Sequence record: PP400777
Length of the DNA: 64,000 nucleotides
Direction: 5' to 3' (one strand)
Source of the DNA: Escherichia phage JM10
Part shown: positions 1 through 64,000 of the stretch, in pieces
How the letters are laid out: every line of letters starts with the position of its first letter
Position numbering within the stretch: the stretch's first letter is position 1
Notes under the pieces: generated by a model
Told to the model about the DNA's origin: nothing
Database searches by the model: none
The model's input: the letters and a program-made list of their open reading frames with translations, nothing else
Translations under genes and position numbers: made by a program

Positions 1-207
1 ATGAGGAAGTTTTCCTTTAGATACTAAAGACTTGAATGTTTCATGGTCATACGCAGGCAGAATACATTCGTCAATGGAAGAAGGACGATATTTCTGTTCT
101 AGAATGTGTTCTTTGGAATTGATAGTAATCATGTAATTTTCCTCATTATCATTAAACTGGAGGATTTCTCCTCCATAATCGTATCACAATAAACGTAAAG
201 CTTTGAC

Positions 208-894
208 TTAGAAGTCGTGAGTAGAATCGGCTTCCATCGCAATAACATAACTTACTTGAGAGCTTTCAAACTTAGCTGCAACTTTATCACCAGATCCCCA
301 CAACATTACTTTATAGTTACCTGGCTGGATTTTCATATTAGCCATATTGATTACGAAGTTAAAGTTATTAGAACCGTCATAATCAGTAAGAGTCAAAGAA
401 TACTTAGGACGAGTTAGTCCGGAATCTTCAACTTTATTATAGCCATTGATAACAATTTTACCATCTTTATTTGTAATAGCAATTGTATCAATCTGAAGAC
501 CACGTGAAACTCGAAGTAATTGTTGAAGGTCTTCGGCTTTAATTTCAGTAATCACAGAAGCCACTGGGAATTGAATTGGCTTATTAGGAAAAACAATGGT
601 GCTCTTGTCAGCGGCAGGCCAATAAACTGTGGAACGTGTATCTGCAATTTTAATATTGCCATCAGTGTGCATTGAAATTTCAGCATCATCAGACACTAGA
701 CTCAAAATGCTTAAGAAGCTATTCAAATCATAAAGTGCTACGTCAAAATCAATTTCATCAGAGATATTTGCTTCCGCATAAGTGGTGCCATTAACTGCAC
801 GAGTCATAATAAATTTACCTTGACTCAGCAGAATGCCGGAGTTAATAGAGGCAAAGTTTTTCAGAATAGCGATAGTATCTTTAGACAGTTTCAT
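208..894 (-). CDS. 45: sliding clamp, DNA polymerase processivity factor gp45
   Basis: 228 aa from the second Met (MKLSKDT...), colinear with my recollection of T4 gp45; AGGA RBS 7 nt upstream of ATG at 894; the ORF-track start at 909 is a TTG. Confidence 0.9.
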   Translation of the reverse strand: MKLSKDTIAILKNFASINSGILLSQGKFIMTRAVNGTTYAEANISDEIDFDVALYDLNSFLSILSLVSDDAEISMHTDGNIKIADTRSTVYWPAADKSTIVFPNKPIQFPVASVITEIKAEDLQQLLRVSRGLQIDTIAITNKDGKIVINGYNKVEDSGLTRPKYSLTLTDYDGSNNFNFVINMANMKIQPGNYKVMLWGSGDKVAAKFESSQVSYVIAMEADSTHDF

Positions 895-936
895 TTTATT
901 TCCTTTCAAGACAATTCAAAGTTTATAACAAATTTA

Positions 937-1353
937 TTATGCAGCAACCATCTGCTTTTTAATAGCTTCAGGCAGTGATTCAATATATTCTGGAATTTTA
1001 GAAGCAACAATTTCGCCAGCTGCAATTAGTTGTTCGTCGGCATCAACACAGTAGAAATCTTCAAGGCGTTCAGAACCGTCTTTATCAAGAACGATTTTAG
1101 CACCTGCTTCGATAGAATCTTTATAGTGCTTACGCATCAAATGAATCCACATATCAGACACATCGTTATCAATAAAACCATAAATCATAAAACGAGTTTC
1201 TTGTGGCAAAGATTGGAGTTTTTTAGCACTTGCGTCATCACAATGCAGGACCCATGCTTTACGAACACGATTATGGTTATGCGGGTTAGCGTCAGTACGG
1301 ATAGAAGTAACTTTCAGATCAGCAGCAGTGAAACCTTTAGCAGTAGTAAACAT
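937..1353 (-). CDS. rpbA: RNA polymerase-binding protein RpbA-like
   Basis: 138-aa ORF immediately downstream of gene 45, as in T4; assignment by position and size only. Confidence 0.6.
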   Translation of the reverse strand: MFTTAKGFTAADLKVTSIRTDANPHNHNRVRKAWVLHCDDASAKKLQSLPQETRFMIYGFIDNDVSDMWIHLMRKHYKDSIEAGAKIVLDKDGSERLEDFYCVDADEQLIAAGEIVASKIPEYIESLPEAIKKQMVAA

Positions 1354-1365
1354 ATTATTTCTCTC

Positions 1366-1554
1366 TTATTCGTAGAAGTCGGTAACTGTCCATGCGGAAT
1401 TGCGATTAGACATTATTTTATTATACTCATCTTTAAAAGCAGATTTGAGCATTTGTTCAGTAACAATATGTTCTTCACCTGAAAACGTATTGGTCAAAAC
1501 ATATTTTTTAATTTCAGGGACAACTAGAAGATGTTGGCCAGTTGAATACTCCAT
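1366..1554 (-). CDS. small protein at the gp45.2 position (62 aa)
   Basis: GGAG RBS 6 nt upstream of the internal ATG (MEYSTG...); 62 aa matches the T4 45.2 size; position between 46 and rpbA. Confidence 0.55.
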   Translation of the reverse strand: MEYSTGQHLLVVPEIKKYVLTNTFSGEEHIVTEQMLKSAFKDEYNKIMSNRNSAWTVTDFYE

Positions 1555-1571
1555 GTTGTTCTCCATTTAAT

Positions 1572-1610
1572 TTGATGTGGTCATTATAACCACATCATGT
1601 TAAAGCGTTT
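1572..1610 (-). promoter_or_regulatory. middle-type promoter candidate (MotA-box-like CGCTTTA 12 nt upstream of TATAAT, -10 flanked by 8-bp inverted repeat)
   Basis: Minus strand reads ataaaCGCTTTAacatGATGTGGT TATAAT gACCACATCa; precedes 45.2-rpbA-45. Confidence 0.4.
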
Positions 1611-3297
1611 ATGAAACAGTCATTACCGTAAATCGTCCAACTTTGCTCATTTGAAGATGTTGTCCATAAGCTTGTGGGTCATGGTCTCTGTGACTAATTA
1701 TAAACACGTTTGCATCGGTTAGAGAGTTAAGAATTGTTGAAATAGCTTTAATACCTTCAGAATCAGTCGCGGAATCCATGACTTCGTCCATAATTAATGT
1801 ATTGATTCTAACACCAGAGACCTTTTCAGCGATATCTCGCCATGTAAACAACAATGCGATATCGATACGTGCCTTTTCACCTTGACTAAATGAAGCATAA
1901 CTGAATTCTTCACGTCCACGTGATTTTATAGATTCATTGAATTCTTCGTCAATAGAAAACACATAATCAGCTTCCATGATTTTAAGATAATGGTTAATCT
2001 GCTTGTTGAACAGAGGCACATATTTTTTAATGATAGCACCTTTAATACCAGAATCTTTTAACATATCTGTGATAATACCACGATGGTATTTTTCAAGAAC
2101 GATATCCGATTTTGTTTTAATGATTTTATCAAGTTCTTTTTGAAGCAAAGCTATCTCATCGGCATGGTCGATAAATTCCGCCGAGGCTTGTTCTATTGCA
2201 GCTTTAACTTTCTTAGCTTTATCAATAGTGGCAATCATTGCTTGTTTCTTGGTACGAATATCAGATGCAAGGTCCTGTTTAGTCTTAACATTAGCTCTAT
2301 ATTCGTCCACTAGGACACTCAGATTATCTCTGTGACATGTAAGTTGCTCGAATGAGTGATTACATTCGTGAAGCTTATCGGTAATCTTAGAGACAATAGG
2401 ATCACCCTGGTGCAACTGCGATGCACAAGTAGGACATGTACCACCATCATGATACATCTTAATAACTTTGTTATACGAGTCAATTTTAGATTTAATCAAG
2501 AATGCTTCTTGTCCGATCTTGTTGAATGCCTCAGTAGGGTCTTCATCAAGAACGATATTAAGTAGACGCTCGTTAGCTTCTTCGATTTCTGCTTTTAATG
2601 AACGAGCTTCTTTGGCTAGGTCGTCATACATATTCTGTAGACGCGCTACATTATCACCAGATAATTTCTTTTGACGTTCGATATTCTCGTTATAAATCTT
2701 AATTTGTTGGATAATACCATCTTTCTTGGCATCGAGAACTTGTCCCTGGGAATTAAGTTCTCGAACTTGAGACTTATTGATTTTATCCATTTCAGCGAGT
2801 GTGCCGACTTCTAAAAGGTCTTCGACAAGTTTTCTACGAGCAGGGGTGCTAAGAGCCATGAAAGGGGTATACCCTGCCGTCCCAAGCACAACGATTTGTT
2901 TAAAAGACGCGTATGACATTCCGATGCTACGTTCAAATTCTTCTTGGAAGTCACGACTGCTGGCAGATTCATCGAGACGAACACCGTCAACGGAGATTTC
3001 GAAAATATTGGGCTTTTGGCCACGTCTAATGAAGTATTTTTTATCATCGAATTCCATCCAAAGCTCAACTAAGAGCTCTTTCTTGTTCGTGCTATTAATG
3101 ATTTGTCCTTTCTTAACATCACGAAATGGTTTACCGAAAAGTCCGAAAGTAATGGCTTCTAACATCGTAGATTTACCACCGCCATTTTTACCAGTGATTA
3201 ATGTCTTTTGGACTTTATCTAATTGGATATCAATAGGATTCCCACCTACCGACATGATGTTTTGATAACGAACACGATTTAATTTAAATGATTTCAT
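1609..3297 (-). CDS. 46: recombination endonuclease subunit gp46 (Rad50/SbcC-like ATPase)
   Basis: 562 aa; Walker A GKNGGGKST, zinc hook CPTC, ABC signature FSQGEKAR, Walker B LIMDEV. Confidence 0.9.
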   Translation of the reverse strand: MKSFKLNRVRYQNIMSVGGNPIDIQLDKVQKTLITGKNGGGKSTMLEAITFGLFGKPFRDVKKGQIINSTNKKELLVELWMEFDDKKYFIRRGQKPNIFEISVDGVRLDESASSRDFQEEFERSIGMSYASFKQIVVLGTAGYTPFMALSTPARRKLVEDLLEVGTLAEMDKINKSQVRELNSQGQVLDAKKDGIIQQIKIYNENIERQKKLSGDNVARLQNMYDDLAKEARSLKAEIEEANERLLNIVLDEDPTEAFNKIGQEAFLIKSKIDSYNKVIKMYHDGGTCPTCASQLHQGDPIVSKITDKLHECNHSFEQLTCHRDNLSVLVDEYRANVKTKQDLASDIRTKKQAMIATIDKAKKVKAAIEQASAEFIDHADEIALLQKELDKIIKTKSDIVLEKYHRGIITDMLKDSGIKGAIIKKYVPLFNKQINHYLKIMEADYVFSIDEEFNESIKSRGREEFSYASFSQGEKARIDIALLFTWRDIAEKVSGVRINTLIMDEVMDSATDSEGIKAISTILNSLTDANVFIISHRDHDPQAYGQHLQMSKVGRFTVMTVS

Positions 3298-3548
3298 ATG
3301 TATTCTCTTCGAATGAAGTCCTCTACATATTTTAACATGTCATCCCTATCAGCAAAATATTCATCTAGTTCTGCATACATAACAACACCTGGTGCGTACT
3401 CACAGGTAACATATATTGTTCCAAAGAAACGAGGAGTTGATTCCTCGTAATTCTCAGTCCATTCAACGATACCAATATAACCGTCACCAATACTAAATTC
3501 ATGACGATGGATTTCATAATCAGTCTTCGTCATTATACGCATCCTCAA
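3294..3548 (-). CDS. hypothetical protein (46.1 position)
   Basis: 84-aa ORF between genes 46 and 47; start overlaps the upstream stop. Confidence 0.5.
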   Translation of the reverse strand: MRMRIMTKTDYEIHRHEFSIGDGYIGIVEWTENYEESTPRFFGTIYVTCEYAPGVVMYAELDEYFADRDDMLKYVEDFIRREYI

Positions 3549-3774
3549 TACACGCTTCAGCCATTTTAAGAATAGAGCCGGGAGTATCGTTGTCCATTAT
3601 ATTAAAGCTAAATTCAATAGCCCAGTCGGTGCAGACATGAACTGCTTTAACTTCATTGCCTTCAACACGTAATGGTTCAATCCAATACTTGATAGTGTTC
3701 TCGAATCCATCATCTTTAACGTCTATTTCAACTTCAAGCCCAAGACCAGCATTATTAAATTCATCTAAAGTCAT
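3520..3774 (-). CDS. hypothetical protein (46.2 position)
   Basis: 84-aa acidic ORF; its start overlaps the gene 47 stop. Confidence 0.5.
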   Translation of the reverse strand: MTLDEFNNAGLGLEVEIDVKDDGFENTIKYWIEPLRVEGNEVKAVHVCTDWAIEFSFNIMDNDTPGSILKMAEACIEDAYNDED

Positions 3775-4790
3775 TGTGTCGCCTCAATATAAAGTTCGTT
3801 GGAATATTTGACCAGCGCTTCTCTGTCTTCGTCTGAGATATCTGGAATCGCGTCAATATATTCTTTAATGATATCTTGAAGTGATTTAATCTCGATTTCC
3901 TGGTCGTCATCAGATTCAACACTGTTATCAACTTTAGAAACCATACGAAGAGAGTGAACTACTTTTTCAAGTTCAGATTCAAACTTAGTCAACTCTGAAT
4001 CAATTTCTGATACTATAACACGTACGGCTAGATTAGTATAATCAGAATAATTGATTTTGCCTTTAAATGGATAAGTGATTCGTCGATGCCATGTTGTTTC
4101 ATTAGGAATAAATTCCATACGTTCAACATCAGTGTCAAATACCCAGAATCCGCGAGGGTCGTTCTCATCACCTGCAGTAAGGGTCCATGGTGTCCCAATA
4201 TATTTGACGTTAGCCGCTTCAGAGATTGTGTGGAAGTGGCCGGACCAGACTTGTTTATAGGTCTTTAAGAAATCAGGTTCAAGCCCGTGAGACTTCATCC
4301 CTTTATAGAAATAAAAGCCATTCAGTTCCCAATGACCAACACAATACGCGGCAGAAGAAGTCTTGATGTGCTCTAAGATTTCACCTGTATTTTCTTCGCA
4401 CATCCATGGAACGATATCAATCAGACATCCGTCAAAATCTACAGTAGTCGGATGCTCGTAAATAGTAAAGTTTTCAAATTGAGTTAACAATTCAGAAACA
4501 GTGTTAGGTGTTATTGTATTCTTAAACGCCATGTCATGGTTTCCTATCGTGACATGAACGTGAATGCCTGCTTTAGAAATCATATCAACGATTTCACGAT
4601 TGAATTCCATTGTACGATGTGTTATTGCTTTACGGACGTCAAACCAATCACCGTACTGAATCCAAGTTTTAATCCCGTGTTTCTTAGAGTATTCAATTGC
4701 TTGACGAATACCGTCACGTTGAATATCTTGAACCCATGGGTCGTCTTGTTTGACTCCGATATGGAAGTCGCCTAAGTGCAAAATTTTCAT
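3771..4790 (-). CDS. 47: recombination endonuclease subunit gp47 (Mre11/SbcD-like phosphoesterase)
   Basis: 339 aa; calcineurin-like motifs LHLGDFH and GNHD. Confidence 0.9.
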   Translation of the reverse strand: MKILHLGDFHIGVKQDDPWVQDIQRDGIRQAIEYSKKHGIKTWIQYGDWFDVRKAITHRTMEFNREIVDMISKAGIHVHVTIGNHDMAFKNTITPNTVSELLTQFENFTIYEHPTTVDFDGCLIDIVPWMCEENTGEILEHIKTSSAAYCVGHWELNGFYFYKGMKSHGLEPDFLKTYKQVWSGHFHTISEAANVKYIGTPWTLTAGDENDPRGFWVFDTDVERMEFIPNETTWHRRITYPFKGKINYSDYTNLAVRVIVSEIDSELTKFESELEKVVHSLRMVSKVDNSVESDDDQEIEIKSLQDIIKEYIDAIPDISDEDREALVKYSNELYIEATQ

Positions 4791-4834
4791 ATTATTTCCT
4801 CATTAGTTAATTCATTCTATCATCCGTTTATAAA

Positions 4835-4860
4835 GCAAAAAAGGAACTCCGAAGAGTTCC
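4835..4860 (-). terminator. rho-independent terminator candidate
   Basis: Minus strand GGAACTC-TTCG-GAGTTCC hairpin followed by TTTTTTGC; sits upstream of gene 47. Confidence 0.55.
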
Positions 4861-5072
4861 TATCCACATAGTACACCGTACAAAGGCTCATTTGAACTTT
4901 TAAATCGAATGGGCTTGTATGTAATAGTTCCTTCGGCTTTAGCTTTATCGTAAGACTCTTTAAAACGTCTCATTCTTTCTGCTTTGCCTTTACGGATTTT
5001 ATCGAAATTTTCAGAGGTCAGGTCGTTCGTCATGCATAATCATCTCTCAGAAAATACCTAAACCGATTTCTC

Positions 5073-5294
5073 TCATCGTTTCCACCATTTCTTAACTTGA
5101 AATGAATCAACCCACACGAGTTGTTTTGGGTCAGCCTTTACAATAGGCGGACAAATTTCTGTAATAGAACCGTCGTGATATTCCTTTTCAGAGATTTTAA
5201 CACAAAGAGGACCTCCCAATTTAAGGGTGAACCCTGCGTTCAGCTTCAGACGTTTAAACTTTGTTTGAACTAGCGCCATTAATGATGTCCTCAA
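5073..5294 (-). CDS. hypothetical protein
   Basis: 73-aa ORF in the 47-55 interval; true start may be the internal Met at 5279. Confidence 0.35.
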   Translation of the reverse strand: MRTSLMALVQTKFKRLKLNAGFTLKLGGPLCVKISEKEYHDGSITEICPPIVKADPKQLVWVDSFQVKKWWKR

Positions 5295-5577
5295 TAGCCT
5301 GACGTGTAGTAACCCACTGGATTTTAATTAACTTGTCATTATATGGTTGTCGTAGAATATCCCGAGATTTCTTAATAGCATATTCGTAAGCTTCGAAGTT
5401 GTTTTTAATTGCTGCTTCTTGAGCATGAGCATAAAGACGGTTTAGTTCAAAACGATTCTTTTTAAGAATCTTTTCGGATTTTTTACGTGCTTCAGCTTCA
5501 TTTTTCTTTTGGATTTCTTGTAGCATTTTAGCTACTGCATCTTCTGCTTCTTTATTTTCAATAATCTCGGTAGTCAT
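5254..5577 (-). CDS. hypothetical protein (47.1 position), Lys/Glu-rich
   Basis: 107-aa ORF; no recognisable motif. Confidence 0.5.
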   Translation of the reverse strand: MTTEIIENKEAEDAVAKMLQEIQKKNEAEARKKSEKILKKNRFELNRLYAHAQEAAIKNNFEAYEYAIKKSRDILRQPYNDKLIKIQWVTTRQAIEDIINGASSNKV

Positions 5578-5578
5578 A

Positions 5579-5794
5579 TTATCTCATTAAATTAAAATAA
5601 AAACGTCCATCCTCTTCAATACAGAACTCATACTCAACCGGAGTCCCATTTATCGAAAATGACACGTCATGTGGGTTCAAAGGGTCGATGTCAAAATTAA
5701 TTTTAAATTCACGACCCAACAATTTTACCAAATAAGGGATTGCTTCGTCAAAAGGTTCTTCTAAGTAGTTAGAGATGTCAATTGTCATCCTCAT
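5579..5794 (-). CDS. hypothetical small protein
   Basis: ORF-track ORF 5579..5872 overlaps the gene 55 3' end; trimmed to the internal ATG at 5794. No clear RBS. Confidence 0.3.
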
Positions 5795-6353
5795 ATAAAA
5801 AATCCAAACTAGGCGAATCGCTAACAACTTCCTTCTTTTCAGCCCCAGGAGCTTTATAAGCGGATTCTTCATAACGCGTCATTTTATCGTAGATGTCTTG
5901 AATAAACGTTTCATCTACCAACGCTACCATATCATCGTCATGACTGTCGTAGACATTATGAACGAAGTAACTATATTTCTTTGCAACTTCCTTACGTTCT
6001 TTTTTGATACGTTGGACAAAAGCATTAAAACAAGCTCGAGTTATGTATGCATGTGGGTTATTGTACTTAGTTTCGTCGAAATTATGAAGTCCCTTAATAG
6101 AGGCTTCAATACCATCTGCAATCATCTCCTGCTTCCAAGACTGGGTATATCCTGAAAAGTTGAAACGTTTGGACAGGCCTTCGGCGATAAGCATAATTGC
6201 TAAACCGATGGTATCATTCTGACGAATAATTTTGTTTGGGTCTTTATTATTTAAGAGCTCCTTTTTCCACTCGATTATAGCGGCGAGAAGCTCTTTATTA
6301 TTCACATAGTTATTTTTATGTTTTTGTTCAGTCATAAGTACCTCTTGGCTCAA
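5778..6353 (-). CDS. 55: late-transcription sigma factor gp55
   Basis: 191 aa colinear with my recollection of T4 gp55 (…[32 protein letters not shown]…). Confidence 0.9.
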
Positions 6354-6490
6354 TTCATAGGTCTATTATATCATAATATTTAGAGACCTATCTTAAAGCA
6401 CGAGATACTATCAAAGATACGTAACTTTCATAAAGTTGTCGACTTAAAATTCACTAAACTTTTCTTCGGTTATAGCGATTCAAGATAGTT

Positions 6491-6718
6491 TCATTCTATT
6501 TCCTTTGCTGCAAATAAGGCAGCATCCAACGAATCAAATTGGTCAACAAAATCAATATTTAACGCATCGTCAACCGTAGCATATAACCACCATTGTTTGA
6601 ATTCATATTCAAGAATAAATCCAGGACCTTCAATCTGAGGAAGACCTAGGCTATTTGTACCAACTTCGTAACCAGCTAGACGCAGGTCATTAATCAAAGT
6701 TTCTGTTAATACGCTCAT
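6491..6718 (-). CDS. hypothetical protein
   Basis: 75-aa ORF, acidic. Confidence 0.45.
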   Translation of the reverse strand: MSVLTETLINDLRLAGYEVGTNSLGLPQIEGPGFILEYEFKQWWLYATVDDALNIDFVDQFDSLDAALFAAKEIE

Positions 6719-7047
6719 TTTGCCGCCTTAACAATTTTCAGGTCAACGAATTTTTTCTTACGCTGATTTTTCATACGACGGATAGTCTTTTCAGAGATTT
6801 CATGTTTCTGATAAGCTTTAGATTCAACACCAAATGCAGCAACGTCAAATTCAGAAAGAATATATTGTACTAGAATTTCGCGAATAGAATTACGTCCAAT
6901 TTTCTGGTCGTGTTTTTGCATGATTTCATAAAGACGGAATTCCCACGCGTCAAGAACTTGAGGAGTAACAATATTGCCGGATTCCAGAAGAGCAACAACT
7001 TTATCGAAAGCGAAAGAATTAACTACGTTTTTGATTTTAGTAGACAT
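6715..7047 (-). CDS. hypothetical protein
   Basis: Start moved to the internal ATG (MSTKIKNV) preceded by GAGGAAAATAAT; the annotated first ATG lies inside the promoter -10 element. Confidence 0.5.
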   Translation of the reverse strand: MSTKIKNVVNSFAFDKVVALLESGNIVTPQVLDAWEFRLYEIMQKHDQKIGRNSIREILVQYILSEFDVAAFGVESKAYQKHEISEKTIRRMKNQRKKKFVDLKIVKAAK

Positions 7048-7075
7048 ATTATTTTCCTCGGTTATTTTATTATCC

Positions 7076-7114
7076 AATGAGAGCATTATACTCTGCTCTC
7101 AAGAGTTTGTAAAT
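7076..7114 (-). promoter_or_regulatory. early promoter candidate with flanking inverted repeat (PeSL-like); duplicate copy at 35062-35100
   Basis: Minus strand gaTTTACAaactcttGAGAGCAgag TATAAT GCTCTCattgg; 45-bp near-identical copy at 35053-35100. Confidence 0.5.
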
Positions 7115-7116
7115 CG

Positions 7117-7329
7117 TTATCCGAACTTTTTAGCGCCTTTCCAGCCTTCGTACATAACTGCACAAGTCAGTAGTACAGCGTGCTGGCATTCTTTGTATTT
7201 GTAAATCCAGAACCAGCGTAAGAAGTCTTCATCCTCAACACCGTTGAGTTTCATATTGGCAAAGAATTCGGCACGTTCTTCACGAAGCTTTTGCGATAAC
7301 ATAGATTCAGGATTCATTTTGTGTTCCAC
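7117..7329 (-). CDS. hypothetical protein
   Basis: 70-aa ORF. Confidence 0.45.
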   Translation of the reverse strand: MEHKMNPESMLSQKLREERAEFFANMKLNGVEDEDFLRWFWIYKYKECQHAVLLTCAVMYEGWKGAKKFG

Positions 7330-7448
7330 GCCCCATTTTCATCGATGAACTTAATCCAGTCATTTACAGACCATTTAGTTGTATCACCCTTTGAATTAAC
7401 ATTTAAAGTATATAATCCATGCTTAAAAAGCATTCGTTTTATATTCAT
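7314..7448 (-). CDS. hypothetical small protein
   Basis: 44 aa from the internal ATG preceded by GAGGAA; the longer ORF-track version overlaps the upstream gene. Confidence 0.35.
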   Translation of the reverse strand: MNIKRMLFKHGLYTLNVNSKGDTTKWSVNDWIKFIDENGAWNTK

Positions 7449-7455
7449 AATTTCC

Positions 7456-7749
7456 TCAACTGTAACGATAACATTCGTTAGCTTTACGTTTGGCTTCAGT
7501 ATGAGAAGTATTATAATCATAATCTTCTTTACTGTAAACATCTTTTTTCAACTTACGAACTTCTTTGCGGAGTTGTCGATTCATTTCGTTCTTGACTTCA
7601 GAATCAACGCCTTTCATACGTTTCCATTTATCTGAGCGGAAAATGTTTTCAACCATGTCTTTGTGGCTAACACCGTCAGGAGCTTTACGTTTACCAAAAT
7701 AGTCATAATCACGAACTTTCAAATCTTTACGACGATACGTTTTACCCAT
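7456..7749 (-). CDS. hypothetical basic protein
   Basis: Start at MGKTYRRK preceded by GAGGT; Lys/Arg-rich. Confidence 0.45.
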   Translation of the reverse strand: MGKTYRRKDLKVRDYDYFGKRKAPDGVSHKDMVENIFRSDKWKRMKGVDSEVKNEMNRQLRKEVRKLKKDVYSKEDYDYNTSHTEAKRKANECYRYS

Positions 7750-7756
7750 AAGTACC

Positions 7757-8005
7757 TCAGAGGTTGATTGATACAACGCGTTTGATAAAATTCACTTCAC
7801 TTACTGAAAGGTCTTTAAGACCGATTGATTCTAAACGCTGAATAAAAGTCAACATTGGGATATAGTCCCAATGTGTTTTAGACGTTTGATAAGTACGGAC
7901 GCCATTAGCAATTTCAACGTTCAAATCGGAAATGGTAACGAATACCGGTCGCTCATCATTAACTTTAAGGGTTAGAACAACTTTCTTTGAATCTAAACTA
8001 ATCAT
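7757..8005 (-). CDS. hypothetical protein
   Basis: 82-aa ORF. Confidence 0.5.
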   Translation of the reverse strand: MISLDSKKVVLTLKVNDERPVFVTISDLNVEIANGVRTYQTSKTHWDYIPMLTFIQRLESIGLKDLSVSEVNFIKRVVSINL

Positions 8006-8184
8006 GGCTTAATTTCCTTCGCAATTGAACAGAAGATACCACGGTCACAAAGCATTTCACCAATTTCTGGATATTTGATTGAACGGTACCAAACATCCAG
8101 GCTTGAAACTCTGGTTATCTGTACTGCATTACCGTTGACAGAATAGTACTGGTCAACCTTAATTTCTTTATCTTCAATTGTCAT
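8002..8184 (-). CDS. hypothetical small protein
   Basis: Start at the internal ATG (MTIEDKEIKV) with a strong GAGGAAA RBS; a promoter-like GTTTAC-17-TAAGAT lies upstream at about 8196-8246. Confidence 0.45.
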   Translation of the reverse strand: MTIEDKEIKVDQYYSVNGNAVQITRVSSLDVWYRSIKYPEIGEMLCDRGIFCSIAKEIKP

Positions 8185-8349
8185 TTTATTTTCCTCTATA
8201 GTAGATGGTTTAATCTTAACACATCTATTGAGGATGTAAACTGTTTTATGAAAATATTTTTGTTTTGAGAGGGGCACAAGGAGATAGTGAAGTGAAGATT
8301 CCAATGGATTATATTAGAAATGAGATAAAGAAGACCAGGCGGCACCTGG

Positions 8350-8658
8350 TCAATCTTCTATGATATCAGAGTCATATCCTAATGAAATCAAGGACTTTTT
8401 AAACTCTGCAATATTCTTTTGTTTCTTATCATTTAAAAATATGACAGGATAACGAATATTAAGTGAAGTGAATCCTGCACGTTTAGCAAGAGATACGATT
8501 AAAGGACGGTCATATTCAATCTTACCATTATTAGTGAGGACTTTATAAAATGTATAAGGAGCATTGAGTTCCTTTAAAAGTTTTGTAACAGTATAACATC
8601 CTGGACAACGTCCAACTTCTTCAGGGATGCCATAAATTTCAATCTTGTTGTGTTCCAC
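8350..8658 (-). CDS. nrdH: glutaredoxin-like protein NrdH
   Basis: 102 aa with CPGC active-site-like motif; lies upstream of nrdG/nrdD as in T4. Confidence 0.75.
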   Translation of the reverse strand: MEHNKIEIYGIPEEVGRCPGCYTVTKLLKELNAPYTFYKVLTNNGKIEYDRPLIVSLAKRAGFTSLNIRYPVIFLNDKKQKNIAEFKKSLISLGYDSDIIED

Positions 8659-8660
8659 AA

Positions 8661-8873
8661 TTATTCCTTGCCAAGAACAGAATTCAGTTTATTAGTAATT
8701 TTGTCCAAACGTTCATTGAATTCGCTGGAGGATAAACCCTTTTCCGGAGAAATTAAACTAATCATGAAAAATACAACAGTAAAAGGAATAAGAAAAATAG
8801 CTCCAACTGCCATAAACAAAAAGAACGTTACAGTTGTAAGAAAATCAGCTAAACCTTTACGAAATTTATACAT
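8661..8873 (-). CDS. small membrane protein
   Basis: 70 aa with one long hydrophobic segment. Confidence 0.45.
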   Translation of the reverse strand: MYKFRKGLADFLTTVTFFLFMAVGAIFLIPFTVVFFMISLISPEKGLSSSEFNERLDKITNKLNSVLGKE

Positions 8874-8983
8874 ATTTACCCTTAATTAACTAAGCATTGA
8901 TAAGCACTAAACTATATTGCGAATAAAATTCTGGACCAAAACGAAAAATCATATCATTTATAGTATCCATAATGTAATTCAAT

Positions 8984-9454
8984 TTAATCATGTTTCCACA
9001 CCCCATCAGTATTTGACCAAAGTCGCTGATTATCTGATCCTCGCCACAGCTTTTTAGTCGGAAGATTTTTCTCATACTTCCCATCAATAATAACATCAAC
9101 ATATTTAAGCATTTCTAGTTGTTTAATATCTTCAAACTTATATCCTGTCCACAACCAAATGCTTTTATTTGGATAAAGATTTTTAATAGTTTGAACCACA
9201 GAGTGAATCACATCTCTGTTATCAGGATAGAGAGGGTCACCTCCGGTTATAGTCAATCCTTCTATATAATCATTATTCAAACATTCAATTAATTGTTCTA
9301 GTGTTTCACCAGTGAATGGAATACCATTTCTAGCATTCCATGTTGATTTATTATAACACCCTTCGCATTTATGCAAACAACCTGTGACGAAAAGAACGAC
9401 CCTGCAACCAGGGCCATTCACAAAATCGCAAGGATAAAATCTATCATAATTCAT
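8984..9454 (-). CDS. nrdG: anaerobic ribonucleotide reductase activating protein NrdG (radical SAM)
   Basis: 156 aa; radical-SAM cysteine cluster CLHKCEGCYN. Confidence 0.9.
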   Translation of the reverse strand: MNYDRFYPCDFVNGPGCRVVLFVTGCLHKCEGCYNKSTWNARNGIPFTGETLEQLIECLNNDYIEGLTITGGDPLYPDNRDVIHSVVQTIKNLYPNKSIWLWTGYKFEDIKQLEMLKYVDVIIDGKYEKNLPTKKLWRGSDNQRLWSNTDGVWKHD

Positions 9455-10730
9455 TGGTGTTTAACCCTATGCATGATTTCTTTATTTTTACCAAGATTAA
9501 ATCCGCGTTCGTTCGGATTTCCCAAATAACCGCATGTTCTTCTTATGGTGTTCATCTTTTTAGGATCACTTTCTCCACAAACTGAACAAACAAATCCGTT
9601 TTCAGTAGGAGTCATTTCATGGGTACTTCCACATGTAAAACATTTATCTACTGGCATATTAACACCAAAATAATCTAAATGTTGTGCAGCATAATCCCAG
9701 ACAGCCTCAAGTCCCTTTAAATTGTTTTTCATATCTGGAAGTTCAACATAAGAAATGTGACCACCTGTCGCAATGAAATGATATGGCGCTTCACGAGAAA
9801 TCTTTTCAAACGGAGTAATATTTTCTTCTACTGAAACATGGAAACTGTTAGTGTACCAGCCTTTATCGGTGACATCCTTTACACTTCCATATTTTTCTGT
9901 ATCAAGTTTACAGAAGCGATAACAAAGGTTTTCAGCAGGAGTAGAATATAAACTAAAAGCAAATCCAGTTCTTTCAGACCACTGTTTAAGATGAGCATTC
10001 ATTTTAGTTAAAATTTCTTGTCCAATATCACGACCGACAAGAATATTCAATTCGTGAATACCGATGTATCCCAAAGACACTGAACTTCTACCGTTTTTAA
10101 ATAACTCAATTATGTCGTCATCAGGTTTAAGACGAACCCCGAATGCACCTTCTTGGTAAAGAATAGGAGCTACAGTTGCTTTAACACCCTTTAAAGAACT
10201 AATTCTACACATCAAGGCTTCAAAACACAGATCCATTCGTTCATTAAATAGCTCAACAAATTTCTGTTCATTGAACTGTGTTCCAATATAAGAATCTAAC
10301 GCAATACGAGGAAGATTCAATGTTACAACACCAAGATTATTACGTCCGTCAAGAATTTCATTTCCAGTTGAATCTTTCCATACACTCAAGAAACTACGAC
10401 AGCCCATTGGAGAAACTGGAACTGAAGAACCAGTAATAGCTTTATTATTCTTAGCTGAAATAATATCAGGATACATCCTTTTGCTTGCGCACTCTAAAGC
10501 AAGTTGCTTAATGTCGTAATTCGGATCGTCTTTATAAAGATTAACGCCTTCTTCAACGAACATAACAAGCTTAGGGAAAATAGGAGTTATCCCATCACGT
10601 CCAAGACCTTTAATACGATTTTTCAGAATTGCTTTCTGAATCATTCGTTCGGTCCAGTCAGTTCCCGTACCAAATGTAATTGTTACAAAAGGAGTCTGTC
10701 CGTTTGAACTGAAAAGTGTATTTACTTCAT
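9451..10730 (-). CDS. nrdD: anaerobic ribonucleoside-triphosphate reductase NrdD, exon 2 (C-terminal part)
   Basis: Ends with glycyl-radical motif RRTCGYLG; joined to exon 1 (11776..12313) it gives a 605-aa product reading …DAFQAYE-Y-EVNTLFSSNGQ…. Confidence 0.85.
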
Positions 10731-11775
10731 CATTATATTCAGCATGAGTCGCAAATTCATGCCCGTTTATATGAAACAACAAAATTTGGATAGTCCATAG
10801 ATATGCAACGTTCTTTTATAGTGCTAGGATGAAAATTTAGCGCTTTAGCTGCTTCTATATAAGACGTATACTTAATACCGTCAACAACCACATATTCAGG
10901 AACTTTATGAATAGTAGTCTTAATACTCAAAACAAGAGGATGAGTTTCGACTTCACTTTCAGTGCAATTTAAATATTCCGCTGCTTTTTTAAAACTTCTA
11001 AAAGTTTTATTTTTAAGCTTTATCGATACTTGTTTTTTACTTTTTCGACTATTGATATTATTTTGCACATGTTCCTTAGATCTTCCGTTTTTAGCATAAT
11101 ATTCAGCTACAGAAGATTTTATATTGTTTTTATGAGATTCGGATAACACTTTACCCTTATGAGCATCTCTTAATTTTTGAATATGTTCTTCAGTATCCGG
11201 ATGCTTATAAAACTTTTTACCGCCTATGGATTTATTTAAACATTTTTTGCTATAAAAATATTTACGTATGACCTCTTCTTCATGTTTTAATGCATCTTTA
11301 TAACTATCAAATGTTTTTAAAATTATCCATTTAGTAGGTGTATCAGTTTTTAAGCGTTCATTTATATACTTAGATGACGTTGTGTAAGTTTTCCAGTTTG
11401 TGGGCTTGTTTTTAATTGTTCTAAATTTTTTATAACCGATATAAATGTCGCCATTAGAAAACTTAACTAAGTATGTAAATGCGTCTTTATCTTTTATTTT
11501 AGTACAACGTCTTTTTATCCATTTCATTGTTTCACCTCGTATTCATAAGATAATCTTATTTATACAAGATGACTGCTGCATGTCGCCATGCAGATTAGAC
11601 TATATCTTCATCTTTCGATGCCGGCCGTTTCGAATAGCATTAGCTTCTATTCTACACCGCTACATTCATCACGGTTAGTCGTTAGGCATTTAGTTCAAAA
11701 GAACATTTAGCACGGGATTGTCTACTAGAGAGGTTCCCCGTTTAGACCGGTTTTACATGAGCCTGAATTAAATTA
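10731..11775 (-). mobile_element. group I self-splicing intron in nrdD carrying a homing endonuclease ORF
   Basis: Conserved group I core on the minus strand (TCTAAACGGGGAACCTCTCTAGTAGACAATCCCGTGCTAAAT, AAATGCCTAACGACTA); P1 pairing of exon UAUGAGU with IGS GCUCAUG gives U-G at the 5' splice site; intron ends …GAATATAATG. Confidence 0.8.
10757..11527 (-). CDS. intron-encoded GIY-YIG homing endonuclease (I-TevII-like)
   Basis: 256 aa; GIY-YIG-like N-terminus (YLVKFSNGDIYIGY), NUMOD3-like basic repeats, I-TevI-like C-terminal DNA-binding module. Confidence 0.8.
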   Translation of the reverse strand: MKWIKRRCTKIKDKDAFTYLVKFSNGDIYIGYKKFRTIKNKPTNWKTYTTSSKYINERLKTDTPTKWIILKTFDSYKDALKHEEEVIRKYFYSKKCLNKSIGGKKFYKHPDTEEHIQKLRDAHKGKVLSESHKNNIKSSVAEYYAKNGRSKEHVQNNINSRKSKKQVSIKLKNKTFRSFKKAAEYLNCTESEVETHPLVLSIKTTIHKVPEYVVVDGIKYTSYIEAAKALNFHPSTIKERCISMDYPNFVVSYKRA

Positions 11776-12313
11776 ACTCATACGCCTGGAATGCATCGTA
11801 TACATCTTTTTCTGTTTTAGATTGAGCATAATTCAACGCATCAGCGATTTGCCATTTTTCTGCATCCTCAATATGTTTTGCATAGGTGCGTTTAACATAA
11901 GGAGAAAGAACTTTATCTACATTCGCAAATGTAGTTCCGCCATACTGGTGTGAAGCAACTTGTGCGGTAATTTGTGCCATAATTGCAGTAGCAACACCAA
12001 TAGATTTAGGCGTTTCAATTTGAGCATTGCCTAATTTAAATCCATTCTCAAGCATCCCCTTTAAATCGACTAAACAGCAATTGGTAAACGGAAGAGCAGG
12101 AGAATAATCAATATCATGCATGTGAATGATTCCACTTTCATGCGCATTCATAATAAAAGACGGGACCATATTTTTGGCAATGTGCTTAGACACAATACCA
12201 GCCATAAGGTCCCGTTGAGTTGGAAAAACACGAGAATCTTTATTAGCATTCTCGTTTAAAAGATCTTTATTAGTTTTATGAATCAGTCCTTCAATTTCTT
12301 TTTCAATTTTCAT
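11776..12313 (-). CDS. nrdD: anaerobic ribonucleoside-triphosphate reductase NrdD, exon 1 (N-terminal part)
   Basis: N-terminal 179 codons; the in-frame stop at 11768 lies in the intron just past the 5' splice site. Confidence 0.85.
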
Positions 12314-12783
12314 TTTAAACTCTTTCTAAGCTGCTTTTTGAATGAAGCTATTAATTGTGTTTTAGTATCAGATTCATTATATTCAAATCCTCTTTGAAGC
12401 ATCTCAGCCATCATTTCCTCTTTACCTAGTCTTGAGAACTCTTTAGTTTTGTCTGGAACAAAATTAGGATGGATATTATTATCAGAATAATCTTGTTTCA
12501 AATAAGCAAGAAGAGCTTCAAGCCATTCGAGGTAGTCAACATCACGTCCTTTAAGACCGGAACGGTTGAACTTATGCTTCATTTGACCTTCTGCTGCGTT
12601 GCACAGATTACAGAGTAATCCACGAACTCTACCGGCTTTTGGCCCGTTTAATTCGTGGTCGTGGTCAAGATGGTTACCTTGAACATCAGGGTCTAATTCA
12701 CGGTGGCAAATAGGACACTTACCGTTCTGTGCATCATAAAATTTTTGTTTTTCTTCTTTATATTTTGCGCCTGATAATAACAT
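12310..12783 (-). CDS. 49: endonuclease VII (Holliday junction resolvase) gp49
   Basis: 157 aa; zinc-binding CPIC…CNLCN; colinear with my recollection of T4 endo VII. Confidence 0.9.
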   Translation of the reverse strand: MLLSGAKYKEEKQKFYDAQNGKCPICHRELDPDVQGNHLDHDHELNGPKAGRVRGLLCNLCNAAEGQMKHKFNRSGLKGRDVDYLEWLEALLAYLKQDYSDNNIHPNFVPDKTKEFSRLGKEEMMAEMLQRGFEYNESDTKTQLIASFKKQLRKSLK

Positions 12784-12822
12784 GATAAACCCTTACCTTA
12801 AATAGATAAGGGTATTTATAAT

Positions 12823-12993
12823 TTAGTAAACGTTATAAAAGTTACGATGAGAACGTTTAGCTTTGCGAAGCTGACGTTTAGTAGGACGAACTGTAAATGG
12901 TTGTCCAGAGAAAAAATTCGGATCGGTTTTAATAAGCAAATACCAATCATGCTTGCCATTTTTTAATAAACGGTACAATAATTTAACTTGCAT
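12823..12993 (-). CDS. hypothetical small basic protein
   Basis: Start at the internal ATG preceded by GGAAGAG; the ORF-track start is TTG. Confidence 0.35.
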   Translation of the reverse strand: MQVKLLYRLLKNGKHDWYLLIKTDPNFFSGQPFTVRPTKRQLRKAKRSHRNFYNVY

Positions 12994-13121
12994 AATAATC
13001 TCTTCCCATTTCCATGTCAATTAATTCATTTATTGAAGGCTCATCATAACATGTTTCTTCGTCGTTGTAAACTGTTTCGACGTCTGGCTCGACAGTCTCC
13101 CATCGAGCCGAATACCACGGT

Positions 13122-13457
13122 TTAACCGCGGAGTTTATTGAGCTCTTCATAATCAATCCAGGATTCTAGTCCGGATGGCAAAGCTGATTCAATGTTCCAC
13201 AGAAGCTCTTCGATGGCTTGTAGGCGATTATATTCTTCAACAGTAATAGTAACCATTGTTTCAGGCTTTTTAACCAACATGTCATTCATCAGAATATACA
13301 GGTCTTCACAAACAGCCGGGTCGTCCCATGTCCATATTTCAGCATCTCGAACCAATGAAGTCGGAATCGAATTTAAAACTTCAAGCTTAGTAGGAGCGTC
13401 AGGGCCAAGAAGAGTTGCTACAAATTTATATGCTTTGGCGAAATCAATATTGTTCAT
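13122..13457 (-). CDS. hypothetical protein
   Basis: 111-aa ORF; start overlaps the nrdC stop. Confidence 0.5.
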   Translation of the reverse strand: MNNIDFAKAYKFVATLLGPDAPTKLEVLNSIPTSLVRDAEIWTWDDPAVCEDLYILMNDMLVKKPETMVTITVEEYNRLQAIEELLWNIESALPSGLESWIDYEELNKLRG

Positions 13458-13717
13458 TTAAAATATTCTCGCAGTTGGTCAAATCCACCAATATGACTTC
13501 CGTCAGGAGCAAACACTTGAGGCATAGTCAATCCGACTTGTGATTCACGCCCAAGCTTAACCAGAAGCTCAGCAATTTTCTCATCATCGAACACACCTTT
13601 TTCTGGCATAACATTAATGAATTCGAACGGCTGTTTCTTAACAGCCAGCAATCGTTTCGCATTATCACAATAAATGCATTTATGAATAGTAGAGTCATAA
13701 CCGTACACTTTAAACAT
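13454..13717 (-). CDS. nrdC: thioredoxin/glutaredoxin NrdC
   Basis: 87 aa from MFKVYGYD…; CIYC active site. Confidence 0.85.
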   Translation of the reverse strand: MFKVYGYDSTIHKCIYCDNAKRLLAVKKQPFEFINVMPEKGVFDDEKIAELLVKLGRESQVGLTMPQVFAPDGSHIGGFDQLREYFK

Positions 13718-14123
13718 TATTTTTCCTTTCATCGATTAAATATGCAACACCAAATACAATACATGTAATAAAACCTGTGATACCGATAGAGAACATCAAC
13801 ACTGTACCAAAGAACCAAATCAGGTTATCTTTAGTAGTTTGTTTGATATCCATCTCACGAATTTCTATAGCTATCGTATCACCTTTATTCAGAAGCGTAT
13901 AAAATGATGGAGATACATGCCTGTCAAAAACTCGTCCTTGTTCATCTTTATAAACTGCAATAAATTCTAATTTAGAATATTTTCCTGTAGATTGTCCTGA
14001 GATTAGCTCTACTACCTCCACAGGAATTACTTTAGTTTCCATATAAGTATTCTGGCTGTTCCAAATGAATGGAATAATGGCAAAAACTAAAGCTGCGATA
14101 AAACAACGAAGGCTATATCTCAT
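13710..14123 (-). CDS. membrane protein
   Basis: 137 aa with N-terminal and C-terminal hydrophobic segments. Confidence 0.5.
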   Translation of the reverse strand: MRYSLRCFIAALVFAIIPFIWNSQNTYMETKVIPVEVVELISGQSTGKYSKLEFIAVYKDEQGRVFDRHVSPSFYTLLNKGDTIAIEIREMDIKQTTKDNLIWFFGTVLMFSIGITGFITCIVFGVAYLIDERKNNV

Positions 14124-14428
14124 TATAATGTTCTCTCAAATTTGTGGAAGCATTTACGACATTTCAATTTCAAGTTATCAGTGGTCCAGTTAACCAGTTG
14201 GACTTGGATAGTTCCACATTCCGGACATGGGTGTTTTGCTGCCGATTTGGCAGCATTTTCACGTCGTTCAACCATTTTCATTATTTCGTCCCATGCCGGA
14301 GGAACGAACTCTTCTTCACCGTGGATTTTATTTCTCTGAACAAATTCAATCTTTGAACTATCGTCAATAAACTTAACCAAGCGGTGACTAGTGTTCATAT
14401 CAATATCCTCTAAAAGACGTAGGTTCAT
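14123..14428 (-). CDS. zinc-ribbon protein
   Basis: 101 aa; CPECG…CRKC motif. Confidence 0.5.
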   Translation of the reverse strand: MNLRLLEDIDMNTSHRLVKFIDDSSKIEFVQRNKIHGEEEFVPPAWDEIMKMVERRENAAKSAAKHPCPECGTIQVQLVNWTTDNLKLKCRKCFHKFERTL

Positions 14429-15378
14429 TATAACACCTCAATGGCATTTCGTAAACCATCCGCTTTCGCATTCAGAGCTTTTAACGATTTAGTCTGTTCT
14501 TTAATCTGAGCTTCGACTTCTTTCAGACGAGATTTGAGATATTCGCGTTCTTCTCTTAAGTTATCAACTTTTTCTGCTTTAGGCTCTTTAATAGGCTTAG
14601 GTTTATACGTATTAGGGTTCTTCAGCTTAATTTGAATACGAGAACTGAATAACATTGAACCGTTATCTTCGGATTCGTCGAACGTTTCAACAACATCCAT
14701 AGTCTCTAACAATGTAATAAGTTTATAAGACAACGAACGAACGGTTTTGTTATGCTTATTAATTTCTTCGGCTTTCATGGTACCGAGATTACGTGAGTAG
14801 TAATAAGGAACCTGGATATCAATTGACAATGATGCGTTACCATTACCAGTTGGTTTGAATACTGCAGTAACCCAATCTTTAACATGAACTTTATTTGTAC
14901 GACCATCACCGCCTGTGAATAATTTACGAGAATGTTTAAAAAGCATATTCACTTGGTTATTGAATTCACAAGCAAATTTATCAGCAAATTTAGTTTCAGG
15001 AATGGTAGAGAACCAATCAGCCAAATGAGCCTTTTTAACATCATTAACAATAGTGAATTCAACCAAATCGGTTTTAGATGTCACAGATTTAATAAAGCTC
15101 GGCTTCATAAAGTTTTTGATGTTATCACGAGCTACAGTAGAAGATAATAAACGAGAACGTTTGAACCATTGAAGCAGTGTCCCTAATGAATGAGAATATG
15201 CATTCTGAGTATCTTTACAGATATGATTTTCTTGGCCTGTGTATGTACCAAAATCGCGAAGAATACCACTTACTACATCTCGGTGTGGAACATCAAATCC
15301 TAGTGCACCAGAAGCGCGCTGAGCATGAACGTTAGCGATAAGACCGGCAAAGTATTCAATGTAATGTGAACGTGTCAT
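14428..15378 (-). CDS. hypothetical protein (nrdC.x region), coiled-coil C-terminus
   Basis: 316-aa ORF with long uninterrupted frame. Confidence 0.6.
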   Translation of the reverse strand: MTRSHYIEYFAGLIANVHAQRASGALGFDVPHRDVVSGILRDFGTYTGQENHICKDTQNAYSHSLGTLLQWFKRSRLLSSTVARDNIKNFMKPSFIKSVTSKTDLVEFTIVNDVKKAHLADWFSTIPETKFADKFACEFNNQVNMLFKHSRKLFTGGDGRTNKVHVKDWVTAVFKPTGNGNASLSIDIQVPYYYSRNLGTMKAEEINKHNKTVRSLSYKLITLLETMDVVETFDESEDNGSMLFSSRIQIKLKNPNTYKPKPIKEPKAEKVDNLREEREYLKSRLKEVEAQIKEQTKSLKALNAKADGLRNAIEVL

Positions 15379-15435
15379 AATATTTTCCTCTCGTTAAGAT
15401 AGAAAGATTATACTCCAACCATCCTTGGTTGTACA

Positions 15436-16431
15436 TCATTCCTTAAGAAGTTTTACTACCTGAATAAGATTAGCTCGTTCTGTTTTATTTTTACCATTTA
15501 AGCCTGCTAATCGTGAGATTTCATAGTCAGTCTGTTGAATAGTTACATTAAGTTCGTTAATCAAAGCTTCAAAGTATTTGATTTGCTCAGCATGTTTTGA
15601 TTCAAATTTCTGAACCGGAATAACGTCTTGGTTCAGTTCATCAATAAGGTCTTTAAGAGCATCTTCTTGGTTGATATCATATTCAACTTCTTTTATTTCT
15701 TCAGCGAGCTCGTCTTTATATCTAACGTCTTTTAGTCCTGGTGCTGGTCCTGAAATCTCTTCTTTAAGAGTACAAACATATCCAATACGGTATCCAATGC
15801 CGTCTCGCTTGATATCAACTTCGTCGATAAATCCACAATGTTTAAGACCGGAGCCGATTAGGTCAAAATATCCTTGACGTCGTCCTTCAAACGTTACACG
15901 AACTACTAAAACGGTTTTACCTGCAACCTTTTGAAGCTCGCATTTATAAAAGTCTGTTGAACCTGAATAACGCGGATGAGTTTTAAAGTTCATCTGACGA
16001 TCTAGACCCATTTGTAAGCGTGCTGATACAGCCAGAAAACGTGTTTGGTTCTCGTTAAGATGAGCAACAATCCATTTCAAAGGCATTTTACCCTGTTCAC
16101 GACCGAACAAATCAGTACGTCCTAAATTACGCAGGATATTGTTAGAGTTAATCATCGACAGAATGTTAAGTTTATTCAGCGCGCTGAAGATTCCATCGGC
16201 CATTGATTTTCCGTAACCTTTACACGCTTTAATAAGTGCTCGCGGTAGATTAGTATAGATTTCAGGCGGCATATGAAAATCAAATTTACTAACCAGTAAT
16301 TGATGAACTTGGATAGCAATTTGTTCATAATTAAGTGCTCTGCGATCGTTATGGTCTTTAAACCACACTTTAATCTGTGAAGCACATAAACCGTTAATTT
16401 CATGTTTTACCGCATCAGATGTAATGCTCAT
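15436..16431 (-). CDS. hypothetical protein (nrdC.x region)
   Basis: 331-aa ORF; GAGGAA RBS. Confidence 0.6.
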   Translation of the reverse strand: MSITSDAVKHEINGLCASQIKVWFKDHNDRRALNYEQIAIQVHQLLVSKFDFHMPPEIYTNLPRALIKACKGYGKSMADGIFSALNKLNILSMINSNNILRNLGRTDLFGREQGKMPLKWIVAHLNENQTRFLAVSARLQMGLDRQMNFKTHPRYSGSTDFYKCELQKVAGKTVLVVRVTFEGRRQGYFDLIGSGLKHCGFIDEVDIKRDGIGYRIGYVCTLKEEISGPAPGLKDVRYKDELAEEIKEVEYDINQEDALKDLIDELNQDVIPVQKFESKHAEQIKYFEALINELNVTIQQTDYEISRLAGLNGKNKTERANLIQVVKLLKE

Positions 16432-16461
16432 AACTATTTCCTCAGATTGAATTGGAACTCA

Positions 16462-16496
16462 AAACCATTATAACCCGTCCTTGGGTAAAGCGTTTA
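16462..16496 (-). promoter_or_regulatory. middle-type promoter candidate (MotA-box-like CGCTTTA + TATAAT)
   Basis: Minus strand ataaaCGCTTTAcccaaggacgggt TATAAT; the 12-mer ataaacgcttta is also found at 1599-1610. Confidence 0.4.
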
Positions 16497-17021
16497 TGCG
16501 TGAACCGTCTTTAAACGTTCTTCAAATTTCCGAAGAGTACTAATACGTTCTGCTTTCTGTTTTGTATAGTTTGCAATACGTTCTGAAGTGAGAGCGTATC
16601 GTTCGTTTACTGTTTCTTTCATGAAGTCAGGGATTTCACGAGAAGCTTTAATTTCATCAAACTTATCGAGTACTGCCTGGTCTTCAGCGATTAAATTTTC
16701 GTACATCTCGATATCTTTCTTGATAAACTCGATATCTTCCTGGGTTACTTTGGATAAATGAGATGCTTTATCCTTTTTGTACTGCTCGTTAGTTTCACGA
16801 GACCAGAATAATGTACGTTTTTTGTTAGTGTTTTTGTAGACTTCCACAATTCCAACCGAATCGATGATAACAATCCAATTCCAGCGAGATTTGAAAATCT
16901 GACCTCCGTCCACGGTAATCTCGTTACCATAAGCAACGTCATTAAAGAACTTGCTTTGTGCTTCAGATTTAAATTTACCGTCGTTATAATTTACCAGGTT
17001 GAAAATATCTTTAGCGTTCAT
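16494..17021 (-). CDS. hypothetical protein
   Basis: 175 aa; GGAGGT RBS. Confidence 0.55.
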   Translation of the reverse strand: MNAKDIFNLVNYNDGKFKSEAQSKFFNDVAYGNEITVDGGQIFKSRWNWIVIIDSVGIVEVYKNTNKKRTLFWSRETNEQYKKDKASHLSKVTQEDIEFIKKDIEMYENLIAEDQAVLDKFDEIKASREIPDFMKETVNERYALTSERIANYTKQKAERISTLRKFEERLKTVHA

Positions 17022-17037
17022 GTTTTACCTCCAGTAG

Positions 17038-17077
17038 TTGATAGGTCTATAATAACATAACCGTAGACCTTGTAAAC
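17038..17077 (-). promoter_or_regulatory. PeSL-like early promoter + stem-loop cassette
   Basis: Minus strand GTTTAC-17-TATTAT with inverted repeat AGGTCTA/TAGACCT, then GGAGG RBS. Confidence 0.45.
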
Positions 17078-17079
17078 AA

Positions 17080-17367
17080 CTAAAAGAAACTTTTTTCGGT
17101 ATTTTTTCCACTGAACCAAACAGACTTCGGGATTTTTTGTAATTTTTCAGATTTAAGTTTCTCTTCCTGTTCTTTCTTATATACACCCTTGTCGTACTGG
17201 AGCATCTCTATGGCATTCTTTTGCAAACGATCTAAGGTAATTAAGGCTTTAGTTTTTCCTTTCAAGGAAGAGTCCTGGCGAACCTCCTCACTATATTGCA
17301 TCGTAGAACTAACCATACGATGAGCATAGAGTTCGACTGCGGCTTTAATTTTTTGCATAAAATCCAT
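17080..17367 (-). CDS. hypothetical protein
   Basis: 95 aa; GAGGA RBS. Confidence 0.45.
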   Translation of the reverse strand: MDFMQKIKAAVELYAHRMVSSTMQYSEEVRQDSSLKGKTKALITLDRLQKNAIEMLQYDKGVYKKEQEEKLKSEKLQKIPKSVWFSGKNTEKSFF

Positions 17368-17505
17368 AACATATCCTCTTTGATTTGTACATCATTATTT
17401 TTAAATATTTCTATGCCCTCAGTAGGTTCCTGGTGTCCTTCTTTGAGGTAAGCCATATGATTATTCATCTTTATGGCTTTTGTTACCTCAGAACTTCCTA
17501 TAAGC

Positions 17506-18507
17506 TTATTTCAGTAAAGTTACTTCAGAGATTTCCTCCCAACCATCTTTATCAGTTGAAATAAAATCTGCTACATAAAGAGCCGTACGTAATGATACAT
17601 TGCGAAGACGAGATACGTTAGCCTTCATCCAGGACAATGCTTTATACGTTTCTGCATCCGTCAGACCACGTTTCTGCATCATGTCAGTAGATAATATTAC
17701 ATCTTCAACTCGAACCATAATCTCTTCATTAGAGTGTACTCCAAGGTCCAAATACACTGAACGAGATACTAAAGCTTGAAGGTGTGGAGCAAGTTTAGAA
17801 CCGCGTTCTAACTCTTTATCGATATCAACGTTTGTAATGAAAACGATAGTACCTTCAAACTCAAATTCTTTATCAATACCCTTATCATCGAGATAAGATG
17901 ACGCAGTGCTCCAACAAACTTTGCGTTTATCTCCGGTATCTAATGCTGCTTTAAGAAGGTTCAAGATGTCCATATCTGAGAATACGTCAACGTCGTCGAT
18001 TAAGAGAACGCTGTCTGCATCACGGTTGAGCCAAAGTTGTTCGTAAAGGCCGATACCAGAGATTTTACCATTAATGCTTTTGTATTTGATGAAACCATTA
18101 TCATTAGCATTATTAAGCGCTTTATCCAGAGAATACGTCTTACCAATACCGGCTGCACCTGAAATAATGAGTGAACGAATTTTGCCATCAATAATGCCAT
18201 TCGTCATCATGTTCATTACTTTAAAGCGTTTGTTGATACGAGTTTTCATATCTTCAGTGCTTTCAACAACTGCAACCGGTGACGTCTCAACTCCTTCCAT
18301 TACGATGTCTGATTTGAAGACCCATACTCCACGTTCAGAACCATCAATCATAACGAAAATTTTACCATCACCTAAGTGGGAACATTCAGGATTAAGCTTT
18401 GCCGGGAACCAGGTCTTTGTGGCGACATAAGAACCAGAGATTTCGTTATTACGGTAGATACCTTTTTTGATTTGAACGTTGAACATTTTATTCTCCAATT
18501 TACTCAT
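17506..18507 (-). CDS. P-loop NTPase (AAA-like ATPase)
   Basis: 333 aa; Walker A GAAGIGKT and Walker B LLIDDVD. Confidence 0.65.
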   Translation of the reverse strand: MSKLENKMFNVQIKKGIYRNNEISGSYVATKTWFPAKLNPECSHLGDGKIFVMIDGSERGVWVFKSDIVMEGVETSPVAVVESTEDMKTRINKRFKVMNMMTNGIIDGKIRSLIISGAAGIGKTYSLDKALNNANDNGFIKYKSINGKISGIGLYEQLWLNRDADSVLLIDDVDVFSDMDILNLLKAALDTGDKRKVCWSTASSYLDDKGIDKEFEFEGTIVFITNVDIDKELERGSKLAPHLQALVSRSVYLDLGVHSNEEIMVRVEDVILSTDMMQKRGLTDAETYKALSWMKANVSRLRNVSLRTALYVADFISTDKDGWEEISEVTLLK

Positions 18508-18515
18508 TTCGTTTC

Positions 18516-18554
18516 GATAGGTCTATAATAACATGTTTAAAGCAAAAGTAAACA
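18516..18554 (-). promoter_or_regulatory. PeSL-like early promoter cassette
   Basis: Minus strand GTTTAC-17-TATTAT-AGACCTATC, upstream of the ATPase gene. Confidence 0.4.
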
Positions 18555-18555
18555 A

Positions 18556-18774
18556 TTATTTGCGACGAGATTTTTTGGTAAGAGGTTGAAAGAACACTGC
18601 TTTACCGGCTGGGGTTAAGGTGACTCGTAACGCATTACCGATTCCTAAGGATGCTTTAACTAGACCTTTAGCTTTCAGTTCACCGAATGCTTGACGTTGG
18701 TCTGCATCACGAGTGTTAACCATAAGACCTTTATCACCAGTTTCACGAATCATTTCTAACATTTTGGTTTTCAT
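18556..18774 (-). CDS. hypothetical small protein
   Basis: 72 aa from the internal ATG with a strong GAGGAG RBS. Confidence 0.5.
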   Translation of the reverse strand: MKTKMLEMIRETGDKGLMVNTRDADQRQAFGELKAKGLVKASLGIGNALRVTLTPAGKAVFFQPLTKKSRRK

Positions 18775-18791
18775 TTTGTTCTCCTCTTGTT

Positions 18792-18830
18792 TTGATAGGT
18801 CTATAATAACATATCCTAAAAGCATGTACA
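18792..18830 (-). promoter_or_regulatory. PeSL-like early promoter cassette
   Basis: Minus strand TGTACA-17-TATTAT-AGACCTATCAA. Confidence 0.4.
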
Positions 18831-18849
18831 CTACTTTTTAAAAATATTT

Positions 18850-18877
18850 TGACCCCCTAAAGGGACCCGAAGGTCCC
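18850..18877 (-). terminator. terminator-like hairpin
   Basis: Minus strand GGGACC-TTCG-GGTCCC followed by TTT; downstream of 18883..19164. Confidence 0.4.
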
Positions 18878-18882
18878 CACAT

Positions 18883-19164
18883 TTACTTATCGCACTTAGC
18901 AACATAATTAGGCATATCACAGAATACGGAGCGAGTAACTACTCGACCCTTTGACCATGCTTCAGTTGCTTGTCCGGCCGTGCTATTAATATAGCTTGAT
19001 TTAATGTTCTCAATACCCTGAGAATGTGATGCATTTACCGAACCATTAGAAGGCCCAGAAGTCTGGTTACCACCAGCTCCTGTACTACCGTTGGCTGCAC
19101 CCGTGGTAGCACCAACAGAGAATGCCATCATTACTGCGAATAAACCAATTACTAATTTTTTCAT
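18883..19164 (-). CDS. secreted Gly/Ser/Asn-rich protein (signal peptide)
   Basis: 93 aa; N-terminal MKKLVIGLFAVMMAFSVGA, two C-terminal Cys; a TATAAATA late-promoter match lies 33 nt upstream. Confidence 0.55.
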   Translation of the reverse strand: MKKLVIGLFAVMMAFSVGATTGAANGSTGAGGNQTSGPSNGSVNASHSQGIENIKSSYINSTAGQATEAWSKGRVVTRSVFCDMPNYVAKCDK

Positions 19165-19195
19165 ATTTACCTCAAGTTAATGGTTATTTATCTAT

Positions 19196-20182
19196 TTATT
19201 TATAGTAAGAATTATGATTTTCGAGATAGACTTGCTCAAGGAAATCATCCCAGAAACTCATATCTACTTTTTGTTGCATACCATTCTTGGCAGCTTGTTC
19301 CGATGCTTGTTCAACTTGGTCAACGATATCTTCTAGGAATTCTTGTACAGTTTTAAACGTATGTTTACCAAGCTTAACATCGAGAATAAATGGAGCATCC
19401 TGAAGTGGGTAAACCAGGTCGCCGGTTTTGTAAATTTCCAATAATTGAAGTCCACCACGACATGCATGACTCAATGCTTTCCAGTCAATACCTTCGTTGG
19501 CTTCAGCCTTACGAGCACGTTCGCCATAGTTCTCTTCCAGTTTAACCAGGATGGCATTGAACTCTTTATTGGTTAACGTATCTTGGAATTTACGGTCTAA
19601 CAGATTATAGAATGTTTGCTTACCTGTTTTCTCGTTTTCGGTTTCAACCCACGAAGCAAATTCACCTACAGGCAGAACATTCTTCATATGTGATAAACGA
19701 ATTACTGCACCATTATCAAAGTATTGTCCCCATTCATTAGAACGTTTAAGGGCTTGACGAAGAACAGCCAGTCGAGAACCCTTGACACCGTATTTAGAAG
19801 CTTGCTTACGGACATACCCTAAATAAGATTTCATGTTAGTGGTATAGAAACGAGACCTGTTATCTTGAATATACTTCCATACATCAGGCAAATCAGATTT
19901 AACTACTAGACTTTGTGGAGTGTGAAGCATATCTAATGCGACGGTTTCACCATCCGCAGCTAGTTTAAAGAAATATTTGAGACTATATAACTCATGGTCC
20001 ACGTCGTCTTTTGTGTTCTTAGAAGATGTGTTATTCGTGTTCTTGCTCATGTGTTCTTTAACGTTACCGGACAAGATATCACGAGCATGAGGGACATAAA
20101 TTTCTTTAAAATCGACGTCAGATTCAGGAGTAGACGTTCCATAAAGGTGGCTACCAAAGTAAGCCTTAACAATCGTTTTCAT
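19196..20182 (-). CDS. nucleotidyltransferase-fold protein (Pol-beta superfamily-like)
   Basis: 328 aa; N-terminal FGSHLYGTSTPESDVDF fits the G[SG]x(9-13)DxD minimal NTase signature. Confidence 0.6.
   Translation of the reverse strand: MKTIVKAYFGSHLYGTSTPESDVDFKEIYVPHARDILSGNVKEHMSKNTNNTSSKNTKDDVDHELYSLKYFFKLAADGETVALDMLHTPQSLVVKSDLPDVWKYIQDNRSRFYTTNMKSYLGYVRKQASKYGVKGSRLAVLRQALKRSNEWGQYFDNGAVIRLSHMKNVLPVGEFASWVETENEKTGKQTFYNLLDRKFQDTLTNKEFNAILVKLEENYGERARKAEANEGIDWKALSHACRGGLQLLEIYKTGDLVYPLQDAPFILDVKLGKHTFKTVQEFLEDIVDQVEQASEQAAKNGMQQKVDMSFWDDFLEQVYLENHNSYYK
19197..19204 (-). promoter_or_regulatory. late promoter candidate (TATAAATA)
   Basis: Exact TATAAATA on the minus strand, inside the 3' end of the upstream ORF. 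Confidence 0.45.
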
Positions 20183-20580
20183 TATTTAGCCTTATATTCA
20201 AGAGTAGGACAGACTTTTTCTTTACGAGCTTTAAGGTATTCACCTATTAATGATTTCTTACGTTCAATAGGCTCAAGTCCATTTTTAATTCGTTCTTGGT
20301 TTTGCGCAATGAGCTCAATTTCTTTATAATATTTTCTGTCGTTATATTTGTCTAACAACCAAGACGGACCAATTACTAACCCGGTAGCAATAAAATCCAT
20401 GACTGCTACAATTAAAATGCCTAAACCAATTGAAGCCGGAACTAATGTCCATAGACTGCTAAAAACAAAGAATTTAGTTAAAATTTCCTGGCAAATGATT
20501 GTGACTGCTGCTAAAATCACAAATCCAATAATTGAAGCAGCCAATACCGGGATTAACGTTTTCCAAAAATAAGCACACAA
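20182..20580 (-). CDS. membrane protein
   Basis: 132 aa with about three hydrophobic helices. Confidence 0.5.
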   Translation of the reverse strand: MCAYFWKTLIPVLAASIIGFVILAAVTIICQEILTKFFVFSSLWTLVPASIGLGILIVAVMDFIATGLVIGPSWLLDKYNDRKYYKEIELIAQNQERIKNGLEPIERKKSLIGEYLKARKEKVCPTLEYKAK

Positions 20581-20664
20581 CGTTTTCGGACGATTCTATG
20601 TACTATTGAACGCGGTATAAAGTTTAAAGTGCCAAGAGTTTTCATTGATAATCATAATAATTCC

Positions 20665-21207
20665 TTATTTCAAAGTTGGGATAATAGAATCGAGATAAGC
20701 TTTAAGAGCAACTGCCTCATCTTTGTCTAATGTAATGATATGTTGACGAAGGTCATCAATTTGGCGAATAACTACGACATCACCATCTTCATAAGAAGGA
20801 TTAACGCCTAGGACTGTTGTATAGTCAGGGCGGTCCTGATTTGTAATAAAAGCATTACGGCATTTAGCCCATTGAAGTTTGGCCTTTTTGGCTGTTTCAG
20901 ATTCCATGAATTCTTTCACCTTAGTGACAAATGTTTTCCAATTATTAATAGAAAAACATTCATCTTCGGTTTCGATATTAACCCCACTATAAAGTCCGTG
21001 ATAAAAACGAACTTGAAGGTCTTCATCAATGTTAATTACAGATGCATGACCCGGTGGATTGAGTTTCAAAATCTTGTCTAGTTCCATAGGAAGAATAGTA
21101 ACAACATCATCTTCTTGCGTCAGAACGTACGCATAACCACGTTTTTCGATACATAAATCACCAAACAACTCAGTCGTTTCAATTACAGTTTTCATATTAT
21201 TCACCAA
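20665..21207 (-). CDS. hypothetical protein
   Basis: 180-aa ORF. Confidence 0.55.
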   Translation of the reverse strand: MVNNMKTVIETTELFGDLCIEKRGYAYVLTQEDDVVTILPMELDKILKLNPPGHASVINIDEDLQVRFYHGLYSGVNIETEDECFSINNWKTFVTKVKEFMESETAKKAKLQWAKCRNAFITNQDRPDYTTVLGVNPSYEDGDVVVIRQIDDLRQHIITLDKDEAVALKAYLDSIIPTLK

Positions 21208-21296
21208 TTAAAGTTTCAACAAAATTCACCAAATCATTCTGACGAGCATCAACCTGATTTCTATAAAAATTAAATAAGATTAGCTTGTTCACAGGT

Positions 21297-21406
21297 CATT
21301 TTACCATACTCGCTTCAATAAGATTCATTACACCATTTACCATGTTATACGTAAACATCGGATAATTGTATTGTATCACAACGTATACGATAAGCAAAAG
21401 TTTCAT
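21297..21406 (-). CDS. candidate small hydrophobic peptide (36 aa)
   Basis: Not in the ORF track; GGAG RBS 6 nt upstream of ATG and a PeSL-like promoter upstream; MKLLLIVYVV…. Confidence 0.3.
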
Positions 21407-21423
21407 TTTGTTCTCCATTTGTT

Positions 21424-21466
21424 TTGGTAGGACTACTATAACATAGTCCTACCAAGTTGTAAACTA
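21424..21466 (-). promoter_or_regulatory. PeSL-like early promoter + stem-loop cassette
   Basis: Minus strand GTTTAC-17-TTATAGT with 10-bp inverted repeat GGTAGGACTA/TAGTCCTACC. Confidence 0.45.
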
Positions 21467-21670
21467 CCGATTGTGTTTTAAATGTTGATAAAGTTCTTCA
21501 ACTTGTTTAGGGTCCAAAACAATTAAGTCATTTTCTTGACGAAGATAAATCCATCCCTTATCCCCAGGACCATTTTTACAAAACATCACCACCATATCAT
21601 CATCTTTAGCGCTTTCAGGTAAAAGTTCAAGTACACCGTCTTCAGATTTTCCAGTATAATCGTAAAGCAT
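21464..21670 (-). CDS. hypothetical small protein
   Basis: 68 aa from the internal ATG with GAGGA RBS. Confidence 0.4.
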   Translation of the reverse strand: MLYDYTGKSEDGVLELLPESAKDDDMVVMFCKNGPGDKGWIYLRQENDLIVLDPKQVEELYQHLKHNR

Positions 21671-21677
21671 AATATCC

Positions 21678-21857
21678 TCACATAATCTCGTTAACATACA
21701 TTTGCAATTCGGTGTGGGCGTCAGCCATCTTTTTCATAGCTCTGTTAATGTCGATGTCTCCATCTTCGCAACCATGAGCATTTTCCCAATCAGATACCGC
21801 ATTAGCGTACTCTTCAATCAAAAACATTAACTTAGAAATTTTTTCTTTACGTGACAT
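21678..21857 (-). CDS. hypothetical small protein
   Basis: 59 aa from MSRKEK…; GAGGAGA RBS; promoter cassette immediately upstream. Confidence 0.4.
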   Translation of the reverse strand: MSRKEKISKLMFLIEEYANAVSDWENAHGCEDGDIDINRAMKKMADAHTELQMYVNEIM

Positions 21858-21861
21858 AACG

Positions 21862-21914
21862 TTCTCCTCTAGTAAGTAAGGTTTACTATAACACAACCTG
21901 AGGAGAAGTAAACT
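21862..21914 (-). promoter_or_regulatory. PeSL-like early promoter; RBS is complementary to the -35/-10 spacer
   Basis: Minus strand GTTTAC-TTCTCCTCaggttgtgt-TATAGT…GAGGAGAA. Confidence 0.45.
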
Positions 21915-21924
21915 GATAGATGCC

Positions 21925-21951
21925 AAAAAGCCCCAACCTTTCGGAAGGGGC
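21925..21951 (-). terminator. rho-independent terminator
   Basis: Minus strand GCCCCTTCCGAAAGGTTGGGGC followed by TTTTT; downstream of rI; identical hairpin at 36551-36572. Confidence 0.6.
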
Positions 21952-21958
21952 TAGTAAA

Positions 21959-22261
21959 TTAGATAGATGTAGGCTCTAATTTTATTTTCATGAACTCAGC
22001 AAATTGTCTGGCAGTTTTTATGCCTTGTTCATGACATTCAAATGCATCATCACAGGGGCTATTTTTGTAATGCTTTGCCATATACTTATAGAATTTTTCA
22101 GAATTCTCGACATTTTGAATTTCAAACAAAGTATATACGTTTTTAATCCCTGATTCCATAAAGTTATCAAAATATGGGTCGATATATGCAGTACCAACGA
22201 TAGGAGTTGTTGCTGCAAAAAACCACAGCATCGCCATGACAGCTATCGCTCTTAAGGCCAT
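21959..22261 (-). CDS. rI: lysis inhibition regulator RI-like (signal-anchored periplasmic protein)
   Basis: 100 aa; resembles my recollection of T4 RI (…DPYFDNFMESGIKNVY…); located next to tk. Confidence 0.7.
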   Translation of the reverse strand: MALRAIAVMAMLWFFAATTPIVGTAYIDPYFDNFMESGIKNVYTLFEIQNVENSEKFYKYMAKHYKNSPCDDAFECHEQGIKTARQFAEFMKIKLEPTSI

Positions 22262-22273
22262 ATAGGCCTCCTG

Positions 22274-22486
22274 TTAATTTTGGCCAGTATTTATTTTTCG
22301 CCTTTGGACGGCCTTAACATCTGTGAGGTATTTTTCCAGCTTGCGCTTGCGTGTATAATCAGCTTTAGAACCAGTTTGACGGATATCCTCGTTTAAATGA
22401 GAAATAGAATGTCCTAATTCTCTTCGGATTTCATCCAATTGGGTTACAGTAAGATTACGAAGTTGTCTTTCGTTTAATTGCTGCAT
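22274..22486 (-). CDS. hypothetical protein (rI.1 position)
   Basis: 70-aa ORF between rI and tk. Confidence 0.5.
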
Positions 22487-22513
22487 ATATACCTCTTGGT
22501 TAGATATTAGTAT

Positions 22514-23095
22514 TTATAACAACCCTGTCAAATCATTCCAATGCTTCCGGCATAATGACACGTATCTATCGGTATCACCAATTTCAATTTGACTGCCATC
22601 TGTAATTGGAAGTCCGTCTTCCGTGACTCTAGCTACCATTGTGGCCTTTTTACCGCAATGACAGACACCTTTAAGTTCAACAAGCTTATCGGCAATAGCC
22701 ATTAATGCTTGAGAACCTTCAAATAGATTACCTTTAAAATCTGTTCGTAGTCCATATGCCATTACCGGCACATTGTATACGTCAACAATACGACTAAGTT
22801 GATACACCTTTTCAGTAGTTAAGAACTGAGCTTCGTCAACAAATACACAATGAATATCCTTTTGTGCTGCAGCCCATTTATAGAATTCAAAGATATCCAT
22901 GTCTTTTGTAATTATATTGGCATCCTGACGAATACCAATACGAGAGACTATTTCACCTTTTGAATCACGAGTATCAATAGCCGGTTTAAGAACTAATACA
23001 CCCATGCCACGTTCTTTATAGTTATGTGCGGCAGTAAGTAATGAAGCAGACTTACCGGCGTTCATAGCGGCATATGTAAAAATTAAACTAGCCAT
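22514..23095 (-). CDS. tk: thymidine kinase
   Basis: 193 aa; P-loop AAMNAGKS and C-terminal zinc cysteines. Confidence 0.9.
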   Translation of the reverse strand: MASLIFTYAAMNAGKSASLLTAAHNYKERGMGVLVLKPAIDTRDSKGEIVSRIGIRQDANIITKDMDIFEFYKWAAAQKDIHCVFVDEAQFLTTEKVYQLSRIVDVYNVPVMAYGLRTDFKGNLFEGSQALMAIADKLVELKGVCHCGKKATMVARVTEDGLPITDGSQIEIGDTDRYVSLCRKHWNDLTGLL

Positions 23096-23104
23096 AAGAG
23101 TCCC

Positions 23105-23287
23105 TTATAGTGAATTCACGTAGTCAATGAGTTCTTGTTCTTTCCTGTCAAATGATTCCATCAATGCGTGATATTCTTCGTCCGTCAAAGGAGCATATTC
23201 ATCGTACGCATTGGTGGCTGCTTGTTCATCCAATAGGTCATGGATAAGTTCGAACAGTTTAGCTTTCTCTTCTTTAGTTAATTTCAT
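23105..23287 (-). CDS. hypothetical acidic protein
   Basis: 60-aa ORF. Confidence 0.4.
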   Translation of the reverse strand: MKLTKEEKAKLFELIHDLLDEQAATNAYDEYAPLTDEEYHALMESFDRKEQELIDYVNSL

Positions 23288-23778
23288 TTAGGTTCCAAAT
23301 CAACAATCACAATTTCTAGTTTAGTGGAATACGTATCTAAAATCTCTTCGATGACATCCCAGTTTCCACCACCAATACCTGCACCAATTCTTGGCATATA
23401 AATTACAGGCTTTGTTATCTTATTCTTTCCGAATTCATTTAATTCTATTATACAATTCATTAAAGCAGAGTACTCAAAATTAGGTCCCGGCTCAAACTGT
23501 GTATAAAGATTAAAGCAATAAGCTTTATGGGTCTTAAAATATTTTTCATAAACCGAATAAGACCCGAGTTTAGACTCATCTCCGAATTCGGTTTGAAGTT
23601 TATCGGCTTCCAGAATTTTTGGATAAGCCTTTGCTAATTGTCCTGCTACACCAGCGCCCATTGTATGAAAACAATTACACCCATGCGCAATATTATTACC
23701 TTTAGAAAACAGGGCGACAATATCGCCCTTGATATAGTTTTTAATCACTTGCTGCAAGTCCTCTAGTATAAGAGTCAA
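23284..23778 (-). CDS. macro-domain protein (ADP-ribose binding/processing fold)
   Basis: 164 aa; macro-like motifs NIAHGCNCFHTMGAGVAGQL and IYMPRIGAGIGGGNW. Confidence 0.6.
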   Translation of the reverse strand: MTLILEDLQQVIKNYIKGDIVALFSKGNNIAHGCNCFHTMGAGVAGQLAKAYPKILEADKLQTEFGDESKLGSYSVYEKYFKTHKAYCFNLYTQFEPGPNFEYSALMNCIIELNEFGKNKITKPVIYMPRIGAGIGGGNWDVIEEILDTYSTKLEIVIVDLEPK

Positions 23779-24088
23779 CTAGGCGGTCCACCATAGAATT
23801 GCATGCTGCCTTATCTTTAGGTTCCGCCACCGAGCATTCTAATATTTGCCATTTTTTATAGTATCTTTTAATTAAGGTAGACGCCTTGAACCTACTAGAC
23901 GCCCCATCTTTTTCTCCGTCTTTATACGCATATAACAATTTTTGTGAAAAATCTACTTTACACTCTTGACTTTTACCACAATAATCAGACGCCGTTCTGT
24001 TTGTATACTCCGTTACATCAGTATATGTAGTATTAGCAAGAGCGTTAAATGAAACCAAGCCAACTATTAAAGCCAACATTTTGGTCAT
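23741..24088 (-). CDS. secreted protein (signal peptide)
   Basis: 115 aa; N-terminal MTKMLALIVGLVSFNALA. Confidence 0.5.
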   Translation of the reverse strand: MTKMLALIVGLVSFNALANTTYTDVTEYTNRTASDYCGKSQECKVDFSQKLLYAYKDGEKDGASSRFKASTLIKRYYKKWQILECSVAEPKDKAACNSMVDRLVDSYTRGLAASD

Positions 24089-24627
24089 TCTTTTATTTCC
24101 AGTAGTTTATTTGATTTAAGGTAATTAGCCTTTTCTAGGACTTCAGAAGCATATTTACTTCCAGCACTTGTCTTCCATCCTGCATTATATGAGGATATAG
24201 CTTTTCTTATATCCCCGTTATGTATATTTAACCAATAAGAAAATTCGATATAAGCCCATCTGGCTGAATTAGACCGCTTAGATAGCATTTTCTTAATTTG
24301 GGCATCAGTCATATTATAACCAAGCTGGTTAATTCTTGCCCTCATTGTCGGTAGATAATTTTGGAACATTCCATACGCATGGTGACCTTTCTTATCTTTA
24401 AGATTAATACCGGCAGATGATTCCTGCCATAGTATTGCGGCCATTATGTATCCAAGTCCTTTCTTATGCATATTTTCATGCGTTTTAAATTTTCCGTCCT
24501 TAGAAAACTGTTCCCCAAACTGATAAGCATAATTCAAGTTATCGAGTTGGACATTACTAAAAGTATGCTCGGAGCTATGTGCTGATAATGAAAGAGCAAA
24601 TAGACCAGCGAGTAGTGCTTTTCTCAT
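24085..24627 (-). CDS. lytic transglycosylase-like secreted protein (vs.1-like)
   Basis: 180 aa; signal peptide; SLT-like motif WQESSAG…AYGMFQ. Confidence 0.6.
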   Translation of the reverse strand: MRKALLAGLFALSLSAHSSEHTFSNVQLDNLNYAYQFGEQFSKDGKFKTHENMHKKGLGYIMAAILWQESSAGINLKDKKGHHAYGMFQNYLPTMRARINQLGYNMTDAQIKKMLSKRSNSARWAYIEFSYWLNIHNGDIRKAISSYNAGWKTSAGSKYASEVLEKANYLKSNKLLEIKE

Positions 24628-24635
24628 GTTTACCT

Positions 24636-25094
24636 CTAGATTTTAATCACTGCTTTAGAAGCTTTTCCTGGTAGTCGTTTATTGTTAATAATAGCCATTC
24701 TGCATTGAAGAGACTTCATTTTGAATGCTGGATTTTCGCGACAAACTGTAAGTCCTAACCAAAGATTTCCATCAGTTATTTCTAAACGGCCTGGGCGATA
24801 TTCGACACCTTCGACAAAATCTTCATCAACATCTGGACGTGCCGGCATTGATAAAAATTCTGCAACTTCTTTAACATGATTTTTTACTTTATGAAATAAT
24901 TCAAAAACGTAATTCTCATCTATTTCTCTCTGGATGGCACGATCTAAGAGATGTTGAGAATACTTGATATGAAAGCCTGGTAGTCCAAGAGACTTTGCAG
25001 CATCTTTTATACTGGCATTTATTTTGCGGAACTCCGTTTCAAAGATTCGACGGAGTTTATTACGGCGGATAAAAACGTCTGAATTGATAGTCAT
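24636..25094 (-). CDS. regB: endoribonuclease RegB-like
   Basis: 152 aa; position and size match T4 regB and the sequence resembles my recollection of it. Confidence 0.7.
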   Translation of the reverse strand: MTINSDVFIRRNKLRRIFETEFRKINASIKDAAKSLGLPGFHIKYSQHLLDRAIQREIDENYVFELFHKVKNHVKEVAEFLSMPARPDVDEDFVEGVEYRPGRLEITDGNLWLGLTVCRENPAFKMKSLQCRMAIINNKRLPGKASKAVIKI

Positions 25095-25100
25095 TTTGAT

Positions 25101-25153
25101 TTCTCCTCTAGTTGACAGGTCTATAGTAACACAACTAGAGGAGAAGTAAACTA
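25101..25153 (-). promoter_or_regulatory. PeSL-like early promoter with 13-bp inverted repeat pairing the spacer to the RBS
   Basis: Minus strand GTTTAC-tTCTCCTCTAGTTGtgt-TACTAT-agacctgt-CAACTAGAGGAGAaatcaaaATG. Confidence 0.5.
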
Positions 25154-25155
25154 CT

Positions 25156-25371
25156 TTATTGATAAAATGGAGTTAAAGCCCAAGATTCTTTAGATACTAT
25201 ATTGGCGAAATGCCTCATCTCTTCGATTTGGCGACGACGCTGGTCAGCATAGTCTTCTTCGCCTTCTTCCTTACAATCTTCAAGGTCTTCTTCAAGATAC
25301 TTTAAGTATTCACTACAAATTTTGTTGACCTTTTCTTGAAAGTCCAATAACCCAGTAATAGTAGAAGCCAT
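25156..25371 (-). CDS. hypothetical acidic protein
   Basis: 71-aa ORF. Confidence 0.45.
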   Translation of the reverse strand: MASTITGLLDFQEKVNKICSEYLKYLEEDLEDCKEEGEEDYADQRRRQIEEMRHFANIVSKESWALTPFYQ

Positions 25372-25636
25372 TAGTATTTTTCCTCAGGTCGAAATACTGC
25401 ACGACATGCCCACATGCTGGCTTCTTTTAGATGTTGCTTAGCATACTTAAGAGCCTGCACTGCATCCATATCTTCTTTGGTTTGTTGCTCTGTTTCATTT
25501 TCTTTCAAGATATATGCTTCTTCAATCAGAGCATCAAACAACAATCCAAGACGGACTTCGGCATCTTTAATAGCGTTCACTTTACCGATTTTATCATCGG
25601 TATGCGGCTTGTAGCCTTTGATGTCTTCAATCGACA
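25371..25636 (-). CDS. hypothetical protein
   Basis: 88 aa from the internal ATG with GAGGAA RBS; trimmed from ORF-track 25371..25805. Confidence 0.35.
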
Positions 25637-25851
25637 TAAGGAATTTCCTCATCAGTGGCAAGGTCATATTCGACCAATTGGATAGGCTCATTAATACCAT
25701 ATCCACGTACAGTGATATCAGTTGACGGATATTTTCCAGTAATATCACCCGTTCTAAATGCTTCAATGAATGATTGCTCGCCTGAGCAACTAAACCAGGC
25801 GGCAAAACATTTTAAAACATCTTCAGACCCTTCTATAATCAATTTAGCCAT
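25627..25851 (-). CDS. hypothetical protein
   Basis: 74-aa ORF abutting the GrcA-like gene. Confidence 0.4.
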   Translation of the reverse strand: MAKLIIEGSEDVLKCFAAWFSCSGEQSFIEAFRTGDITGKYPSTDITVRGYGINEPIQLVEYDLATDEEIPYVD

Positions 25852-26213
25852 TATAGACTCTCAGTAAAGGTACGAGCGATAACGTCGCGCTGCTGTTCCG
25901 GAGTCAGAGAGTTAAAGCGAACTGCATAACCGGATACACGGATGGTCAGCTGCGGATATTTTTCCGGATGCTTAACTGCATCTTCCAGAGTTTCACGACG
26001 CAGAACGTTAACGTTCAGATGTTGACCACCTTCAATTTTAACTTTAGGTTGATGTTCAATTTCAATTTCACGGGCATGCAAACCGTAGAAAATTTCCGGG
26101 TCTACAATAGCGTCTTCTTTAAAAGTCTTAGAGACAATAATCCGGGCTTGAGTACCGTCTTCAAAATAAATAGTGCCTTTATGCGCACCTTCAAGAATTT
26201 GATATGCTTTCAT
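25851..26213 (-). CDS. autonomous glycyl radical cofactor (GrcA/YfiD-like; T4 Y06I-type)
   Basis: 120 aa; glycyl-radical motif [13 protein letters not shown] in a C-terminal segment that appears near-identical to my recollection of E. coli GrcA. Confidence 0.8.
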
Positions 26214-26219
26214 ATAACC

Positions 26220-26528
26220 TCAATTAGAAAATAAATTTATCCAAGTTTTTTCTTTAATCAAAAATGGGTCGGAATTAAACGCCATTAAACTTTGAGTGAT
26301 TAATCCCTTAAATGGCCCATCAATAAATTCCATTTTGAAATGCGGAATACTAGTCATCAACCGTGCATTAGGAGCAGTACAAAGAACCTGCTGCCCTGCG
26401 AACGGACCTTTAGTCAAACGATATCGTTTAGGTTTAAAATGGTAAATCTCGTAATTTTCTACAAGAGCCCTTTTATTGCATACTGGGCTGTTATAACAAT
26501 ATTCAAAAACTTCAATAGTGGTCATCAT
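26220..26528 (-). CDS. hypothetical protein
   Basis: 102 aa from MMTTIEVF…; start overlaps the upstream stop. Confidence 0.4.
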   Translation of the reverse strand: MMTTIEVFEYCYNSPVCNKRALVENYEIYHFKPKRYRLTKGPFAGQQVLCTAPNARLMTSIPHFKMEFIDGPFKGLITQSLMAFNSDPFLIKEKTWINLFSN

Positions 26529-27064
26529 TGCATTCCAATCACAAAAAATTGAGGACGAGCAATACCGCCGATGCAATATTTGCTTTTGCAACAGTGTTGG
26601 ACTGTTTTAATATGGACATTGTAAATCTTATCCATATCAGGAGCTTTAATAGGCTCGTCAATTATGTACAGAATACGAGAAAGCGTTAATCCACGGAATT
26701 TAGAACCTTCATTGCCAATAAAACTACGAACAGAATCAGTAAATAAACGGAATCGAATATCATCGCTAGAATAACGAGAAAATTCTTTTTTAATGTTGCC
26801 AGCAGAAATTTTAGCATAAGCTGAAGTATTAGAAAGAACAATAACAGTTCCGCCATCATACAACCAATTAGCAGCGAAGTTAGTCACAGCAATTGATTTA
26901 CCTGATTGTCTGCCGCCGTCTAAACGAAGTGTACAGTACTGCTTGAGTACATCTTCAAATGGTGGGACATAACCGTTCTTACAAATTTCTTCTACTCTAG
27001 CATCAGAATGGTGTGTAAAAGCATTCATCAGGGATAGATAAGGTCCAGTTAAAAATGTTCTCAT
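26525..27064 (-). CDS. hypothetical P-loop-like protein
   Basis: 179 aa; GGRQSGKS Walker-A-like motif. Confidence 0.45.
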   Translation of the reverse strand: MRTFLTGPYLSLMNAFTHHSDARVEEICKNGYVPPFEDVLKQYCTLRLDGGRQSGKSIAVTNFAANWLYDGGTVIVLSNTSAYAKISAGNIKKEFSRYSSDDIRFRLFTDSVRSFIGNEGSKFRGLTLSRILYIIDEPIKAPDMDKIYNVHIKTVQHCCKSKYCIGGIARPQFFVIGMQ

Positions 27065-27130
27065 TTAGTTTCTCTTTTAGGTTGGGCCATTCCGTGGCGC
27101 ATGAATTGTCCATTTCTGTATTTACCCCTC

Positions 27131-27176
27131 CAAGTAATTATGAATATACTATCACAATTCTAGGAGAAAGTAAACT
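27131..27176 (-). promoter_or_regulatory. PeSL-like early promoter cassette
   Basis: Minus strand GTTTAC-17-TAGTAT…cttggagg. Confidence 0.4.
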
Positions 27177-27177
27177 G

Positions 27178-27480
27178 TTATTTACCTTTAATTACTTTAG
27201 CTGCTTCGATAGCCGCTTGCTGAAGGTCATCCATAGACATACCGAATTTAGAAGCAAAGTTATCAATTTTCTTTTCGACAGCATTCAAAGGCTTTGCCTG
27301 TTTACCTTCATTAGCGCCAGGAAGAGCGAGAATACGCTCTTTGTCAATATAAAGGCTTACAAGTTTCTTACGGTCTTTATCGGACAAATCATGAAATGAA
27401 TGGGCCTTTTTATTTATAGCGGCTTCTAATTTACCTGCACTCACTCGCGCTTCAGTAATAAATTCTTGATAGGTTTTCAT
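27178..27480 (-). CDS. ipII: prohead internal protein II-like (capsid targeting sequence)
   Basis: 100 aa starting MKTYQEFITEA; colinear with my recollection of T4 IPII. Confidence 0.7.
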   Translation of the reverse strand: MKTYQEFITEARVSAGKLEAAINKKAHSFHDLSDKDRKKLVSLYIDKERILALPGANEGKQAKPLNAVEKKIDNFASKFGMSMDDLQQAAIEAAKVIKGK

Positions 27481-27507
27481 GTGTTTCCTTGTTTGTTTTG
27501 ATAGAGT

Positions 27508-27538
27508 AATTATACCATATTAATACTTAAGCGTAAAC
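27508..27538 (-). promoter_or_regulatory. early promoter candidate (GTTTAC -35, TATAAT -10)
   Basis: Minus strand GTTTAC-17 nt-GTATAAT, then AGGAAA RBS and the ipII ATG. Confidence 0.5.
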
Positions 27539-27618
27539 CGTTTAAGCTTTACCGCCAGAAATAATTCCGAAGTTGTTAAAATCATATCCAATATCGTCAA
27601 CATCTACTTTAGGACTTG

Positions 27619-27804
27619 CTACAACATAAGCAATTTCACTACGTTTTGCATAGGTGTTTTGATTTCTTTACCATCGCCACCTAAGAAAGAATACCCATTA
27701 CGTTTTAATGAGCCAAAGTCTTCCGCATCACCAATGAAAGCTTTAACTTTAAATTTAGGACCTTTGGCATCTGCTTCAACGATAAATTCTTGATACATTT
27801 TCAT
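27619..27804 (-). pseudogene. internal protein-like ORF with CTS, apparently truncated or frameshifted
   Basis: 61 aa starting MKMYQEFIVEA; an alternative frame continues to 27542, suggesting a frameshift near 27640-27670. Confidence 0.35.
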
Positions 27805-27917
27805 TTTTCCTTAGTAAATTGATTTACCAAAGTATTTGTACCAAGTCGGGCGTTGAGCAATTTTTTATCTAAGCGTGCTTGACTTATCGCAATGGACGCT
27901 TCGGACGGGTCATAATT

Positions 27918-27970
27918 TCCTCCAAGTAGTTGATGAATGTATAGTATCAAAACCCTTGGAGGAAGTAAAC
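27918..27970 (-). promoter_or_regulatory. PeSL-like early promoter with 9-bp inverted repeat flanking -10
   Basis: Minus strand GTTTAC-tTCCTCCAAGggttttg-ATACTAT-…CTTGGAGGAaatt ATG. Confidence 0.45.
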
Positions 27971-27971
27971 A

Positions 27972-28253
27972 CTATTTTTCTGAAGCGCCTGAAATATATT
28001 TTTCAAGACGTTGTTTCATCAGCGAGCCGTTCTTAGCAATTTCTTCCGGTTTATCGCACATACGCAACAAGGCTTCAAGCTTAACGATATCACTGGTGCG
28101 CTCAAATTTGCGAGTATCTATCTTACTAGCAAGTTCAGAAATACGTGCTAATAGACTTTCAGCTTCAACCAAAGCTGCACCTAGCTTAGTTGCAAATGTG
28201 TCAGTAGCTTCGTTAAGAATAGATTCTGATAAAAATTCACTATATGTTTTCAT
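27972..28253 (-). CDS. internal protein-like (CTS-bearing)
   Basis: [10 protein letters not shown]… from the ATG overlapping the e stop (ATGA); the ORF-track start five codons upstream is inside e. Confidence 0.55.
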
Positions 28254-28738
28254 ATATACGCTTTCCAAGTTCCTGTTTTAAATGTTGAGATTACGCGTTT
28301 CGCGCGATTAGGTGTCTGACGATACCATTTAGATTGGGCTAGATTTACTGCCGCCTCGTCCCAACGTTTCTGTTGAAGCATACGAAGAGAATTAGTAAAA
28401 CCGGCGACGCCTGCTACACCCATTTGGAAGACCATATTGACCAATGCACATCGACGAACCGCATCTAAAGAATCATATACCGGTTTAAGTTTAGCATTAC
28501 CCAAGATTCCGCGAACGGCTTTATCAACGTCTTCATTAAATAGCTTTTCAGCCTCATCAAGGGTAATTGTACCGTTGCATTTACGACCGATAATTCTGTC
28601 AAGTTCAGCTTTAGCTACGGCTAAAGACGGGTTCTTTGTTACTAAATGGCCTATGCCAATCGTCCAAAAGCCTTCAGTGTCTTTATATAAAGTCAGTCTA
28701 AGACCTTCGTCATTACGAAGCATTTCAAATATATTCAT
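28250..28738 (-). CDS. e: lysozyme (endolysin) e
   Basis: 162 aa from MNIFEMLR…; catalytic EGLRL…YKDTEG…TIGIGH region as in T4 lysozyme. Confidence 0.9.
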
Positions 28739-28770
28739 AATACCTCCCACGTTTATAGGAGGTATTTATT
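28739..28770 (-). promoter_or_regulatory. RBS-sequestering hairpin upstream of e with embedded late-promoter-like elements
   Basis: Minus strand AATAAATA-CCTCC-TATAAACG-TGGGAGG-tatt-ATG; CCTCC pairs with the GGAGG Shine-Dalgarno. Confidence 0.5.
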
Positions 28771-28772
28771 AC

Positions 28773-29231
28773 TTATAGGAGGGTAGTGAGCACCTTATAT
28801 AATGATTTGCCCATTACATATTCCCATTGAGAAGGTTTAATTAAAGCGAATGCATCAAATTCAGGAATCTGTCGTCCGTCTGGGAATGTATGATAGGAAT
28901 TACAAACACTGTTTCTGAATTGCTCGTGCTCTACAGGGATGGTATATTGGAACAGATGAATATTCTTATTGTCTGAGTAATGATGTTCACCTAGGTCTTT
29001 CAGGAAGGCAGGGTCATATTGTGTAAACCCAGTTTCTTCTTCGCATTCACGAATAGCGGCTTCAATAGGAGATTCGCCAGGTTCGACACGGCCTTTAGGA
29101 ATATCCCACCGATGGGCTAATGCACCTTTAGGACGAGAACCAGTTACACGCCCCATGAATAATTCTTTATCTTTGGTAAGGAAAATAATACCGGCTGATA
29201 GTTCTTTCACTTTATTTTTCTTACTCATCAT
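28773..29231 (-). CDS. nudE: Nudix hydrolase NudE
   Basis: 152 aa; Nudix box GRVEPGESPIEAAIRECEEETG. Confidence 0.8.
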   Translation of the reverse strand: MMSKKNKVKELSAGIIFLTKDKELFMGRVTGSRPKGALAHRWDIPKGRVEPGESPIEAAIRECEEETGFTQYDPAFLKDLGEHHYSDNKNIHLFQYTIPVEHEQFRNSVCNSYHTFPDGRQIPEFDAFALIKPSQWEYVMGKSLYKVLTTLL

Positions 29232-29457
29232 CTCGGTCCAATGATTTGGCCATTAATTCGGACATAAATTCTTCAAGGCGCGTTTCTTTAGATGGACTTT
29301 CACTATTAGAGATCGCAAGTTTGTAATCTGCAATAGGACAGAACATATCAAGGTCCATATTAAGGTCGTCTTTGATTTTTTCTTCTGACACATCTTTATC
29401 GTATGTGTACAGATAACTATCACATGATTCTGATTTAATGTAAATTGCTATACTCAT
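29221..29457 (-). CDS. hypothetical acidic protein
   Basis: 78 aa from MSIAIYIK…; its ATG overlaps the stop of the upstream gene. Confidence 0.4.
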   Translation of the reverse strand: MSIAIYIKSESCDSYLYTYDKDVSEEKIKDDLNMDLDMFCPIADYKLAISNSESPSKETRLEEFMSELMAKSLDRDDE

Positions 29458-29945
29458 CTCAAATTCCTGCATTCGGTAATAAAACGTTCAACTTCATTAT
29501 TCTTGGCTTTTATCTTGTCTTTATGTTCTTGTAAACTACTTTTAATAAGATTAATAATGATGCCTACAGTACCTCCACCAATAATACCACCAATAATACT
29601 TACAATAGTAGATGATAATAAGATAGCGATAATATCTAGTACAGCAAAGGCACTTACTTTAGTACTAAAAAACCATACCGACGGTACAAATATAATCCAT
29701 CCTGTTATCCATTGGCACTTATTGAAAAACTTTTCAAGCTCAGCTTGGGTTGTTCGTATTACTTCATCGATAGGTTGATATCCATTAATGTATCTGTTCA
29801 CGATAATACCTGCTGGTTTGTCGATTTTAAATGCTTGACAATGGTGTTTCACTAAGTAGGATGGACATCCTGTCCAATCTACTGAATAGTATGAAATACC
29901 TTCGTCGCCATCGCCCATGTTTGACCAGTGAATTTTCTGTATCAT
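29454..29945 (-). CDS. membrane protein with C-terminal E-x-F-I-x-E-C-R junction motif
   Basis: 163 aa; C-terminal hydrophobic and Gly-rich segment, ends …ERFITECRNLR. Confidence 0.5.
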   Translation of the reverse strand: MIQKIHWSNMGDGDEGISYYSVDWTGCPSYLVKHHCQAFKIDKPAGIIVNRYINGYQPIDEVIRTTQAELEKFFNKCQWITGWIIFVPSVWFFSTKVSAFAVLDIIAILLSSTIVSIIGGIIGGGTVGIIINLIKSSLQEHKDKIKAKNNEVERFITECRNLR

Positions 29946-30631
29946 TACCAGCCTTCCATAGGGAATTCCAGATAAACTTGGGCATTGACACGAATTTCAT
30001 TGGTAATCTTTTTAACTCGGTCTGTACTACGAGATACACGTCCGAACCAACGCCATCCGTTACTAATTGCACGAGAACCAGTGTGCCATGTTTGCCAATC
30101 AAACTGAAGAAGAGTACGATCTGGAGCTTCCCATTTCTCTAGTTCACCTTTTTCAATTTTTTCGAGGACTTCTTTGTGCCACTGACGATAGATAAGTTCG
30201 CCATCAGGAATCTGACTGAACTCTGCAGTTCCTGTTGCAAAATGAGTAGGACACACATCAGCGTTAACAAGACCAAGAATATGTTCAGACAAATAGCGAG
30301 GATTGTCATAGTCAGGTTGTCCTGCAGTAATAAAGTGTTGACCAACTGGAATATCAGGGCGAGGAACATCATCATGGTGATATCCAGGAATAGCAGGGTA
30401 CCAGCCAGGCATCAGCATGTGGACTCGTGAATCAAATACTACATCCGAGTCTTTCCAATCGTCAGGAAGATTTTGGATAAAGCTACGAGTAATTGGGCCG
30501 CCATTATCAAAAGCAAAATTTAAATCGCAGTTAAAGAACATAGGCTCGTTTTTAATCTGGTCGTTTTTAATCGCATGAGCAAAACCACCTACTGCACGAG
30601 CTTGACTATTAAACACTTTAGAACTATTCAT
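29945..30631 (-). CDS. hypothetical protein
   Basis: 228 aa; GAGGAAAA RBS; His/Asp-rich segment GYHHDDVP; no family assigned. Confidence 0.6.
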   Translation of the reverse strand: MNSSKVFNSQARAVGGFAHAIKNDQIKNEPMFFNCDLNFAFDNGGPITRSFIQNLPDDWKDSDVVFDSRVHMLMPGWYPAIPGYHHDDVPRPDIPVGQHFITAGQPDYDNPRYLSEHILGLVNADVCPTHFATGTAEFSQIPDGELIYRQWHKEVLEKIEKGELEKWEAPDRTLLQFDWQTWHTGSRAISNGWRWFGRVSRSTDRVKKITNEIRVNAQVYLEFPMEGW

Positions 30632-30632
30632 A

Positions 30633-30938
30633 TTATTTTCCTCGGCATTCTTTAATGAAATTTTCTAGATTGGTAGATTCAATAGCTTTTTTACGAGCTT
30701 CTGCGTGTTCTTCTTCGGACAATTTACATTTATAATTGACCCAGACATTATGGTCAAAACTAGTCGTGGCATATAATAACAAAGCTCCGACGAATAATAA
30801 AAACGGTGATAAGAATACAAAACCAGGAACACCATCCATACTGTAAGCCTTTTGTAATACTGCAACAGAAAGAGCTACGTAAAAAGGTGTTGCAAATATT
30901 GTAAAAAGACCGATTCGATTGGTTTCGCCTAATTTCAT
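30633..30938 (-). CDS. small membrane protein ending ENFIKECRGK
   Basis: 101 aa with two hydrophobic helices; GAGGAGAA RBS. Confidence 0.55.
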   Translation of the reverse strand: MKLGETNRIGLFTIFATPFYVALSVAVLQKAYSMDGVPGFVFLSPFLLFVGALLLYATTSFDHNVWVNYKCKLSEEEHAEARKKAIESTNLENFIKECRGK

Positions 30939-30957
30939 AATATTCTCCTCATGTTTT

Positions 30958-30996
30958 AATAGGACTACTATAACATAGTCCTATAATTGTGTAAAC
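30958..30996 (-). promoter_or_regulatory. PeSL-like early promoter + stem-loop cassette
   Basis: Minus strand GTTTAC-17-TTATAGT with inverted repeat TAGGACTA/TAGTCCTA. Confidence 0.45.
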
Positions 30997-31008
30997 AGTT
31001 TTGCGAAA

Positions 31009-31965
31009 TTATTTGAAAGGTTTTACAATATTGAAATTTTGTTTGAAACGTTTGACGTAATCATCATGTCCTAAGCTTTGGTACATACTTACTACTTTGC
31101 TGTAGTTTTCCCAGGCATACTCACGGAACCAACCGGAGGTTATGCTTGTACAGACTTTTTCCAATGCCATCATGAAACTGGCTTCAGGGTTAATTTTAAA
31201 GTCATTAGGAATCTGAGAACGTTCTAATGCTAGTACACATGATTCTTCATATACACCGGCCAATTTGACCATTTCTGGTAACGATTCGAACTTCTCGCGT
31301 GAGGTCATTACTTCAGAACCATCTTTCATGTAAAATGTATAAGCCGGACGGTCTGTTAGTGCAATGGCTTCGTGAATAGTATCGTGGTCATATGTATAGA
31401 TGTCATCTTTAAAGAACGCACTTTTAGAAGTGTCAAGAACCGGGTGAGCATAGTTCAAGGTTTCTTTCTGGCGTTTCAGCATAATTTCGGTAAGTTCATC
31501 GTTCAGTGTAACACCTTTACCACGAAGATACTGAATATGGTTCATAGTCTTTAAAAAGAATGGATTATTTTTCTTGAAACGATGAGACATCTTAATTGCA
31601 AGACATATCTCAGGAGTTGCCCAGTAAAACCCGTTCAAACGGTCTTTAGTCAAATTTTTCTTGGCGTATTTTAAAAGGTCATAAGAAGACGTGAAATCTT
31701 CAGGAGTGAGTTCACCGACTAATTCACGGACATTAGTGATTGCCGGAACAATATATGCTTCAAAATGAGTTTCGCGTCCATTATGGAAGCATTTGAAAAC
31801 TTGGACATCAGGGTTATCTTGGTGAACATATACACCCATCATTTGATTTTTGAATGCATTCCAAGAACATTGGTCCGCAATAAAGTCCCAATCACTATTT
31901 TTAATAGCGCTAGAATCAATAAGACCGTGATAGTGAAGTGCACGAGAACCAATAACCAACATCAT
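31009..31965 (-). CDS. hypothetical protein (weak nucleotidyltransferase-like N-terminus)
   Basis: 318 aa; N-terminal IGSRALHYHG…NSDWDF weakly resembles a GS…DxD motif. Confidence 0.55.
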   Translation of the reverse strand: MMLVIGSRALHYHGLIDSSAIKNSDWDFIADQCSWNAFKNQMMGVYVHQDNPDVQVFKCFHNGRETHFEAYIVPAITNVRELVGELTPEDFTSSYDLLKYAKKNLTKDRLNGFYWATPEICLAIKMSHRFKKNNPFFLKTMNHIQYLRGKGVTLNDELTEIMLKRQKETLNYAHPVLDTSKSAFFKDDIYTYDHDTIHEAIALTDRPAYTFYMKDGSEVMTSREKFESLPEMVKLAGVYEESCVLALERSQIPNDFKINPEASFMMALEKVCTSITSGWFREYAWENYSKVVSMYQSLGHDDYVKRFKQNFNIVKPFK

Positions 31966-32033
31966 AATATTTTCCTCGGATTAATTCATTAACTTAAATT
32001 TCACGACATGCGATATCATATTCATCCCAGAGG

Positions 32034-32246
32034 TCATCGTGTGAAGCCTCTACCAATGGAACGATTGTACCCGTTTATGTCTTCATTATAAGGGCAAATT
32101 GTACAGTGCGCATCTTCGAATCGGATGCCTTTATGTTCAGATTTTTTATAACGCATATCGAATATCTTTGCAAACTTTTCACGAGTAATGGTTTTAGCAA
32201 CCACTTTGGTTCCGATACTTTCGTAATAAATCATTGTGGACTCCAT
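32034..32246 (-). CDS. hypothetical small protein
   Basis: 70-aa ORF with CTIC motif. Confidence 0.4.
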   Translation of the reverse strand: MESTMIYYESIGTKVVAKTITREKFAKIFDMRYKKSEHKGIRFEDAHCTICPYNEDINGYNRSIGRGFTR

Positions 32247-32251
32247 TTAAT

Positions 32252-32293
32252 TTGATAGAACTACTATAACATAGCCCTATCTTGTTGTAAACT
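32252..32293 (-). promoter_or_regulatory. PeSL-like early promoter + stem-loop cassette
   Basis: Minus strand GTTTAC-17-TTATAGTAGTTCTATCAA. Confidence 0.45.
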
Positions 32294-32296
32294 GTT

Positions 32297-32494
32297 TTAG
32301 CAAGAATAACTAGATGATACCCAGCCTTGAACAGTAATACTATTATTTGATAACGAGATTGCGTCCTGGAGATTCAGACCTGCGTTATCTTCAATCCATA
32401 ATATAACTTCTTCGCGTTCTTCTGTTGCAATTTGGAACAGGTTTTCCAGAGCAGCTACTGCCGTACGTACAGCGCAATCTAATTCACGAGACAT
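32297..32494 (-). CDS. small protein, W-V-S-S-S-x-x-C C-terminal family (member 3)
   Basis: 65 aa ending QGWVSSSYSC. Confidence 0.45.
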   Translation of the reverse strand: MSRELDCAVRTAVAALENLFQIATEEREEVILWIEDNAGLNLQDAISLSNNSITVQGWVSSSYSC

Positions 32495-32503
32495 ATGATT
32501 TCC

Positions 32504-32776
32504 TTAACAAGTGTGAGAAGACGCGACCCAACCACCAGTTTCGAGGCTAAGGTTGTAGTCGTATTGGTAAACGTCAGCCCATTCAGCATAGCCGTTTTTT
32601 GTACAACGTTCAAGATCGGCTTTAAGATGTCCGGGTGAATGATAGGTTCCACCCATACCATAAGCTGGGTACAAGTCGAATGTTGTGTTTTGTTTATCAG
32701 CAATTTCTTTGGCAGCCTCAATAGCTGCATAGATTTTTGCTACAGCTTCAGCCAGTTCGGTTTGTTCTTTAGACAT
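32504..32776 (-). CDS. small protein, W-V-S-S-S-x-x-C C-terminal family (member 2)
   Basis: 90 aa ending GGWVASSHTC; AAGGAA RBS. Confidence 0.5.
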   Translation of the reverse strand: MSKEQTELAEAVAKIYAAIEAAKEIADKQNTTFDLYPAYGMGGTYHSPGHLKADLERCTKNGYAEWADVYQYDYNLSLETGGWVASSHTC

Positions 32777-32785
32777 AATGATTCC

Positions 32786-33091
32786 TTAGCACAACGCAGA
32801 AGACGAAACCCAAGCACCTTCAGTAATAACGTAACCATTACCTTCACGCTTAACATCGCCACCATTATTTTCAATTTCATTTTTCATCCACTGGGATACG
32901 ATTTCACCCTTAGGATAATAAGTACGACCGCTACCATAATCACCTACAGAAAATGATACGGCATATTGGTCTGCGATCTTTGTTGCTTCTTCTTCGATAC
33001 GTTCAGCTTGATTCAGAAGTTTATAAATTGCATCTGAAGCGGATTTGGCATCATTAAACTCTGGTACTTTAATTTCAATAATCTTACTCAT
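32786..33091 (-). CDS. small protein, W-V-S-S-S-x-x-C C-terminal family (member 1)
   Basis: 101 aa ending GAWVSSSALC; its ATG overlaps the upstream stop. Confidence 0.5.
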   Translation of the reverse strand: MSKIIEIKVPEFNDAKSASDAIYKLLNQAERIEEEATKIADQYAVSFSVGDYGSGRTYYPKGEIVSQWMKNEIENNGGDVKREGNGYVITEGAWVSSSALC

Positions 33092-33447
33092 TTTCTACAT
33101 TCCTTAATAAAGTTTTCGATTGTTTCATTTTCACGTCTAGCTAGGAGTTCATTATAACTAATCATTTGAGAAGCGTAAACCTTTTTATTTTTCTTGTTAT
33201 GGTTTATAAAATCGTAGTAAAAATAGACTACAGTACAAAATGATGCGATGGATGCAAAGGCTTGGGTATACCGTAAGTCCTGCCATTGGTCTGTGAATCC
33301 ACCAGTGTTCCCTATAAATCCTAACACAACGCCGTCAATAAGAAATCCAACTAATCCAAAGGCAAATCCCATGCCAATACTCATAATAAAAATTAGAATG
33401 TTCTCACCAAGAGAAGGCCATACGGTTAAGAGTTGAGGCTTTTGCAT
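33088..33447 (-). CDS. membrane protein ending ENFIKECRK
   Basis: 119 aa with two or three hydrophobic helices. Confidence 0.5.
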   Translation of the reverse strand: MQKPQLLTVWPSLGENILIFIMSIGMGFAFGLVGFLIDGVVLGFIGNTGGFTDQWQDLRYTQAFASIASFCTVVYFYYDFINHNKKNKKVYASQMISYNELLARRENETIENFIKECRK

Positions 33448-33821
33448 CTTATTTCCTTAACGAATTCCATAGCTTCTTCATATTCATACTTTTTAACAGC
33501 TTCATCATACTGAGCTTGGGCTTTTGCGCACTGAACTTTCCATTCTCTTAATCGGGCTCTGTGATGACGACCTTGGTGCCAATATCCTACCCAATTAATA
33601 GGCATTAATAAAAATGGTACAATAAACGACCCGGCTATAATAAGTAAAAACACTGCATCAGACGATATAACTTCACTAGAATCTAAAACAGCTCCTATAA
33701 TCATAAAGATTAAAAATGCTAAAGCTAAAATAGGGCCAAATAGTACTTCATTTGGAATTAATTTACGCTTGTATTCATACGCCAAGGGTTTAATTGGCAT
33801 GTACAGGGTTGGCTTTGACAT
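33426..33821 (-). CDS. membrane protein
   Basis: Start uncertain (ATG at 33821 or 33800); the ORF-track start is TTG inside the upstream gene. Confidence 0.4.
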   Translation of the reverse strand: MSKPTLYMPIKPLAYEYKRKLIPNEVLFGPILALAFLIFMIIGAVLDSSEVISSDAVFLLIIAGSFIVPFLLMPINWVGYWHQGRHHRARLREWKVQCAKAQAQYDEAVKKYEYEEAMEFVKEIRCKSLNS

Positions 33822-34386
33822 ATTCTCTACATTCCATAATAAATTGCTCAAGGATTAAATTGTTAGTGAAATTAGGACTAACAACCATGGTTTCATAAAG
33901 CGCATCAATAGCACTTAAAGCATCAACTCTTTTAAGCAAAGGCTTGCCTTCATACATAGTTTCAGAATCGATGATTAACGTAAAGTAATATTTTTTATTA
34001 TCGACTAGAACTTCTGTATCGATATAAAACATATTAGACCTCAGAAGCTTATCTCTAAAACCATAATAATCTTCAGAGCGTTCGCTGATATATTCCAATT
34101 CAGTGTTTAAACAACAAACAGACCATGTAGGAGCAACGAAATCAGTGAATCTAATATCATGGTCTGCAACTAGTTTAGCAATAGCTCCGATATCATGAAT
34201 CATAATACCTGGGGCTAATAAAGATTTTCGGTGATTTGCATATTCAGTTGTCTCATAAGAAGACGACCAGTACCATTTACGTCCAGTTGCAACATATCGT
34301 AATGAATCAACTAAAGACGTAGGTGGATTTACCTTATCTCGGAACTCTTCGAACATTGAGTCAATATCATTATTTTGGTTTCGCAT
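33790..34386 (-). CDS. hypothetical protein ending …FIMECREYVKANPVHAN
   Basis: 198 aa from the ATG with a strong AAAGGAG RBS. Confidence 0.55.
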   Translation of the reverse strand: MRNQNNDIDSMFEEFRDKVNPPTSLVDSLRYVATGRKWYWSSSYETTEYANHRKSLLAPGIMIHDIGAIAKLVADHDIRFTDFVAPTWSVCCLNTELEYISERSEDYYGFRDKLLRSNMFYIDTEVLVDNKKYYFTLIIDSETMYEGKPLLKRVDALSAIDALYETMVVSPNFTNNLILEQFIMECREYVKANPVHAN

Positions 34387-34435
34387 GTTAACTCCTTTAT
34401 TATCCAAAAGGAGGACCGGAGTCCTCCGTATTATT

Positions 34436-35029
34436 TTATTTCAAAGAGTTAATATATTCTTGTACATCAGCAGAAGTGGTTTCTACACCAGCTGGAGTGC
34501 CATTGAACGTTTCAACACGAGTCAGAGTGTCTTCGATATCAACCTTAGTCAGTGCAGCGATTTCAATTACATCATCAGCCGTAGAGATACCAAGGGCATT
34601 GGCTGCTCGAGTTTCACGAATGTATTCGAGTTTGATTGCCAGGTTCTGACGAGCATCGTCAAGTTCAACCACCTTACGAGCAATTTCAATTCGCATAGCG
34701 GCATACCCATCAGCTTTTGTATTAAGTTGTTCGGCAGTTCTACGATACAGAAGACCAAGCTTAGCATGCATGGTAACATCTTGTCCTTCAGCCAGGAGCT
34801 TACGAATTTCACGTTCCTTAGAAGCGGCTTGCTTGTTCTTTTCATTAACAAGTTCGCGAATACGTTTTTCTTCATTAATAGATTTAACAGAAGCCGTTTT
34901 TAGTTCTTTGATTTGGGTAATCAACTTATCTGCAGCTGCGTTATACTGTTCTTCGACAGTCAGATTTTTAGCCATAGCAGTACCAAGTTTAGTGCGGATG
35001 AATTCGACAAGTTTCTTCAGTGTGTTCAT
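34436..35029 (-). CDS. coiled-coil protein
   Basis: 197 aa from the ATG with AAAGGT RBS; heptad-rich; shares its promoter/5'UTR with the gene at 6715..7047. Confidence 0.55.
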
Positions 35030-35061
35030 ATTATTACCTTTCAATTGGTGGTTTATTATCC

Positions 35062-35100
35062 AACGAGAGCATTATACTCTGCTCTCAAGAGTTTGTAAAT
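35062..35100 (-). promoter_or_regulatory. early promoter candidate, duplicate of 7076-7114
   Basis: 45 bp with 1 mismatch to 7065-7110: TTTACA-17-TATAAT with inverted repeat GAGAGCA/TGCTCTC. Confidence 0.5.
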
Positions 35101-35327
35101 TATTTTTTAATCAAATTGACATAAAACTTGGCGTCTTCGGGGTGCATGCCTTCGCAGTATTCTTCAACCATGAACTTCTTAACAGCTTCATAAGGACCAC
35201 TCAGATTAAGCTCAGTTGTCCAGAACTTGGAATCTTGGACTGAATCGATACGAACTTCAGGGTGTCGGTTGCGAATAACTTCTTCGGTGTATTCATAATC
35301 AACGACATCAATACTAACTTTAGCCAT
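35100..35327 (-). CDS. hypothetical acidic protein
   Basis: 75-aa ORF. Confidence 0.5.
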   Translation of the reverse strand: MAKVSIDVVDYEYTEEVIRNRHPEVRIDSVQDSKFWTTELNLSGPYEAVKKFMVEEYCEGMHPEDAKFYVNLIKK

Positions 35328-35342
35328 TTTGTGTTCCTCGTA

Positions 35343-35388
35343 TTTTGATAGGACTACTATAACATAAACTTACTTAGATGTAAATTAT
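35343..35388 (-). promoter_or_regulatory. PeSL-like early promoter + stem-loop cassette
   Basis: Minus strand ATTTAC-17-TTATAGTAGTCCTATCAA. Confidence 0.4.
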
Positions 35389-35538
35389 TTCAACGTCACC
35401 TTTAGCTGCTTTATAACCTTCGGCCCAAGATACAACAGAGTTTTTATCTGAGGATTCAAATTCAGGCATTGGACTTTCACCAATATTCACACAGTATGTT
35501 TCTTCATTTTCATCGAACCAAATAATTAAAGTAGTCAT
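35374..35538 (-). CDS. candidate small protein (54 aa)
   Basis: Not in the ORF track (under 60 aa); AGGAG RBS; PeSL-like promoter upstream. Confidence 0.35.
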   Translation of the reverse strand: MTTLIIWFDENEETYCVNIGESPMPEFESSDKNSVVSWAEGYKAAKGDVEIIYI

Positions 35539-35557
35539 TTTGTTTACTCCTCTGTAG

Positions 35558-35600
35558 TTGATAAGTCTATAGTATCACCGTCCTTGGTGCTTGTACATCA
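35558..35600 (-). promoter_or_regulatory. PeSL-like early promoter cassette
   Basis: Minus strand aatgatgTACAAg-…-TACTATAGACTTATCAA. Confidence 0.4.
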
Positions 35601-35606
35601 TTATTT

Positions 35607-35912
35607 TTAATTTTTCCAACTTAACAACTTGTAGTGTCCTTCATTCATACGTGGTTTATCCCAAGAAATACTAATATATGATTCACCGTCAATAGAAGTC
35701 GCCGGGTTTTTCTCTACCGTAAGACCTTCACTTTCCAGCCATTCGATAGTATTTGCGCATAAATCAGAAGAACACCTCATCGGGAACCGGCAAGATTTTT
35801 CACCTTTAGCTGCAGTGTTATACATCTTTTCTAAAATACGCTTTTGCACGTTTTTAAAAATAGTTTCAGCAGATTCTTCAGATTTTTTATTCAGTTCAGT
35901 GTAAAGACTCAT
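35607..35912 (-). CDS. hypothetical protein
   Basis: 101 aa; CRFPMRCSSDLC cysteine cluster. Confidence 0.5.
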   Translation of the reverse strand: MSLYTELNKKSEESAETIFKNVQKRILEKMYNTAAKGEKSCRFPMRCSSDLCANTIEWLESEGLTVEKNPATSIDGESYISISWDKPRMNEGHYKLLSWKN

Positions 35913-35929
35913 AATATTTTCCTCTGTGG

Positions 35930-35969
35930 TTGATAAGTCTATAATATCATGTCCTTAGAAGAAGTAAAC
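35930..35969 (-). promoter_or_regulatory. PeSL-like early promoter cassette
   Basis: Minus strand GTTTAC-17-ATATTATAGACTTATCAA. Confidence 0.4.
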
Positions 35970-36002
35970 AACTTTATGAAATATTTTTATGCCCTAGATA
36001 CC

Positions 36003-36029
36003 AAAAAGCCCCAACCATAAGGAAGGGGC
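36003..36029 (-). terminator. rho-independent terminator
   Basis: Minus strand GCCCCTTCCTTATGGTTGGGGC followed by TTTTT. Confidence 0.55.
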
Positions 36030-36035
36030 ATTCTA

Positions 36036-36500
36036 TTATTTAATTTGTTTAGCAGACCAGATACGGTCTTTAATAAGTTTTTGGATATCTTCAACATACT
36101 CAAGGCTATGAGCGTGAGGATTATCTTTGAAGCTATGTGCTCGTGCCAGTTTCTGGCCTTCTGTTTTGATTACTAAAAGCTCTTTAAGAATTGCTTCATA
36201 CTTAGAAATAATTCCTTTGGCGATATTTTTTTCTTGAGCTGCTTTAGGGTCTGCTTTTGGCGCAGGTGCTTTACCTGTAGCTTTCTGGAACAATTCACCT
36301 GATGCAGCTAGGCTTTTAAAAACTCGGCTAACAGTATTAGCATTAGTAAAACCTTCGGCTTTAAAATCTCTAATAAAACGGAAACGTTCTTCATCAGAGG
36401 CGTCTTTGTAAGAATATTTACCTGCTTGAATTGCTGCAATCGCAGCGGCTTTTACATCTGAACTAGATTGTTCAGTCAAAAATTCAGCGTATGATTTCAT
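36036..36500 (-). CDS. internal protein-like (CTS-bearing), 154 aa
   Basis: Starts MKSYAEFLTEQ (CTS-like); AGGAAAAG RBS; an AATAAATAG late-promoter-like element lies upstream. Confidence 0.55.
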   Translation of the reverse strand: MKSYAEFLTEQSSSDVKAAAIAAIQAGKYSYKDASDEERFRFIRDFKAEGFTNANTVSRVFKSLAASGELFQKATGKAPAPKADPKAAQEKNIAKGIISKYEAILKELLVIKTEGQKLARAHSFKDNPHAHSLEYVEDIQKLIKDRIWSAKQIK

Positions 36501-36545
36501 GTTGCTTTTCCTAAGTTAATTAACTTATCTATTTATTATTATGCC

Positions 36546-36572
36546 AAAAAGCCCCAACCTTTCGGAAGGGGC
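36546..36572 (-). terminator. rho-independent terminator downstream of the tRNA/stable-RNA cluster
   Basis: Same hairpin as 21930-21951, followed by TTTTT on the minus strand. Confidence 0.6.
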
Positions 36573-36614
36573 TATATACCTTGTCGGGGTTCCACCTGCT
36601 AAGGCAAGTGTTTG

Positions 36615-36707
36615 TACGAAACGCCGGGATTCGAACCCGGTTATTAAGCAGTTGACGCTACTCAATATTTTTAAAAGGCCATATCTCGACCATATCCGAA
36701 CGTTCCG
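36615..36707 (-). ncRNA. tRNA-like element / candidate stable RNA
   Basis: Canonical T-arm CCGGG-TTCGAAT-CCCGG and 7-bp acceptor pairing (CGGAACG/CGTTTCG), but 93 nt long and no clean D or anticodon arm could be folded by eye. Confidence 0.3.
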
Positions 36708-36880
36708 TCAAAAACGCTACTCGGCTTACGGCAAAGATATTTCCTCGAATCGATAATTCGGTGCGCCGTTTCTGCTGTGATGTAAGGGGATATTAACAAA
36801 TCATAAAGATTTATTAAGACCAGTCCTTACTCAGGGAACATCAGTCCGACGACTTACCGGTAGCGACCCGGCTTCTTATT

Positions 36881-36957
36881 TGGTCGAGGCAGAAGGATTC
36901 TAACCTTCAACCTACGGATTAGAAATCCGTTGCTCTATACAATTGAGCTATGCCTCG
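36881..36957 (-). tRNA. tRNA-Arg (anticodon UCU)
   Basis: Cloverleaf read by eye: acceptor CGAGGCA/TGCCTCG, D stem GCTC/GAGC, anticodon loop TTTCTAA, T arm GAAGG-TTAGAAT-CCTTC, CCA encoded. Confidence 0.8.
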
Positions 36958-36963
36958 AATATA

Positions 36964-37037
36964 TGACCCAGACCAGATTCGAACTGGTAACCTTTCCCTT
37001 ATGAGGGGACTGCTGCTAACCATTGAGCTACAGGGCC
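36964..37037 (-). tRNA. tRNA-Ile2/Met-like (anticodon CAU)
   Basis: Acceptor GGCCCTG/CTGGGTC, anticodon loop CTCATAA, T arm ACCAG-TTCGAAT-CTGGT; the D stem is imperfect as read. Confidence 0.6.
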
Positions 37038-37158
37038 TAAATAACTTTCTATTATGAAAGGCACTTTAGAGTACCTTTGGTAATAGAGGGTATGAATTAA
37101 TAATAACACATAATTCTTAAAGCAAATCAATCATTTTAACAGTTGGCAAAACGATTTC

Positions 37159-37443
37159 TCACCATATTTTGTATGTGTTCTGAATGCAATCAAGTCCTAA
37201 AGGATTCTTGAAAATATCATATTCAAGAGGGCCTTTTTCTGTTTCAATAAAGAAATCAAAGTTCACTGTATTAAATTTACGGTCTTCCCATAGTAATTTG
37301 ACCTGTGAAGACGAACGGTCGATATAAACCTTTTCAACCTCAAAGTTAGTCAGAATACCGTAGTCATTAACTAGTGCTTTAGCTGCACGTTGATCGCTTT
37401 CGTATCCATTCTCAACGGATTTTACCTTAGCGTAAAGAATCAT
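37159..37443 (-). CDS. hypothetical protein
   Basis: 94-aa ORF. Confidence 0.5.
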   Translation of the reverse strand: MILYAKVKSVENGYESDQRAAKALVNDYGILTNFEVEKVYIDRSSSQVKLLWEDRKFNTVNFDFFIETEKGPLEYDIFKNPLGLDCIQNTYKIW

Positions 37444-37802
37444 GAATGTTCCACCATTTCAAAGGTATGAGCATCAACAATATGATACCAGTCAAAATTT
37501 TCTTCTGCGTTTTTATAAATTTCGCGAAGAGCCTCAACAGTTTTTCCTGTAGCAACAAGGTCGTCAATACCGCCAAGAGGATAACAGTCATAACCAGCAA
37601 ACAGAAGGAAATTAATAGTTTCTGTAGGTTCTGGATGCAGAACACCGTTATCGTCTACCACTTCAAAGAAAGTGTAAGAAGGAGTACAAGTTTTAATCCA
37701 AGCCCATGCTTGAGCCGCTGAATCAAATGGTCTGCGTATCAAACGACAATCAGGGTCTTTAGAAGGATTTGCTTCAAAATCCGCATATACGTGATATTTC
37801 AT
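37440..37802 (-). CDS. hypothetical protein
   Basis: 120 aa from MKYHVYADFE…; GGTGA RBS. Confidence 0.5.
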   Translation of the reverse strand: MKYHVYADFEANPSKDPDCRLIRRPFDSAAQAWAWIKTCTPSYTFFEVVDDNGVLHPEPTETINFLLFAGYDCYPLGGIDDLVATGKTVEALREIYKNAEENFDWYHIVDAHTFEMVEHS

Positions 37803-37803
37803 T

Positions 37804-38010
37804 TTACTCACCTTTTGCAATTTTATCCATAACGATAGCGATTAAGCCGATTAGAAATGCTACTACCAACGAGATAGAGTTTTCAGTTGTTGTCAGTAGT
37901 CCACAAATGAATCCTACAAACATCGAAAAACTAAAAGCCATTGAAGCAATTACTACAGCAACATTACGAATCAGTTCAGCGCGTTTCATTTTATTTCTCC
38001 ATTTACTCAT
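37804..38010 (-). CDS. small membrane protein
   Basis: 68 aa with two hydrophobic helices. Confidence 0.45.
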   Translation of the reverse strand: MSKWRNKMKRAELIRNVAVVIASMAFSFSMFVGFICGLLTTTENSISLVVAFLIGLIAIVMDKIAKGE

Positions 38011-38015
38011 TTGTT

Positions 38016-38058
38016 TTGATAGGACTACTATAACATAGCCCTATAGGCTTGTATACCT
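38016..38058 (-). promoter_or_regulatory. PeSL-like early promoter + stem-loop cassette
   Basis: Minus strand GTATAC-…-TTATAGTAGTCCTATCAA. Confidence 0.4.
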
Positions 38059-38322
38059 TTATTTCAAATATATTGCGTATTTTTTATAGCCACCAGGCTC
38101 GTGTCGAAGACCTTTATCATTCGCAAAACGTTGAATGTTATTGAACTGATTTTCATCAAGTTCGGATGTGTCAAATATGAAAAAGTTTCGTTTGTTACCA
38201 AGCGTGATATGCGGAGTTAAGTCAATGTTATACAAATTAAGAATATCAGCAATAACCTGATTGACCGCTTTGTTAATTTTCACACCAGACGATTCTGAGA
38301 TGAATTCGTTGAAAGTTTTCAT
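38059..38322 (-). CDS. internal protein-like (CTS-bearing)
   Basis: CTS-like MKTFNEFISES begins at the fifth codon of the ORF-track ORF; no clear SD at either ATG. Confidence 0.5.
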   Translation of the reverse strand: MKTFNEFISESSGVKINKAVNQVIADILNLYNIDLTPHITLGNKRNFFIFDTSELDENQFNNIQRFANDKGLRHEPGGYKKYAIYLK

Positions 38323-38342
38323 TTTAGGTTCCATTTGGTTGT

Positions 38343-38386
38343 TTTGATAGGACTACTATAACATAGTCCTACCATGATGTAAACTA
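38343..38386 (-). promoter_or_regulatory. PeSL-like early promoter + stem-loop cassette
   Basis: Minus strand GTTTAC-17-TTATAGT with inverted repeat GGTAGGACTA/TAGTCCTACC; near-identical to the 21424-21466 copy. Confidence 0.45.
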
Positions 38387-38695
38387 TTTTATGCCTTTAG
38401 ATGAAATAGTATTCTGGCGTTTGACCCCAGTTTGTGAAAAATCATGGTTATCAATTTGGTCAACTCGCATAACACCAAATGCGGATTTAATTTTGGCTTT
38501 TGAACCTTTTTTGATACTAATTATCATATAAGTATCATTTTTCTTATATTCGAAATTTGTTACTTCAACGCCTTGATTAGAAATTGACTTAATAATAGCA
38601 TTAGCGTATTCATCATCTAACGGACCGGTGGTGTTAATAATAAAATTTTTATCGGCTTTAGTAGCTTCAGCGATAAACTCTTGATAGGTTTTCAT
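38384..38695 (-). CDS. internal protein I-like (CTS-bearing)
   Basis: 103 aa starting MKTYQEFIAEA; sits upstream of 57B as T4 ipI does. Confidence 0.6.
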   Translation of the reverse strand: MKTYQEFIAEATKADKNFIINTTGPLDDEYANAIIKSISNQGVEVTNFEYKKNDTYMIISIKKGSKAKIKSAFGVMRVDQIDNHDFSQTGVKRQNTISSKGIK

Positions 38696-38718
38696 TTTAT
38701 TTCCTTGAGGTTGTTTAT

Positions 38719-38760
38719 TTGATAGGATGATAGTAACACACCATCATCCTTATGTAAACT
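38719..38760 (-). promoter_or_regulatory. PeSL-like early promoter + stem-loop cassette
   Basis: Minus strand GTTTAC-17-TTACTAT with inverted repeat GGATGAT/ATCATCC, then AGGAAA RBS. Confidence 0.45.
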
Positions 38761-38772
38761 GTTTTGTGAAAA

Positions 38773-39458
<686 letters not shown>

Positions 39459-39462
39459 TTTA

Positions 39463-40197
39463 TTACCTTAAGATTGTTTCAATTTTAGAATAAAGCTCTT
39501 CTAAAGAGCCGTCGTTTGTAATAACTAAATCGCCTTCTTCAATAGGCAACCCAGCTTCTGTAATATGTTTATCAGTGGATTCCGTACCAGAGCGAACCAC
39601 ATGAATAACTGTAGCACCCATCGCTCTAGCGGTTTCCATTTCATGGACTTGGCGTGTATCGGTTACAATATAGTAATCGAAATCACTTCCAATATAATCC
39701 ATATAGTTTAATGCAAAAAGCTTAACCCAATACATACGGTCAAATAAATTAACGACAACATCCGTACCGAGGGCTTGCATAAGACGGCGGACTGACCATG
39801 TGTCGTTGATATTATTTATAGCTTCACGCAGGACTTCATATGGTTTAATATCTAGATACGAATATCCGCCTTCTAACGATGATAATACTTTAACATTATT
39901 AATCGGTAAATATTGACTTTGCAAATAAATTAGCGCTTCTTCCAATAATTCAATAACATCCAACTTATTGAGATTTAATGGTGTTTCACGGTCATATCCA
40001 ATGCCTTCAAAGTATTCGTATTTCAACTCTGTGAATACATCAGGATTTTCAGCATGCCTACGTCCCCAGGCTATTGCTAGAGCGTCTTTAATTGGATACG
40101 CTAATTGGTATTTTACGGATTTAAAGTTTGAATTGATGTAATCAGCAGTAGTGTCTTTACCGCTACGTTTGATGCCACTTAAAAAGATTAGCTCCAT
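39463..40197 (-). CDS. 1: deoxynucleoside monophosphate kinase gp1
   Basis: 244 aa; P-loop LSGIKRSGKDT; colinear with my recollection of T4 gp1. Confidence 0.9.
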   Translation of the reverse strand: MELIFLSGIKRSGKDTTADYINSNFKSVKYQLAYPIKDALAIAWGRRHAENPDVFTELKYEYFEGIGYDRETPLNLNKLDVIELLEEALIYLQSQYLPINNVKVLSSLEGGYSYLDIKPYEVLREAINNINDTWSVRRLMQALGTDVVVNLFDRMYWVKLFALNYMDYIGSDFDYYIVTDTRQVHEMETARAMGATVIHVVRSGTESTDKHITEAGLPIEEGDLVITNDGSLEELYSKIETILR

Positions 40198-40250
40198 AGG
40201 TTTTCCTCATATAATTTATGAGTGATTATAACATACGGAGCTAGAAGCGA

Positions 40251-40841
40251 TTAACGCAAGGAAGGGTGTCTAGAAATGGATTTAGATTCGACCGCTTGAC
40301 GTGGTTGTTGAGATACAATGACTTCACCATCTTTTTCTATCGTCATATACGCATAGTGAATAGTTGCTACGCACGTAACGGCCGGGTCAGAATCTTCAGT
40401 GTAACTAAATTCAATTTCGCTCAGATCGGAAATCCATGGTTTATAGAAATTCGCCGTCAAAACTACTTCAGTCTTATTGTTGTTTAAAATGTGCAAAGTA
40501 ACAAACTCAGGGCCATCGGAGTGTGCAGTATTATGTCCGGTTATATAGTTATTAGTGCTGAGCATCCATTTATACATGTTCATCCAGGACGTCATGTCTT
40601 CATCAACTATAAATCGTACAACAAAAGGGTCATATTCAAATGTGGTGCCTGCACGCATTGCACGTCCTAACCCCATTGTGCCTGTCACAGTTTCAACAAC
40701 AGGAATTCTCACACCTGGCAACGGTGCCGTTTGGGCATTGAGCACAAAACCTGAAGTTCGTGTACTATCTGGGATATCCACAACAAAGTTTGTTATATTT
40801 GTTTGGTTAAAAATCTGTCTCGTTGGACGAGTCATAAGCAC
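40251..40841 (-). CDS. 3: tail completion / sheath stabilizer protein gp3
   Basis: 196-aa ORF between genes 2 and 1 as in T4; assigned mainly by synteny. Confidence 0.65.
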   Translation of the reverse strand: MLMTRPTRQIFNQTNITNFVVDIPDSTRTSGFVLNAQTAPLPGVRIPVVETVTGTMGLGRAMRAGTTFEYDPFVVRFIVDEDMTSWMNMYKWMLSTNNYITGHNTAHSDGPEFVTLHILNNNKTEVVLTANFYKPWISDLSEIEFSYTEDSDPAVTCVATIHYAYMTIEKDGEVIVSQQPRQAVESKSISRHPSLR

Positions 40842-40937
40842 CTCAAAAACGCTTTAATAAAAATGCAGTATAATGGTTTTAGGTCTCTTCCATTAATCTG
40901 GTTCAACAGAATATCAGAAGAACGGAAGAGAATAGAA

Positions 40938-41759
40938 TTAAGATTTCCAAACAGTATTCGCAGAGAAACGTTTTCCTTTTGACATAAACTGCTGAGTAGG
41001 TAACATGATTATGTTAGCCCAGTCTTTAGGAGCTATTTCTGTTATTGTTCCTCTAATGTGGCCTGGCAAGTATGCTTTAATCATTTTGTCAGCACCTTGA
41101 AATCCTTTCACCTTGCTCCAGTCTATCTTCAACTTTGTGTTATTAGTAATAGTAGTTGTGCTAGCATATTGCTTCAGCAATTCTTCAAGAAACTGTTGTC
41201 GTGCTTTAGGTGGGATATAGTGCAAGTTTAACCCATACATCAAATTATGTTTACCTAATCCTAAATAAATAATCAAAGGATATCTGTCCCAGTATGGCAG
41301 AGTATCTTTATGTTTAGCATCATACACGTAAGTATAAATTTTGCCTGGCGTAGGCTTGACTACTTTATGACCTTTTACACTTTTCTTAATTGTTTCAACA
41401 AACCACTTAGATGATTTGTTGTTTACTGCTGCGCCTTCATTTCTAATCTTTTCTCGTATTGAACTGCGAAACGAGTTTATCATCAGAAGTTGACGTTCTT
41501 GCTTATTGAGTTTATTTTTAGGTTTAGATTCAAGCGTTTCAATTTTCTGTGCAGTCTTAATAGATGATGCATATCTAGACATTGCAGATGTAAACGACGA
41601 GTATTTTATTCCTTTTGATTCTGCAAATGCTTTTGCAGTGATTCCTTTCTCTTTAGCTTTCTTGTATTCTAATCCTATCTCAATCCATTTTCTTTCATTC
41701 ATAGACTGAGCAATCTTAGGGGCTTGTACGCCTTCAGATATAATTTGGAATATGCTCAT
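40938..41759 (-). CDS. 2: DNA end protector protein gp2
   Basis: 273 aa (T4 gp2 is about 274 aa); basic protein; synteny 4-2-3. Confidence 0.75.
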
Positions 41760-41761
41760 AA

Positions 41762-42211
41762 TTACCCCTTGTATCCGAGTTTTCTAAGACCATCTTCGGT
41801 TAGAACTCGAAATTTTATATTTCTCTTTTCAGCAACAGCTGAGGCAGCTTTCCATTTGTCGCAGTTCACAGACCAGGTATATATTTCATTCATATAACGT
41901 TTCTTTGCTGCAGTCGTAAGATTTGCAGGCTTAATAGGTGGTTGAGTTTCTTTCTTTGGTTTTATTTCTACAAAGAACTCTTGACCTGATGCATCTTTCA
42001 TCCATATGTCCATATAGTATCGACGTTTCTTACCTTCAGCATTACAAAAATATGGAATTACTGCTGTTTCACTACCCCATGCAATAATTTCTGGATTTTT
42101 ATCCAACCATTCGAAAAAGAATTTTTCCCAGTTTGAACGATACGTTATTTTGGTATGGTCTCCACGGTATTTTTTTAAATTTTTTGGGACCCATTTACCA
42201 GAGTAGGCCAT
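41762..42211 (-). CDS. 4: head completion protein gp4
   Basis: 149 aa from [11 protein letters not shown]… with AAGGAGG RBS; the ORF-track N-terminal extension is rejected. Confidence 0.8.
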
Positions 42212-42222
42212 GTTGTCCTCCT

Positions 42223-42230
42223 TATAAATA
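42223..42230 (+). promoter_or_regulatory. late promoter (TATAAATA) for gene 53
   Basis: Exact TATAAATA 43 nt upstream of the gene 53 start. Confidence 0.6.
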
Positions 42231-42237
42231 GTATTAT

Positions 42238-42245
42238 TATTTATA
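42238..42245 (-). promoter_or_regulatory. late promoter (TATAAATA) for genes 4-2-3
   Basis: Exact TATAAATA on the minus strand 27 nt upstream of the gene 4 ATG; divergent from the gene 53 promoter. Confidence 0.6.
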
Positions 42246-42272
42246 CCAATTTCATATTGGAAGGAGACTATC

Positions 42273-42848
42273 TTGTTATTTACATTCTTCGACCCAATAG
42301 GATATAGTGCTAAAACAGTTGATAAGAATGCACCTACTATTCCTATGACAGACATATTTCGTAACTATAAAGAGTACTTTAAGCGTGTTGCTGCCAATTA
42401 TAGATTACGTTCTTATTATATTAAAGGCTCTCCACGTCCTGAAGAACTAGCAAACATAATTTATGGCAACCCTCAATTATACTGGGTCCTTTTGATGTGT
42501 AATGATAACTATGATCCGTATTATGGTTGGATTACATCTCAGGAAGCAGCGTATCAAGCTTCTATTCAGAAATATGCTAATGCAGGCGGCGACCAAATTC
42601 TTTACCATATTAATGAGAACCGTGAGAAATTTTACAATTTAGTTTCATATCCAGACGAGCCTTTAGTGTGGTACGATAAAGGTGATGAAGCTCGTAAGTA
42701 TCCGCAATATAAAGGACCTTTAGCTGCAGTAGATACTTATGAAGCGGCAGTATTAGATAATGAAAAACTTCGTAAAATAAAAATTGTTGCAAAAGAAGAT
42801 ATAAACTCGTTTATCACAGATTTGATTCGTGAGATGGAGATTGCATAA
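42273..42848 (+). CDS. 53: baseplate wedge subunit gp53
   Basis: 191 aa; apparent TTG start 5 nt after GGAAGGAGA; colinear with my recollection of T4 gp53. Confidence 0.85.
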   Translation: MLFTFFDPIGYSAKTVDKNAPTIPMTDIFRNYKEYFKRVAANYRLRSYYIKGSPRPEELANIIYGNPQLYWVLLMCNDNYDPYYGWITSQEAAYQASIQKYANAGGDQILYHINENREKFYNLVSYPDEPLVWYDKGDEARKYPQYKGPLAAVDTYEAAVLDNEKLRKIKIVAKEDINSFITDLIREMEIA

Positions 42849-44581
42849 TGGAAATGATTAGCAGTAGCCTTAATTGGTTCGTGGGTGTTGTCGAGGACAG
42901 AATGGACCCATTGAAACAAGGGCGTGTTCGAGTACGAGTCGTAGGCCTGCATCCAGCACAGAGAGCACAAGGTGATGTACAAGGTATTCCTACAGAAAAA
43001 CTTCCATGGATGACTGTTATTCAACCTATTACGTCTGCATCAATGTCAGGTATTGGTGGTTCTGTTACAGGTCCTGTTGAAGGAACTCGAGTATATGGTC
43101 ATTTCTTAGACAAATGGAAAACAAACGGGATCGTACTTGGTACATACGGCGGAATCGTACGTGAAAAGCCTAATAGACTTGAAGGTTTTTCGGACCCGAC
43201 AGGCCAGTATCCACGACGTTTAGGTAATGATACGAACGTATTAAACCAAGGTGGTGAAGCTGGTTATTATTCAAACTCTAACGTAATTCAAGATAACAAC
43301 TTGGATTATGGTATAAACCCAGACGATACAGATTTAGCAAATATTCCAGAAGATGATGACCCTAATTTTACAATAACAGAAATGTTACGTCGTGACGAAG
43401 GTCTTCGTGATAAAGTGTATTGGGACCATCTCGGATATCCTACCGTAGGTATTGGACACCTTATCGTAATTGAAAAGACCCGAGATATGTCTCGAATTAA
43501 TAAATTGTTATCTGATCAAGTAGGGCGTGAAGTAACAGGAAATCCCGGGACCATTACATTAGAAGAAGCAACAGCGTTATTTGAGAAGGACCTTGCTAAG
43601 ATGCAGAAAGACATTCGTTCTAATTCTAAAGTAGGTCCTGTTTATGCTAAAATGAACAGATCTCGCCAAATGGCATTAGAAAACATGTGCTTCCAAATGG
43701 GCGTTGGTGGTGTAGCAAAATTCAATACTATGCTTAAAGCAATGGCCGAAGGCGATTGGAAAACTGCATACAAATCTGGACGCGATTCATTATGGTTCCA
43801 ACAGACTAAAGGACGCGCTTCACGTGTAACAACAATTATTTTAACTGGTAACATGGAATCATACGGTGTTCCTGTTAAAACACCACCTTCACCAGGAGTT
43901 GGTGCTGATTTAGTTACTAGAAATACCAATCCAGAAGACCCAGCCGGTCCTCCTGTTCCATTAGATTCACGCATCCTTTTTAAAGAACCGGAATCAAGTT
44001 ATCGTGGTGAGTATCCATACGTTCATGCTATGGAAACAGAAAGTGGTCATATCCAAGAATTTGACGATACTCCAGGTAATGAACGTTATCGCTTAGTTCA
44101 TCCAACAGGGTCATATGAGGAAGTTTCTCCGTCTGGGCGTCGTACTCGTAAAACTGTAGAAGACCTTTTTGACATCACTAATGGTGATGGAAACTTCTTG
44201 ATTTCTGGCGATAAGCTTGTTAACGTTGGTGCTAATGAAATATATTATAACATGGCAGACCGCCTCCATCAAATAGACGGCAATGACACAATCTTTATTC
44301 GTGGTAACCAATCTAAAACTGTTGAAGGCGATGGAACTCTTTACGTTAAGGGTAATATCAAAATAGTTGTTGACGGAAATGCAGATATTCTTGTTAAAGG
44401 CGATGCTAAAACTCAGGTCGAAGGGAATCATGATTACACTGTCAACGGAAACGTTAAATGGACCGTTAATGGTAATGTTGATATGACTGTTGCCGGGGAT
44501 TGGGCAGAAACAATGTCTACAATGAGCTCAGTAGCTTCAGGACAATACACTGTTGACGGATCTCGTATTGATATTGGGTAA
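42848..44581 (+). CDS. 5: baseplate hub subunit and tail lysozyme gp5
   Basis: 577 aa; internal lysozyme domain (…DEGLRDKVYWDHLGYPTVGIGH…) and C-terminal VxGxxxxx beta-helix repeats. Confidence 0.9.
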   Translation: MEMISSSLNWFVGVVEDRMDPLKQGRVRVRVVGLHPAQRAQGDVQGIPTEKLPWMTVIQPITSASMSGIGGSVTGPVEGTRVYGHFLDKWKTNGIVLGTYGGIVREKPNRLEGFSDPTGQYPRRLGNDTNVLNQGGEAGYYSNSNVIQDNNLDYGINPDDTDLANIPEDDDPNFTITEMLRRDEGLRDKVYWDHLGYPTVGIGHLIVIEKTRDMSRINKLLSDQVGREVTGNPGTITLEEATALFEKDLAKMQKDIRSNSKVGPVYAKMNRSRQMALENMCFQMGVGGVAKFNTMLKAMAEGDWKTAYKSGRDSLWFQQTKGRASRVTTIILTGNMESYGVPVKTPPSPGVGADLVTRNTNPEDPAGPPVPLDSRILFKEPESSYRGEYPYVHAMETESGHIQEFDDTPGNERYRLVHPTGSYEEVSPSGRRTRKTVEDLFDITNGDGNFLISGDKLVNVGANEIYYNMADRLHQIDGNDTIFIRGNQSKTVEGDGTLYVKGNIKIVVDGNADILVKGDAKTQVEGNHDYTVNGNVKWTVNGNVDMTVAGDWAETMSTMSSVASGQYTVDGSRIDIG

Positions 44582-44584
44582 TAT

Positions 44585-45100
44585 ATGGCACAAATACTTC
44601 CTTTAAATACCGACTTAGGAGAAGACATGGAAGGGGCGTCTATTGACGTCCTTTTTACTCCACAGTTAGAAACATCCGAAACTTTAGTGTCAATAAATAT
44701 AACAGATTATGAACCGACACAAGGCATTACGGTAGATGGTAATCGTTTATATGGAACATATGAAAGTGTGTTTAGCTTTTCTTCGGATGCATTGAAATAC
44801 CGATTAAATGATGATTTTGAAACCGCATCTTCATGGGATGATTTACCAAAAGATGAATCCACACAGTTATATTTGTGGAGGGCTCCTCAGAATCTTCGTA
44901 AAGTGTTTAGTTATACGGTTGAAATGATTTATAACTACCAAGAAGAAAGTTCATCAGGCGGTTCTAGAAGTGACTCTGGTACAGAACCTCCACCGGCTCC
45001 AGTACAAAAAACTCTTACTAAGGTTTATACAAAAACTATAGTAGGAAATTGGAGCAAATGGGCTCATCAATTACGAAACTATGTTTATGTGAGGCCGTGA
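44585..45100 (+). CDS. 5.1: gp5.1-like protein
   Basis: 171-aa ORF directly after gene 5. Confidence 0.6.
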
Positions 45101-45102
45101 AA

Positions 45103-45396
45103 ATGTCTGGCTTAAGTTACGACAAGTGCATTACAACAGGTCATGAAGCGTGGCCTCCTACTGTAATAAATGCTTCCCAATCTAAAGTGTTCACCGGCGG
45201 TATTCCTGTTCTTGTGGCAGGAGACCAAATAACACCTCATACAGAAATTAAAAAACCATACGAGACTCATGGAGGTGTTACTGAACCTCGTACATCTAAA
45301 GTATACGTCACCGGTAAAAAGGCCGTTCAAATGGCTGACCCAATTTCATGCGGGGATACTGTTTCTCAGGCCTCGTCAAAAGTCTTTATAAAATAG
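45103..45396 (+). CDS. 5.4: PAAR-repeat spike tip protein gp5.4
   Basis: 97 aa from MSGLSYDK…; Cys/His and Gly-rich PAAR-like repeats; ATG 2 nt after the 5.1 stop. Confidence 0.7.
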
Positions 45397-45404
45397 GAAT
45401 TAAA

Positions 45405-47378
45405 ATGGCAAACACTCCTGTAAATTATCAATTAACCCGAACAGCGAATGCTATTCCCGAGATTTTTATCGGGGGCACATTTGCCGAAATCAAACAGAAC
45501 ATTATCGAATGGCTTAATGGGCAGAATGAATTTCTTGATTATGATTTTGAAGGTTCACGCTTAAACGTATTGTGTGACCTTTTAGCATATAACACTCTTT
45601 ACATCCAACAGTTCAGTAATAGTGCAGTGTATGAAAGTTTTATGCGCACTGCAAACTTGCGTAGTTCTGTTGTACAAGCGGCTCAAGATAACGGATATCT
45701 ACCTTCATCTAAATCAGCAGCACAAACAGAAATTATGCTCACATGTACGGATGCATTAAATAGAAACTACATCACCATTCCACGTGGCACTCGTTTCTTA
45801 GCATACGCTAAAGATACTTCTGTTAACCCGTATAACTTTGTTTCTACCGAAGATGTCATTGTAGTTAAAGACAAAAATAACCAATATTTTCCACGTCTTC
45901 GATTAGCTCAGGGTCGTATTGTTCGCACTGAATTAACATTTGATAGATTAAAACCTATCATTATTCGTGATAAGAATATTGACCGTAATTTGGTTAAGTT
46001 GTATGTTGACGGAGCAGAATGGATTAACTGGACTCGTAAGTCGATGGTTCACGCTGGTTCTACGTCAACAATCTATTATATGCGTGAAACAGTTGATGGG
46101 AACACCGAATTTTATTTTGGTGAAGGCGAAATCTCTATTAACACATCAGAAGGTGCGTTAACATCTAACTATATTGGTGGTCTTAAACCTGTTCAGGGTT
46201 CTAAAATCGTAATTGAGTATATTTCTACTAATGGCGCAGATGCTAACGGTGCTGTAGGATTTTCTTATGCTGATACATTAGCTAATATCACGGTAATCGA
46301 TATTAACGAGAACCCTAGCAATAACCCAGACTTTGTTGGGGCTGACGGTGGCGGTGACCCTGAAGATATTGAACGTATCCGCGAATTAGGCACAATTAAA
46401 CGCGAAACTCAACAACGTTGTGTAACCGCTTCCGACTATGACACATTCGTCTCTGAGCGGTTTGGTTCTATTATTCAAGCGGTTCAAACATTCACAGATT
46501 CATCTAAACCAGGGTACGCATATATTGCTGCTAAGCCTAAATCCGGATTGTATTTGACTTCTGTCCAACGCGATGATATCAAAAACTATTTGAATGATTA
46601 TAACTTAGGGACTATTACACCTGTTGTTATTTCGCCTGATTATTTGTTTATCAAAATGAATATCAAAGTTACATACGCGTTGAATAAACTCCAAGAATCA
46701 GAACAATATCTTGAAGGGCAAATTATTAATAAAATTGACCGATATTATATTGAAGATGTAGAAATTTTTAACTCATCGTTTGCAAAATCTAAAATGCTAA
46801 CTTATGTCGATGATGCAGATATTTCTATTATTGGTTCTTCAGCTACCATTCAAATGGTTCGCGAAGTACAAAACTTCTATAAAACGCCTGAGGCCGGTAT
46901 TAAATACAATAATCAGATTAAAGATAGATCGATGGAATCTAATATATTCTCGTTTGATTCGCACAGACCTAATCCAGAAAATGCAAACGAAACTATTAAA
47001 TACGGTGTTCGCATAGTATCTTCTGACCGTAATGACCGTGGCATAGGTCAAGTTATTATTGGTCCATTTGCGGACGGTGATGTTGTTGAAAACGAAAATA
47101 TACAACCTTATACAGGTAATGATTTTAATAAACTTACTGTTACTGACGGACGAAACAAATATTATTCAATTGGTGAAGTGAATTATCCTGCCGATTCGAT
47201 TTATTGGAACATTGCTAAAATTGACCTCACTTCAGACCGTTTTGAAGTTCAAACAATTGAACTTTATTCCGACCCTGCAGATGATATTATTTTTACAAAG
47301 GATGGTTCTTTAATCGTATTCGAAAATGACTTACGTCCTCAGTACTTAACTATAGATTTGGAGCCTATTTCACAATGA
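45405..47378 (+). CDS. 6: baseplate wedge subunit gp6
   Basis: 657 aa from MANTPVNYQL…. Confidence 0.9.
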   Translation: MANTPVNYQLTRTANAIPEIFIGGTFAEIKQNIIEWLNGQNEFLDYDFEGSRLNVLCDLLAYNTLYIQQFSNSAVYESFMRTANLRSSVVQAAQDNGYLPSSKSAAQTEIMLTCTDALNRNYITIPRGTRFLAYAKDTSVNPYNFVSTEDVIVVKDKNNQYFPRLRLAQGRIVRTELTFDRLKPIIIRDKNIDRNLVKLYVDGAEWINWTRKSMVHAGSTSTIYYMRETVDGNTEFYFGEGEISINTSEGALTSNYIGGLKPVQGSKIVIEYISTNGADANGAVGFSYADTLANITVIDINENPSNNPDFVGADGGGDPEDIERIRELGTIKRETQQRCVTASDYDTFVSERFGSIIQAVQTFTDSSKPGYAYIAAKPKSGLYLTSVQRDDIKNYLNDYNLGTITPVVISPDYLFIKMNIKVTYALNKLQESEQYLEGQIINKIDRYYIEDVEIFNSSFAKSKMLTYVDDADISIIGSSATIQMVREVQNFYKTPEAGIKYNNQIKDRSMESNIFSFDSHRPNPENANETIKYGVRIVSSDRNDRGIGQVIIGPFADGDVVENENIQPYTGNDFNKLTVTDGRNKYYSIGEVNYPADSIYWNIAKIDLTSDRFEVQTIELYSDPADDIIFTKDGSLIVFENDLRPQYLTIDLEPISQ

Positions 47379-50300
47379 CAGTAAAAGCGCCAGCAGTCAC
47401 AAGTCTCAGAATATCCAAGTTGTCCGCTAACCAAGTTCAAATACGCTGGGATGACGTTGGTGCTAATTTCTACTATTTCGTAGAAATCGCTGAGACTAAA
47501 ACGGCAGACGGGGAAATAATTCCCCCTGCCAACTACAGATGGATAAATTTAGGATATACTCCTAATAGCAACTGGTTCGAAAGTAGCTTAGACCCATTAA
47601 CTTCTTATATTATTCGTGTATCAACTGCAGCCGAAGGCTTCGAGAGATCTGATTGGGTATATACCGAAATATTTGAATCATTTCAGACTAACGCGTATAC
47701 ATTTCAACATATGATTGAAATGCAATTGGCTAACACTTTTATTAGAGAAAAATTTACAAATAATAACATGGCTTATGTCGATTTTAATAACGACACTATA
47801 ATGGCAGCTCTAATGAATGAATCATTCCAATTTAGCCCTGCTTATGCGGATATTTCATCTATTAAAAATTTCATTATTGGCGAAAATGAGTATCATGAAA
47901 TTCAAGGTTCGATTCAACAGGTGTGTCATGATATAAACCGTGTTTATTTGATGGAATCCGAAGGAATTCTTTATTTGTTTGAACGGTATCAGCCTGTGGT
48001 TAAAGTCTCTAATGATAAGGGACAAACCTGGAAATCGGTTAAATTGTTTAATGACCGTGTAGGGTATCCTGTATCAAGAACAGTGTATTACCAGACAGAT
48101 TACACCACGTATGTTCTTGGGTATGATAAATTATTTTACGGTCGTAAATCAACAGACGTTCGATGGTCTGCTGATGATGTGAGATTTAGTTCCCAAGATA
48201 TAACATTTGCTAAAATTGGCGACCAATTAAATTTAGGATTTGATGTAGAAATATTTGGTAACTATGCATCATTACCTGCTAACGTATCACGTATTGCAGA
48301 AGCTATCGTTTGCAATGACGATTATGTATATGTCGCTGCTCGAGATAAAGTTCGTTTTATTAAAACTAGTAATGCCCCTATTGATTCAGACCCGTTATCT
48401 CCGACATATTCCGAACGTTTGTTTGAACAAGAAACATTTAACATCACAGGTAACCCTAAGGCAGTTTGCTATAAAATGGATTCTGTCGGTGGTAAAATAT
48501 TTGCACTGATTATCGGTGAAGTTGTTAATCTTAATGACGACCCGAGGACCACTCCTATTGTTGATTCTGCTGATAAGGGTGTTTATGTTCTAGACCATGA
48601 TGCTGGCACATTTAAACGTGTGTTTGGTAATACTGAAGAAGAACGCCGTCGTATTGAACCTGGGTACACCAGTATGTCTACTGATGGTGTTGAGTTATCT
48701 ATTTCATCTAGTAATTTTAAATTTCTAGAATCAGATATTGTTGATGACCAAAAAACACAAGTCAAGTACGGTTTAACTGGTGCTGTTAAATATGAGTATC
48801 CTCGCGAATGGTTGGCTGATAAACATTATCATATGATGGCATTTATTTCAACTGAAGACTCTCAATGGGAATCGTTCACTCCTCAACCGATGGAATACTA
48901 TGCTGAGCCATTCTTTAGTTATTCTAGAAAGTCTGGTACTCGATGTTGGATTAATAACTCAGACAAGGCCGTTGTAATTTATTCTGATTTACTTTACACT
49001 AAGGTTATTGAGAATCATCCACTTAGTTCTTCAGACCGTGAAGTTCATGAATATTGGAAGGACGGTGACTGTACAATAGTGATGCCTAACGTAGATTTCA
49101 CCGGATTTAAAAAATATGCATCCGGCATGATTTTCTATAAATCGTCAGGTGAGATTATTTCTTATTATGATTTTAGTTATCGTGTTAGAGATAATGTTTC
49201 TATAATTTGGAAGCCTACTAATATATTCTTAACAGCATCGTTACAAAACCAAGAAAAAGATACCACATGGACTCCTGTAGAAGAGAACGGTATTGCAGAC
49301 CCAGATTTACGTCCATTGCTCACTACAATGATGCCGGAGTCTTATCTTTTAGATAATACAAACTTCGAAGCATTCTGCGAGGCTTATATTCAGTATCTTT
49401 CTGATGGTTATGGGACCCATTATAATAACCTTTTGAATCTTATTAAAAATCAATATCCGCGAGAAGAACATGCGTGGGAATATTTATGGTCCGAGATTTA
49501 TAAACGAAACATTTACTTAAACGCCGAAAAACGCGATTTAGTGTCTCGTTTCTTTGAATCAAGAAGTTATGACTTCTATTCAACTAAAGGAACTGAAGCA
49601 TCATATAAATTCTTGTTTAAAGTGCTTTATAACGAAGATGTTGAAATTGAAATTGAATCTAGTTCCGGGACCGAATATGATATCATCATTGAATCTGATT
49701 CGTTGACAGAAGATTTGGTCGGACAAACCATATACACCGCTACAGGACGTTGTAATGTGACGTATATCGAGAGAAGTTACTCTAAAGGTAAATTACAATG
49801 GACTGTAACAATTCACAACCTCTTAGGTCGTTTAATCCAAGGACAGGAAGTTAAAGCTGAAAGACTCCCGGGTTTTGAAGGTGAAATTGTTCGTGGTATT
49901 AAAGGTAAAGAGCTTTCTCAGAACAACATCGATTACATAAATCGTGGTAGAGCATACTACGTAATGAAGATTAAATCTAAACTTCCATCATCTCGTTGGA
50001 AATCAGACGTATTACGTTTTGTTCATCCGGTTGGATTTGGATTTATCGCAATTACCCTTCTCACAATGTTTATTAACACCGGATTAACACTTAAACATGT
50101 TGAAACCATTATTAATAAATACAAAAACTATAAGTGGGATTCTGGATTACCGACTAAATATGCAGGCCGAGTGGCTAAATTAGACCCACAAGGAAATGTT
50201 GAGTTTGACCCTATTACAGGTAAAGCGATATATGAAATAGGCCCTATGGCTGGTCAAGATTATCCATTGCCTGAAGATTATAACGCTGAAAACAATAACT

Positions 50301-50473
50301 CCATATTTCAAGGTCAACTTCCATCGGAACGACGTAAACTGATGAGCCCATTATTTGATGCGTCCGGAACAACATTCTCTAGATTTAGAGATTTGGTTGA
50401 ACAACGGTTAATCGATAATGTAGGAAATCCAAGAGACCCCGTGAATCCACCACAGGTTAAATTAGATGAATGA
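47375..50473 (+). CDS. 7: baseplate wedge initiator gp7
   Basis: 1032 aa, the same length as T4 gp7. Confidence 0.9.
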   Translation: MTVKAPAVTSLRISKLSANQVQIRWDDVGANFYYFVEIAETKTADGEIIPPANYRWINLGYTPNSNWFESSLDPLTSYIIRVSTAAEGFERSDWVYTEIFESFQTNAYTFQHMIEMQLANTFIREKFTNNNMAYVDFNNDTIMAALMNESFQFSPAYADISSIKNFIIGENEYHEIQGSIQQVCHDINRVYLMESEGILYLFERYQPVVKVSNDKGQTWKSVKLFNDRVGYPVSRTVYYQTDYTTYVLGYDKLFYGRKSTDVRWSADDVRFSSQDITFAKIGDQLNLGFDVEIFGNYASLPANVSRIAEAIVCNDDYVYVAARDKVRFIKTSNAPIDSDPLSPTYSERLFEQETFNITGNPKAVCYKMDSVGGKIFALIIGEVVNLNDDPRTTPIVDSADKGVYVLDHDAGTFKRVFGNTEEERRRIEPGYTSMSTDGVELSISSSNFKFLESDIVDDQKTQVKYGLTGAVKYEYPREWLADKHYHMMAFISTEDSQWESFTPQPMEYYAEPFFSYSRKSGTRCWINNSDKAVVIYSDLLYTKVIENHPLSSSDREVHEYWKDGDCTIVMPNVDFTGFKKYASGMIFYKSSGEIISYYDFSYRVRDNVSIIWKPTNIFLTASLQNQEKDTTWTPVEENGIADPDLRPLLTTMMPESYLLDNTNFEAFCEAYIQYLSDGYGTHYNNLLNLIKNQYPREEHAWEYLWSEIYKRNIYLNAEKRDLVSRFFESRSYDFYSTKGTEASYKFLFKVLYNEDVEIEIESSSGTEYDIIIESDSLTEDLVGQTIYTATGRCNVTYIERSYSKGKLQWTVTIHNLLGRLIQGQEVKAERLPGFEGEIVRGIKGKELSQNNIDYINRGRAYYVMKIKSKLPSSRWKSDVLRFVHPVGFGFIAITLLTMFINTGLTLKHVETIINKYKNYKWDSGLPTKYAGRVAKLDPQGNVEFDPITGKAIYEIGPMAGQDYPLPEDYNAENNNSIFQGQLPSERRKLMSPLFDASGTTFSRFRDLVEQRLIDNVGNPRDPVNPPQVKLDE

Positions 50474-51470
50474 TTCAAGTGTTATCTATCGTGCAATAGT
50501 TACATCAAAATTTAGAACAGAGAAAATGCTGAATTTTTACAATTCAGTTGGGGATGGAGATGATAAGAACTCCATTTATATTACGTTTGGACGTTCAGAG
50601 CCTTGGGCGTCAAATGAAAATGAGGTGGGCTTCGCCCCACCTTATCCTACAGATTCTGTTCTTGGTGTTACTGATATGTGGACCCATATGATGGGTACCG
50701 TTAAAGTTTTACCTTCAATGTTAGATTCTGTTATTCCTAGACGTGATTGGGGAGATGTGCGATATCCAGACCCTTACACGTTTAGAATTAACGATATAGT
50801 CGCATGTAATACTGCTCCGTACAACGCGACAGAAGTTGGAGCTGGTTGGTTAATTTACCGTTGTTTAGATGTCCCTGACGTAGGGCTCTGTTCAATAGAA
50901 TCTTTAGATAATAAAGATGAATGTCTTAAATTGGGTGGTAAATGGACTCCATCTGTTCGTTCTATGTCTCCTCCTGAAGGCAGAGGCGATGCTAATGGGG
51001 TTATCGAAACCGGTGATGGATATATTTGGGAATATCTTTATGAGATTCCTGCCGATGTGTCAATTAACCGTTGCACTAATGAATATCTTGTAGTTCCATG
51101 GCCGGAAGAAATTAAAGAAGACCCCACCCGTTGGGGATATGAAAATAACTTAACTTGGCAACAAGATGACTACGGTTTGATTTACCGTGTTAAAGCTAAT
51201 ACGATGCGGTTTAAAGCATATTTTGATTCTGTTTATTTCCCTGAGGCAGCTTTGCCTGGTAACAAGGGTTTTAGACAGATATCAATTATCGCAAACCCGT
51301 TAGAAGCTAAGAAAAATCCAAATGACCCTAATGTTAAAGCAGAAAAGGATTATTACGACCCTAGAGATCTGCAACGTCATTCTGGTGAAATGATTTATAT
51401 GGAAAACCGACCACCTGTTATTATGGCAATGGACCAAACAGAAGAAATTAACATTTTGTTTATGTTTTAA
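50466..51470 (+). CDS. 8: baseplate wedge subunit gp8
   Basis: 334 aa, as in T4. Confidence 0.9.
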   Translation: MNDSSVIYRAIVTSKFRTEKMLNFYNSVGDGDDKNSIYITFGRSEPWASNENEVGFAPPYPTDSVLGVTDMWTHMMGTVKVLPSMLDSVIPRRDWGDVRYPDPYTFRINDIVACNTAPYNATEVGAGWLIYRCLDVPDVGLCSIESLDNKDECLKLGGKWTPSVRSMSPPEGRGDANGVIETGDGYIWEYLYEIPADVSINRCTNEYLVVPWPEEIKEDPTRWGYENNLTWQQDDYGLIYRVKANTMRFKAYFDSVYFPEAALPGNKGFRQISIIANPLEAKKNPNDPNVKAEKDYYDPRDLQRHSGEMIYMENRPPVIMAMDQTEEINILFMF

Positions 51471-51473
51471 TTA

Positions 51474-51497
51474 GGGAGCCTTCGGGCTCCCATTTTT
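51474..51497 (+). terminator. rho-independent terminator after gene 8
   Basis: GGGAGCC-TTCG-GGCTCCC hairpin followed by ATTTTT. Confidence 0.6.
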
Positions 51498-51502
51498 GTA
51501 TC

Positions 51503-51510
51503 TATAAATA
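51503..51510 (+). promoter_or_regulatory. late promoter (TATAAATA) for gene 9
   Basis: Exact TATAAATA 33 nt upstream of the gene 9 ATG. Confidence 0.6.
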
Positions 51511-51542
51511 GAATATAATATCGGACAACAAAAGGCAGAATT

Positions 51543-52415
51543 ATGGCATTTTTTAAGCAAACTCCTAAACAATTAATCGATACCGGCGAAATTGGTAATG
51601 CCTCAACAGGTGATATCTTATTCGACGGTGGTAATAAAATAAATGACGATATCAACGCTATTTACAATGCATTTGGCGATCAACGTAAAATGGCCGTAGC
51701 AGATGGAACCGGACCTACAGGTCAAACTATTCATGCCACAGGATATTATCAAAAAGGAAAGGCGGTCGATTATCAAACTCCTATTAAACCAGGCACTATG
51801 CATGATATTGATGCTTCTGATGGCGGTGTGATTGTTATTATTGACCGTCCTGAATTAGGTGACTCTGTAGAATTCATAAACTCTAATGGGTCTATTTCTG
51901 TTAACAATCCTTTAAGTATCCAAGTAACCGATGGTTCAATTAAAGGTGTTCTTAATAATCTTGTTATTTCCATCCCTTATACCCATGTTGTTCTTCGTTG
52001 TGTTGAACTTAATGGGACAACTTCAGTATGGAATTATTCTACTGATAGCATGTTTGGGCAGAAAGAATCTCCTGTCGATGGGACTTGGAGTCTTACAGGA
52101 AACACAGTTTCTATTCCTCTGTTTTATCGCACAGATTATAACACGGCTAAATTGCTTGTTACATGCCAATCCGCTGACGGTAGAAAAATAAAAACATGCG
52201 AAATAAATATTCTAATAGATACAATTAACTCAGAAGTTCTTTCTACCGAATTTGCAGTAATGCGAGTTGGTAATGTAGATGAAACCGACGAGATTGCTAA
52301 TATTAGCTTTAGTATTATTAACAACTTTGCTACTATGACGATTACATCCGATATTATTGGATTACGTTCGGCAGTTAAAATTATCTCAACTCAGAAAATT
52401 GGGGTCGCTCAATAA
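51543..52415 (+). CDS. 9: baseplate wedge tail fiber connector gp9
   Basis: 290 aa; N-terminus …KQLIDTGEIGNASTGDILFDGGNKIN… as in T4 gp9. Confidence 0.9.
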   Translation: MAFFKQTPKQLIDTGEIGNASTGDILFDGGNKINDDINAIYNAFGDQRKMAVADGTGPTGQTIHATGYYQKGKAVDYQTPIKPGTMHDIDASDGGVIVIIDRPELGDSVEFINSNGSISVNNPLSIQVTDGSIKGVLNNLVISIPYTHVVLRCVELNGTTSVWNYSTDSMFGQKESPVDGTWSLTGNTVSIPLFYRTDYNTAKLLVTCQSADGRKIKTCEINILIDTINSEVLSTEFAVMRVGNVDETDEIANISFSIINNFATMTITSDIIGLRSAVKIISTQKIGVAQ

Positions 52416-54220
52416 TGAAACAAAATATTAAAATTGGTAACGTCGTTGATGACGGACAAGGCGATTACCTTCGTCGAGGTGGTGAAAAAATAAATGAGAA
52501 CTTTGACGAAATCTATTATGAATTAGGTGATGGTGAAGTTCCTTATGCCGCTGGCGCATGGAAGACTTATGATGCGGCTGATGGTCTTAATCTTAAGGCT
52601 GCTTGGGGTAAATCTTATGCAATTAATACTACTTCTGGACGAGTTTCGGTAAATCTTCCTAAAGGGACAATTGCAGACTATAATAAAGTTATTCGTGCTC
52701 GTGACGTATTTGCAACTTGGAACATTAACCCTGTTACTTTAATTCCGGCAAACGGAGACACGATTAAAGGTTCTTCATCTCCGGTAGAAATTAACGTTCA
52801 GTTCTCTGACTTAGAATTAGTTTATTGTGCTCCTGGACGTTGGGAATACATCAAGAACAAACAAATTGACAAAATAGTTAGCTCTGACATTAGTAACGTT
52901 GCTCGTAGAGAATATCTGGTTGAAACCCAAGGTCAGACCGATTTCATGGATGTTTTTAATGGAACATCTTATAACGTTAACAACATTCGCGTAAAACATC
53001 GTGGCAACGAATTGTATTATGGTGATGTATTCAGTGATAATAGTGATTTTGGTTCTCCAGGCGCTAATCCTGGTGAACTGGTTGCACTCGATGGATTTAA
53101 TATTAGATTACGCCAACCATGTAATGTTGGGGACACTGTACAAATTGAGACATTTCTAGATGGCGTTTCTCAGTGGCGTAGTTCATATACTCGTCGACAA
53201 GTTCGCATTTTAGATAGTAAATTGACTGCTAAAAAGTCTATTGATGGAAGTATTTACGTCACTGATTTGAGTACGTTCCGGTCTATTCCATTTACAGCAT
53301 TTGGTATTAATCCTACAGAACCACCTAACCCGAATTCATTAGAAGTTCGCTTCAATGGTATTCTCCAAGAATTAGCTGGTACTGTTGGAACTCCTATTTT
53401 CCGTTGTGAAGGTGTGGATGCTGATTCTGAAGAGTCATGCGCTAATCTCGGTGGGACATGGACTCAATCGTATACAGATTATGCGATTGAATATACTGAT
53501 AATATCCCTAGCGCAATTCTGTTTGACCGTCAATTTGAAGACCAAGACATTATTACCATCACATGGTTTAATAACGATTTAGGAACTCTTCTTGAAATGG
53601 AAGAAATTCTTGATGTCGCTGATGAGAAATATGTTTCTCAAGGGTCTAACATTGAAATTACTGGTGACGTTGCATTAACCGATTTCGATAAAATTGGATG
53701 GCCTAATGTAGAACCTGTTCCTAAGTATGAACGTGAATTCTCGACTATCTCAGCAATATTTGACACAATTTATCCTGTTGGGACTATTTACGAAAATGCT
53801 GTTAACCCTAATAATCCGGCAACTTATTTAGGTTTTGGTTCGTGGAAAATTTGGGGACAAGGCAAAGTATTAGCAGGTTGGAATGACGACGCGTCGGATC
53901 CTAATTTTGCATTAAATAATAATGACCTTGACGTCAATGGTAACCCTACTCATACCGCAGGTGGTACCGTTGGTGTAACAACCATCACATTAGAAAATGC
54001 TGATTTACCAGCTACACAAACCGATGAAAAGGTTCTTATTTCTGATGATAATGGTACAGTAATTATAGGCGGTTGCCAATACGACCCGGATGCAGAAGGT
54101 CCTATTTACACTAAATATCGTGAAGACCATGCAAAGACTAACGGATCTCATGTTCCAGCGCGTTCTATAACTAATATTCAGCCATCTATAACTGTATACC
54201 GTTGGGTAAGGATTGCATAA
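52415..54220 (+). CDS. 10: baseplate wedge subunit and tail pin gp10
   Basis: 601 aa (T4 gp10 is about 602 aa). Confidence 0.9.
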
Positions 54221-54879
54221 TGACTGTACTTAATACAAAGGCGGGAGTTATTTCCCGTCATGCTGATTTTTTGAATTACAGAAAAAATCCAGCTCAAATT
54301 GATGTTTTAAACAACCAAGCTGTAGGTTCCGTGACTATTTCTCAGTTAGCTCGCGGTTTTTATGATGCTAACGTAGAATCTGCAATAAATGATGTCCATA
54401 ATATGGCACGAGCTGATATTGGTACTGTTGTCACAAACACTTCAGGCATATCGCCTGAAGGTACAGCACAAGTTGATTATTGGACTTTTTCTGGTGATGT
54501 TCTCGACGATACTTTGGCCCCTGGAACGCCGGTCGTTATTAACGTATTTGGACTTGCTGTTAAAGCAACAATCGGTATGACTGATAACGAATTAACGGCA
54601 CAAGTTCGTATAGCTTTACAAGAAGCCATTGCTAATCAAATCGCTATTTCTTCTTATAGAGACCATCCGTCCGAAGGTAATAAACTTCAGGTGACATATT
54701 TAGATAACCAACGTCATGTGTTGCCAACATATGCTTCGTTTGGTGTAACAATTTCGCAAGAAATTTTGTCTGAAGCAAAATCCGGATACGGAACATGGAA
54801 TTTATTGGGTGCCCAAACGGTTACTCTTGATAACCATGATACTCCTACCGTTTTCTACCACTTTGTGAGAGCCTCATGA
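54220..54879 (+). CDS. 11: baseplate wedge subunit and tail pin gp11
   Basis: 219 aa from [10 protein letters not shown]…; ATG overlaps the gene 10 stop (TAATG). Confidence 0.9.
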
Positions 54880-56459
54880 GTAATAACAATACATACCAAC
54901 ACGTTTCAAATGAATCTATTTACGTTGAATTCGACCCCGTAGGGTCGAATTTTCCAGATACAGTCACTAATGTCCAAGCCGCATTAGCTGCCATTTCTCC
55001 TTCAGGTGTTAATGGCGTACCGGAAGCAACAACTACTACACCTGGAATTATTCAAATAGCTACTCCACAAGAAGTTATTGATGGATTAGATAATAGTAAA
55101 GCTGTTACTCCGGCAACACTGAATGCTCGTCTACAATATCCTAATGCAACCGAAACTCAATATGGCTTAACTCGTTATGCTACTGAAGATGAAGCAGTAA
55201 CCGGAACTATTGACGATGCATCAATTACTCCGCTTAAATTGAATCAAAAAATAGACAATGTATTTCAGACAAAAGTGTCAACAGAAGCAACAAATGGTGT
55301 AATTAAAATTTCAACTTCTGCTGCGGCATTAGCTGGTTCTGACGATACAACGGCAATGACCCCGTTAAAAACACAACAATTAGCAATTAAACTTATTTCA
55401 CAAATTGCTCCAAATAATAGTGACGCCACCGAATCTATTACCGGTGTTGTTCGTTTGGCTACAGTTGCTCAAGCACAACAAGGCACCCTGCGTGAAGGCT
55501 ATGCAATTTCACCTTATACCTTTATGAATTCAGTAGCATCAGAAACTAATAAAGGTGTCGTTAAACTAGGGACACAGACTGAAGTAAATAGTAACAACTC
55601 TTCAGTTGTAGTGACTGGCGCAACATTAAACGGGCGTGGGGCTACAACTTCTTTACGTGGAGTTGTTCGTTTAACTACACAAGCGGGTAGCCAATCAGGT
55701 GGTGATGGTTCTTCTGCCCTTGCTTGGAATGCTGATGTTATCCACCAACGAGGTGGACAAACTATTAATGGCACGCTTCGCATTAATAATACGTTGACGG
55801 TTGGTTCTGGTGGAGCTAATATAACTGGTAATGTCAATATGACCGGTGGTTATATTCAAGGCAATCGTATTGTGACTCAAAATGAATTAGACCGAATTCT
55901 TCCAGTTGGCGCTATTACAATGTGGGCTGCAGATAGTTTACCGAGTTCTGACTGGCGCTTCTGTCACGGTGGGACCGTTTCTGCTTCAGAATGTCCGGTA
56001 TATGCTTCCAGAATTGGGACACGATATGGTGGTAGCTCTTCTAACCCAGGCTTGCCTGATATGCGTGGATTATTTGTTCGCGGCTCAGGTCGTGGTAACC
56101 ATTTAACTAACCCTAATGTTAATGGTAATGACCAATTCGGTAAACCTCGTCTGGCGGTAGGTTGTACCGGTGGATATGTTGGTGAAGTGCAAAAACAACA
56201 GATGTCATATCATAAGCATGCTGGTGGTTTTGGTGAACATGACGATTCCGGTGCATTTGGTAATACTCGTCGTTCAAACTTTGTTGGTACTCGTAAAGGA
56301 CTTGACTGGGATAACCGTTCATATTTTACTAACGAAGGATATGAAATTGATCCAGCGTCTCAGCGTAACTCTAAATATACCATGAATCGTCCAGAATTAA
56401 TTGGAAATGAAACTCGTCCATGGAATATTTCTTTAAACTATATTATTAAGGTAAAATAA
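54876..56459 (+). CDS. 12: short tail fiber protein gp12
   Basis: 527 aa, as in T4. Confidence 0.9.
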
Positions 56460-57907
56460 TGGCTGATATAACTCTGGTAGATTTACCATATGTTGACGGC
56501 CCGCCAGACGCGGGTCAGAGTCGTATTGAATGGATTAAAAACGATGAAGAAATAACAGGTGCTGACACAAAATACGGTTCTGAAGGTGTAATGAACCGTC
56601 CTATTGTTGAAGTTCAACGTAACGTAGAAGCGTTAGATGTTAATATTAAAACTATAGCATCTTCTTTGAATACGGCCAATGAAGATATCAAAGTTATTCA
56701 AGGTATTTTAGATGTTTCTGGGGATGTTGATGCTCTTGCACAGATAGGTCAGAACACCCAAGATATTGATGTCATTAAAGTCACAGTTCAAACCCATGCT
56801 AGTGAATTGAATGATTTGAATGAACATATTGATGCGAATACTGATGATATTGGTGTTTATAATCAGGAAACAGATTCAGTTTATAGAACGGTTCGTAATG
56901 ACCTGCTTTGGATTAAAAATGAATTAGGACAATATACTGGTCAAGATATTAATGGGGTTCCTACTCCAGGAAATGATAGCACTGGTATGAAACGCCGTAT
57001 TATGACTAATAGCTCTGTAATTGTTGACCACGGTGTTCGATTAACTGATTTAGAAACTAAATTTGCTGATTCTGATGTTGGCTCTTTAACTCTTGAAGTT
57101 GAACACTTGCGCGAAGAAATGGGGCCTCGTACTTCTTTCACTACTCCAGTGTTTAGTCGTCTTTCCGGTATTGATTTAACTTTGTCGCGTCAAAATGCTG
57201 ACTTGGATGGCATTAAACAGTCTATTGGGTATCCTAATACGACTTCTATTATTACTACAACTAATGCGAATAGTTCAGCAATAAACGACATTAATCTTGA
57301 GCTCAATCAATCCGGTGGTATTAAACCTCGTTTGACTACAGTAGAAACTGCCATTGGCGCTGATGATTTGCCTACTACAATCCAAGGACGTATTAAACTC
57401 AATACTGATGCTATCGGAGCATTGAACACTGTTGTCGGCTCTGATTCTTCGTCAGGATTGCGTTTTAATGTGTCATGGTTAAATAACGTAGTCGGTGTTG
57501 ACGCTTCAGGTGGTAAACCGGAACCAGACGGCTCTTTGCTTTATCGTACTCGAGAGCTTGAAGGAACTATCGGTGGGCTGAGTAATGACATTCAGAACAT
57601 TCAAACTGATGTTGGGACTAATTCCACAGGAATTAAGGGTTCTGTAAACACATTAAATACTCTTATAAATGGCACCAACCCAAATGGTTCAACTGTTGAA
57701 GAACGCGGTATATTGCCTACAGTTAAAAGTCATGATACGACAATTAATGGTTTAACTTCTAGAATTGCTACTCTTGAAACTGATTTGGCCGCTGCAGAAG
57801 CTGAAATTCAAACTCTTAAGGACGCTGGATATATTGAAGATGCTCCTTCAGACGGTAAATTCTATGTTCGCAAAGATGGTGCATGGGTTGAACTTCCTAC
57901 AGCTTAA
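56459..57907 (+). CDS. wac: fibritin (whisker) Wac
   Basis: 482 aa coiled-coil protein with foldon-like C-terminus …GYIEDAPSDGKFYVRKDGAWVELPTA. Confidence 0.85.
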   Translation: MADITLVDLPYVDGPPDAGQSRIEWIKNDEEITGADTKYGSEGVMNRPIVEVQRNVEALDVNIKTIASSLNTANEDIKVIQGILDVSGDVDALAQIGQNTQDIDVIKVTVQTHASELNDLNEHIDANTDDIGVYNQETDSVYRTVRNDLLWIKNELGQYTGQDINGVPTPGNDSTGMKRRIMTNSSVIVDHGVRLTDLETKFADSDVGSLTLEVEHLREEMGPRTSFTTPVFSRLSGIDLTLSRQNADLDGIKQSIGYPNTTSIITTTNANSSAINDINLELNQSGGIKPRLTTVETAIGADDLPTTIQGRIKLNTDAIGALNTVVGSDSSSGLRFNVSWLNNVVGVDASGGKPEPDGSLLYRTRELEGTIGGLSNDIQNIQTDVGTNSTGIKGSVNTLNTLINGTNPNGSTVEERGILPTVKSHDTTINGLTSRIATLETDLAAAEAEIQTLKDAGYIEDAPSDGKFYVRKDGAWVELPTA

Positions 57908-57913
57908 TGAAAA

Positions 57914-57934
57914 GGGCCTTCGGGCCCTAAAGGA
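57914..57934 (+). terminator. terminator-like hairpin after wac
   Basis: GGGCC-TTCG-GGCCC hairpin; weak U tract. Confidence 0.4.
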
Positions 57935-57939
57935 TTTAT

Positions 57940-58866
57940 ATGTCAGGTTATAATGCACAAAACCCTAAAGAATTAAAGGATGTAATATTACGTCGTTTAG
58001 GCGCTCCTATTGTAAATGTTGAATTAACTACAGACCAAATTTATGATTGTATTTCACGAGCGTTAGAACTTTATGGCGAATACCATTTTGACGGGTTGAA
58101 TAAAGGTTTCCATGTATTTTTTGTTGATGACGAAGAAAAATACCGTCACGGCGTATTTGATATGCGTGGTTCTAACGTATTTGCTGTAACAAGAATTATA
58201 AGAACAAATGTTGGCTCTATTACTTCAATGGACGGTAATGCAACTTATCCATGGTTCACTGATTTCCTTTTGGGGATGGCAGGTGTTTCAGGTGGTATGG
58301 GTAGTAATTGTGGTAAATTCTACGGCCCAAACGCTTTTGGCGCTGACCTCGGGTATTATTCTCAATTAGTATCTTATATGGGTATGCTTCAAGATATGAT
58401 TGCTCCTATTCCGGATTTTTGGTTTAACTCTGCAAACGAGCAATTAAAAGTAATGGGTAACTTTAGACAGAAAGATGTCATTATCGTTGAATCGTATGTT
58501 CGCTCTTATATCGAGACCCATAAGATGGTAGGAAATACAGTAGGGTACGGTCAGGTAGGTCCTCGTGATTCATGGTCTATTTCTGAACGTTATGATAATC
58601 CAGACAATAATTTGGTCGGACGTCGAGTTGGTGAAGATCCTGCAACTAAACAAGGCGCATATAACAACCGCTGGGTTAAAGATTATGCAACTGCATTAGC
58701 TAAAGAGCTTAATGGACAAATTCTTGCTAAACATCAAGGTATGATGTTACCAGGTGGCGTCACTGTTGATGGTGTTCGATTAATTGAAGAAGCTCGTTTA
58801 GAGAAAGAAGCTTTACGAGAAGAGTTATATTTACTGGACCCTCCTGCAGGTATTTTGGTAGGTTAA
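57940..58866 (+). CDS. 13: neck protein gp13
   Basis: 308 aa (T4 gp13 is about 309 aa); synteny wac-13. Confidence 0.85.
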
Positions 58867-58867
58867 T

Positions 58868-59503
58868 ATGGCAACATACTACAGATTGTATATTACAACA
58901 TTTGAAACATCCACCGGTATAAAGATTTATGGTGGTAAACACAAATCAGTTTACGAAGACCCTTCAAAAGACCCTTATACTGGGTCTGGTACCTTTATAC
59001 GAAGAGCCAAAAGAAAATACGGTCCGTCTTGTATAAAAGAAATTATATGGTCTAAGCCATTTGAATCTAAAGCTCTAATGGATGAAGCTGAAGAGTTACT
59101 GGTAGATGAATTATCCATTTTAGAAAATTGCGCAAATCTTGTTAAAGGGGGTGCAGGCGGAAGGTCGTATATTAACCCAGAAGATAATCCATCTATAGGA
59201 CAAAAACGTTCAGTCCAATCTAAAAAGAAAATGTCTGACGCCGCGAAATCAAGAAAATGGACTGAAGAAGGGTTAAGAAAACGTAAAGAATCTACAGCAA
59301 GAATGTGGAAAGATTTCAAACATAGACATCCTGATTTTTCTGGTTCAAAAAATCCAGCAGCTCGAAAAGTTAGTGTAAATGGTAAAATATTTAACACCTG
59401 CAAAGAATGTGGTGAAGAATTTAATATCACATCAAGCGCGGTTATAGGCCGATGCAAAAACAACAAACCTAAATGGGCAGGATGGAATTATGTCGACGTA
59501 TAA
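58868..59503 (+). CDS. free-standing GIY-YIG-type homing endonuclease-like protein (Seg-like)
   Basis: 211 aa; GIY-YIG-like [24 protein letters not shown]3-like basic repeats, Cys pair and I-TevI-like C-terminal module; 3' end overlaps the gene 14 start by 14 nt. Confidence 0.65.
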
Positions 59504-60254
59504 TTCAAATTTATTTGCAAAGTTAGAAAATCGAGAAGGCTATTCTAAAACTAATGAAACCGAGATTTTAAACAAATACGTGAACTTCAACAAATACGAA
59601 AATAGTCAAACCCTAGCTGATGTTCTAGTGGCAGAAAGCATACAGATGCGCGGTATTGAATGTTTTTATGTTCCGCGTGAATATGTTGCCGTGGACCTTA
59701 TCTTTGGTGAGGACCTTAAAAATAAATTTACTAAAGCATGGAAATTTGCTGCATATCTGAACTCTTTTGAAGGTTATGAAGGAGCGAAATCGTTCTTCAG
59801 CAACTTCGGAATGCAAGTTCAAGACGAAGTTACATTATCTATTAACCCGGGTCTTTTCAAACACCAGGTCAACAATCAGGAGCCCAAGGAAGGTGATTTA
59901 ATATACTTCCCAATGGACAACAGTTTGTTTGAGATTAACTGGGTTGAACCATATGACCCATTCTATCAAGTAGGTAAAAATGCGATTCGTAAAATTACTG
60001 CAGGCAAGTTTATTTACTCTGGCGAAGAAATCAATCCGGTGCTTCAGAAAAATGAAGGTATCAATATACCTGAATTTAGTGACTTGGAACTTAACCATGT
60101 TAGAAATCTTGACGGTATCCATGACATTAATATCGATGAATATTCTGAAGTTGAGCAAATCAATTCAGAGGCAAGTGAATACGTTGAGCCGTATGTAGTA
60201 GTTAACAACCGTGGTAGACAAAATTCACCGTTTGACGACGGGTTTATGAATTAA
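59490..60254 (+). CDS. 14: neck protein gp14
   Basis: 254 aa (T4 gp14 is about 256 aa). Confidence 0.85.
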
Positions 60255-60303
60255 TAAATAGATAAGATAAAGCAAACACCGGTCGAAAGGCCGGTTAGGA
60301 GAA

Positions 60304-61128
60304 ATGATGTTTGGTTATTTTTACAACTCGTCGTTCAGGCGATATATCACAATGATGGGCGATTTGTTTTCAAATATCCAAGTTAACCGTCAATTGTCTA
60401 CAGGCAATAAATTAATTAGAGTTCCTATTACGTATGCATCTAAAGAGCACTTTATGATGAAACTTAATAAATGGACCTCTATAAACTCACAAGAAGATGT
60501 GGCTAAAGTCGAAACTATTCTACCACGTATAAATCTCCAAATGGTGGATTTCGTTTATAACCCAACGTTTAAAACGAATATATTGAATAACTCTCTTTTG
60601 AGTAAATCGACTAAGGATATTGTAGACCAATACAACCCATCACCAATTAAAATGATTTTTGAACTGAGCATCTTTACTCGTTATGAAGATGATATGTTCC
60701 AAATCGTTGAGCAAATTATTCCATATTTTCAGCCGCATTTTAATACGACTATGATTGAGCAATATGGGCAGGATATTCCATTTGAAAGGGATATTAAAGT
60801 CGTATGGATGGCAGCAGCAATGGATGAACAAATAGACGGTGATAATTTATCTCGTCGACGTTTAGAGTGGTCATTAACATTTGAAGTAAATGGATGGATG
60901 TATCCTCCGGTAGGCGCAGCTGAAGGCCTTATTAAAACGACTTATCTTGATTTTCATGCTAATGAACGAGACCTTCAAACAGCCGCCAGTGTTTTTGAAT
61001 CAGTTGATACAGAAATTAAACCGAGAGACGTTGAAGCACAAGATTGGAATGGCGAAGTTGAACAAACTTATACTCATGATATTCCAATCCCGACTCCACC
61101 AACCCCTCCTGGTCCTAGAAAACAATAA
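60304..61128 (+). CDS. 15: tail sheath stabilizer and completion protein gp15
   Basis: 274 aa; AGGAGA RBS. Confidence 0.85.
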   Translation: MMFGYFYNSSFRRYITMMGDLFSNIQVNRQLSTGNKLIRVPITYASKEHFMMKLNKWTSINSQEDVAKVETILPRINLQMVDFVYNPTFKTNILNNSLLSKSTKDIVDQYNPSPIKMIFELSIFTRYEDDMFQIVEQIIPYFQPHFNTTMIEQYGQDIPFERDIKVVWMAAAMDEQIDGDNLSRRRLEWSLTFEVNGWMYPPVGAAEGLIKTTYLDFHANERDLQTAASVFESVDTEIKPRDVEAQDWNGEVEQTYTHDIPIPTPPTPPGPRKQ

Positions 61129-63454
<2,326 letters not shown>

Positions 63455-63481
63455 AAATAAAGCAAATTAAGAGGAATTAAA

Positions 63482-64000
63482 ATGTCACTTCTCTCTCCGG
63501 GCGTTGAGCTCAAAGAAACTACCGTACAGAGTACTGTAGTTAATAACTCCACTGGTACTGCTGCCCTGGCTGGAAAATTCCAATGGGGACCTGCATTCCA
63601 GATTAAACAAATCACTGATGAAGTTGCATTGGTTGATATGTTTGGTACTCCTAATACGGATACAGCAGATTATTTCATGTCTGCTATGAACTTCCTTCAA
63701 TATGGTAATGACCTTCGTGTTGTACGCGCAGTTGATCGTGATACTGCTAAGAACTCATCTCCTGTAGCAGGCAATATTGAATTCACAATCTCTGCTGCTG
63801 GTAGTAACTATGCGGTTGGTGATAAAATTATCGTTAAGTATTTGACCGAAACTGTTGAAGCAGATGGTTATGTCACTTCAGTTGATGTCGATGGTAAAAT
63901 TCGTAACATTTATATCCCAACCGGTAAAATTATTGCTCGTGCAAAAGAAATTAATGAATATCCGGCATTGGGTTCTAACTGGACCGCCGAAGTTGCCAGT
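63482..64000 (+). CDS. 18: tail sheath protein gp18 (5' partial; runs off the window)
   Basis: AAGAGGAA RBS then MSLLSPGVELKETTVQSTVVNNSTGTAALAGKFQWGPAFQIK…; no stop before the window end. Confidence 0.85.
   Translation, partial: MSLLSPGVELKETTVQSTVVNNSTGTAALAGKFQWGPAFQIKQITDEVALVDMFGTPNTDTADYFMSAMNFLQYGNDLRVVRAVDRDTAKNSSPVAGNIEFTISAAGSNYAVGDKIIVKYLTETVEADGYVTSVDVDGKIRNIYIPTGKIIARAKEINEYPALGSNWTAEVAS

Follow-up and report, generated by a model that had tools for sequence, protein, structure and literature searches.

A Tandem Array of Small Phage Proteins with a Conserved Ser-Rich Tail Ending in Cys Is Linked to a DUF7277-DUF7275 Gene and Suggests an Undescribed Phage System

The window, i.e. 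the entire stretch of 64,000 nucleotides of Escherichia phage JM10 that was analysed, belongs to an RB69-like Mosigvirus. Its region from position 31000 to 35000 is 97–98% identical to RB69, F27 and about 140 other phages. Three adjacent ORFs on the minus strand of this region encode small proteins that share a Ser-rich, Cys-terminated tail. Cys-tail protein 1 (101 aa, 32786..33091) ends in WVSSSALC (32789..32812), corresponds to ORF138c plus ORF139c of RB69 and matches phrog_899 with an E-value of 1.8e-22. Cys-tail protein 2 (90 aa, 32504..32776, RB69 ORF137c) is of the YGMGGTY subtype, ends in WVASSHTC (32507..32530) and also matches phrog_899 (E 3.5e-19). Cys-tail protein 3 (65 aa, 32297..32494, RB69 ORF136c) ends in WVSSSYSC (32300..32323) and matches phrog_4882 (E 4.8e-36). 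Translation confirmed these three minus-strand ORFs and their tails as given in a preliminary description of the window. In the RB69 record, the counterpart of the 101-aa gene is split into two ORFs, and ORF136c, ORF137c, ORF138c and ORF139c are all annotated as hypothetical. Both phrog_899 and phrog_4882 are listed as ‘unknown function’. When all 64 kb were scanned in six frames, the tail was detected in the three adjacent ORFs only.

The start of the 101-aa gene overlaps the stop of e.3 in an ATGA sequence and 9-nt spacers precede the 90-aa and 65-aa genes; the array is translationally coupled. Sites resembling T4-early-type promoters were found by consensus matching on the minus strand at 35384, 35099, 32291 and 30995 (TTTACA, 17 nt, TATAGT or TATAAT). 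The third of these (32263..32291) features TTTACA, a 17-nt spacer, TG and TATAGT, and lies between the array and the downstream genes. The late-promoter TATAAATA was not found from 27411 to 39813, and a role in the virion, which would go along with late expression, is therefore not favoured. Judged from these promoter-like sites, we favour early over late expression of the array.

Two genes follow the array on the same strand. The first is a small ORF similar to ORF135c (32034..32246), which does not encode a Cys-tail protein. It carries one extra G compared to RB69 and F27, resulting in a frameshift in the window. That ORF135c is a degenerate Cys-tail gene was ruled out, as the intact version in RB69 terminates with ...DIACREI. 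The second, designated the partner gene hereafter, is located at 31009..31965, corresponds to RB69 ORF134c and encodes a protein of 318 aa with the Pfam domains DUF7277 (E 1.4e-27) and DUF7275 (E 4.8e-79).

The check for the same tail in other phages, proposed in the preliminary description, revealed that relatives keep it. Among 200 distinct relatives, Cys is the exact last residue in 189, while five carry one extra residue beyond the Cys. Among the other six are products with a truncation or frameshift and two variant C-termini. Of the 189 Cys-ending relatives, 187 have W at -7, 188 have S at -4 and 186 have S at -3, and S, A or P occupies position -5 in 186. Thus, W(-7), S(-4), S(-3) and C(0) are near-invariant family-wide, whereas G and V vary. 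The two residues just N-terminal of the terminal Cys are highly variable. From the aligned sequences, the family tail consensus reads G-x-W-x-[S/A/P]-S-S-x-x-Cys-COOH. The motif originally described as invariant, G-W-V-S-S-S-x-x-C, is hence retained for the Trp, two of the Ser residues and the terminal Cys, but its Gly and Val are not invariant and its first Ser can be replaced by Ala or Pro. The tail is nearly constant despite the fact that most relatives are only ~25–45% identical to the 101-aa protein of the window in the family alignment.

Conservation of the tail operates at the protein level, which is in line with the earlier proposal. The codons at the Ser positions are TCG TCT TCT in the 101-aa gene, GCG TCT TCT in the 90-aa gene and TCA TCT AGT in the 65-aa gene. 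In 94 distinct tail contexts from related loci, TCN and AGY codons are both used for Ser(-4) and Ser(-3), and TGC and TGT are both used for the terminal Cys. A DNA- or RNA-level element, such as a ribosome-binding cassette or a recombination scar, could be suspected behind the similarity of the tails, given that two of the three window genes have a stop codon overlapping the Shine-Dalgarno sequence of the gene behind them. However, the overlap is restricted to the stop codon (TAAGGAA), the same residues arise from different codons of both Ser codon families, and no gene start is located behind the tail of the 65-aa gene. A DNA-level or RBS origin is rejected because of the differing codons and the third gene without a downstream start. 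Chance is opposed by the retention of the tail across 710 clusters and by the absence of the motif from the opposite strand (0 of 80 loci). The chance or DNA-level explanation, to which we attach practically no credence, is refuted by the codons used and by conservation throughout the family.

A profile search of 1.84 billion representatives yielded at least 710 clusters at 50% identity (E ≤ 1e-3). The tblastn analysis with the 101-aa protein gave matches in 397 phage records, among them phages of Escherichia, Aeromonas, Enterobacter, Klebsiella, Serratia and Yersinia, a jumbo Erwinia phage and a Pseudomonas phage. Overall, the family ranges over T4-like, rV5-like, Otagovirus, Xanthomonas, Stenotrophomonas, Acinetobacter and jumbo phages. 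The small protein was not found in species-representative bacterial genomes, and the family is confined almost entirely to phages. Profile searches, which had been suggested as a check, led to no characterised family, and the small proteins had no sequence match in Pfam, NCBIfam, PADLOC or the PDB.

The view that the three genes are tandem paralogues applies fully to the 101- and 90-aa proteins, which both belong to phrog_899 and match each other in a pairwise BLASTP comparison (E 2e-4), and in a limited way to the 65-aa protein. Its detectable similarity to the other Cys-tail proteins is restricted to the last ~17 residues (final 17 columns in hhalign, probability 91%, E 1e-6) and the YGxGxTY motif is missing. 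In most members of the family, a second motif is found in the middle of the protein, either F-S-x-G-D-Y-G-S-G-R-T-Y-Y-P or A-Y-G-M-G-G-T-Y-Y-P. Conservation in the family peaks at the Gly-rich loop and at the Ser-rich tail. At least four subtypes can be distinguished: the phrog_899 type, the 65-aa type, a ‘GFWFxSSMSC’ type with full-length homology (hhalign probability 96.7%) and an ‘ADGxIWxxSSC’ type in other phages (‘ADG[S/K]IWxxSSC’), in which the W-to-C spacing is shorter. The tail is hence the single element that all of these subtypes share. The 189 Cys-ending relatives are acidic (median pI 4.4), and the terminal Cys is the sole Cys in 104 of them. A small ‘GGEG...YxSYxG’ family located beside distant DUF7275 homologues was considered as kin of the Cys-tail proteins and rejected (hhalign probability 0.1%).

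Structure prediction, another of the checks initially proposed, resulted in a confident small alpha/beta domain for the 101-aa protein (AlphaFold pLDDT 90.8). No fold match to this domain was found among solved PDB structures. The predicted tail lies within the fold, with W94–S96 in a strand (93–96) and S97–L100 in a helical turn (97–100). The terminal Cys (residue 101), which is the sole residue of the last confidence block, has a pLDDT of 64. As the model embeds the tail in the fold, conservation of the tail may be partly structural and the tail is perhaps not freely accessible. If its role were mainly structural, the Trp would anchor the last strand and the serines would cap the terminal helical turn, as the predicted strand and turn allow. 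However, the hydrophobic core is far less conserved than the tail, which subtypes with otherwise different bodies retain, and a structural role of the terminal Cys, modelled with low confidence, is not obvious.

The compact, confidently folded domain with a built-in tail is also what would be expected of autonomous binders or sponges. Here, the tail and the YG(M/S)GG(R)TY loop would form a site for a ligand, e.g. a phosphate-bearing nucleotide or a metal, or for a host protein. The neighbouring enzyme would act in the same pathway without contact, for example by making or degrading the ligand. That the Gly-rich loop and the Ser-rich tail are the top conserved elements fits this explanation, and the acidic, phage-restricted and copy-variable proteins in an early-type context display traits typical of host takeover or counter-defence. 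On the other hand, the YG loop is missing in the 65-aa and other subtypes that retain the tail, known nucleotide sponges have neither an invariant last-residue Cys nor internal tail repeats, and no similarity to a known sponge or a solved fold was observed. We regard autonomous binding as possible but rather doubtful.

Tail-like repeats occur in the interior of some family members. Internal W-x(1-2)-S-S-x(0-2)-C units in an acidic linker were counted 9 times compared to 0.1 in shuffled sequences, and the looser pattern W-x-x-S-[SDE] 36 times compared to 1.5. The tail also recalls lanthipeptides, in which S/T-x-x-C at the extreme C-terminus is the pattern of lanthionine or AviCys rings (e.g. 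epidermin). The likeness consists in the C-terminal Ser-x-x-Cys spacing and the repeated Ser/Cys units of some members, and is a coincidence of motifs only. In a RiPP-like maturation, a Ser would be activated and undergo elimination to dehydroalanine, which the terminal Cys would capture. The product would be an S-x-x-C ring of the lanthionine type or, with decarboxylation as a further step, of the AviCys type, and thus a cross-linked C-terminus. Such a route would agree with S-x-x-C-COOH at the C-terminus of 186 of 189 members, with the W-x-S-S-x-C units repeated inside some of them and with an adjacent enzyme that might activate hydroxyl groups. In contrast, Lan-type maturases (LanB/C/M/KC/L, LanD, radical SAM) were not detected among the neighbouring genes using Pfam, and LanB, LanM, LanKC, LanD or radical-SAM homologues were not found in the module. 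The candidate substrates, unlike lanthipeptide precursors, are predicted to be folded proteins of ~10 kDa lacking a leader peptide and a leader/core organisation, and the two residues before the Cys are highly variable. RiPP-like maturation is considered very unlikely.

The tail genes show a near-obligate linkage to one highly conserved enzyme-like gene, which is a new result of this analysis. In every small-protein locus with enough flanking sequence, tblastn placed a homologue of the partner on the same strand, 0.2–1.7 kb downstream. Two distant metagenomic contigs with family members both carry a DUF7277+DUF7275 gene shortly downstream, with the domain architecture of the partner in the window. 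For the reverse test, 80 viral contigs were fetched by the DUF7275 protein. At 73 of these 80 loci, the strand of the DUF7275 gene carries one to six Cys-tail ORFs, almost all of them no more than ~2.5 kb upstream, compared to 0 of 80 for the opposite strand, which served as control. One further locus encodes a variant tail, and no tail gene was found within 4 kb of the partner at six or seven of the 80 loci.

Cys-tail genes are located upstream of the partner gene in Otagovirus phiPsa315 (four to five genes), Phapecoctavirus Ro121c4YLVW (three), the Acinetobacter Lazarusvirus Abraxas (two), Variovorax phage V45v66 (two) and Salmonella jumbo phage PHA46 (one). They are located downstream of it in Stenotrophomonas phage Mendera (Menderavirus; two to three genes) and Xanthomonas phage X1 (two). 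The linkage thus persists in unrelated phage lineages, altered gene order included. Within the same loci, sequence divergence is somewhat faster in the small proteins than in the partner, with for example 46–63% compared to 65–75% identity. All seven ‘genome’ matches of the partner are on MAG contigs, five of which carry tail genes as well; the seven are probably phage contigs.

In T4, e.2 abuts e.3, which means that the whole ORF132c–139c block is missing at that syntenic site. This absence suggests that the block acts as one cassette in T4-like phages, and the linkage might be incidental if the small genes, with their mainly structural tail, simply ride with DUF7275 in a mobile early-gene cassette. 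Yet, the linkage persists in unrelated lineages with different neighbours and inverted gene order. A structural tail combined with incidental linkage is unlikely in our assessment. The region corresponds to the hyperplastic early regions of T4-type phages (e to tRNA cluster) in its compartment, its small, coupled early-type genes and its variable content. It differs from them in that the block is a defined and widely conserved module, is found outside Straboviridae too and is absent at the syntenic site of T4.

The partner protein matches 2,747 database proteins (clusters at 90% identity), none of which has a functional name. It is present in 733 phage records, in which two depositors label it as nucleotidyltransferase. 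Alignments of 16 and of 62 sequences revealed ~50 invariant residues. In the C-terminal part these include K125, H128, H174, D193-H194-D195, H198, E240-E241 and E248-R249, followed by the invariant segment K-V-C272-T-S-I-T-S-G-W-F-R. The DUF7275 region is helical, with many invariant His, Asp, Glu, Lys and Arg residues in addition to Cys272. AlphaFold predicted the protein with a pLDDT of 92.6 as strand-[GS]-helix-strand[DxD]-helix-three strands, with E69 on the last strand, followed by an all-helical domain. The predicted secondary structure elements are E2-5, H6-12, E25-31, H32-41, E45-47, E54-61 and E64-73.

Nucleotidyltransferases of the Pol-beta type are characterised by hG[GS], Dh[DE]h about 10–17 residues further on and a third carboxylate on a later strand. 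This motif is represented in the partner by the N-terminal invariant residues G6 S7, D25 x D27 and E69, which form a GS..DxD..E signature in DUF7277. The predicted secondary structure fits the topology of the Pol-beta core, compared at the level of secondary structure. Based on the motif, the predicted topology and the depositor labels, we infer that the partner may be a Pol-beta-type nucleotidyltransferase. The assignment goes no further because the profile search against the PDB gave no match, Pfam returned DUF7275 and DUF7277 only and no recognised nucleotidyltransferase family, and the comparison with AadA (sequence verified against PDB 7uy4) resulted in an hhalign probability of 0.06%. 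Weak matches to RNase L and HisJ were not significant, and both were rejected as kin.

In the distant homologues from KVP40, Vibrio K460, Streptomyces Wakanda and Gordonia Miskis, which contain DUF7275 only, Cys272 is replaced by Ile or Val. None of these four homologues has Cys-tail neighbours, compared to 76 of 83 homologues with Cys272. The correlation between Cys272 and the tail genes in these sequences is suggestive, with Cys272 lost from one distant clade, so that the four cases are phylogenetically non-independent.

The arrangement of the module invites comparison with known two-gene systems. In MNT-HEPN systems (MntA/HepT, type VII), a minimal Pol-beta-type nucleotidyltransferase AMPylates its small partner at a conserved residue in the C-terminal region. 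By analogy, a nucleotidyltransferase-like gene is located next to a small-protein gene in both cases. The acceptor in MNT-HEPN is a Tyr, whereas the candidate acceptors here are Ser and Cys of the terminal tail, and the phage module, unlike MNT-HEPN, comprises one to six diverged small partner genes. An Rx4-6H motif, a HEPN-type fold and PADLOC or Pfam matches were not found for the three window proteins, and no sequence-profile link was detected between the DUF7277-DUF7275 partner and MNT families. AbiE/MenAT systems resemble the module in that a small gene precedes one for a protein of ~300 aa, in which an N-terminal GS..DxD core is joined to a helical domain at the C-terminus. However, DUF1814/AbiEii models did not match the module proteins, the upstream genes do not encode antitoxins of the COG5340 or MenA type, and the context is that of a phage rather than a bacterium.

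These resemblances raise the question of a toxin and its regulators. The DUF7277-DUF7275 protein would be a potentially toxic nucleotidyltransferase (cf. AbiEii/MenT and MntA-type enzymes), with the small proteins as inhibitors, activators or specificity adaptors that bind through the tail. The operon-like placement of the small genes, immediately before an enzyme-like gene and in the same orientation, would be expected in this case, and so would the GS..DxD..E signature and helical C-terminal domain of the partner. However, no DUF1814, HEPN or antitoxin family was matched, and array and partner gene are separated in the window by a further promoter-like site. With 0 to 6 copies and several diverged paralogues in one phage, the small genes would be atypical of an antitoxin paired 1:1 with its toxin, and the module resides in lytic phages rather than bacterial chromosomes. 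A toxin-regulator pair is, in our view, improbable.

GlnD contains a nucleotidyltransferase domain and a second His/Asp-rich domain, and catalyses reversible nucleotidylylation of PII, a signalling protein of ~12 kDa. The phage module likewise combines a putative nucleotidyltransferase domain and a second His/Asp-rich domain with a small-protein partner. Homology to GlnD, the HD domain or PII was not detected, and the YDHDxIH segment of the partner recalls the HD motif only superficially. The features of ubiquitin-like and sulfur-carrier proteins (ThiS, MoaD, Ubl), namely a beta-grasp fold, C-terminal Gly-Gly and an E1-like partner, were not found for the Cys-tail proteins either. The module is not a member of MNT-HEPN, GlnD-PII, AbiE/MenAT or the lanthipeptide systems. 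A literature search for the small proteins, DUF7275/DUF7277 or the tail motif turned up no relevant work, and no solved structure was found for the small proteins or the partner. Given the lack of HEPN, DUF1814, HD, PII and Lan-type components and of literature, we place the module outside all kinds of system described so far. Absence of the block from the syntenic site in T4 may account for the lack of study.

The tail had been put forward in the preliminary description as a shared modification, targeting or binding determinant. Three results strengthen this idea: the tail is common to the subtypes, tail-like repeats occur internally, and the tail genes are linked to an enzyme-like gene. In the sequences compared, the bodies of the small proteins diversify and vary in copy number, while the C-terminal handle is kept. 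We propose that the tail may serve as a shared handle, by which the enzyme-like partner binds or modifies diversifying early phage proteins, a serious possibility that falls only a little short of probable. The DUF7277-DUF7275 protein would recognise the common tail and act on it or through it. The Ser hydroxyls or the terminal Cys thiol of the tail could be nucleotidylylated or otherwise modified, or the tail could undergo thiol chemistry with the invariant Cys272 of the partner. The variable bodies would then act on different targets in the host at an early stage of infection. The parts of this proposal that we infer are that the genes are expressed early, that the partner is a nucleotidyltransferase, and any physical interaction or modification. 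The linkage of tail array and partner could also reflect a common pathway instead of direct contact.

More specifically, and more tentatively, the module may constitute an undescribed phage protein-modification system. The DUF7277-DUF7275 enzyme would covalently modify the Ser/Cys tails of an array of early proteins, resulting in tail-modified effectors with different bodies and host or defence targets. The chemistry could be O- or S-nucleotidylylation, a derived Ser-Cys thioether or a thiol relay with Cys272 of the enzyme.

Taken together, the tail array and the DUF7277-DUF7275 gene, as far as sequence comparison can tell, suggest an undescribed phage system. A last-residue Cys following W-x-S-S-S that is kept amid diversification and duplication points to a specific chemistry or recognition at the protein C-terminus. 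The tight linkage turns a question about small accessory genes into a two-component problem in a tractable E. coli phage. If the tail modification exists, it would be a new type of post-translational modification and possibly provide a portable tag-enzyme pair.

In T4 (L134, NC_000866, 3653-4320), e.2 and e.3 directly adjoin each other. Comparison with window 29945-33091 identifies the block ORF132c-ORF139c (RB69 designations) as an insertion of about 3.1 kb relative to T4 between these two genes, comprising the DUF7277-DUF7275 partner enzyme gene, the array of three Cys-tail genes and two further ORFs. The homologue of RB69 ORF132c (29945-30631, minus strand, 228 aa) yielded no match in Pfam. 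Its conservation is unusually high, with identities of 75-96% across T4-like phages of Escherichia, Klebsiella, Enterobacter and even Aeromonas, while the DUF7275 neighbour in the same loci reaches just 45-75%. This difference in sequence conservation suggests either strong constraint or recent horizontal spread of ORF132c.

The 101-aa Cys-tail gene (32786-33091) corresponds to positions 5786-6092 of the RB69 reference (L001, NC_004928), where it is broken into ORF138c and ORF139c and the 71-aa product of the split gene ends in ...SQWYEK. The gene is unbroken in the close relative F27 and in more than 100 other relatives, and the RB69 reference therefore probably contains a frameshift or a sequencing error. 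Within the small ORF135c homologue (32034-32246, minus strand), located between the array and the partner gene, it is the window that differs: the frame is shifted because GGG replaces the GG of RB69 and F27 at 32060-32080 (about 32071). The resulting protein has 70 aa and ends in ...NGYNRSIGRGFTR, whereas the unshifted frame of RB69 and F27, read from the identical start codon, runs to 83 aa and ends in ...NGTIVPLVEASHDDLWDEYDIACREI. In the RB69 record, ORF135c is annotated as 79 aa, starting at an ATG further downstream. The difference is either a true frameshift or a sequencing error within the G run.

Four minus-strand ORFs near the array have in common an E-x-F-[IV]-x-E-C-R-like segment at or close to the C-terminal end: e.3 (33088-33447, ENFIKECRK), e.4 (33426-33851, EFVKEIRCK), e.5 (33790-34407, EQFIMECREY) and ORF133c (30633-30938, ENFIKECRGK). 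Of these, e.3 and e.4 at a minimum are predicted to encode membrane proteins. The segment is the E-x-F-I-x-E-C-R cassette named in the preliminary description; the end of RB69 ORF135c, DEYDIACREI, bears a faint likeness to it. Between e.6 and e.5, within the early transcription unit and upstream of the array, a minus-strand hairpin (34410-34427, GGAGGAC CGGA GTCCTCC) with a perfect, G+C-rich 7-bp stem followed by a T run resembles an intrinsic terminator.

Distant DUF7275 homologues without the otherwise invariant Cys272 are flanked by one to three copies of a different small-protein family with the pattern GGEGxG...VFxI...YF(R/K)KxGxYxSYxG...EVxP. Members were located at L041:2360-2656 (KVP40.0036), L046:3991-4356, L040:3600-4797, L039:4648-4959 and 5493-5846, and L042:4217-4612. 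The family has no Pfam match, and homology to the Cys-tail proteins could not be detected (hhalign probability 0.1%). It may constitute an alternative set of partners for the DUF7275 enzymes. Outside the T4-like coliphages, NAD- or RNA-repair-type genes often lie within a few kb of the DUF7275 gene, as in L036 (Ro121c4YLVW), L041 (KVP40), L034, L046 (Vibrio K460), L042 (DSS3_VP1) and L044 (PHA46). They encode Sir2, nicotinamide phosphoribosyltransferase, MazG, polynucleotide kinase, RNA ligase 2 and a NinI-like phosphatase. This proximity may reflect a chance feature of early regions or may hint at function.

Follow-up and report, generated by a model that had tools for sequence, protein, structure and literature searches.

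Repoila and colleagues are said to have described in 1994 a diverse set of T-even Ip variants that share only a tag, and to have named Ip5, Ip7 and Ip9. [quoted passage not shown] Experiments on the CTS of T4 IPIII found that positions 4 and 7 govern targeting and that positions 8 and 10 govern processing (PMC9026906). More than 30 Ip variants were known by 2007, and PeSL-like shuffling elements are found at the two ip loci (2010; PMC2839356). T4 Ip1, Ip2 and Ip3 inhibit one distinct GmrSD type IV nuclease each. Ip1 acts on GmrSD-CT596 and Ip2 on GmrSD-ECOR21/BrxU, and a like role has been proposed for other proteins of the Ip loci (Silas et al. 2025, PMC12373910). A diversified set of tagged internal proteins in a T-even phage is an already known principle, and the inventory described here is an ordinary one. 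It consists of IpII, Ip5, Ip7, Ip9 and a damaged RB69ORF125c-type copy, plus a tagged unannotated ORF, D.

The window, meaning the whole 64 kb stretch that was analysed, comes from a Mosigvirus-type (RB69-like) T-even phage and is 97-98% identical to Escherichia phage JM17. It was scanned in six frames with a strict and a looser form of the CTS motif. MK[TSM][YF]xEF[IL]xE opens exactly six minus-strand ORFs, labelled A to F in the table. All six matches coincide with ORF starts and there are none elsewhere in the window. In 200 mononucleotide shuffles the looser motif turned up 0.005 times on average and at most once. Position 4 is aromatic (Y or F) and position 7 is F in every one of the six. 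Residues 8-10, the predicted gp21 prohead-protease site (I/L)-x-E, are ITE, IVE, LSE, LTE, ISE and IAE. A GGAA-type ribosome-binding site lies 5-9 nt ahead of each MK start, and because of its placement the MK start is favoured for the two ORFs with possible upstream starts (38334, 28268). The sequence-only reading had put three tagged ORFs on the tRNA-distal side and three beside lysozyme, and that is where all six are found, on the minus strand.

Table. Features of the window discussed in the text. A slash marks the predicted gp21 cleavage point; mass and pI are those of the predicted mature product.
Feature	Coordinates	Strand	Length; N-terminus	Mature product	Basis
A, ipII ortholog	27178..27480	-	100 aa; MKTYQEFITE/A	9.8 kDa, pI 9.7	phrog_7857, E=4.5e-55; T4 IPII identity
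B, RB69ORF125c-type	27619..27804	-	61 aa; MKMYQEFIVE		residues 1-43 match phrog_2667
denV (endonuclease V) remnant, between C and B	27801..27950	-			blastn and protein comparison with Shf125875 denV
C, Ip5-family	27972..28253	-	93 aa; cleavage ahead of S	9.2 kDa, pI 6.3	phrog_3499, E=1.2e-46
Downstream hairpin terminator flanking D (GCCCCTTCCTTATGGTTGGGGCTTTTTGGTAT)	35998..36029	-			32-nt direct repeat
D	36036..36500	-	154 aa; MKSYAEFLTE/Q	15.9 kDa, pI 9.6	phrog_2280 'unknown function', E=1.1e-53
Upstream hairpin terminator, 3' of rnaC	36541..36572	-			direct repeat of downstream copy
rnaD and rnaC (homologs of T4 stable RNAs D and C)	36615..36879 (approximate ends)	-			T4 alignment
tRNA-Arg(TCT) and tRNA-Met(CAT)	36881..37037	-			ARAGORN; Rfam tRNA, 72.6 and 54 bits
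E, Ip9-family	38059..38322	-	87 aa; MKTFNEFISE/S	8.9 kDa, pI 9.0	phrog_7673, E=7e-49
PeSL-like early promoter and stem-loop upstream of E	38339..38371	-			33-nt direct-repeat family
F, Ip7-family	38384..38695	-	103 aa; MKTYQEFIAE/A	10.3 kDa, pI 9.5	phrog_2667, E=2e-38
57B	38773..39228				

Beyond the tag the six ORFs have little in common. Pairwise blastp similarity is limited to residues 1-12 for nearly all pairs. The weak matches that go further are between A and D (about 40 residues) and between E and F (42 internal residues, 31% identity, E=5e-4). Each ORF does have relatives elsewhere. PHROG families of internal head or virion proteins match five of the ORFs (A, B, C, E, F), with E-values between 7e-12 and 4.5e-55, and the matches of A, C, D, E and F to their family profiles are full length, end to end. 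Five ORFs have curated names in relatives, of the Ip5, Ip7, Ip9, IpII and RB69ORF125c types; Ip5, Ip7 and Ip9 were named in RB32, CC31, VR7, VR20 and RB15, and the named variants also figure in annotations of K3, RB69 and JS98 type. The families and the curated relatives together back, for five of the six, the earlier claim that these are internal-protein genes with a CTS; no sampled database record recognises D as an internal protein. None of the six reached a Pfam threshold, NCBIfam gave no matches, and a PDB sequence search with the D profile, the Ip9 profile and Ip7 found nothing meaningful.

We argue that these are probably the Ip genes of an RB69-like T-even phage and that they would encode packaged, cleaved and injected anti-nuclease proteins. 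The tag, the family memberships, the build of the cassettes and the indels and frameshifts are read directly; we infer the packaging, the cleavage, the injection and the nuclease targets. In this scenario the CTS (first 10 residues) would tether each protein to the scaffolding core during prohead assembly. Cleavage by gp21 after (I/L)-x-E at residues 8-10 would then leave a free mature protein of 5.5-16 kDa in the head. The mature protein would exit with the DNA at infection, and it would therefore be in the cell ahead of any phage gene expression. By analogy with T4 Ip1, Ip2 and Ip3, each mature domain most likely binds and blocks one host nuclease subtype (GmrSD-type IV restriction), and the targeted nucleases would be ones that attack modified phage DNA. 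The ORFs had been proposed as candidate anti-defence effectors, and that reading agrees by analogy with Rao and Black (2010) and Silas et al. (2025). Of the six, A alone has an ortholog, T4 Ip2, whose nuclease target is demonstrated.

The T4 set of IPI, IPII and IPIII is the natural comparison. Both sets have the same 10-residue CTS, the same (I/L)-x-E site, small size and unrelated mature domains. They also occupy the same neighbourhoods, beside e/denV and after 57B, and A is the IPII ortholog. However, there is no homolog of IPI or IPIII here, and the five other mature domains are unrelated to those of T4. The best tblastn E-value for T4 IPI in the window is 4.0. T4 IPIII (193 aa) gives only tag-length tblastn matches, which bears out the earlier statement that no IPIII-sized gene is present. 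The relative mogra differs from the window in having an IPIII homolog between ipII and denV. Another difference may lie in the DNA itself. RB69-type phages are reported to have arabinosyl-hmC DNA rather than glucosyl-hmC, and alpha-gt is absent from its T4 position in the window. The GmrSD targets of T4 may not carry over to the Ips of the window because of this arabinosyl-hmC.

Three of the ORFs (A, B, C) lie at 27178-28253 beside the lysozyme gene e, two (E, F) lie after 57B, and D lies in neither ip locus. On the lysozyme side, A is 93% identical to T4 IPII across 100 of 100 residues. It has an early-type promoter, TTTACG-N17-TATAAT, 57 nt upstream. The ATG of C overlaps the stop codon of e (ATGA). 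C belongs with Ip5 by profile and full-length alignment, as F does with Ip7 and E with Ip9. It is 89% identical to the 'ip5' of VR20, and it is only 48% identical to the RB32 allele. RB32 Ip5 is itself annotated as 'similar to RB69ORF127c'.

B had been listed with the internal-protein genes, and a detail has to be corrected. Nucleotide alignment shows that it is a frameshift-truncated copy, 61 aa against 86, with a +2 nt (AA) insertion near 27659-27660. The frameshift alters the last 11 residues, and the ancestral C-terminus can be read out of frame to about 27544. Over its first 50 residues B has 96% identity to the 86-aa 'internal head protein' known from Shf125875 and relatives. Being frameshifted, B may be non-functional. 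One can imagine from this that part of the Ip set is decaying, with the e-to-ipII segment gathering lesions and B, perhaps with others, reduced to pseudogenes without a role. Besides the frameshift in B there is the neighbouring denV, which has an internal deletion of about 298 bp (junction about 27905-27917, common to JM17) and a 1-nt deletion near 27866, and truncated D-family variants in other phages fit the same idea. However, the other five ORFs are of full length, as noted above, and B itself retains the tag and 40 native residues. JM17 has an intact B (261 nt), Pu-Krd-SF1 has a short one and FL23 matches all 61 residues. Records that carry the truncated form number at least three and differ in their denV state; the form therefore persists as an allele. 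We consider decay of part of the set rather unlikely.

On the other side, F sits in the T4 ipI slot, just after 57B. It had been called ipI-like, and that part of the resemblance to T4 does not stand: by tblastn and blastp only residues 1-12 are common with any T4 internal protein. F is an Ip7, 69% identical to ip7 of CC31 and 67% to that of RB32. E is an Ip9, about 71-75% identical to the Ip9 proteins of RB32 and RB15: 75%, or 72% by tblastn, for the RB32 allele and 71% for RB15 Ip9 (Q38376). The gene order also differs from RB32. Here Ip5 is beside lysozyme and Ip7 then Ip9 follow 57B, whereas RB32 has Ip5, Ip9, Ip7. The AlphaFold model of E is an alpha/beta fold (pLDDT 81, pTM 0.71) with residues 1-12 predicted to be disordered. 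With this model Foldseek reached no better than E = 0.02 in the PDB, at TM < 0.5, which allows no functional inference, and it gave one match in BFVD, an unnamed 535-aa protein. A Kagunavirus and a Seuratvirus encode the Ip9 mature domain by itself; in these phages the gene is 72-74 aa long, stands alone and lacks the tag. These siphovirus genes begin at the same point as the predicted mature chain of E.

E and F are set among copies of a 33-nt repeat. There are four copies, at 38339-38371, 38011-38043, 38714-38746 (upstream of F) and 35925-35957. The 38011-38043 copy is 97% identical to the 38339-38371 copy, and E is bracketed by the two. The repeats read TTTACA-N17-TATAGT/TACTAT with AGGA...TCCT stems, and they are predicted to be promoters and terminators. 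The PeSL consensus from PST/T4 is TTTACW-N17-TAYWAT with an AGNA-loop-TCNT stem (PMC4122927). Judged on sequence, the copies at 38011-38043, 38339-38371 and 38714-38746 fit its features. This resembles the PeSL cassettes of Arbiol et al. (2010) and Comeau et al. (2014), in that promoter/stem-loop repeats flank E and precede F. D differs: the repeat at its borders is an intrinsic terminator hairpin rich in G+C, and its promoter motif is of the late and not the early type. Each Ip gene is a small cassette with repeated elements, promoter/stem-loops or terminators, at its borders. We suggest that the Ip repertoire differs among close relatives because of recombination between these repeated elements. 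The promoters upstream of A, E and F are of the early sigma-70 type, and the 300 nt ahead of E and of F contain no late promoter. Late supply of A, E and F for prohead assembly would need read-through, for example from the exact T4 late promoter TATAAATA at 39813-39820.

The remaining tagged ORF, D, is directly downstream of a stable RNA cluster. ARAGORN finds only the tRNA-Arg and tRNA-Met genes in the window. The rnaD/rnaC stretch follows tRNA-Arg directly and precedes the D cassette, and it aligns near-identically with T4 except for the short spacer between both RNAs. An Rfam scan gave no matches besides the two tRNAs, which leaves the rnaD/rnaC stretch without an Rfam family. The two hairpin copies around D are a 32-nt direct repeat with 88% identity. 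The motif AATAAATA, one mismatch from TATAAATA, follows the upstream hairpin and sits 37 nt before the ATG of D. HY01 and Klebsiella phage M198 have the hairpin and a perfect TATAAATA at the equivalent place. T4 has a single copy of the hairpin with the same outer flanks, and therefore T4 is the empty site for the D cassette.

D belongs to the same family (phrog_2280) as RB32ORF133c, AR1_137 and HY01_0126. It is 80% identical to RB32ORF133c, and the members share the site 3' of the tRNA/rnaC cluster and the flanking direct repeat. The annotation of RB32ORF133c mentions that it is 'flanked by 34 bp imperfect direct repeat'. These records carry no internal-protein label; it is the present analysis that draws attention to the CTS and the late promoter. 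Over 500 genomes of T-even, Mosigvirus and Klebsiella T4-like phages have a member of the family. Its alignment has only 12 invariant columns, M1 and F7 among them. The N-terminal helical domain is conserved and the C-terminal half is replaceable. Truncated variants occur in other phages. An exhaustive profile search with D gave 11 representatives at E <= 0.001, and the full-length ones inspected are all CTS-like at the N-terminus. The search made no connection to any characterised family. A comparison with the IpII family gave an hhalign probability of 47.5% over 45 columns in which the tag is included and dominant, and the match of phrog_7857 to D (E=0.008) goes no further than residues 1-43. 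The AlphaFold model (pLDDT 73) predicts a helical N-domain, an Ala/Pro/Lys linker and a C-terminal helical hairpin. Foldseek against the PDB returned only generic helical bundles at E > 0.5.

We tentatively propose that D may belong to the internal proteins without having been recognised as one. Its place would be a third ip site, where a late promoter, a tagged ORF and a terminator would form a self-contained cassette inserted in the terminator of the tRNA/rnaC operon. The competing view is that D has no place in the virion and is just another late or accessory gene, its likeness to the tag having come from local recombination with ip genes or from chance. Annotation is on its side. All 40 sampled rows, from 511 matching phage records, are labelled 'hypothetical protein' or have no annotated feature, hand-curated RB32, where Ip5, Ip7 and Ip9 do have their names, included. 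The tRNA/rnaC cluster also separates D from the ipI locus, and the promoter motif of D in the window, AATAAATA, is imperfect. The proteomic studies consulted weigh neither for nor against D. However, that motif is perfect in the relatives mentioned above. The tag pattern survives in relatives of 35-47% identity (MLKFNEFLAE, MLEYSEFLKE, MISFNEFV..ITE, and MKFKEFLAE in Klebsiella phages) while the C-terminal half is replaced. The tag motif is restricted to the six ORF starts within 64 kb, and in the D model residues 1-10 are predicted to be disordered, with the tag apart from the fold. A non-virion D is unlikely in our view.

It is also worth considering whether the Ips are packaged mainly as structural or DNA-condensing parts, as basic counter-ions or as helpers of core or prohead assembly, and not for anti-defence. 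Of the six mature products, five are predicted to be basic (pI 9.0-9.7), and the linker of D is rich in lysine, alanine and proline. A T4 head holds about 1000 IP molecules among the packaged DNA, and IPIII-minus and IP-null mutants of T4 show head-assembly aberrations (PMC9026906, PMC3012670). However, a structural role leaves the unrelated mature folds, the presence/absence polymorphism in close relatives and the tolerated frameshifts unexplained. All three T4 IPs have specific nuclease targets (PMC12373910). The Ip9 mature domain occurs untagged in siphoviruses, and those phages do not pack Ip9. We regard a mainly structural role as improbable.

In an infected cell the internal proteins act before all other phage molecules. 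The range of wild E. coli strains open to a T-even phage depends in part on them, and this bears on the choice of therapeutic phages. The window adds one Ip inventory, without Ip1 or Ip3, to a principle that is not new. The untagged Ip9-like genes of siphoviruses would point to recruitment of Ips by grafting the tag onto early accessory genes. D is a modest lead, a widespread tagged family missed by annotation pipelines. The inventory and the flag on D are chiefly of use for better annotation and for the shortlist of an anti-restriction screen. If D is packaged and injected it would be a new candidate inhibitor of a host defence, with a target possibly tuned to non-glucosylated hmC modifications. 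If that reading is true, tag-based searches can still enlarge the Ip catalogue.

That the window carries multiple internal-protein genes with a capsid targeting sequence (the tag, the first 10 residues of T4-type internal proteins, or Ips) is correct, but it is a textbook feature of T-even phages and was already known. The diversity of Ips, with only the tag in common, is credited to a 1994 paper, and more than 30 variants were on record by 2007. An anti-defence role has been demonstrated for all three T4 proteins (PMC12373910). Public phage genomes hold an identical or 93-100% identical copy of each of the six sequences. The remaining lead is the ORF that we call D, which lies outside the two classical ip loci.

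All six ORFs named by the sequence-only reading are present on the minus strand. When all six frames of the window were scanned with strict and looser forms of the N-terminal motif, exactly six matches came up, and each is the start of one of these ORFs. In 200 mononucleotide shuffles the looser motif matched 0.005 times on average. Every MK start has a ribosome binding site of the GGAA type 5-9 nt upstream, so this start is favoured where an earlier one is possible, as it is for two ORFs (at 38334 and 28268). In T4 IPIII, work with truncations and suppressors has shown that residues 4 and 7 govern capsid targeting, and residues 8 and 10 processing (PMC9026906). Y/F4, F7, I/L8 and E10 are found in 6/6 ORFs. 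The tag-encoding DNA is itself a 32-34-nt repeat among the genes, with copies 72-84% identical.

Coordinates of the features discussed (window positions, except for the two siphovirus genes)
Feature	Coordinates	Strand	Remarks
ORF of 107 aa	5254-5577		phrog_951, function not assigned; sole ORF between gp47 and gp55
A, IPII ortholog	27178-27480	-	93% identity over 100/100 residues; phrog_7857, E=4.5e-55
Late-promoter motif in ipII coding sequence	27411-27418	-	exact T4 motif, TATAAATA
B, RB69ORF125c-type internal head protein	27619-27804	-	damaged copy of an 86-aa protein
denV remnant	27801-27950		UV-repair gene, 49 codons; between C and B
C, Ip5	27972-28253	-	phrog_3499; VR20 'ip5' 89% identical
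D	36036-36500	-	phrog_2280 ('unknown function') end to end
rnaD/rnaC	36615-36879		closely similar to stable RNAs D and C of T4; between tRNA-Arg and D cassette
tRNA-Arg(TCT), tRNA-Met(CAT)	36881-37037		only two tRNA genes at locus
E, Ip9	38059-38322	-	phrog_7673; ~71-75% identity to RB32 and RB15 Ip9 (the latter UniProt Q38376)
F, Ip7	38384-38695	-	phrog_2667; CC31 ip7 69%, RB32 Ip7 67% identity
Late-promoter motif in gene 1	39813-39820	-	exact T4 motif, TATAAATA
Kagunavirus JSSK01_64	1507-1725		untagged Ip9-domain gene
Seuratvirus SHIN8_0081	1492-1716		untagged Ip9-domain gene

D is the sole member of the six without an existing Ip assignment. Of the 511 phage records in which it occurs, 40 rows were sampled, and these call it 'hypothetical protein' or have no annotated feature. 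The RB32 genome is hand-curated and names Ip5, Ip7 and Ip9, yet the homolog RB32ORF133c was left as 'hypothetical protein, flanked by 34 bp imperfect direct repeat'. The tag pattern is kept in relatives of D at just 35-47% identity (MLKFNEFLAE, MLEYSEFLKE..., MISFNEFV..ITE), and in Klebsiella phages it reads MKFKEFLAE. Only 12 columns are invariant in the family, M1 and F7 among them, and some lineages have a different C-terminal half altogether. A hairpin terminator and then a perfect T4 late promoter, TATAAATA, stand ahead of the D gene in HY01 and Klebsiella phage M198. The window has AATAAATA at -37, one mismatch from the T4 late promoter, and the same variant precedes the lysozyme gene e. 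In the AlphaFold model the first 10 residues are a disordered appendage on a body in which an Ala/Pro/Lys linker joins a helical N-domain to a helical hairpin. Searches with D found no similar solved structure and no similar characterised family; for a suspected kinship of D with IpII beyond the tag, hhalign gave a probability of 47%, dominated by the tag itself. The conserved tag, the late promoter and the modelled disorder of the tag suggest that D is a tagged internal protein despite its hypothetical annotation. We put it forward as a lead: a cassette with tag and late promoter at a third site, widespread and labelled as an internal protein in no sampled record.

D lies immediately 3' of the stable RNA homologs, which follow tRNA-Arg. 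ARAGORN made no call in the stretch of these RNAs and no Rfam family matched it, though it has a tRNA-like T-arm (GGTTCGAATCC). A 32-nt G+C-rich hairpin terminator flanks D on both sides, in copies 88% identical. In T4 a lone copy of the hairpin stands between the sequences that form the window's left and right flanks (the right one being GGTATCTA). T4 thus shows the empty site, and the D module (promoter, ORF and second hairpin) was inserted or deleted between repeats. The locus after 57B has four copies of a 33-nt element, TTTACA-N17-TATAGT/TACTAT plus an AGGA...TCCT stem-loop. Two copies, 97% identical, bracket Ip9, and another precedes Ip7. The element fits the published promoter-early stem-loop consensus of the T4/PST group (PMC4122927). 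Early-type promoters stand ahead of IpII, Ip9 and Ip7 with no late promoter nearby, so their supply at head assembly depends on early synthesis or on distal late promoters. The motif in gene 1 could be the source of late transcripts through 57A, 57B, Ip7 and Ip9.

A is the ortholog of T4 IPII. The 'ipI-like' ORF of the sequence-only reading is F, which lies directly after 57B, where T4 has ipI. T4 IPI as a query found nothing in the window, and the likeness of F to any T4 Ip is confined to the first 12 residues, so the label is positional only and we reject it in favour of the Ip7 family. E and F have a weak internal similarity to each other, 31% over 42 residues. The RB32 Ip5 is annotated as 'similar to RB69ORF127c'. 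The start codon of Ip5 overlaps the stop of e (ATGA, 28250-28253), which suggests that its translation is coupled to e. B is 96% identical to the Shf125875 gene over residues 1-50; beyond them a two-base insertion (AA, near 27659-27660) changes the reading frame, and the former C-terminus can still be read in another frame. No IPIII homolog was found in the window; the relative mogra has one between ipII and denV.

Over their whole length both ip loci are 97-98% identical to Escherichia phage JM17; over most of it, ~95-98% identity is seen with further RB69-like T-even phages (Mosigvirus), among them mogra and Shf125875. The gene order around them is T4-like: gp45, rpbA, gp46, gp47 and gp55 at the window start; nudE, e, ip genes, denV and vs.8 further on; then e.6, the tRNA cluster, trna.2-4, ip genes, 57B, 57A and gene 1. 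The tRNA locus differs, since T4 and RB32 carry eight tRNA genes and the homing endonuclease segB there.

The ip loci are still turning over, as three observations imply. denV has lost ~298 bp internally (junction about 27905-27917) and a further single nucleotide near 27866, and judging from these lesions it is inactivated; it is intact in Shf125875, mogra and Pu-Krd-SF1. The large denV deletion is also present in JM17, where B is intact, and Pu-Krd-SF1 has B truncated. The 77-aa 'ip7 protein' of Escherichia phage OLB35 is a chimera of an Ip7-like N-terminal part and the C-terminal 32 residues of Ip9; a deletion that joined the neighbouring ip7 and ip9 genes is its probable origin. Free-standing, untagged homologs of the Ip9 mature domain (72-74 aa) are found amid small accessory genes in two siphoviruses, a Kagunavirus (57% identity) and a Seuratvirus (44%). 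They start where the predicted mature chain of Ip9 starts, which suggests that an Ip arises when the tag is grafted onto an ordinary accessory gene. The sole significant structural match of the Ip9 model in BFVD is UPI0018AFBB59, an unnamed 535-aa viral protein (E=8e-7, TM 0.78, 28% identity over 84 columns), so on the model a larger protein may also contain this fold as one domain.

In T4 the tag attaches Ips to the scaffolding core and the prohead protease gp21 then removes it; several hundred copies of each remain in the head and are ejected together with the DNA. By analogy the six window proteins would bind the core, be cleaved by gp21, stay in the head and be ejected in the same way. Their predicted mature products are 5.5-15.9 kDa and basic in 5/6. 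Each of the T4 proteins Ip1, Ip2 and Ip3 is an inhibitor of just a single GmrSD-type type IV restriction enzyme, and the remaining proteins of the two Ip loci have been proposed to target further variants (PMC12373910). As a close Ip2 ortholog, A would probably block BrxU-like GmrSD enzymes. Ip5, D, Ip9 and Ip7 would probably block other DNA-modification-dependent nucleases. There is no alpha-glucosyltransferase (alpha-gt) gene between gp47 and gp55 (4790-5778), which fits RB69-type, non-glucosyl modification of hmC; the beta-gt position falls beyond the window. RB69-type DNA is reported to carry arabinosyl-hmC. Given this modification and the missing alpha-gt, the nucleases that matter to these phages may differ from those of T4.

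Follow-up and report, generated by a model that had tools for sequence, protein, structure and literature searches.

Orthologues of the T4 stable RNAs rnaD and rnaC in the tRNA operon of an RB69-like Escherichia phage, and a covariation-supported tRNA-like fold for rnaC

What kind of product is encoded by the roughly 300 structured nucleotides that follow the last tRNA gene of Escherichia phage JM10? The window analysed here, a stretch of 64,000 nucleotides from sequence record PP400777, belongs to an RB69-like T-even phage of the genus Mosigvirus, as indicated by a megablast search with the region. ARAGORN and Rfam agree on exactly two tRNA genes in this window, both on the minus strand. The tRNA with anticodon CAU (36964-37037; Rfam tRNA, 54 bits) has no encoded CCA and is the orthologue of T4 tRNA-Ile, with a single mismatch in the alignment, whereas the tRNA-Arg (UCU) gene (36881-36957; 72.6 bits) does encode its CCA and, when aligned with the tRNA-Arg of T4 and of phage TG1, represents a sequence lineage separate from that of T4 tRNA-Arg. 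A previous sequence-only reading of this DNA had counted just these two cloverleaf tRNAs, one Arg-UCU and one of the CAU type, against eight in T4; both programs bear out the count of two, and the homologous region of T4 does hold eight. Since the same two tRNAs are annotated in close RB69-like relatives, such a pair is the ordinary state of this genus, i.e. the small tRNA set is real but normal for RB69-like phages. PHROG searches with the neighbouring ORFs, and with an ORF inserted in other Mosigviruses, returned only families of unknown function.

Our data show that the stretch of about 300 nucleotides located 3' of tRNA-Arg consists of orthologues of the T4 genes rnaD and rnaC, which together form the distal part of one tRNA operon, and that rnaC has a conserved tRNA-like fold; for this reading as a whole we estimate a probability of about 90%. 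The 305 nucleotides in question (36576-36880, minus strand) contain no credible ORF, and the folds of both rnaC (36615-36753; z = -4.55) and rnaD (36759-36879; z = -2.79) are better than those of shuffled sequence, which confirms the earlier description of the region as structured and non-coding. In the T4 reference record (NC_000866), misc_RNA genes for rnaD and then rnaC come directly after tRNA-Arg. The orthologue of rnaC (species 1 RNA) at 36615-36753 on the minus strand, which folds into a tRNA-like four-way junction, was assigned by alignment with T4 as well as by a covariance model, and lies on the same strand as, and 3' of, tRNA-Ile, tRNA-Arg and rnaD. It is identical to T4 rnaC (NC_000866 70908-71046) at 137 of 139 positions (98.6%) without gaps; the T4 gene occupies the same position, after rnaD and before a trailer hairpin and terminator, and has the same predicted fold. 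One of the two substitutions is located in the long arm and the other in arm 2, where an A-U pair of T4 is G.U here. A covariance model (R1) trained on 18 homologues, all from other genera and with T4-type and RB69-type sequences left out, produced a single match in the window (36614-36753, minus strand; 141 bits, E = 6.6e-40), which covers model positions 1-141 of 141, and it matched neither of the two genuine tRNAs. The base-for-base alignment with T4 and this full-length match settle the choice in favour of stable RNAs like those encoded by T4 rnaC and rnaD, one of the options that the sequence-only reading had listed. As these stable RNAs of T4 have been known since the 1970s, the finding as such is already known. 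Scans of this region against Rfam, at the gathering thresholds and at E <= 10, found no family matching rnaC or rnaD, with only weak matches at chance level (tRNA-Sec at 16.6 bits, isrK, SpF51 and snoRNAs).

The rnaD (species 2 RNA) orthologue at 36760-36879 (minus strand), assigned by alignment with T4, starts one base after the CCA of tRNA-Arg, exactly as T4 rnaD does (NC_000866 71053-71171). With 105 of 120 positions identical (87.5%), the two differ mainly in a middle hairpin, whereas the 5' 55 nucleotides and the 3' 30 nucleotides are nearly identical; the cores AAGUCGUCGGACUGAUGUUCCCUG and AUCACAGCAGAAACGGCGCACC are those of T4, except for one extra G in T4 (GAUGGUUCC versus GAUGUUCC), and the 3' end reads ...CACCA in T4 and ...CACCG here. 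The RNA is made up of a 5' hairpin (5 bp, 7-nt loop), the variable middle hairpin and a closing helix GUCGUCG / CGGCG(C)AC, which is the same in T4, and it has neither a T arm nor any other tRNA-like module. Compensatory changes in the 5' hairpin, the closing helix and the inner helices, as evaluated with RNAalifold, occur at 7 of 25 pairs with nine homologues and at 10 of 15 pairs with 14 homologues, which is weaker support than that obtained for rnaC. Homologues of rnaD follow tRNA-Asn in Karamvirus, Moonvirus and Jiaodavirus phages and, in the two rV5-like phages W70 and A73 (Vequintavirinae), a tRNA with anticodon CAU.

The transcription unit as a whole reads, on the minus strand, candidate promoter, tRNA-Ile(CAU), tRNA-Arg(UCU), rnaD, rnaC, trailer hairpin and terminator. 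The candidate promoter, a putative MotA-dependent middle promoter read by eye at 37100-37127, consists of the MotA box TTTGCTTTA at 37118-37126 and the -10 element TATTAT at 37100-37105, and the arrangement TTTGCTTTA-N12-TATTAT (37100-37126) is conserved in an alignment with the stretch just upstream of the T4 tRNA cluster. In T4, a middle promoter upstream of the tRNA cluster gives rise to a single transcript, from which all tRNAs as well as the species I and II RNAs are derived, and transcription of this operon stops after the species I gene (PMC2330249). Here, rnaC is followed by a 39-nt trailer, 36 nucleotides of which are identical to T4, with the hairpin CACUUGC-CUUA-GCAGGUG (36593-36610, minus strand) between rnaC and the terminator; this hairpin is kept also in phages that have no rnaC. 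The intrinsic terminator of the operon (36545-36573, minus strand) was recovered by folding: its GC stem encloses an inner stem capped by GAAA, and a run of UUUUU comes next. A simple consensus scan had missed it because of two U.U mismatches, and the corresponding element is labelled a rho-independent terminator in the record of phage SA79RD.

How is rnaC itself built? Homologues were gathered by BLAST walking, pattern scans and HMM searches, which resulted in 39 distinct sequences from the genera Tequatrovirus, Mosigvirus, Gaprivervirus, Karamvirus, Moonvirus, Kanagawavirus, Gelderlandvirus, Tegunavirus, Mosugukvirus and Marfavirus as well as from unclassified Klebsiella, Citrobacter and Edwardsiella phages. 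All of the collected homologues are located inside tRNA clusters, and the cluster context was the same or similar in all of those inspected. When 25 of these, which represent ten genera or more, were aligned with MAFFT, the RNAalifold consensus was a four-way junction of acceptor stem, long arm, arm 2 and T arm, which is arranged in the order acceptor stem, a 3-bp AGG/CCU helix carrying the long arm, an A-rich linker, arm 2, one unpaired base and T arm. Across the 38 pairs of this consensus, 93.5% of cells can pair, versus 38-46% when partners are slid, and compensatory changes are found at 25 of the 38 pairs, with none of 500 shuffles reaching the observed values. The same architecture was the individual minimum-energy fold in ten of 12 divergent homologues. 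A tRNA-like fold of rnaC that includes a loop-loop contact is thus well supported by covariation, as a model of the structure.

Taken stem by stem, the acceptor stem comprises 7 bp formed by nt 2-8 with nt 131-137, i.e. by the 5' strand CGAUUCG (36746-36752, minus strand) and the 3' strand CGUUUCG (36617-36623), and is stacked on the T arm. It is 74% paired, versus 13-55% in slid controls. Position 4:135 shows a compensatory change from A-U to G-C (7 versus 17 sequences), and the conserved tandem U.U is replaced by U-A and C-G in Yersinia phage TG1 and by U-A twice in Pectobacterium phage PM2. The T arm, CCGGG-UUCGAAU-CCCGG (36624-36640, minus strand), directly abuts the 3' acceptor strand; its 5-bp stem (nt 114-118 with nt 126-130) carries the loop UUCGAAU and is 99.2% paired. 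The long arm (36679-36742, minus strand) is seated on the AGG/CCU helix (36743-36745 with 36676-36678) and ends in the apical loop UUGACG (36706-36711). Pairing reaches 96.5% in its helix 3 and 99.3% in its helix 4, with compensatory change at 11 of 14 pairs, and its apical hairpin has such support at five of six pairs; in the Melville, PEi20 and Klebsiella types, the long arm is of unrelated sequence, yet folds in the same way. Arm 2 (36642-36667, minus strand) is a 9-bp stem with compensatory change at eight of its nine pairs, topped by the loop CGUCAA (36652-36657). With regard to a possible counterpart of the D-loop GG that docks on the T loop in tRNAs, a GG located before the 3' strand of the AGG/CCU helix is near-invariant; in Kanagawavirus it is CG, combined with a T loop UGCAUGC in place of UUCGAAU, which represents a single event.

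The apical loop of the long arm and the loop of arm 2 are complementary to each other (UUGACG at 36706-36711 with CGUCAA at 36652-36657), and form a predicted 6-bp kissing contact, which is 99.3% paired in the 25 sequences. Support comes from two independent double changes that keep this complementarity, UUGGCG/CGCCAA in Klebsiella phages and UUGAUG/CAUCAA in Yersinia phage TG1, and one-sided changes in the kissing pairs do not occur among the 25 sequences. No description of this loop-loop contact was found in the literature searched, and the term 'RNAC' in PMC10468400 is only part of the name of a grant.

This architecture also clarifies what the sequence-only reading had noticed as a 93-nt tRNA-like element (36615-36707) with a T arm and acceptor pairing, in which an anticodon arm could not be folded. 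The element corresponds to the 3' two-thirds of rnaC. Its canonical T arm at 36624-36640 (minus strand) stands, whereas its acceptor partner and its 93-nt extent do not: pairing of 36701-36707 with 36617-36623 is possible in the sequence, but does not covary, and the actual partner is 36746-36752. Since this covarying partner is the true 5' end of rnaC, the element is 139-141 nt long rather than 93, and the anticodon arm seemed to be missing because the architecture differs from a cloverleaf. The segment 36701-36707 itself is part of the long arm, namely of its apical hairpin.

The alternative acceptor helix (nt 46-53 with nt 130-137) nevertheless deserves consideration, because its pairing is possible in 84% of cells (n = 25), compared with 25-48% in slid controls. 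One could imagine that rnaC switches between two conformers, with either its true 5' end or nt 46-53 paired to the 3' strand, and that this switch controls processing or activity, which would be a functional refinement rather than a structural rival of the tRNA-like fold. The complementarity of nt 46-53 to the 3' strand is present in most homologues, and there is a resemblance between GCGUUUU, which forms the 5' side of the apical hairpin, and the acceptor strand at the 3' end, GCGUUUCG. However, this resemblance may mean that the complementarity is just a by-product of the likeness between the hairpin partner and the 3' strand, and the alternative helix shows no covariation, as 484-497 of 500 shuffles reach the observed values. 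Furthermore, the complementarity is lost in phage TG1 (where, by eye, the helix has three breaks) as well as in the Melville and Klebsiella types, and the tRNA-like form both has the lowest energy and prevails in the ensemble. We therefore regard such a switch as very improbable.

If the segment of 93-95 nt (36615-36707) were a class II tRNA, degenerate or unusual in kind and equipped with a long variable arm, it would be closed by pairing of 36701-36707 with 36617-36623. This reading would draw on the same 84% of pairable cells and on the weak Rfam tRNA-Sec match over 36616-36708 (16.6 bits, E = 2.6). It would also explain why ARAGORN calls the homologous 95 nt in Enterobacter phage id4496 a tRNA-Met(CAU) and why the GenBank record of KKP_3262 labels its rnaC homologue a 96-nt tRNA-Phe(GAA). 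Yet, the conflict between these two anticodons is itself evidence against a degenerate tRNA, and the tRNA-Sec match falls far short of its gathering score of 47, so membership in that family was rejected. ARAGORN and Rfam are silent at this place both in the window and in T4; with no tRNA model reaching its threshold and no standard tRNA found within 36576-36880, the check that the sequence-only reading had itself proposed goes against a tRNA. As for the substitutions, the closing helix of such a tRNA does no better than shuffled sequences and is unable to form at three of its eight pairs in 6 to 15 of the 25 sequences (by eye, these include the Melville type), its internal segment is part of a hairpin with strong compensatory support, and the competing stem with the true 5' end does covary. 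A degenerate tRNA, which had been among the options of the sequence-only reading, thus has hardly any probability left.

Could the region be nothing but a structured 3' trailer of the tRNA operon, which provides processing and termination signals or protects against 3' exonucleases? Its location between the last tRNA and the terminator, and the presence of another conserved hairpin in the trailer, would fit such a role. However, T4 rnaC and rnaD accumulate as discrete stable RNAs, as detected by Northern blot and RNA-seq (PMC9697503), and in other genera rnaC is found in the middle of the cluster, between tRNA-Trp and tRNA-Gly. The 98.6% identity to T4 rnaC is tighter than a trailer would require, while the flanking tRNA-Arg is of another lineage. 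Moreover, the two RNAs occur independently of each other. In many genera rnaC has no adjacent rnaD, and a clean deletion of rnaC has left rnaD on its own in Dhakavirus AnYang and Mosigvirus ESCO47. We conclude that rnaC and rnaD are independent modules, and, as each is absent from some related phages, that both are accessory; the chance that they are mere trailer is as slight as that of a degenerate tRNA. That the region encodes small proteins can practically be dismissed, even though mechanical ORFs of 42-71 amino acids overlap it on both strands and dozens of related records carry 'hypothetical protein' features over rnaC/rnaD homologues, because the annotated ORFs vary in frame, strand and extent between records, substitutions are paired compensatory changes in helices with no codon-position pattern, the long arm is exchanged for unrelated sequence with the fold being kept, and the T4 products are known to be RNAs.

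Orthology with T4 rnaC and rnaD is the reading we follow. The annotation of these genes is sparse: unlike in T4, rnaC is left unannotated in most RB69-like genomes, and in most T-even genomes neither rnaC nor rnaD is annotated, their place often being taken by spurious protein features or by false calls of a 95-nt tRNA-Met or tRNA-Phe. Pattern scans of viral contigs retrieved mostly known T4-like contigs, and one further match there (L042) was rejected as a chance hit in a GC-rich coding region with no tRNAs nearby. In genome contigs, the pattern matched 24 times, but none of these matches was recognised by the rnaC HMM, so that there is no evidence for bacterial copies of rnaC; a metagenome scan produced only near-identical rnaC variants.

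It is instructive to compare rnaC with known RNAs that share parts of its architecture. Like a tRNA (RF00005), it has a 7-bp acceptor stem formed by both ends, an adjacent 5-bp T stem with the loop UUCGAAU, a discriminator-like base followed by NCA or CCA, a four-way junction and a location within tRNA clusters. Unlike a tRNA, it has no anticodon arm with 5 bp and a 7-nt loop, since arm 2 carries a 6-nt loop on a 9-bp stem; an arm of about 64 nt takes the position of the D arm, there is a linker of 8-10 nt and a 'variable region' of just 1 nt, the two loops that kiss are not the T loop, the acceptor stem contains a tandem U.U, and ARAGORN and Rfam do not respond to it. In tmRNA, an acceptor stem and T arm provide for RNase P and CCA-type processing, while the remaining body has a different fold. 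With rnaC it shares this principle of an acceptor/T-arm module on a non-tRNA body; however, rnaC has no tag reading frame, is much smaller and has A-U or G-C at position 3:70 rather than G3.U70, the identity pair for alanine. Membership of rnaC among tmRNAs was rejected, with neither an ARAGORN tmRNA call nor an Rfam match. YrlA (RF02553) is a modular RNA with a tRNA-like element on a protein-binding stem and is sometimes encoded by phages. In rnaC, by contrast, the termini form an acceptor stem and not a Ro-binding stem, and YrlA membership was also rejected, as the single match in the region (17.8 bits versus a gathering score of 69) covers the genuine tRNAs (36932-36992) and not rnaC.

By extrapolation from T4, a stable rnaC of about 140 nt and a stable rnaD of about 120 nt may be expected in this phage too. 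The species 1 RNA has been reported to be about 140 nt long, a size that corresponds to nt 2-138 plus CCA. All 25 aligned sequences have a U directly behind the acceptor stem, and this U is followed by ACA here and in T4, by UCA in TG1 and by CCA in Klebsiella and Pectobacterium phages, which fits a discriminator-plus-CCA register. The mature ends of rnaC are approximate, as the gene annotated in T4 includes one extra base ahead of the first acceptor pair and another behind this discriminator-like U. T4 tRNAs that do not encode their CCA need repair. The tRNA domain is what RNase P recognises, and a missing CCA has an effect on the yield of T4 tRNAs (PMC11143913).

Arguing from this T4 tRNA biology, the acceptor/T-arm minihelix of rnaC could serve as a handle for processing and stability. 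Guided by this minihelix, host RNase P would release the 5' end of rnaC; once the 5-6-nt spacer had been trimmed as well, the 3' end of rnaD would thereby be defined too. At the other side, 3' exonucleases would trim the trailer and the CCA-adding enzyme would finish the end of rnaC, which should then read ...CGUUUCGU plus non-templated CCA. The outcome would be an abundant, nuclease-resistant rnaC of about 140 nt.

As it has no anticodon loop, rnaC is unable to decode. With low confidence, we propose that it may mimic a tRNA without decoding and engage a protein by which the acceptor/T-arm ends of tRNAs are recognised, and, on a similarly tentative note, that rnaD may be a structured RNA in its own right, expressed by way of the tRNA operon. 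A regulatory RNA derived from a tRNA, the remaining option of the sequence-only reading, may apply as well. Going one step further, rnaC could be a decoy or inhibitor of a host factor that acts on tRNA 3' ends or on the tRNA elbow, with its body kept rigid by the kissing contact, and rnaD, which some rV5-like phages have in common with T4-like ones, could be a second mobile anti-host RNA expressed from tRNA operons; in this specific form, we consider the idea unlikely. Potential targets would be tRNA-processing enzymes as well as immunity toxins by which the acceptor ends of tRNAs are modified or cleaved. When a T4-like phage was adapted to the semi-permissive host ECOR34, a convergent SNP was reported in rnaD (PMC12685909). 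In the literature on T4, the function of the species 1 and 2 RNAs has been stated to be unknown from 2010 (PMC3014915) via 2022 (PMC9697503) to 2025 (PMC12685909), and the decoy reading, if true, would provide a first function for RNAs that have been orphaned since the 1970s.

Overall, rnaC is present in at least ten genera of T4-like phages, and both RNAs are widespread but dispensable, a pattern like that of accessory host-interaction factors. As by-products of this analysis, gaps in annotation have become apparent, a structure of rnaC has been obtained and the wide occurrence of both RNAs has been seen, which makes the question of function easier to attack experimentally.

The gene for species 2 RNA, rnaD, is not confined to T4-like phages. 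Homologues also occur in Escherichia phage W70 (Vequintavirinae; comparison sequence L030:1497-1598), directly after a CAU tRNA, and in phage A73, likewise immediately 3' of a CAU tRNA. In these rV5-like phages the gene has a 5' hairpin of the T4 type, conserved cores and a middle part of the Karamvirus type. Since both phages fall outside the T4-like family, this distribution suggests that rnaD has spread horizontally.

By sequence, the tRNA-Arg(UCU) of the window (36881-36957) is not orthologous to the tRNA-Arg of T4 (L001:3174-3248), and in alignments the tRNA-Arg of Yersinia phage TG1 is nearer to it than that of T4. That the boundary between tRNA-Arg and rnaD (ACCA-A-AU...) is kept although the tRNA-Arg sequence differs implies a cassette-like replacement of the tRNA at this boundary. 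In most RB69-like phages these two genes are separated by a 356-bp insertion that lies exactly at their junction (L002:1993-2348 in one comparison sequence, equivalent to the 36880/36881 junction of the window). It contains a 114-aa ORF, i.e. RB69ORF150c (phrog_3355, a PHROG family without assigned function). The window and phage JM17 do not have this insertion and thus show the T4-like arrangement of tRNA-Arg and rnaD.

The gene for species 1 RNA, rnaC, has been cleanly deleted in Dhakavirus AnYang (L031:496-700) and Mosigvirus ESCO47 (L032:499-700), which retain rnaD, the trailer hairpin and the terminator; judged by this gene content, rnaC is evidently dispensable for these two phages. The 7-bp trailer hairpin, located between rnaC and the terminator (window 36593-36610), is conserved with T4 and is present even where phages have lost rnaC; it is possibly a processing site. 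Where rnaC is of the Kanagawavirus type (L020:326-466, L021 and L045), the T loop reads UGCAUGC instead of UUCGAAU, and CG replaces the near-invariant GG that precedes the CCU strand. The two differences may together mark a correlated change in a tertiary contact resembling that between D-loop and T-loop, but they amount to a single event.

In GenBank records of T-even phages, rnaC and rnaD are seldom annotated (among the matches listed, only T4 isolates, RB27, RB3, Kha5h and ATK47 show them), and 'hypothetical protein' CDS features, from one to five of them and in differing frames, often lie over the region. Within rnaC, the internal segment ACGGAACG (window 36701-36708) is complementary to the 3' strand of the acceptor stem (36616-36623). 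Most homologues share this complementarity (84% of cells), and it shows no covariation. This complementarity could reflect an alternative conformer or the relic of a duplication, and it is the reason why tRNA finders are fooled at rnaC. ARAGORN calls a tRNA-Met(CAU) on the 3' 95 nt of the homologue in an Enterobacter phage (L004:1254-1348; PQ824230), and the corresponding 3' part of that in another Enterobacter phage (L029:276-371; OK210076) is annotated as tRNA-Phe(GAA). These assignments are mutually inconsistent and almost certainly false, and such calls on rnaC homologues make phage tRNA counts too high.

Follow-up and report, generated by a model that had tools for sequence, protein, structure and literature searches.

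A probable free-standing Seg-like homing endonuclease gene inserted between neck genes 13 and 14 of a T4-like Mosigvirus

The window analysed here is a stretch of 64,000 nucleotides from Escherichia phage JM10 (PP400777), a T4-like Mosigvirus, and its list of open reading frames places a 211-aa ORF with an ATG start (58868-59503, + strand) between two neck genes. On the left lies gene 13 (neck/head-tail adaptor, 57940-58866, +), named from the ORF list and from the neck protein gp13 of related records; on the right lies gene 14 (neck/head closure, 59490-60254, +), assigned in the same way from the annotations of related records. PHROG, profile and AF2 evidence, given below, leads us to describe the ORF as a free-standing Seg-like GIY-YIG homing endonuclease gene (HEG). 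Its translation start region (58857-58870, +) holds an SD-like GGTAGG, the gene 13 TAA (58864-58866), a single T, which is the only base separating the two genes, and the ATG at 58868. At the other end the HEG and gene 14 are entangled (59479-59503, +): the SD-like AGGA of gene 14 (59479-59482), 7 bases upstream of its ATG, sits within the HEG codons for K-W-A-G-W, and the ATG itself (59490) falls in the final five HEG codons, inside the codon for the conserved C-terminal Tyr, so that the two genes overlap by 14 nt before the HEG stop at 59501-59503. The sequence-only reading from which this work started had described a 211-aa ORF between genes 13 and 14 with a 14-nt overlap, and its coordinates matched ours to the base; it had also given the two genes as adjacent in T4, as indeed they are (gene 13 runs to 94553 there, and the first base of gene 14 is 94555).

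A search of the 13-14 region (57.9-59.5 kb) for the exact late-promoter sequence TATAAATA found none, and a sigma-70/terminator scan was at chance level, so a dedicated HEG promoter cannot be claimed. Further upstream, between wac and gene 13, there is a GC-rich hairpin, AGGGCCTTCGGGCCCT (57913-57928), which the annotations of KAW3E185 and NRG-P0074 give as a putative terminator and which may influence the amount of late transcript reaching 13-HEG-14. The wac (fibritin) region, at 56400-57700 of the window, is 30-40% divergent across most of wac in the HEG-carrying phage SQ17, and from 57900 onward SQ17 and the window differ by about 1%; this sharp mosaic boundary just 5' of gene 13 is unrelated to the HEG.

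The predicted protein consists of an N-terminal GIY-YIG nuclease domain (about aa 1-98; 58868-59161, +), a helical, basic linker that may carry NUMOD3-like repeats (about aa 105-150; 59180-59317, +) and a C-terminal I-TevI-type HTH DNA-binding domain (about aa 159-208; 59342-59491, +). It matches PHROG 314, 'homing endonuclease', with an E value of 5.5e-37. Searched as a single sequence, it gave no Pfam GIY-YIG match (PF01541/PF19835) even at E<=10, and scored below gathering with both NUMOD3 (18.1 bits, gathering score 20.4) and I-TevI_DNA-bd (PF20987; residues 159-204, 22.6 bits, gathering 27); phmmer against the PDB returned noise and a weak match to 1I3J. The large protein database has only 12 close relatives (53-63% identity). 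In Pfam, 12/13 relatives match I-TevI_DNA-bd (best 1.6e-10), 12/13 match NUMOD3 weakly (best 3.9e-4) and one of 13, most likely the Phi1 gene, matches PF19835. A profile built from the 12 reaches 2,286 proteins, many of them with PF01541, PF19835 (SegE_GIY-YIG), PF07460 and PF20987. Among solved structures, I-TevI is the endonuclease of the T4 td intron, with 1LN0/1MK0 representing its catalytic domain and 1I3J/1T2T its DNA-binding domain. A 54-sequence profile of the family matched 1I3J with an E value of 7.9e-13 (residues 127-216) and 1LN0 with one of 5.8e-6.

The AF2 model of the HEG protein (pLDDT 91.5) has the alpha/beta GIY-YIG fold in its N-terminal ~95 residues, a catalytic half that resembles I-TevI structurally, and linker helices at residues 116-127 and 133-149. 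In the nuclease domain we recognise R-L-Y8 (the 'GIY' element), I-Y21-G-G (the 'YIG' element), H25, Y37-x-G-S-G41, K50, E75 and N90-L-x-x-G-G, and Y21, G23, Y37, G39, S40, G41, K50, E75, N90 and G95 are invariant across the 54 sequences. Y8 is invariant within the clade of genes found at 13|14, and the hairpin loop is 2 residues longer than that of I-TevI. In the HMM alignment, the Y-x-Y, Y-I-G, E and N of the family fall on Tyr6, Tyr17, Glu75 and Asn90 of I-TevI. A reading of the Pfam blank as absence of a nuclease domain was therefore rejected on profile and fold evidence. The linker has no zinc finger: residues 95-160 contain no Cys4/His cluster, and of the three cysteines found in the C-terminal half (C178, C181 and C196) C181 alone is conserved. 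The label 'degenerate GIY-YIG plus NUMOD3-like linker plus I-TevI-type HTH', which the sequence-only reading had given to the protein, is thus a fair one: the N-terminal motifs, the fold and the 1LN0 match bear out the first element, with the catalytic Tyr, Glu and Asn kept on alignment, the matches of the relatives and of 1I3J bear out the last, and the NUMOD3 match of the linker, below gathering in the window protein itself, is weak in nearly all relatives.

The protein also offers grounds on which the HEG might be taken for a catalytically dead or decaying remnant, kept by linkage and by a 3' end that supplies the SD and start codon of gene 14. Arg27 of I-TevI is essential, and in the HMM alignment it lies within an insert that the Seg profile leaves unaligned; at the nearby position 25 the window HEG has His where its 12 closest homologues have Arg. 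Together with the absence of a Pfam GIY-YIG call on the single sequence, this would fit decay, and the embedding of the gene 14 SD and start in the last HEG codons means that a clean deletion would be selected against. However, we rejected His25 as a mark of inactivation, since His is the commonest residue at that position in the wider Seg family (H in 26/54, R in 23/54), and Y21, E75 and N90 are invariant. The ORF is, moreover, intact and full length in each of the 12 Mosigvirus copies, as well as in 32 records spread over four other genera, and the diversity data presented below point to recent spread of the cassette across non-congruent backgrounds. We therefore consider a dead remnant quite unlikely.

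The insertion itself was defined by comparison with related phages. When the 13-ORF-14 segment was compared by megablast with a set of 50,697 phage records, 196 of them matched, and 12 covered the whole segment at 98.0-98.9% identity; the HEG-carrying records include moskry, mogra, F2, S143_2, NicPhage, 308Ecol101PP, C06, JQD51, RPN187, phiEC1 and SQ17. The HEG is absent from about 141 of about 153 Mosigvirus records (two-piece megablast matches at >=90% identity), the genus of the HEG-less records being Mosigvirus wherever taxonomy was read. In the HEG-less records the 13-14 segment spans 1693 bp as against 2315 bp, a difference of 622 bp. The junction of the HEG-less Mosigviruses F27, KAW3E185 and F31 has the sequence ...GGTAGGTTAA T ATGGCAACTTATGATAAAAATCTTTTCGCC..., and its ATG starts gene 14. 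The window is identical to this empty site through ATGGCAAC (58868-58875), with the first mismatch at 58876, so the HEG uses the RBS region of gene 14, its ATG and its first four residues; in fact, the HEG protein begins MATYYRLY, and MATY are the first four residues of the displaced gene 14. The claim that the ORF is an insertion relative to related phages is thereby upheld, as genes 13 and 14 abut in T4 and in most relatives, and alignment of the junctions fixes the empty site to the base. At the 13|14 position of 12 phage genomes the encoded protein is identical or 99% identical, and these copies, together with the 55-63% identical homologues in 32 more records and the PHROG 314 match, show that this is no chance ORF.

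Public annotations call the gene 'putative endonuclease', 'homing endonuclease', 'GIY-YIG endonuclease' or 'intron-associated endonuclease'. In the JQD51 record (PV204681; our locus L058, 1-5315) the product names are shifted by one gene, gp13 being called 'endonuclease' and the HEG 'head closure protein', which is an annotation error in the public record. The labels 'intron-associated endonuclease' and 'group I intron endonuclease', found in OR062945 and MK327947, would make the HEG an intron-encoded enzyme, and the one NCBIfam match of the protein, to TIGR01453 grpIintron_endo, goes in the same direction, although at 26.7 bits it is well below the cut-off of 56. Against this, the HEG stands between two complete cistrons with gene 14 uninterrupted, nothing of intron size is missing from the HEG-less allele besides the ORF itself (a 622-bp difference, as against an ORF of 636 bp), and no Rfam family was found at gathering score in 57-60 kb by a scan whose speed filters missed the nrdD intron described next. 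That this gene is intron-encoded is scarcely credible.

An intron-encoded relative does exist elsewhere in the window. A 256-aa I-TevII-like ORF (10757-11527, -), identified by the Seg profile, PHROG 314 and Pfam, splits nrdD and lies in a group I intron whose core (RF00028, 11576-11811, -) scored 70.9 bits, above gathering. Only a permissive local scan, confined to a short stretch, recovered the core. The whole-window scan at gathering score reported two tRNAs and nothing else; these two adjacent tRNA genes (RF00005, 72.6 and 54 bits) lie at 36884-37037 (-). The HEG and the nrdD-intron ORF share 24% identity (E 9e-5) and PHROG 314, and they are the only Seg-profile matches in the window (3.7e-12 for the intron ORF), in agreement with the proposal that the genome carries two related GIY-YIG-type genes. 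The further suggestion that they have the same architecture holds in outline only: both have a GIY-YIG-type N-terminus, a basic linker and a C-terminal HTH, but the intron ORF is on the minus strand, lacks the G-S-G motif, and combines SegE_GIY-YIG with two NUMOD1-type HTH repeats in place of I-TevI_DNA-bd. Unlike the HEG, it is intron-encoded and has a late-promoter-like sequence of its own, an exact TATAAATA at 11557-11564 (-), 30 nt upstream of its ATG (11527).

The 13|14 position of the HEG is not peculiar to Mosigvirus. All 44 phage records with a homologue of more than 55% identity place the gene at 13|14, overlapping the neck gene; 12 are Mosigvirus and 32, with 55-63% identity, come from four other genera: Dhakavirus (MX01, vB_EcoM_005), Gaprivervirus (VR26, SP18, RZ), Krischvirus (G5211, G37-3, Brandy) and Slopekvirus (phT4A, KpCCP1 and others). 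In 7/7 HEG-carrying examples from the five genera, the end of the HEG overlaps the start of gene 14, the shared stretch being 8 or 14 nt long, and in four genera the HEG ATG occupies the exact place of the gene 14 ATG of HEG-less relatives. These Seg-like genes of other Straboviridae share with the window ORF the junction, the overlap with the gene 14 start and, as shown below, the recoded gene 14 5' end, and they are its true family; they differ in their first codons, which read MATY, like the displaced gene 14, in the window HEG and in VR26, and MFY, MHY or MQF in the others. Between genera the HEG proteins are 57-59% identical, as compared with 50-66% for gp13/gp14, a similarity that makes old vertical inheritance with repeated loss possible at this level.

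Other genes have also landed in this region. Phi1 (L003, 1501-2085) and ECD7-like phages (L054, 1909-2502), both Krischvirus, carry at 13|14 a second Seg lineage with 29% identity to the window protein, and G5211, G37-3 and Brandy, of the same genus as Phi1/ECD7, carry the 56% identical lineage, so the junction has been invaded independently at least twice. In a Tequatrovirus-like contig (IMGVR_UViG_3300006879_000347; L014, 1687-2499) a 270-aa ORF with an HNH motif (…ESHHIVPKSMGGDDSRENRVLLTAREHYFAHE…) lies at 13|14, its ATG overlapping the gene 13 stop and the gene 14 start being unaltered; the junction is thus also used by an unrelated endonuclease family. Three other T4-like contigs (L033, 3301-3912; L045, 3151-3774; L050, 3248-3931) have Seg-profile ORFs (E 6e-7 to 5e-9) immediately downstream of gene 14, before gene 15, which suggests that HEGs can land at several places in the neck-gene cluster. 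In HEG-less Krischviruses (L039/L040, about 2458-2497) a hairpin, GGGGGAGTATTCCCCC, separates genes 13 and 14, and in G5211 (L010, 1169-1185) the HEG is inserted within it, with identity through GGGGGAGTATT followed by the HEG ATG, which makes the left junction in Krischvirus slightly different. With two unrelated Seg lineages and an HNH gene found there across six genera, 13|14 looks like a recurrent landing site.

The flanks of the insertion carry a second signature. HEG-carrying and HEG-less alleles were compared genus by genus in bins of 50 nt. Over its final 100 nt, gene 13 showed 0-1 differences per 50 nt, whereas the beginning of gene 14 was strongly altered: in Mosigvirus 15/50 nt differ from HEG-less KAW3E185 in the first bin and 0-1 per 50 nt further on, and the first two bins hold 11+10 differences in Dhakavirus, 16+14 in Slopekvirus, 10+9 in Gaprivervirus and 24+18 in Krischvirus G5211. 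Past the recoded tract, divergence returns to background in all five genera. In the window the tract corresponds to gene 14 codons 1-16 (59490-59537, +), which we take as the right end of the cassette from the comparison of HEG-carrying with HEG-less alleles. Among the changed codons 7/11 are synonymous in Mosigvirus and 10/11 in Dhakavirus. We infer that codons 1-16 represent an immune version of the target site, and that the tract would be the actual recognition site; it could also be merely foreign DNA that arrived with the cassette, and not a selected immunity change. A search for a donor of the tract among 34 loci gave as best match 46/54 nt, in an unrelated HEG-less contig (L021).

The cassette is also more uniform than its surroundings. 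Among seven HEG-carrying Mosigviruses the HEG shows 2-5 differences per 614 sites (mean 0.5%) and the recoded gene 14 start 0-2 per 60, while gene 13 shows 3-33 differences per 927 sites (2.0%) and gene 14 beyond the recoded start differs by 1.4%; the cassette is thus about fourfold less diverse than its flanks. In gene 13, HEG-carrying phages are no closer to each other than to HEG-less phages. A near-invariant cassette (58876-59537) in non-congruent flanks is the pattern to be expected of recent horizontal spread by gene conversion.

Taken together, the position, the protein and the pattern of variation make it quite probable that the ORF is an active or recently active free-standing Seg-like HEG whose target is the 13|14 junction together with the beginning of gene 14; the gene is real and probably mobile. 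Our literature search found no report of cleavage, homing or expression for the HEG protein or its 13|14 relatives, and no paper characterising a 13|14 endonuclease, and the scheme that follows is modelled on I-TevI, on SegB, SegE, SegF and SegG, and on the established paradigm of Seg homing with co-conversion (PMC2330249, PMC2988022). In a mixed infection with a HEG-less relative, the HEG would be translated late from the wac/13/14 late transcripts, and its HTH and basic linker would attach to the uninterrupted 13|14 / gene 14 5' sequence in the co-infecting HEG-less genome. The tethered GIY-YIG domain would then introduce a staggered double-strand break nearby, and through recombinational repair off the HEG-carrying genome the recipient would acquire the HEG along with the recoded start of gene 14. 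The HEG-carrying genome would itself be immune for two reasons: the insertion places 622 bp between the two parts of the site, and there are 15 substitutions in the part that belongs to gene 14.

Two further readings were considered. In one, gp14 synthesis would depend on HEG translation, an 'addiction' that retains the gene, and the cassette would in addition move between genera with 50-120 nt of foreign gene 14. Its basis is that the HEG takes over the RBS and ATG of gene 14, with a new SD and ATG created within the codons of its own conserved C-terminal K-W-x-x-W-x-Y motif, and the Krischvirus G5211 allele suggests an inter-genus move carrying foreign gene 14 DNA. We regard this combined reading as rather unlikely; if it were true, precise loss of the HEG would be resisted. 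In the other, the HEG would be a domesticated nuclease or DNA-binding protein serving the phage and not its own homing, possibly by excluding HEG-less relatives, by a SegB-like stimulation of segmental amplification or recombination, or by controlling gp14 translation through coupling. Seg enzymes do partially exclude related phages (PMC2330249), SegB reportedly promotes the amplification of anti-defence loci (PMC13096335), and the HEG does occupy the native start of gene 14, which restarts inside the HEG end. However, only about 8% of Mosigvirus records carry the gene, which argues against a generally useful function, and exclusion follows from homing and is no alternative to it. Domestication is for us very unlikely, and a Seg-like HEG that homes into the 13|14 junction remains our preferred reading.

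The HEG is, then, a further uncharacterised Seg-type gene of a known class, whose identity is already correct in GenBank annotation. Free-standing HEGs of the Seg type have been described in T4 since the 1990s, and RB69 is a classical member of Mosigvirus. As to other T4-like phages, Petrov et al. (2010; PMC2993671, Table 5) count one seg-like gene in phi-1, none in RB49 and none in RB69. From these counts, polymorphism of the 13|14 junction is implicitly on record, and since the same table gives RB69 as without HEGs, the HEG marks variation within Mosigvirus and introduces no new biological principle. What it does offer is a target that can be guessed to about 60 bp, namely the 13|14 boundary plus the first 16 gene 14 codons, so that a cleavage assay and a marker-exclusion cross are easy to design; and the mostly synonymous recoding of the start of an essential neck gene would be a natural example of target-site immunity.

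The closest known systems are the free-standing GIY-YIG homing endonucleases SegA-G of T4, of which SegC, SegD and SegF are nearest to the HEG in sequence (tblastn, 32-37% identity, E 5e-9 to 2e-7). The similarities are: (i) Y-x-G-S-G and K-Y-G, two motifs specific to Seg proteins, in an N-terminal GIY-YIG domain; (ii) an intergenic position between conserved genes; (iii) a sporadic occurrence among close relatives; and (iv) a diverged flanking target in the phages that carry the gene. In contrast to the T4 Seg proteins, the HEG has a recognisable C-terminal I-TevI-type HTH, and its gene starts at the ATG of the displaced gene and overlaps the start of gene 14. T4 segC, segD and segF are at other loci and, unlike in the window, the T4 13|14 junction is empty. 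The label 'segC' on the Phi1 and SP18 genes raised the possibility of orthology with T4 SegC, which we rejected on 33% identity (E 5e-9) and a different locus, T4 segC lying about 14 kb from 13|14 (80.2 kb in MT984581). With I-TevI, the HEG shares a GIY-YIG catalytic domain, an extended linker and a putative minor-groove helix plus HTH, and the equivalents of E75 and N90 even carry identical residue numbers. It differs from I-TevI in not being intron-encoded, in having no zinc finger in the linker, in its length (211 aa vs 245 aa), and in the helix that bears Arg27/His31 in I-TevI, which is shorter in the HEG, where the Seg motif K-H/R-x-S...D-x-Y-x-G-S-G takes its place.
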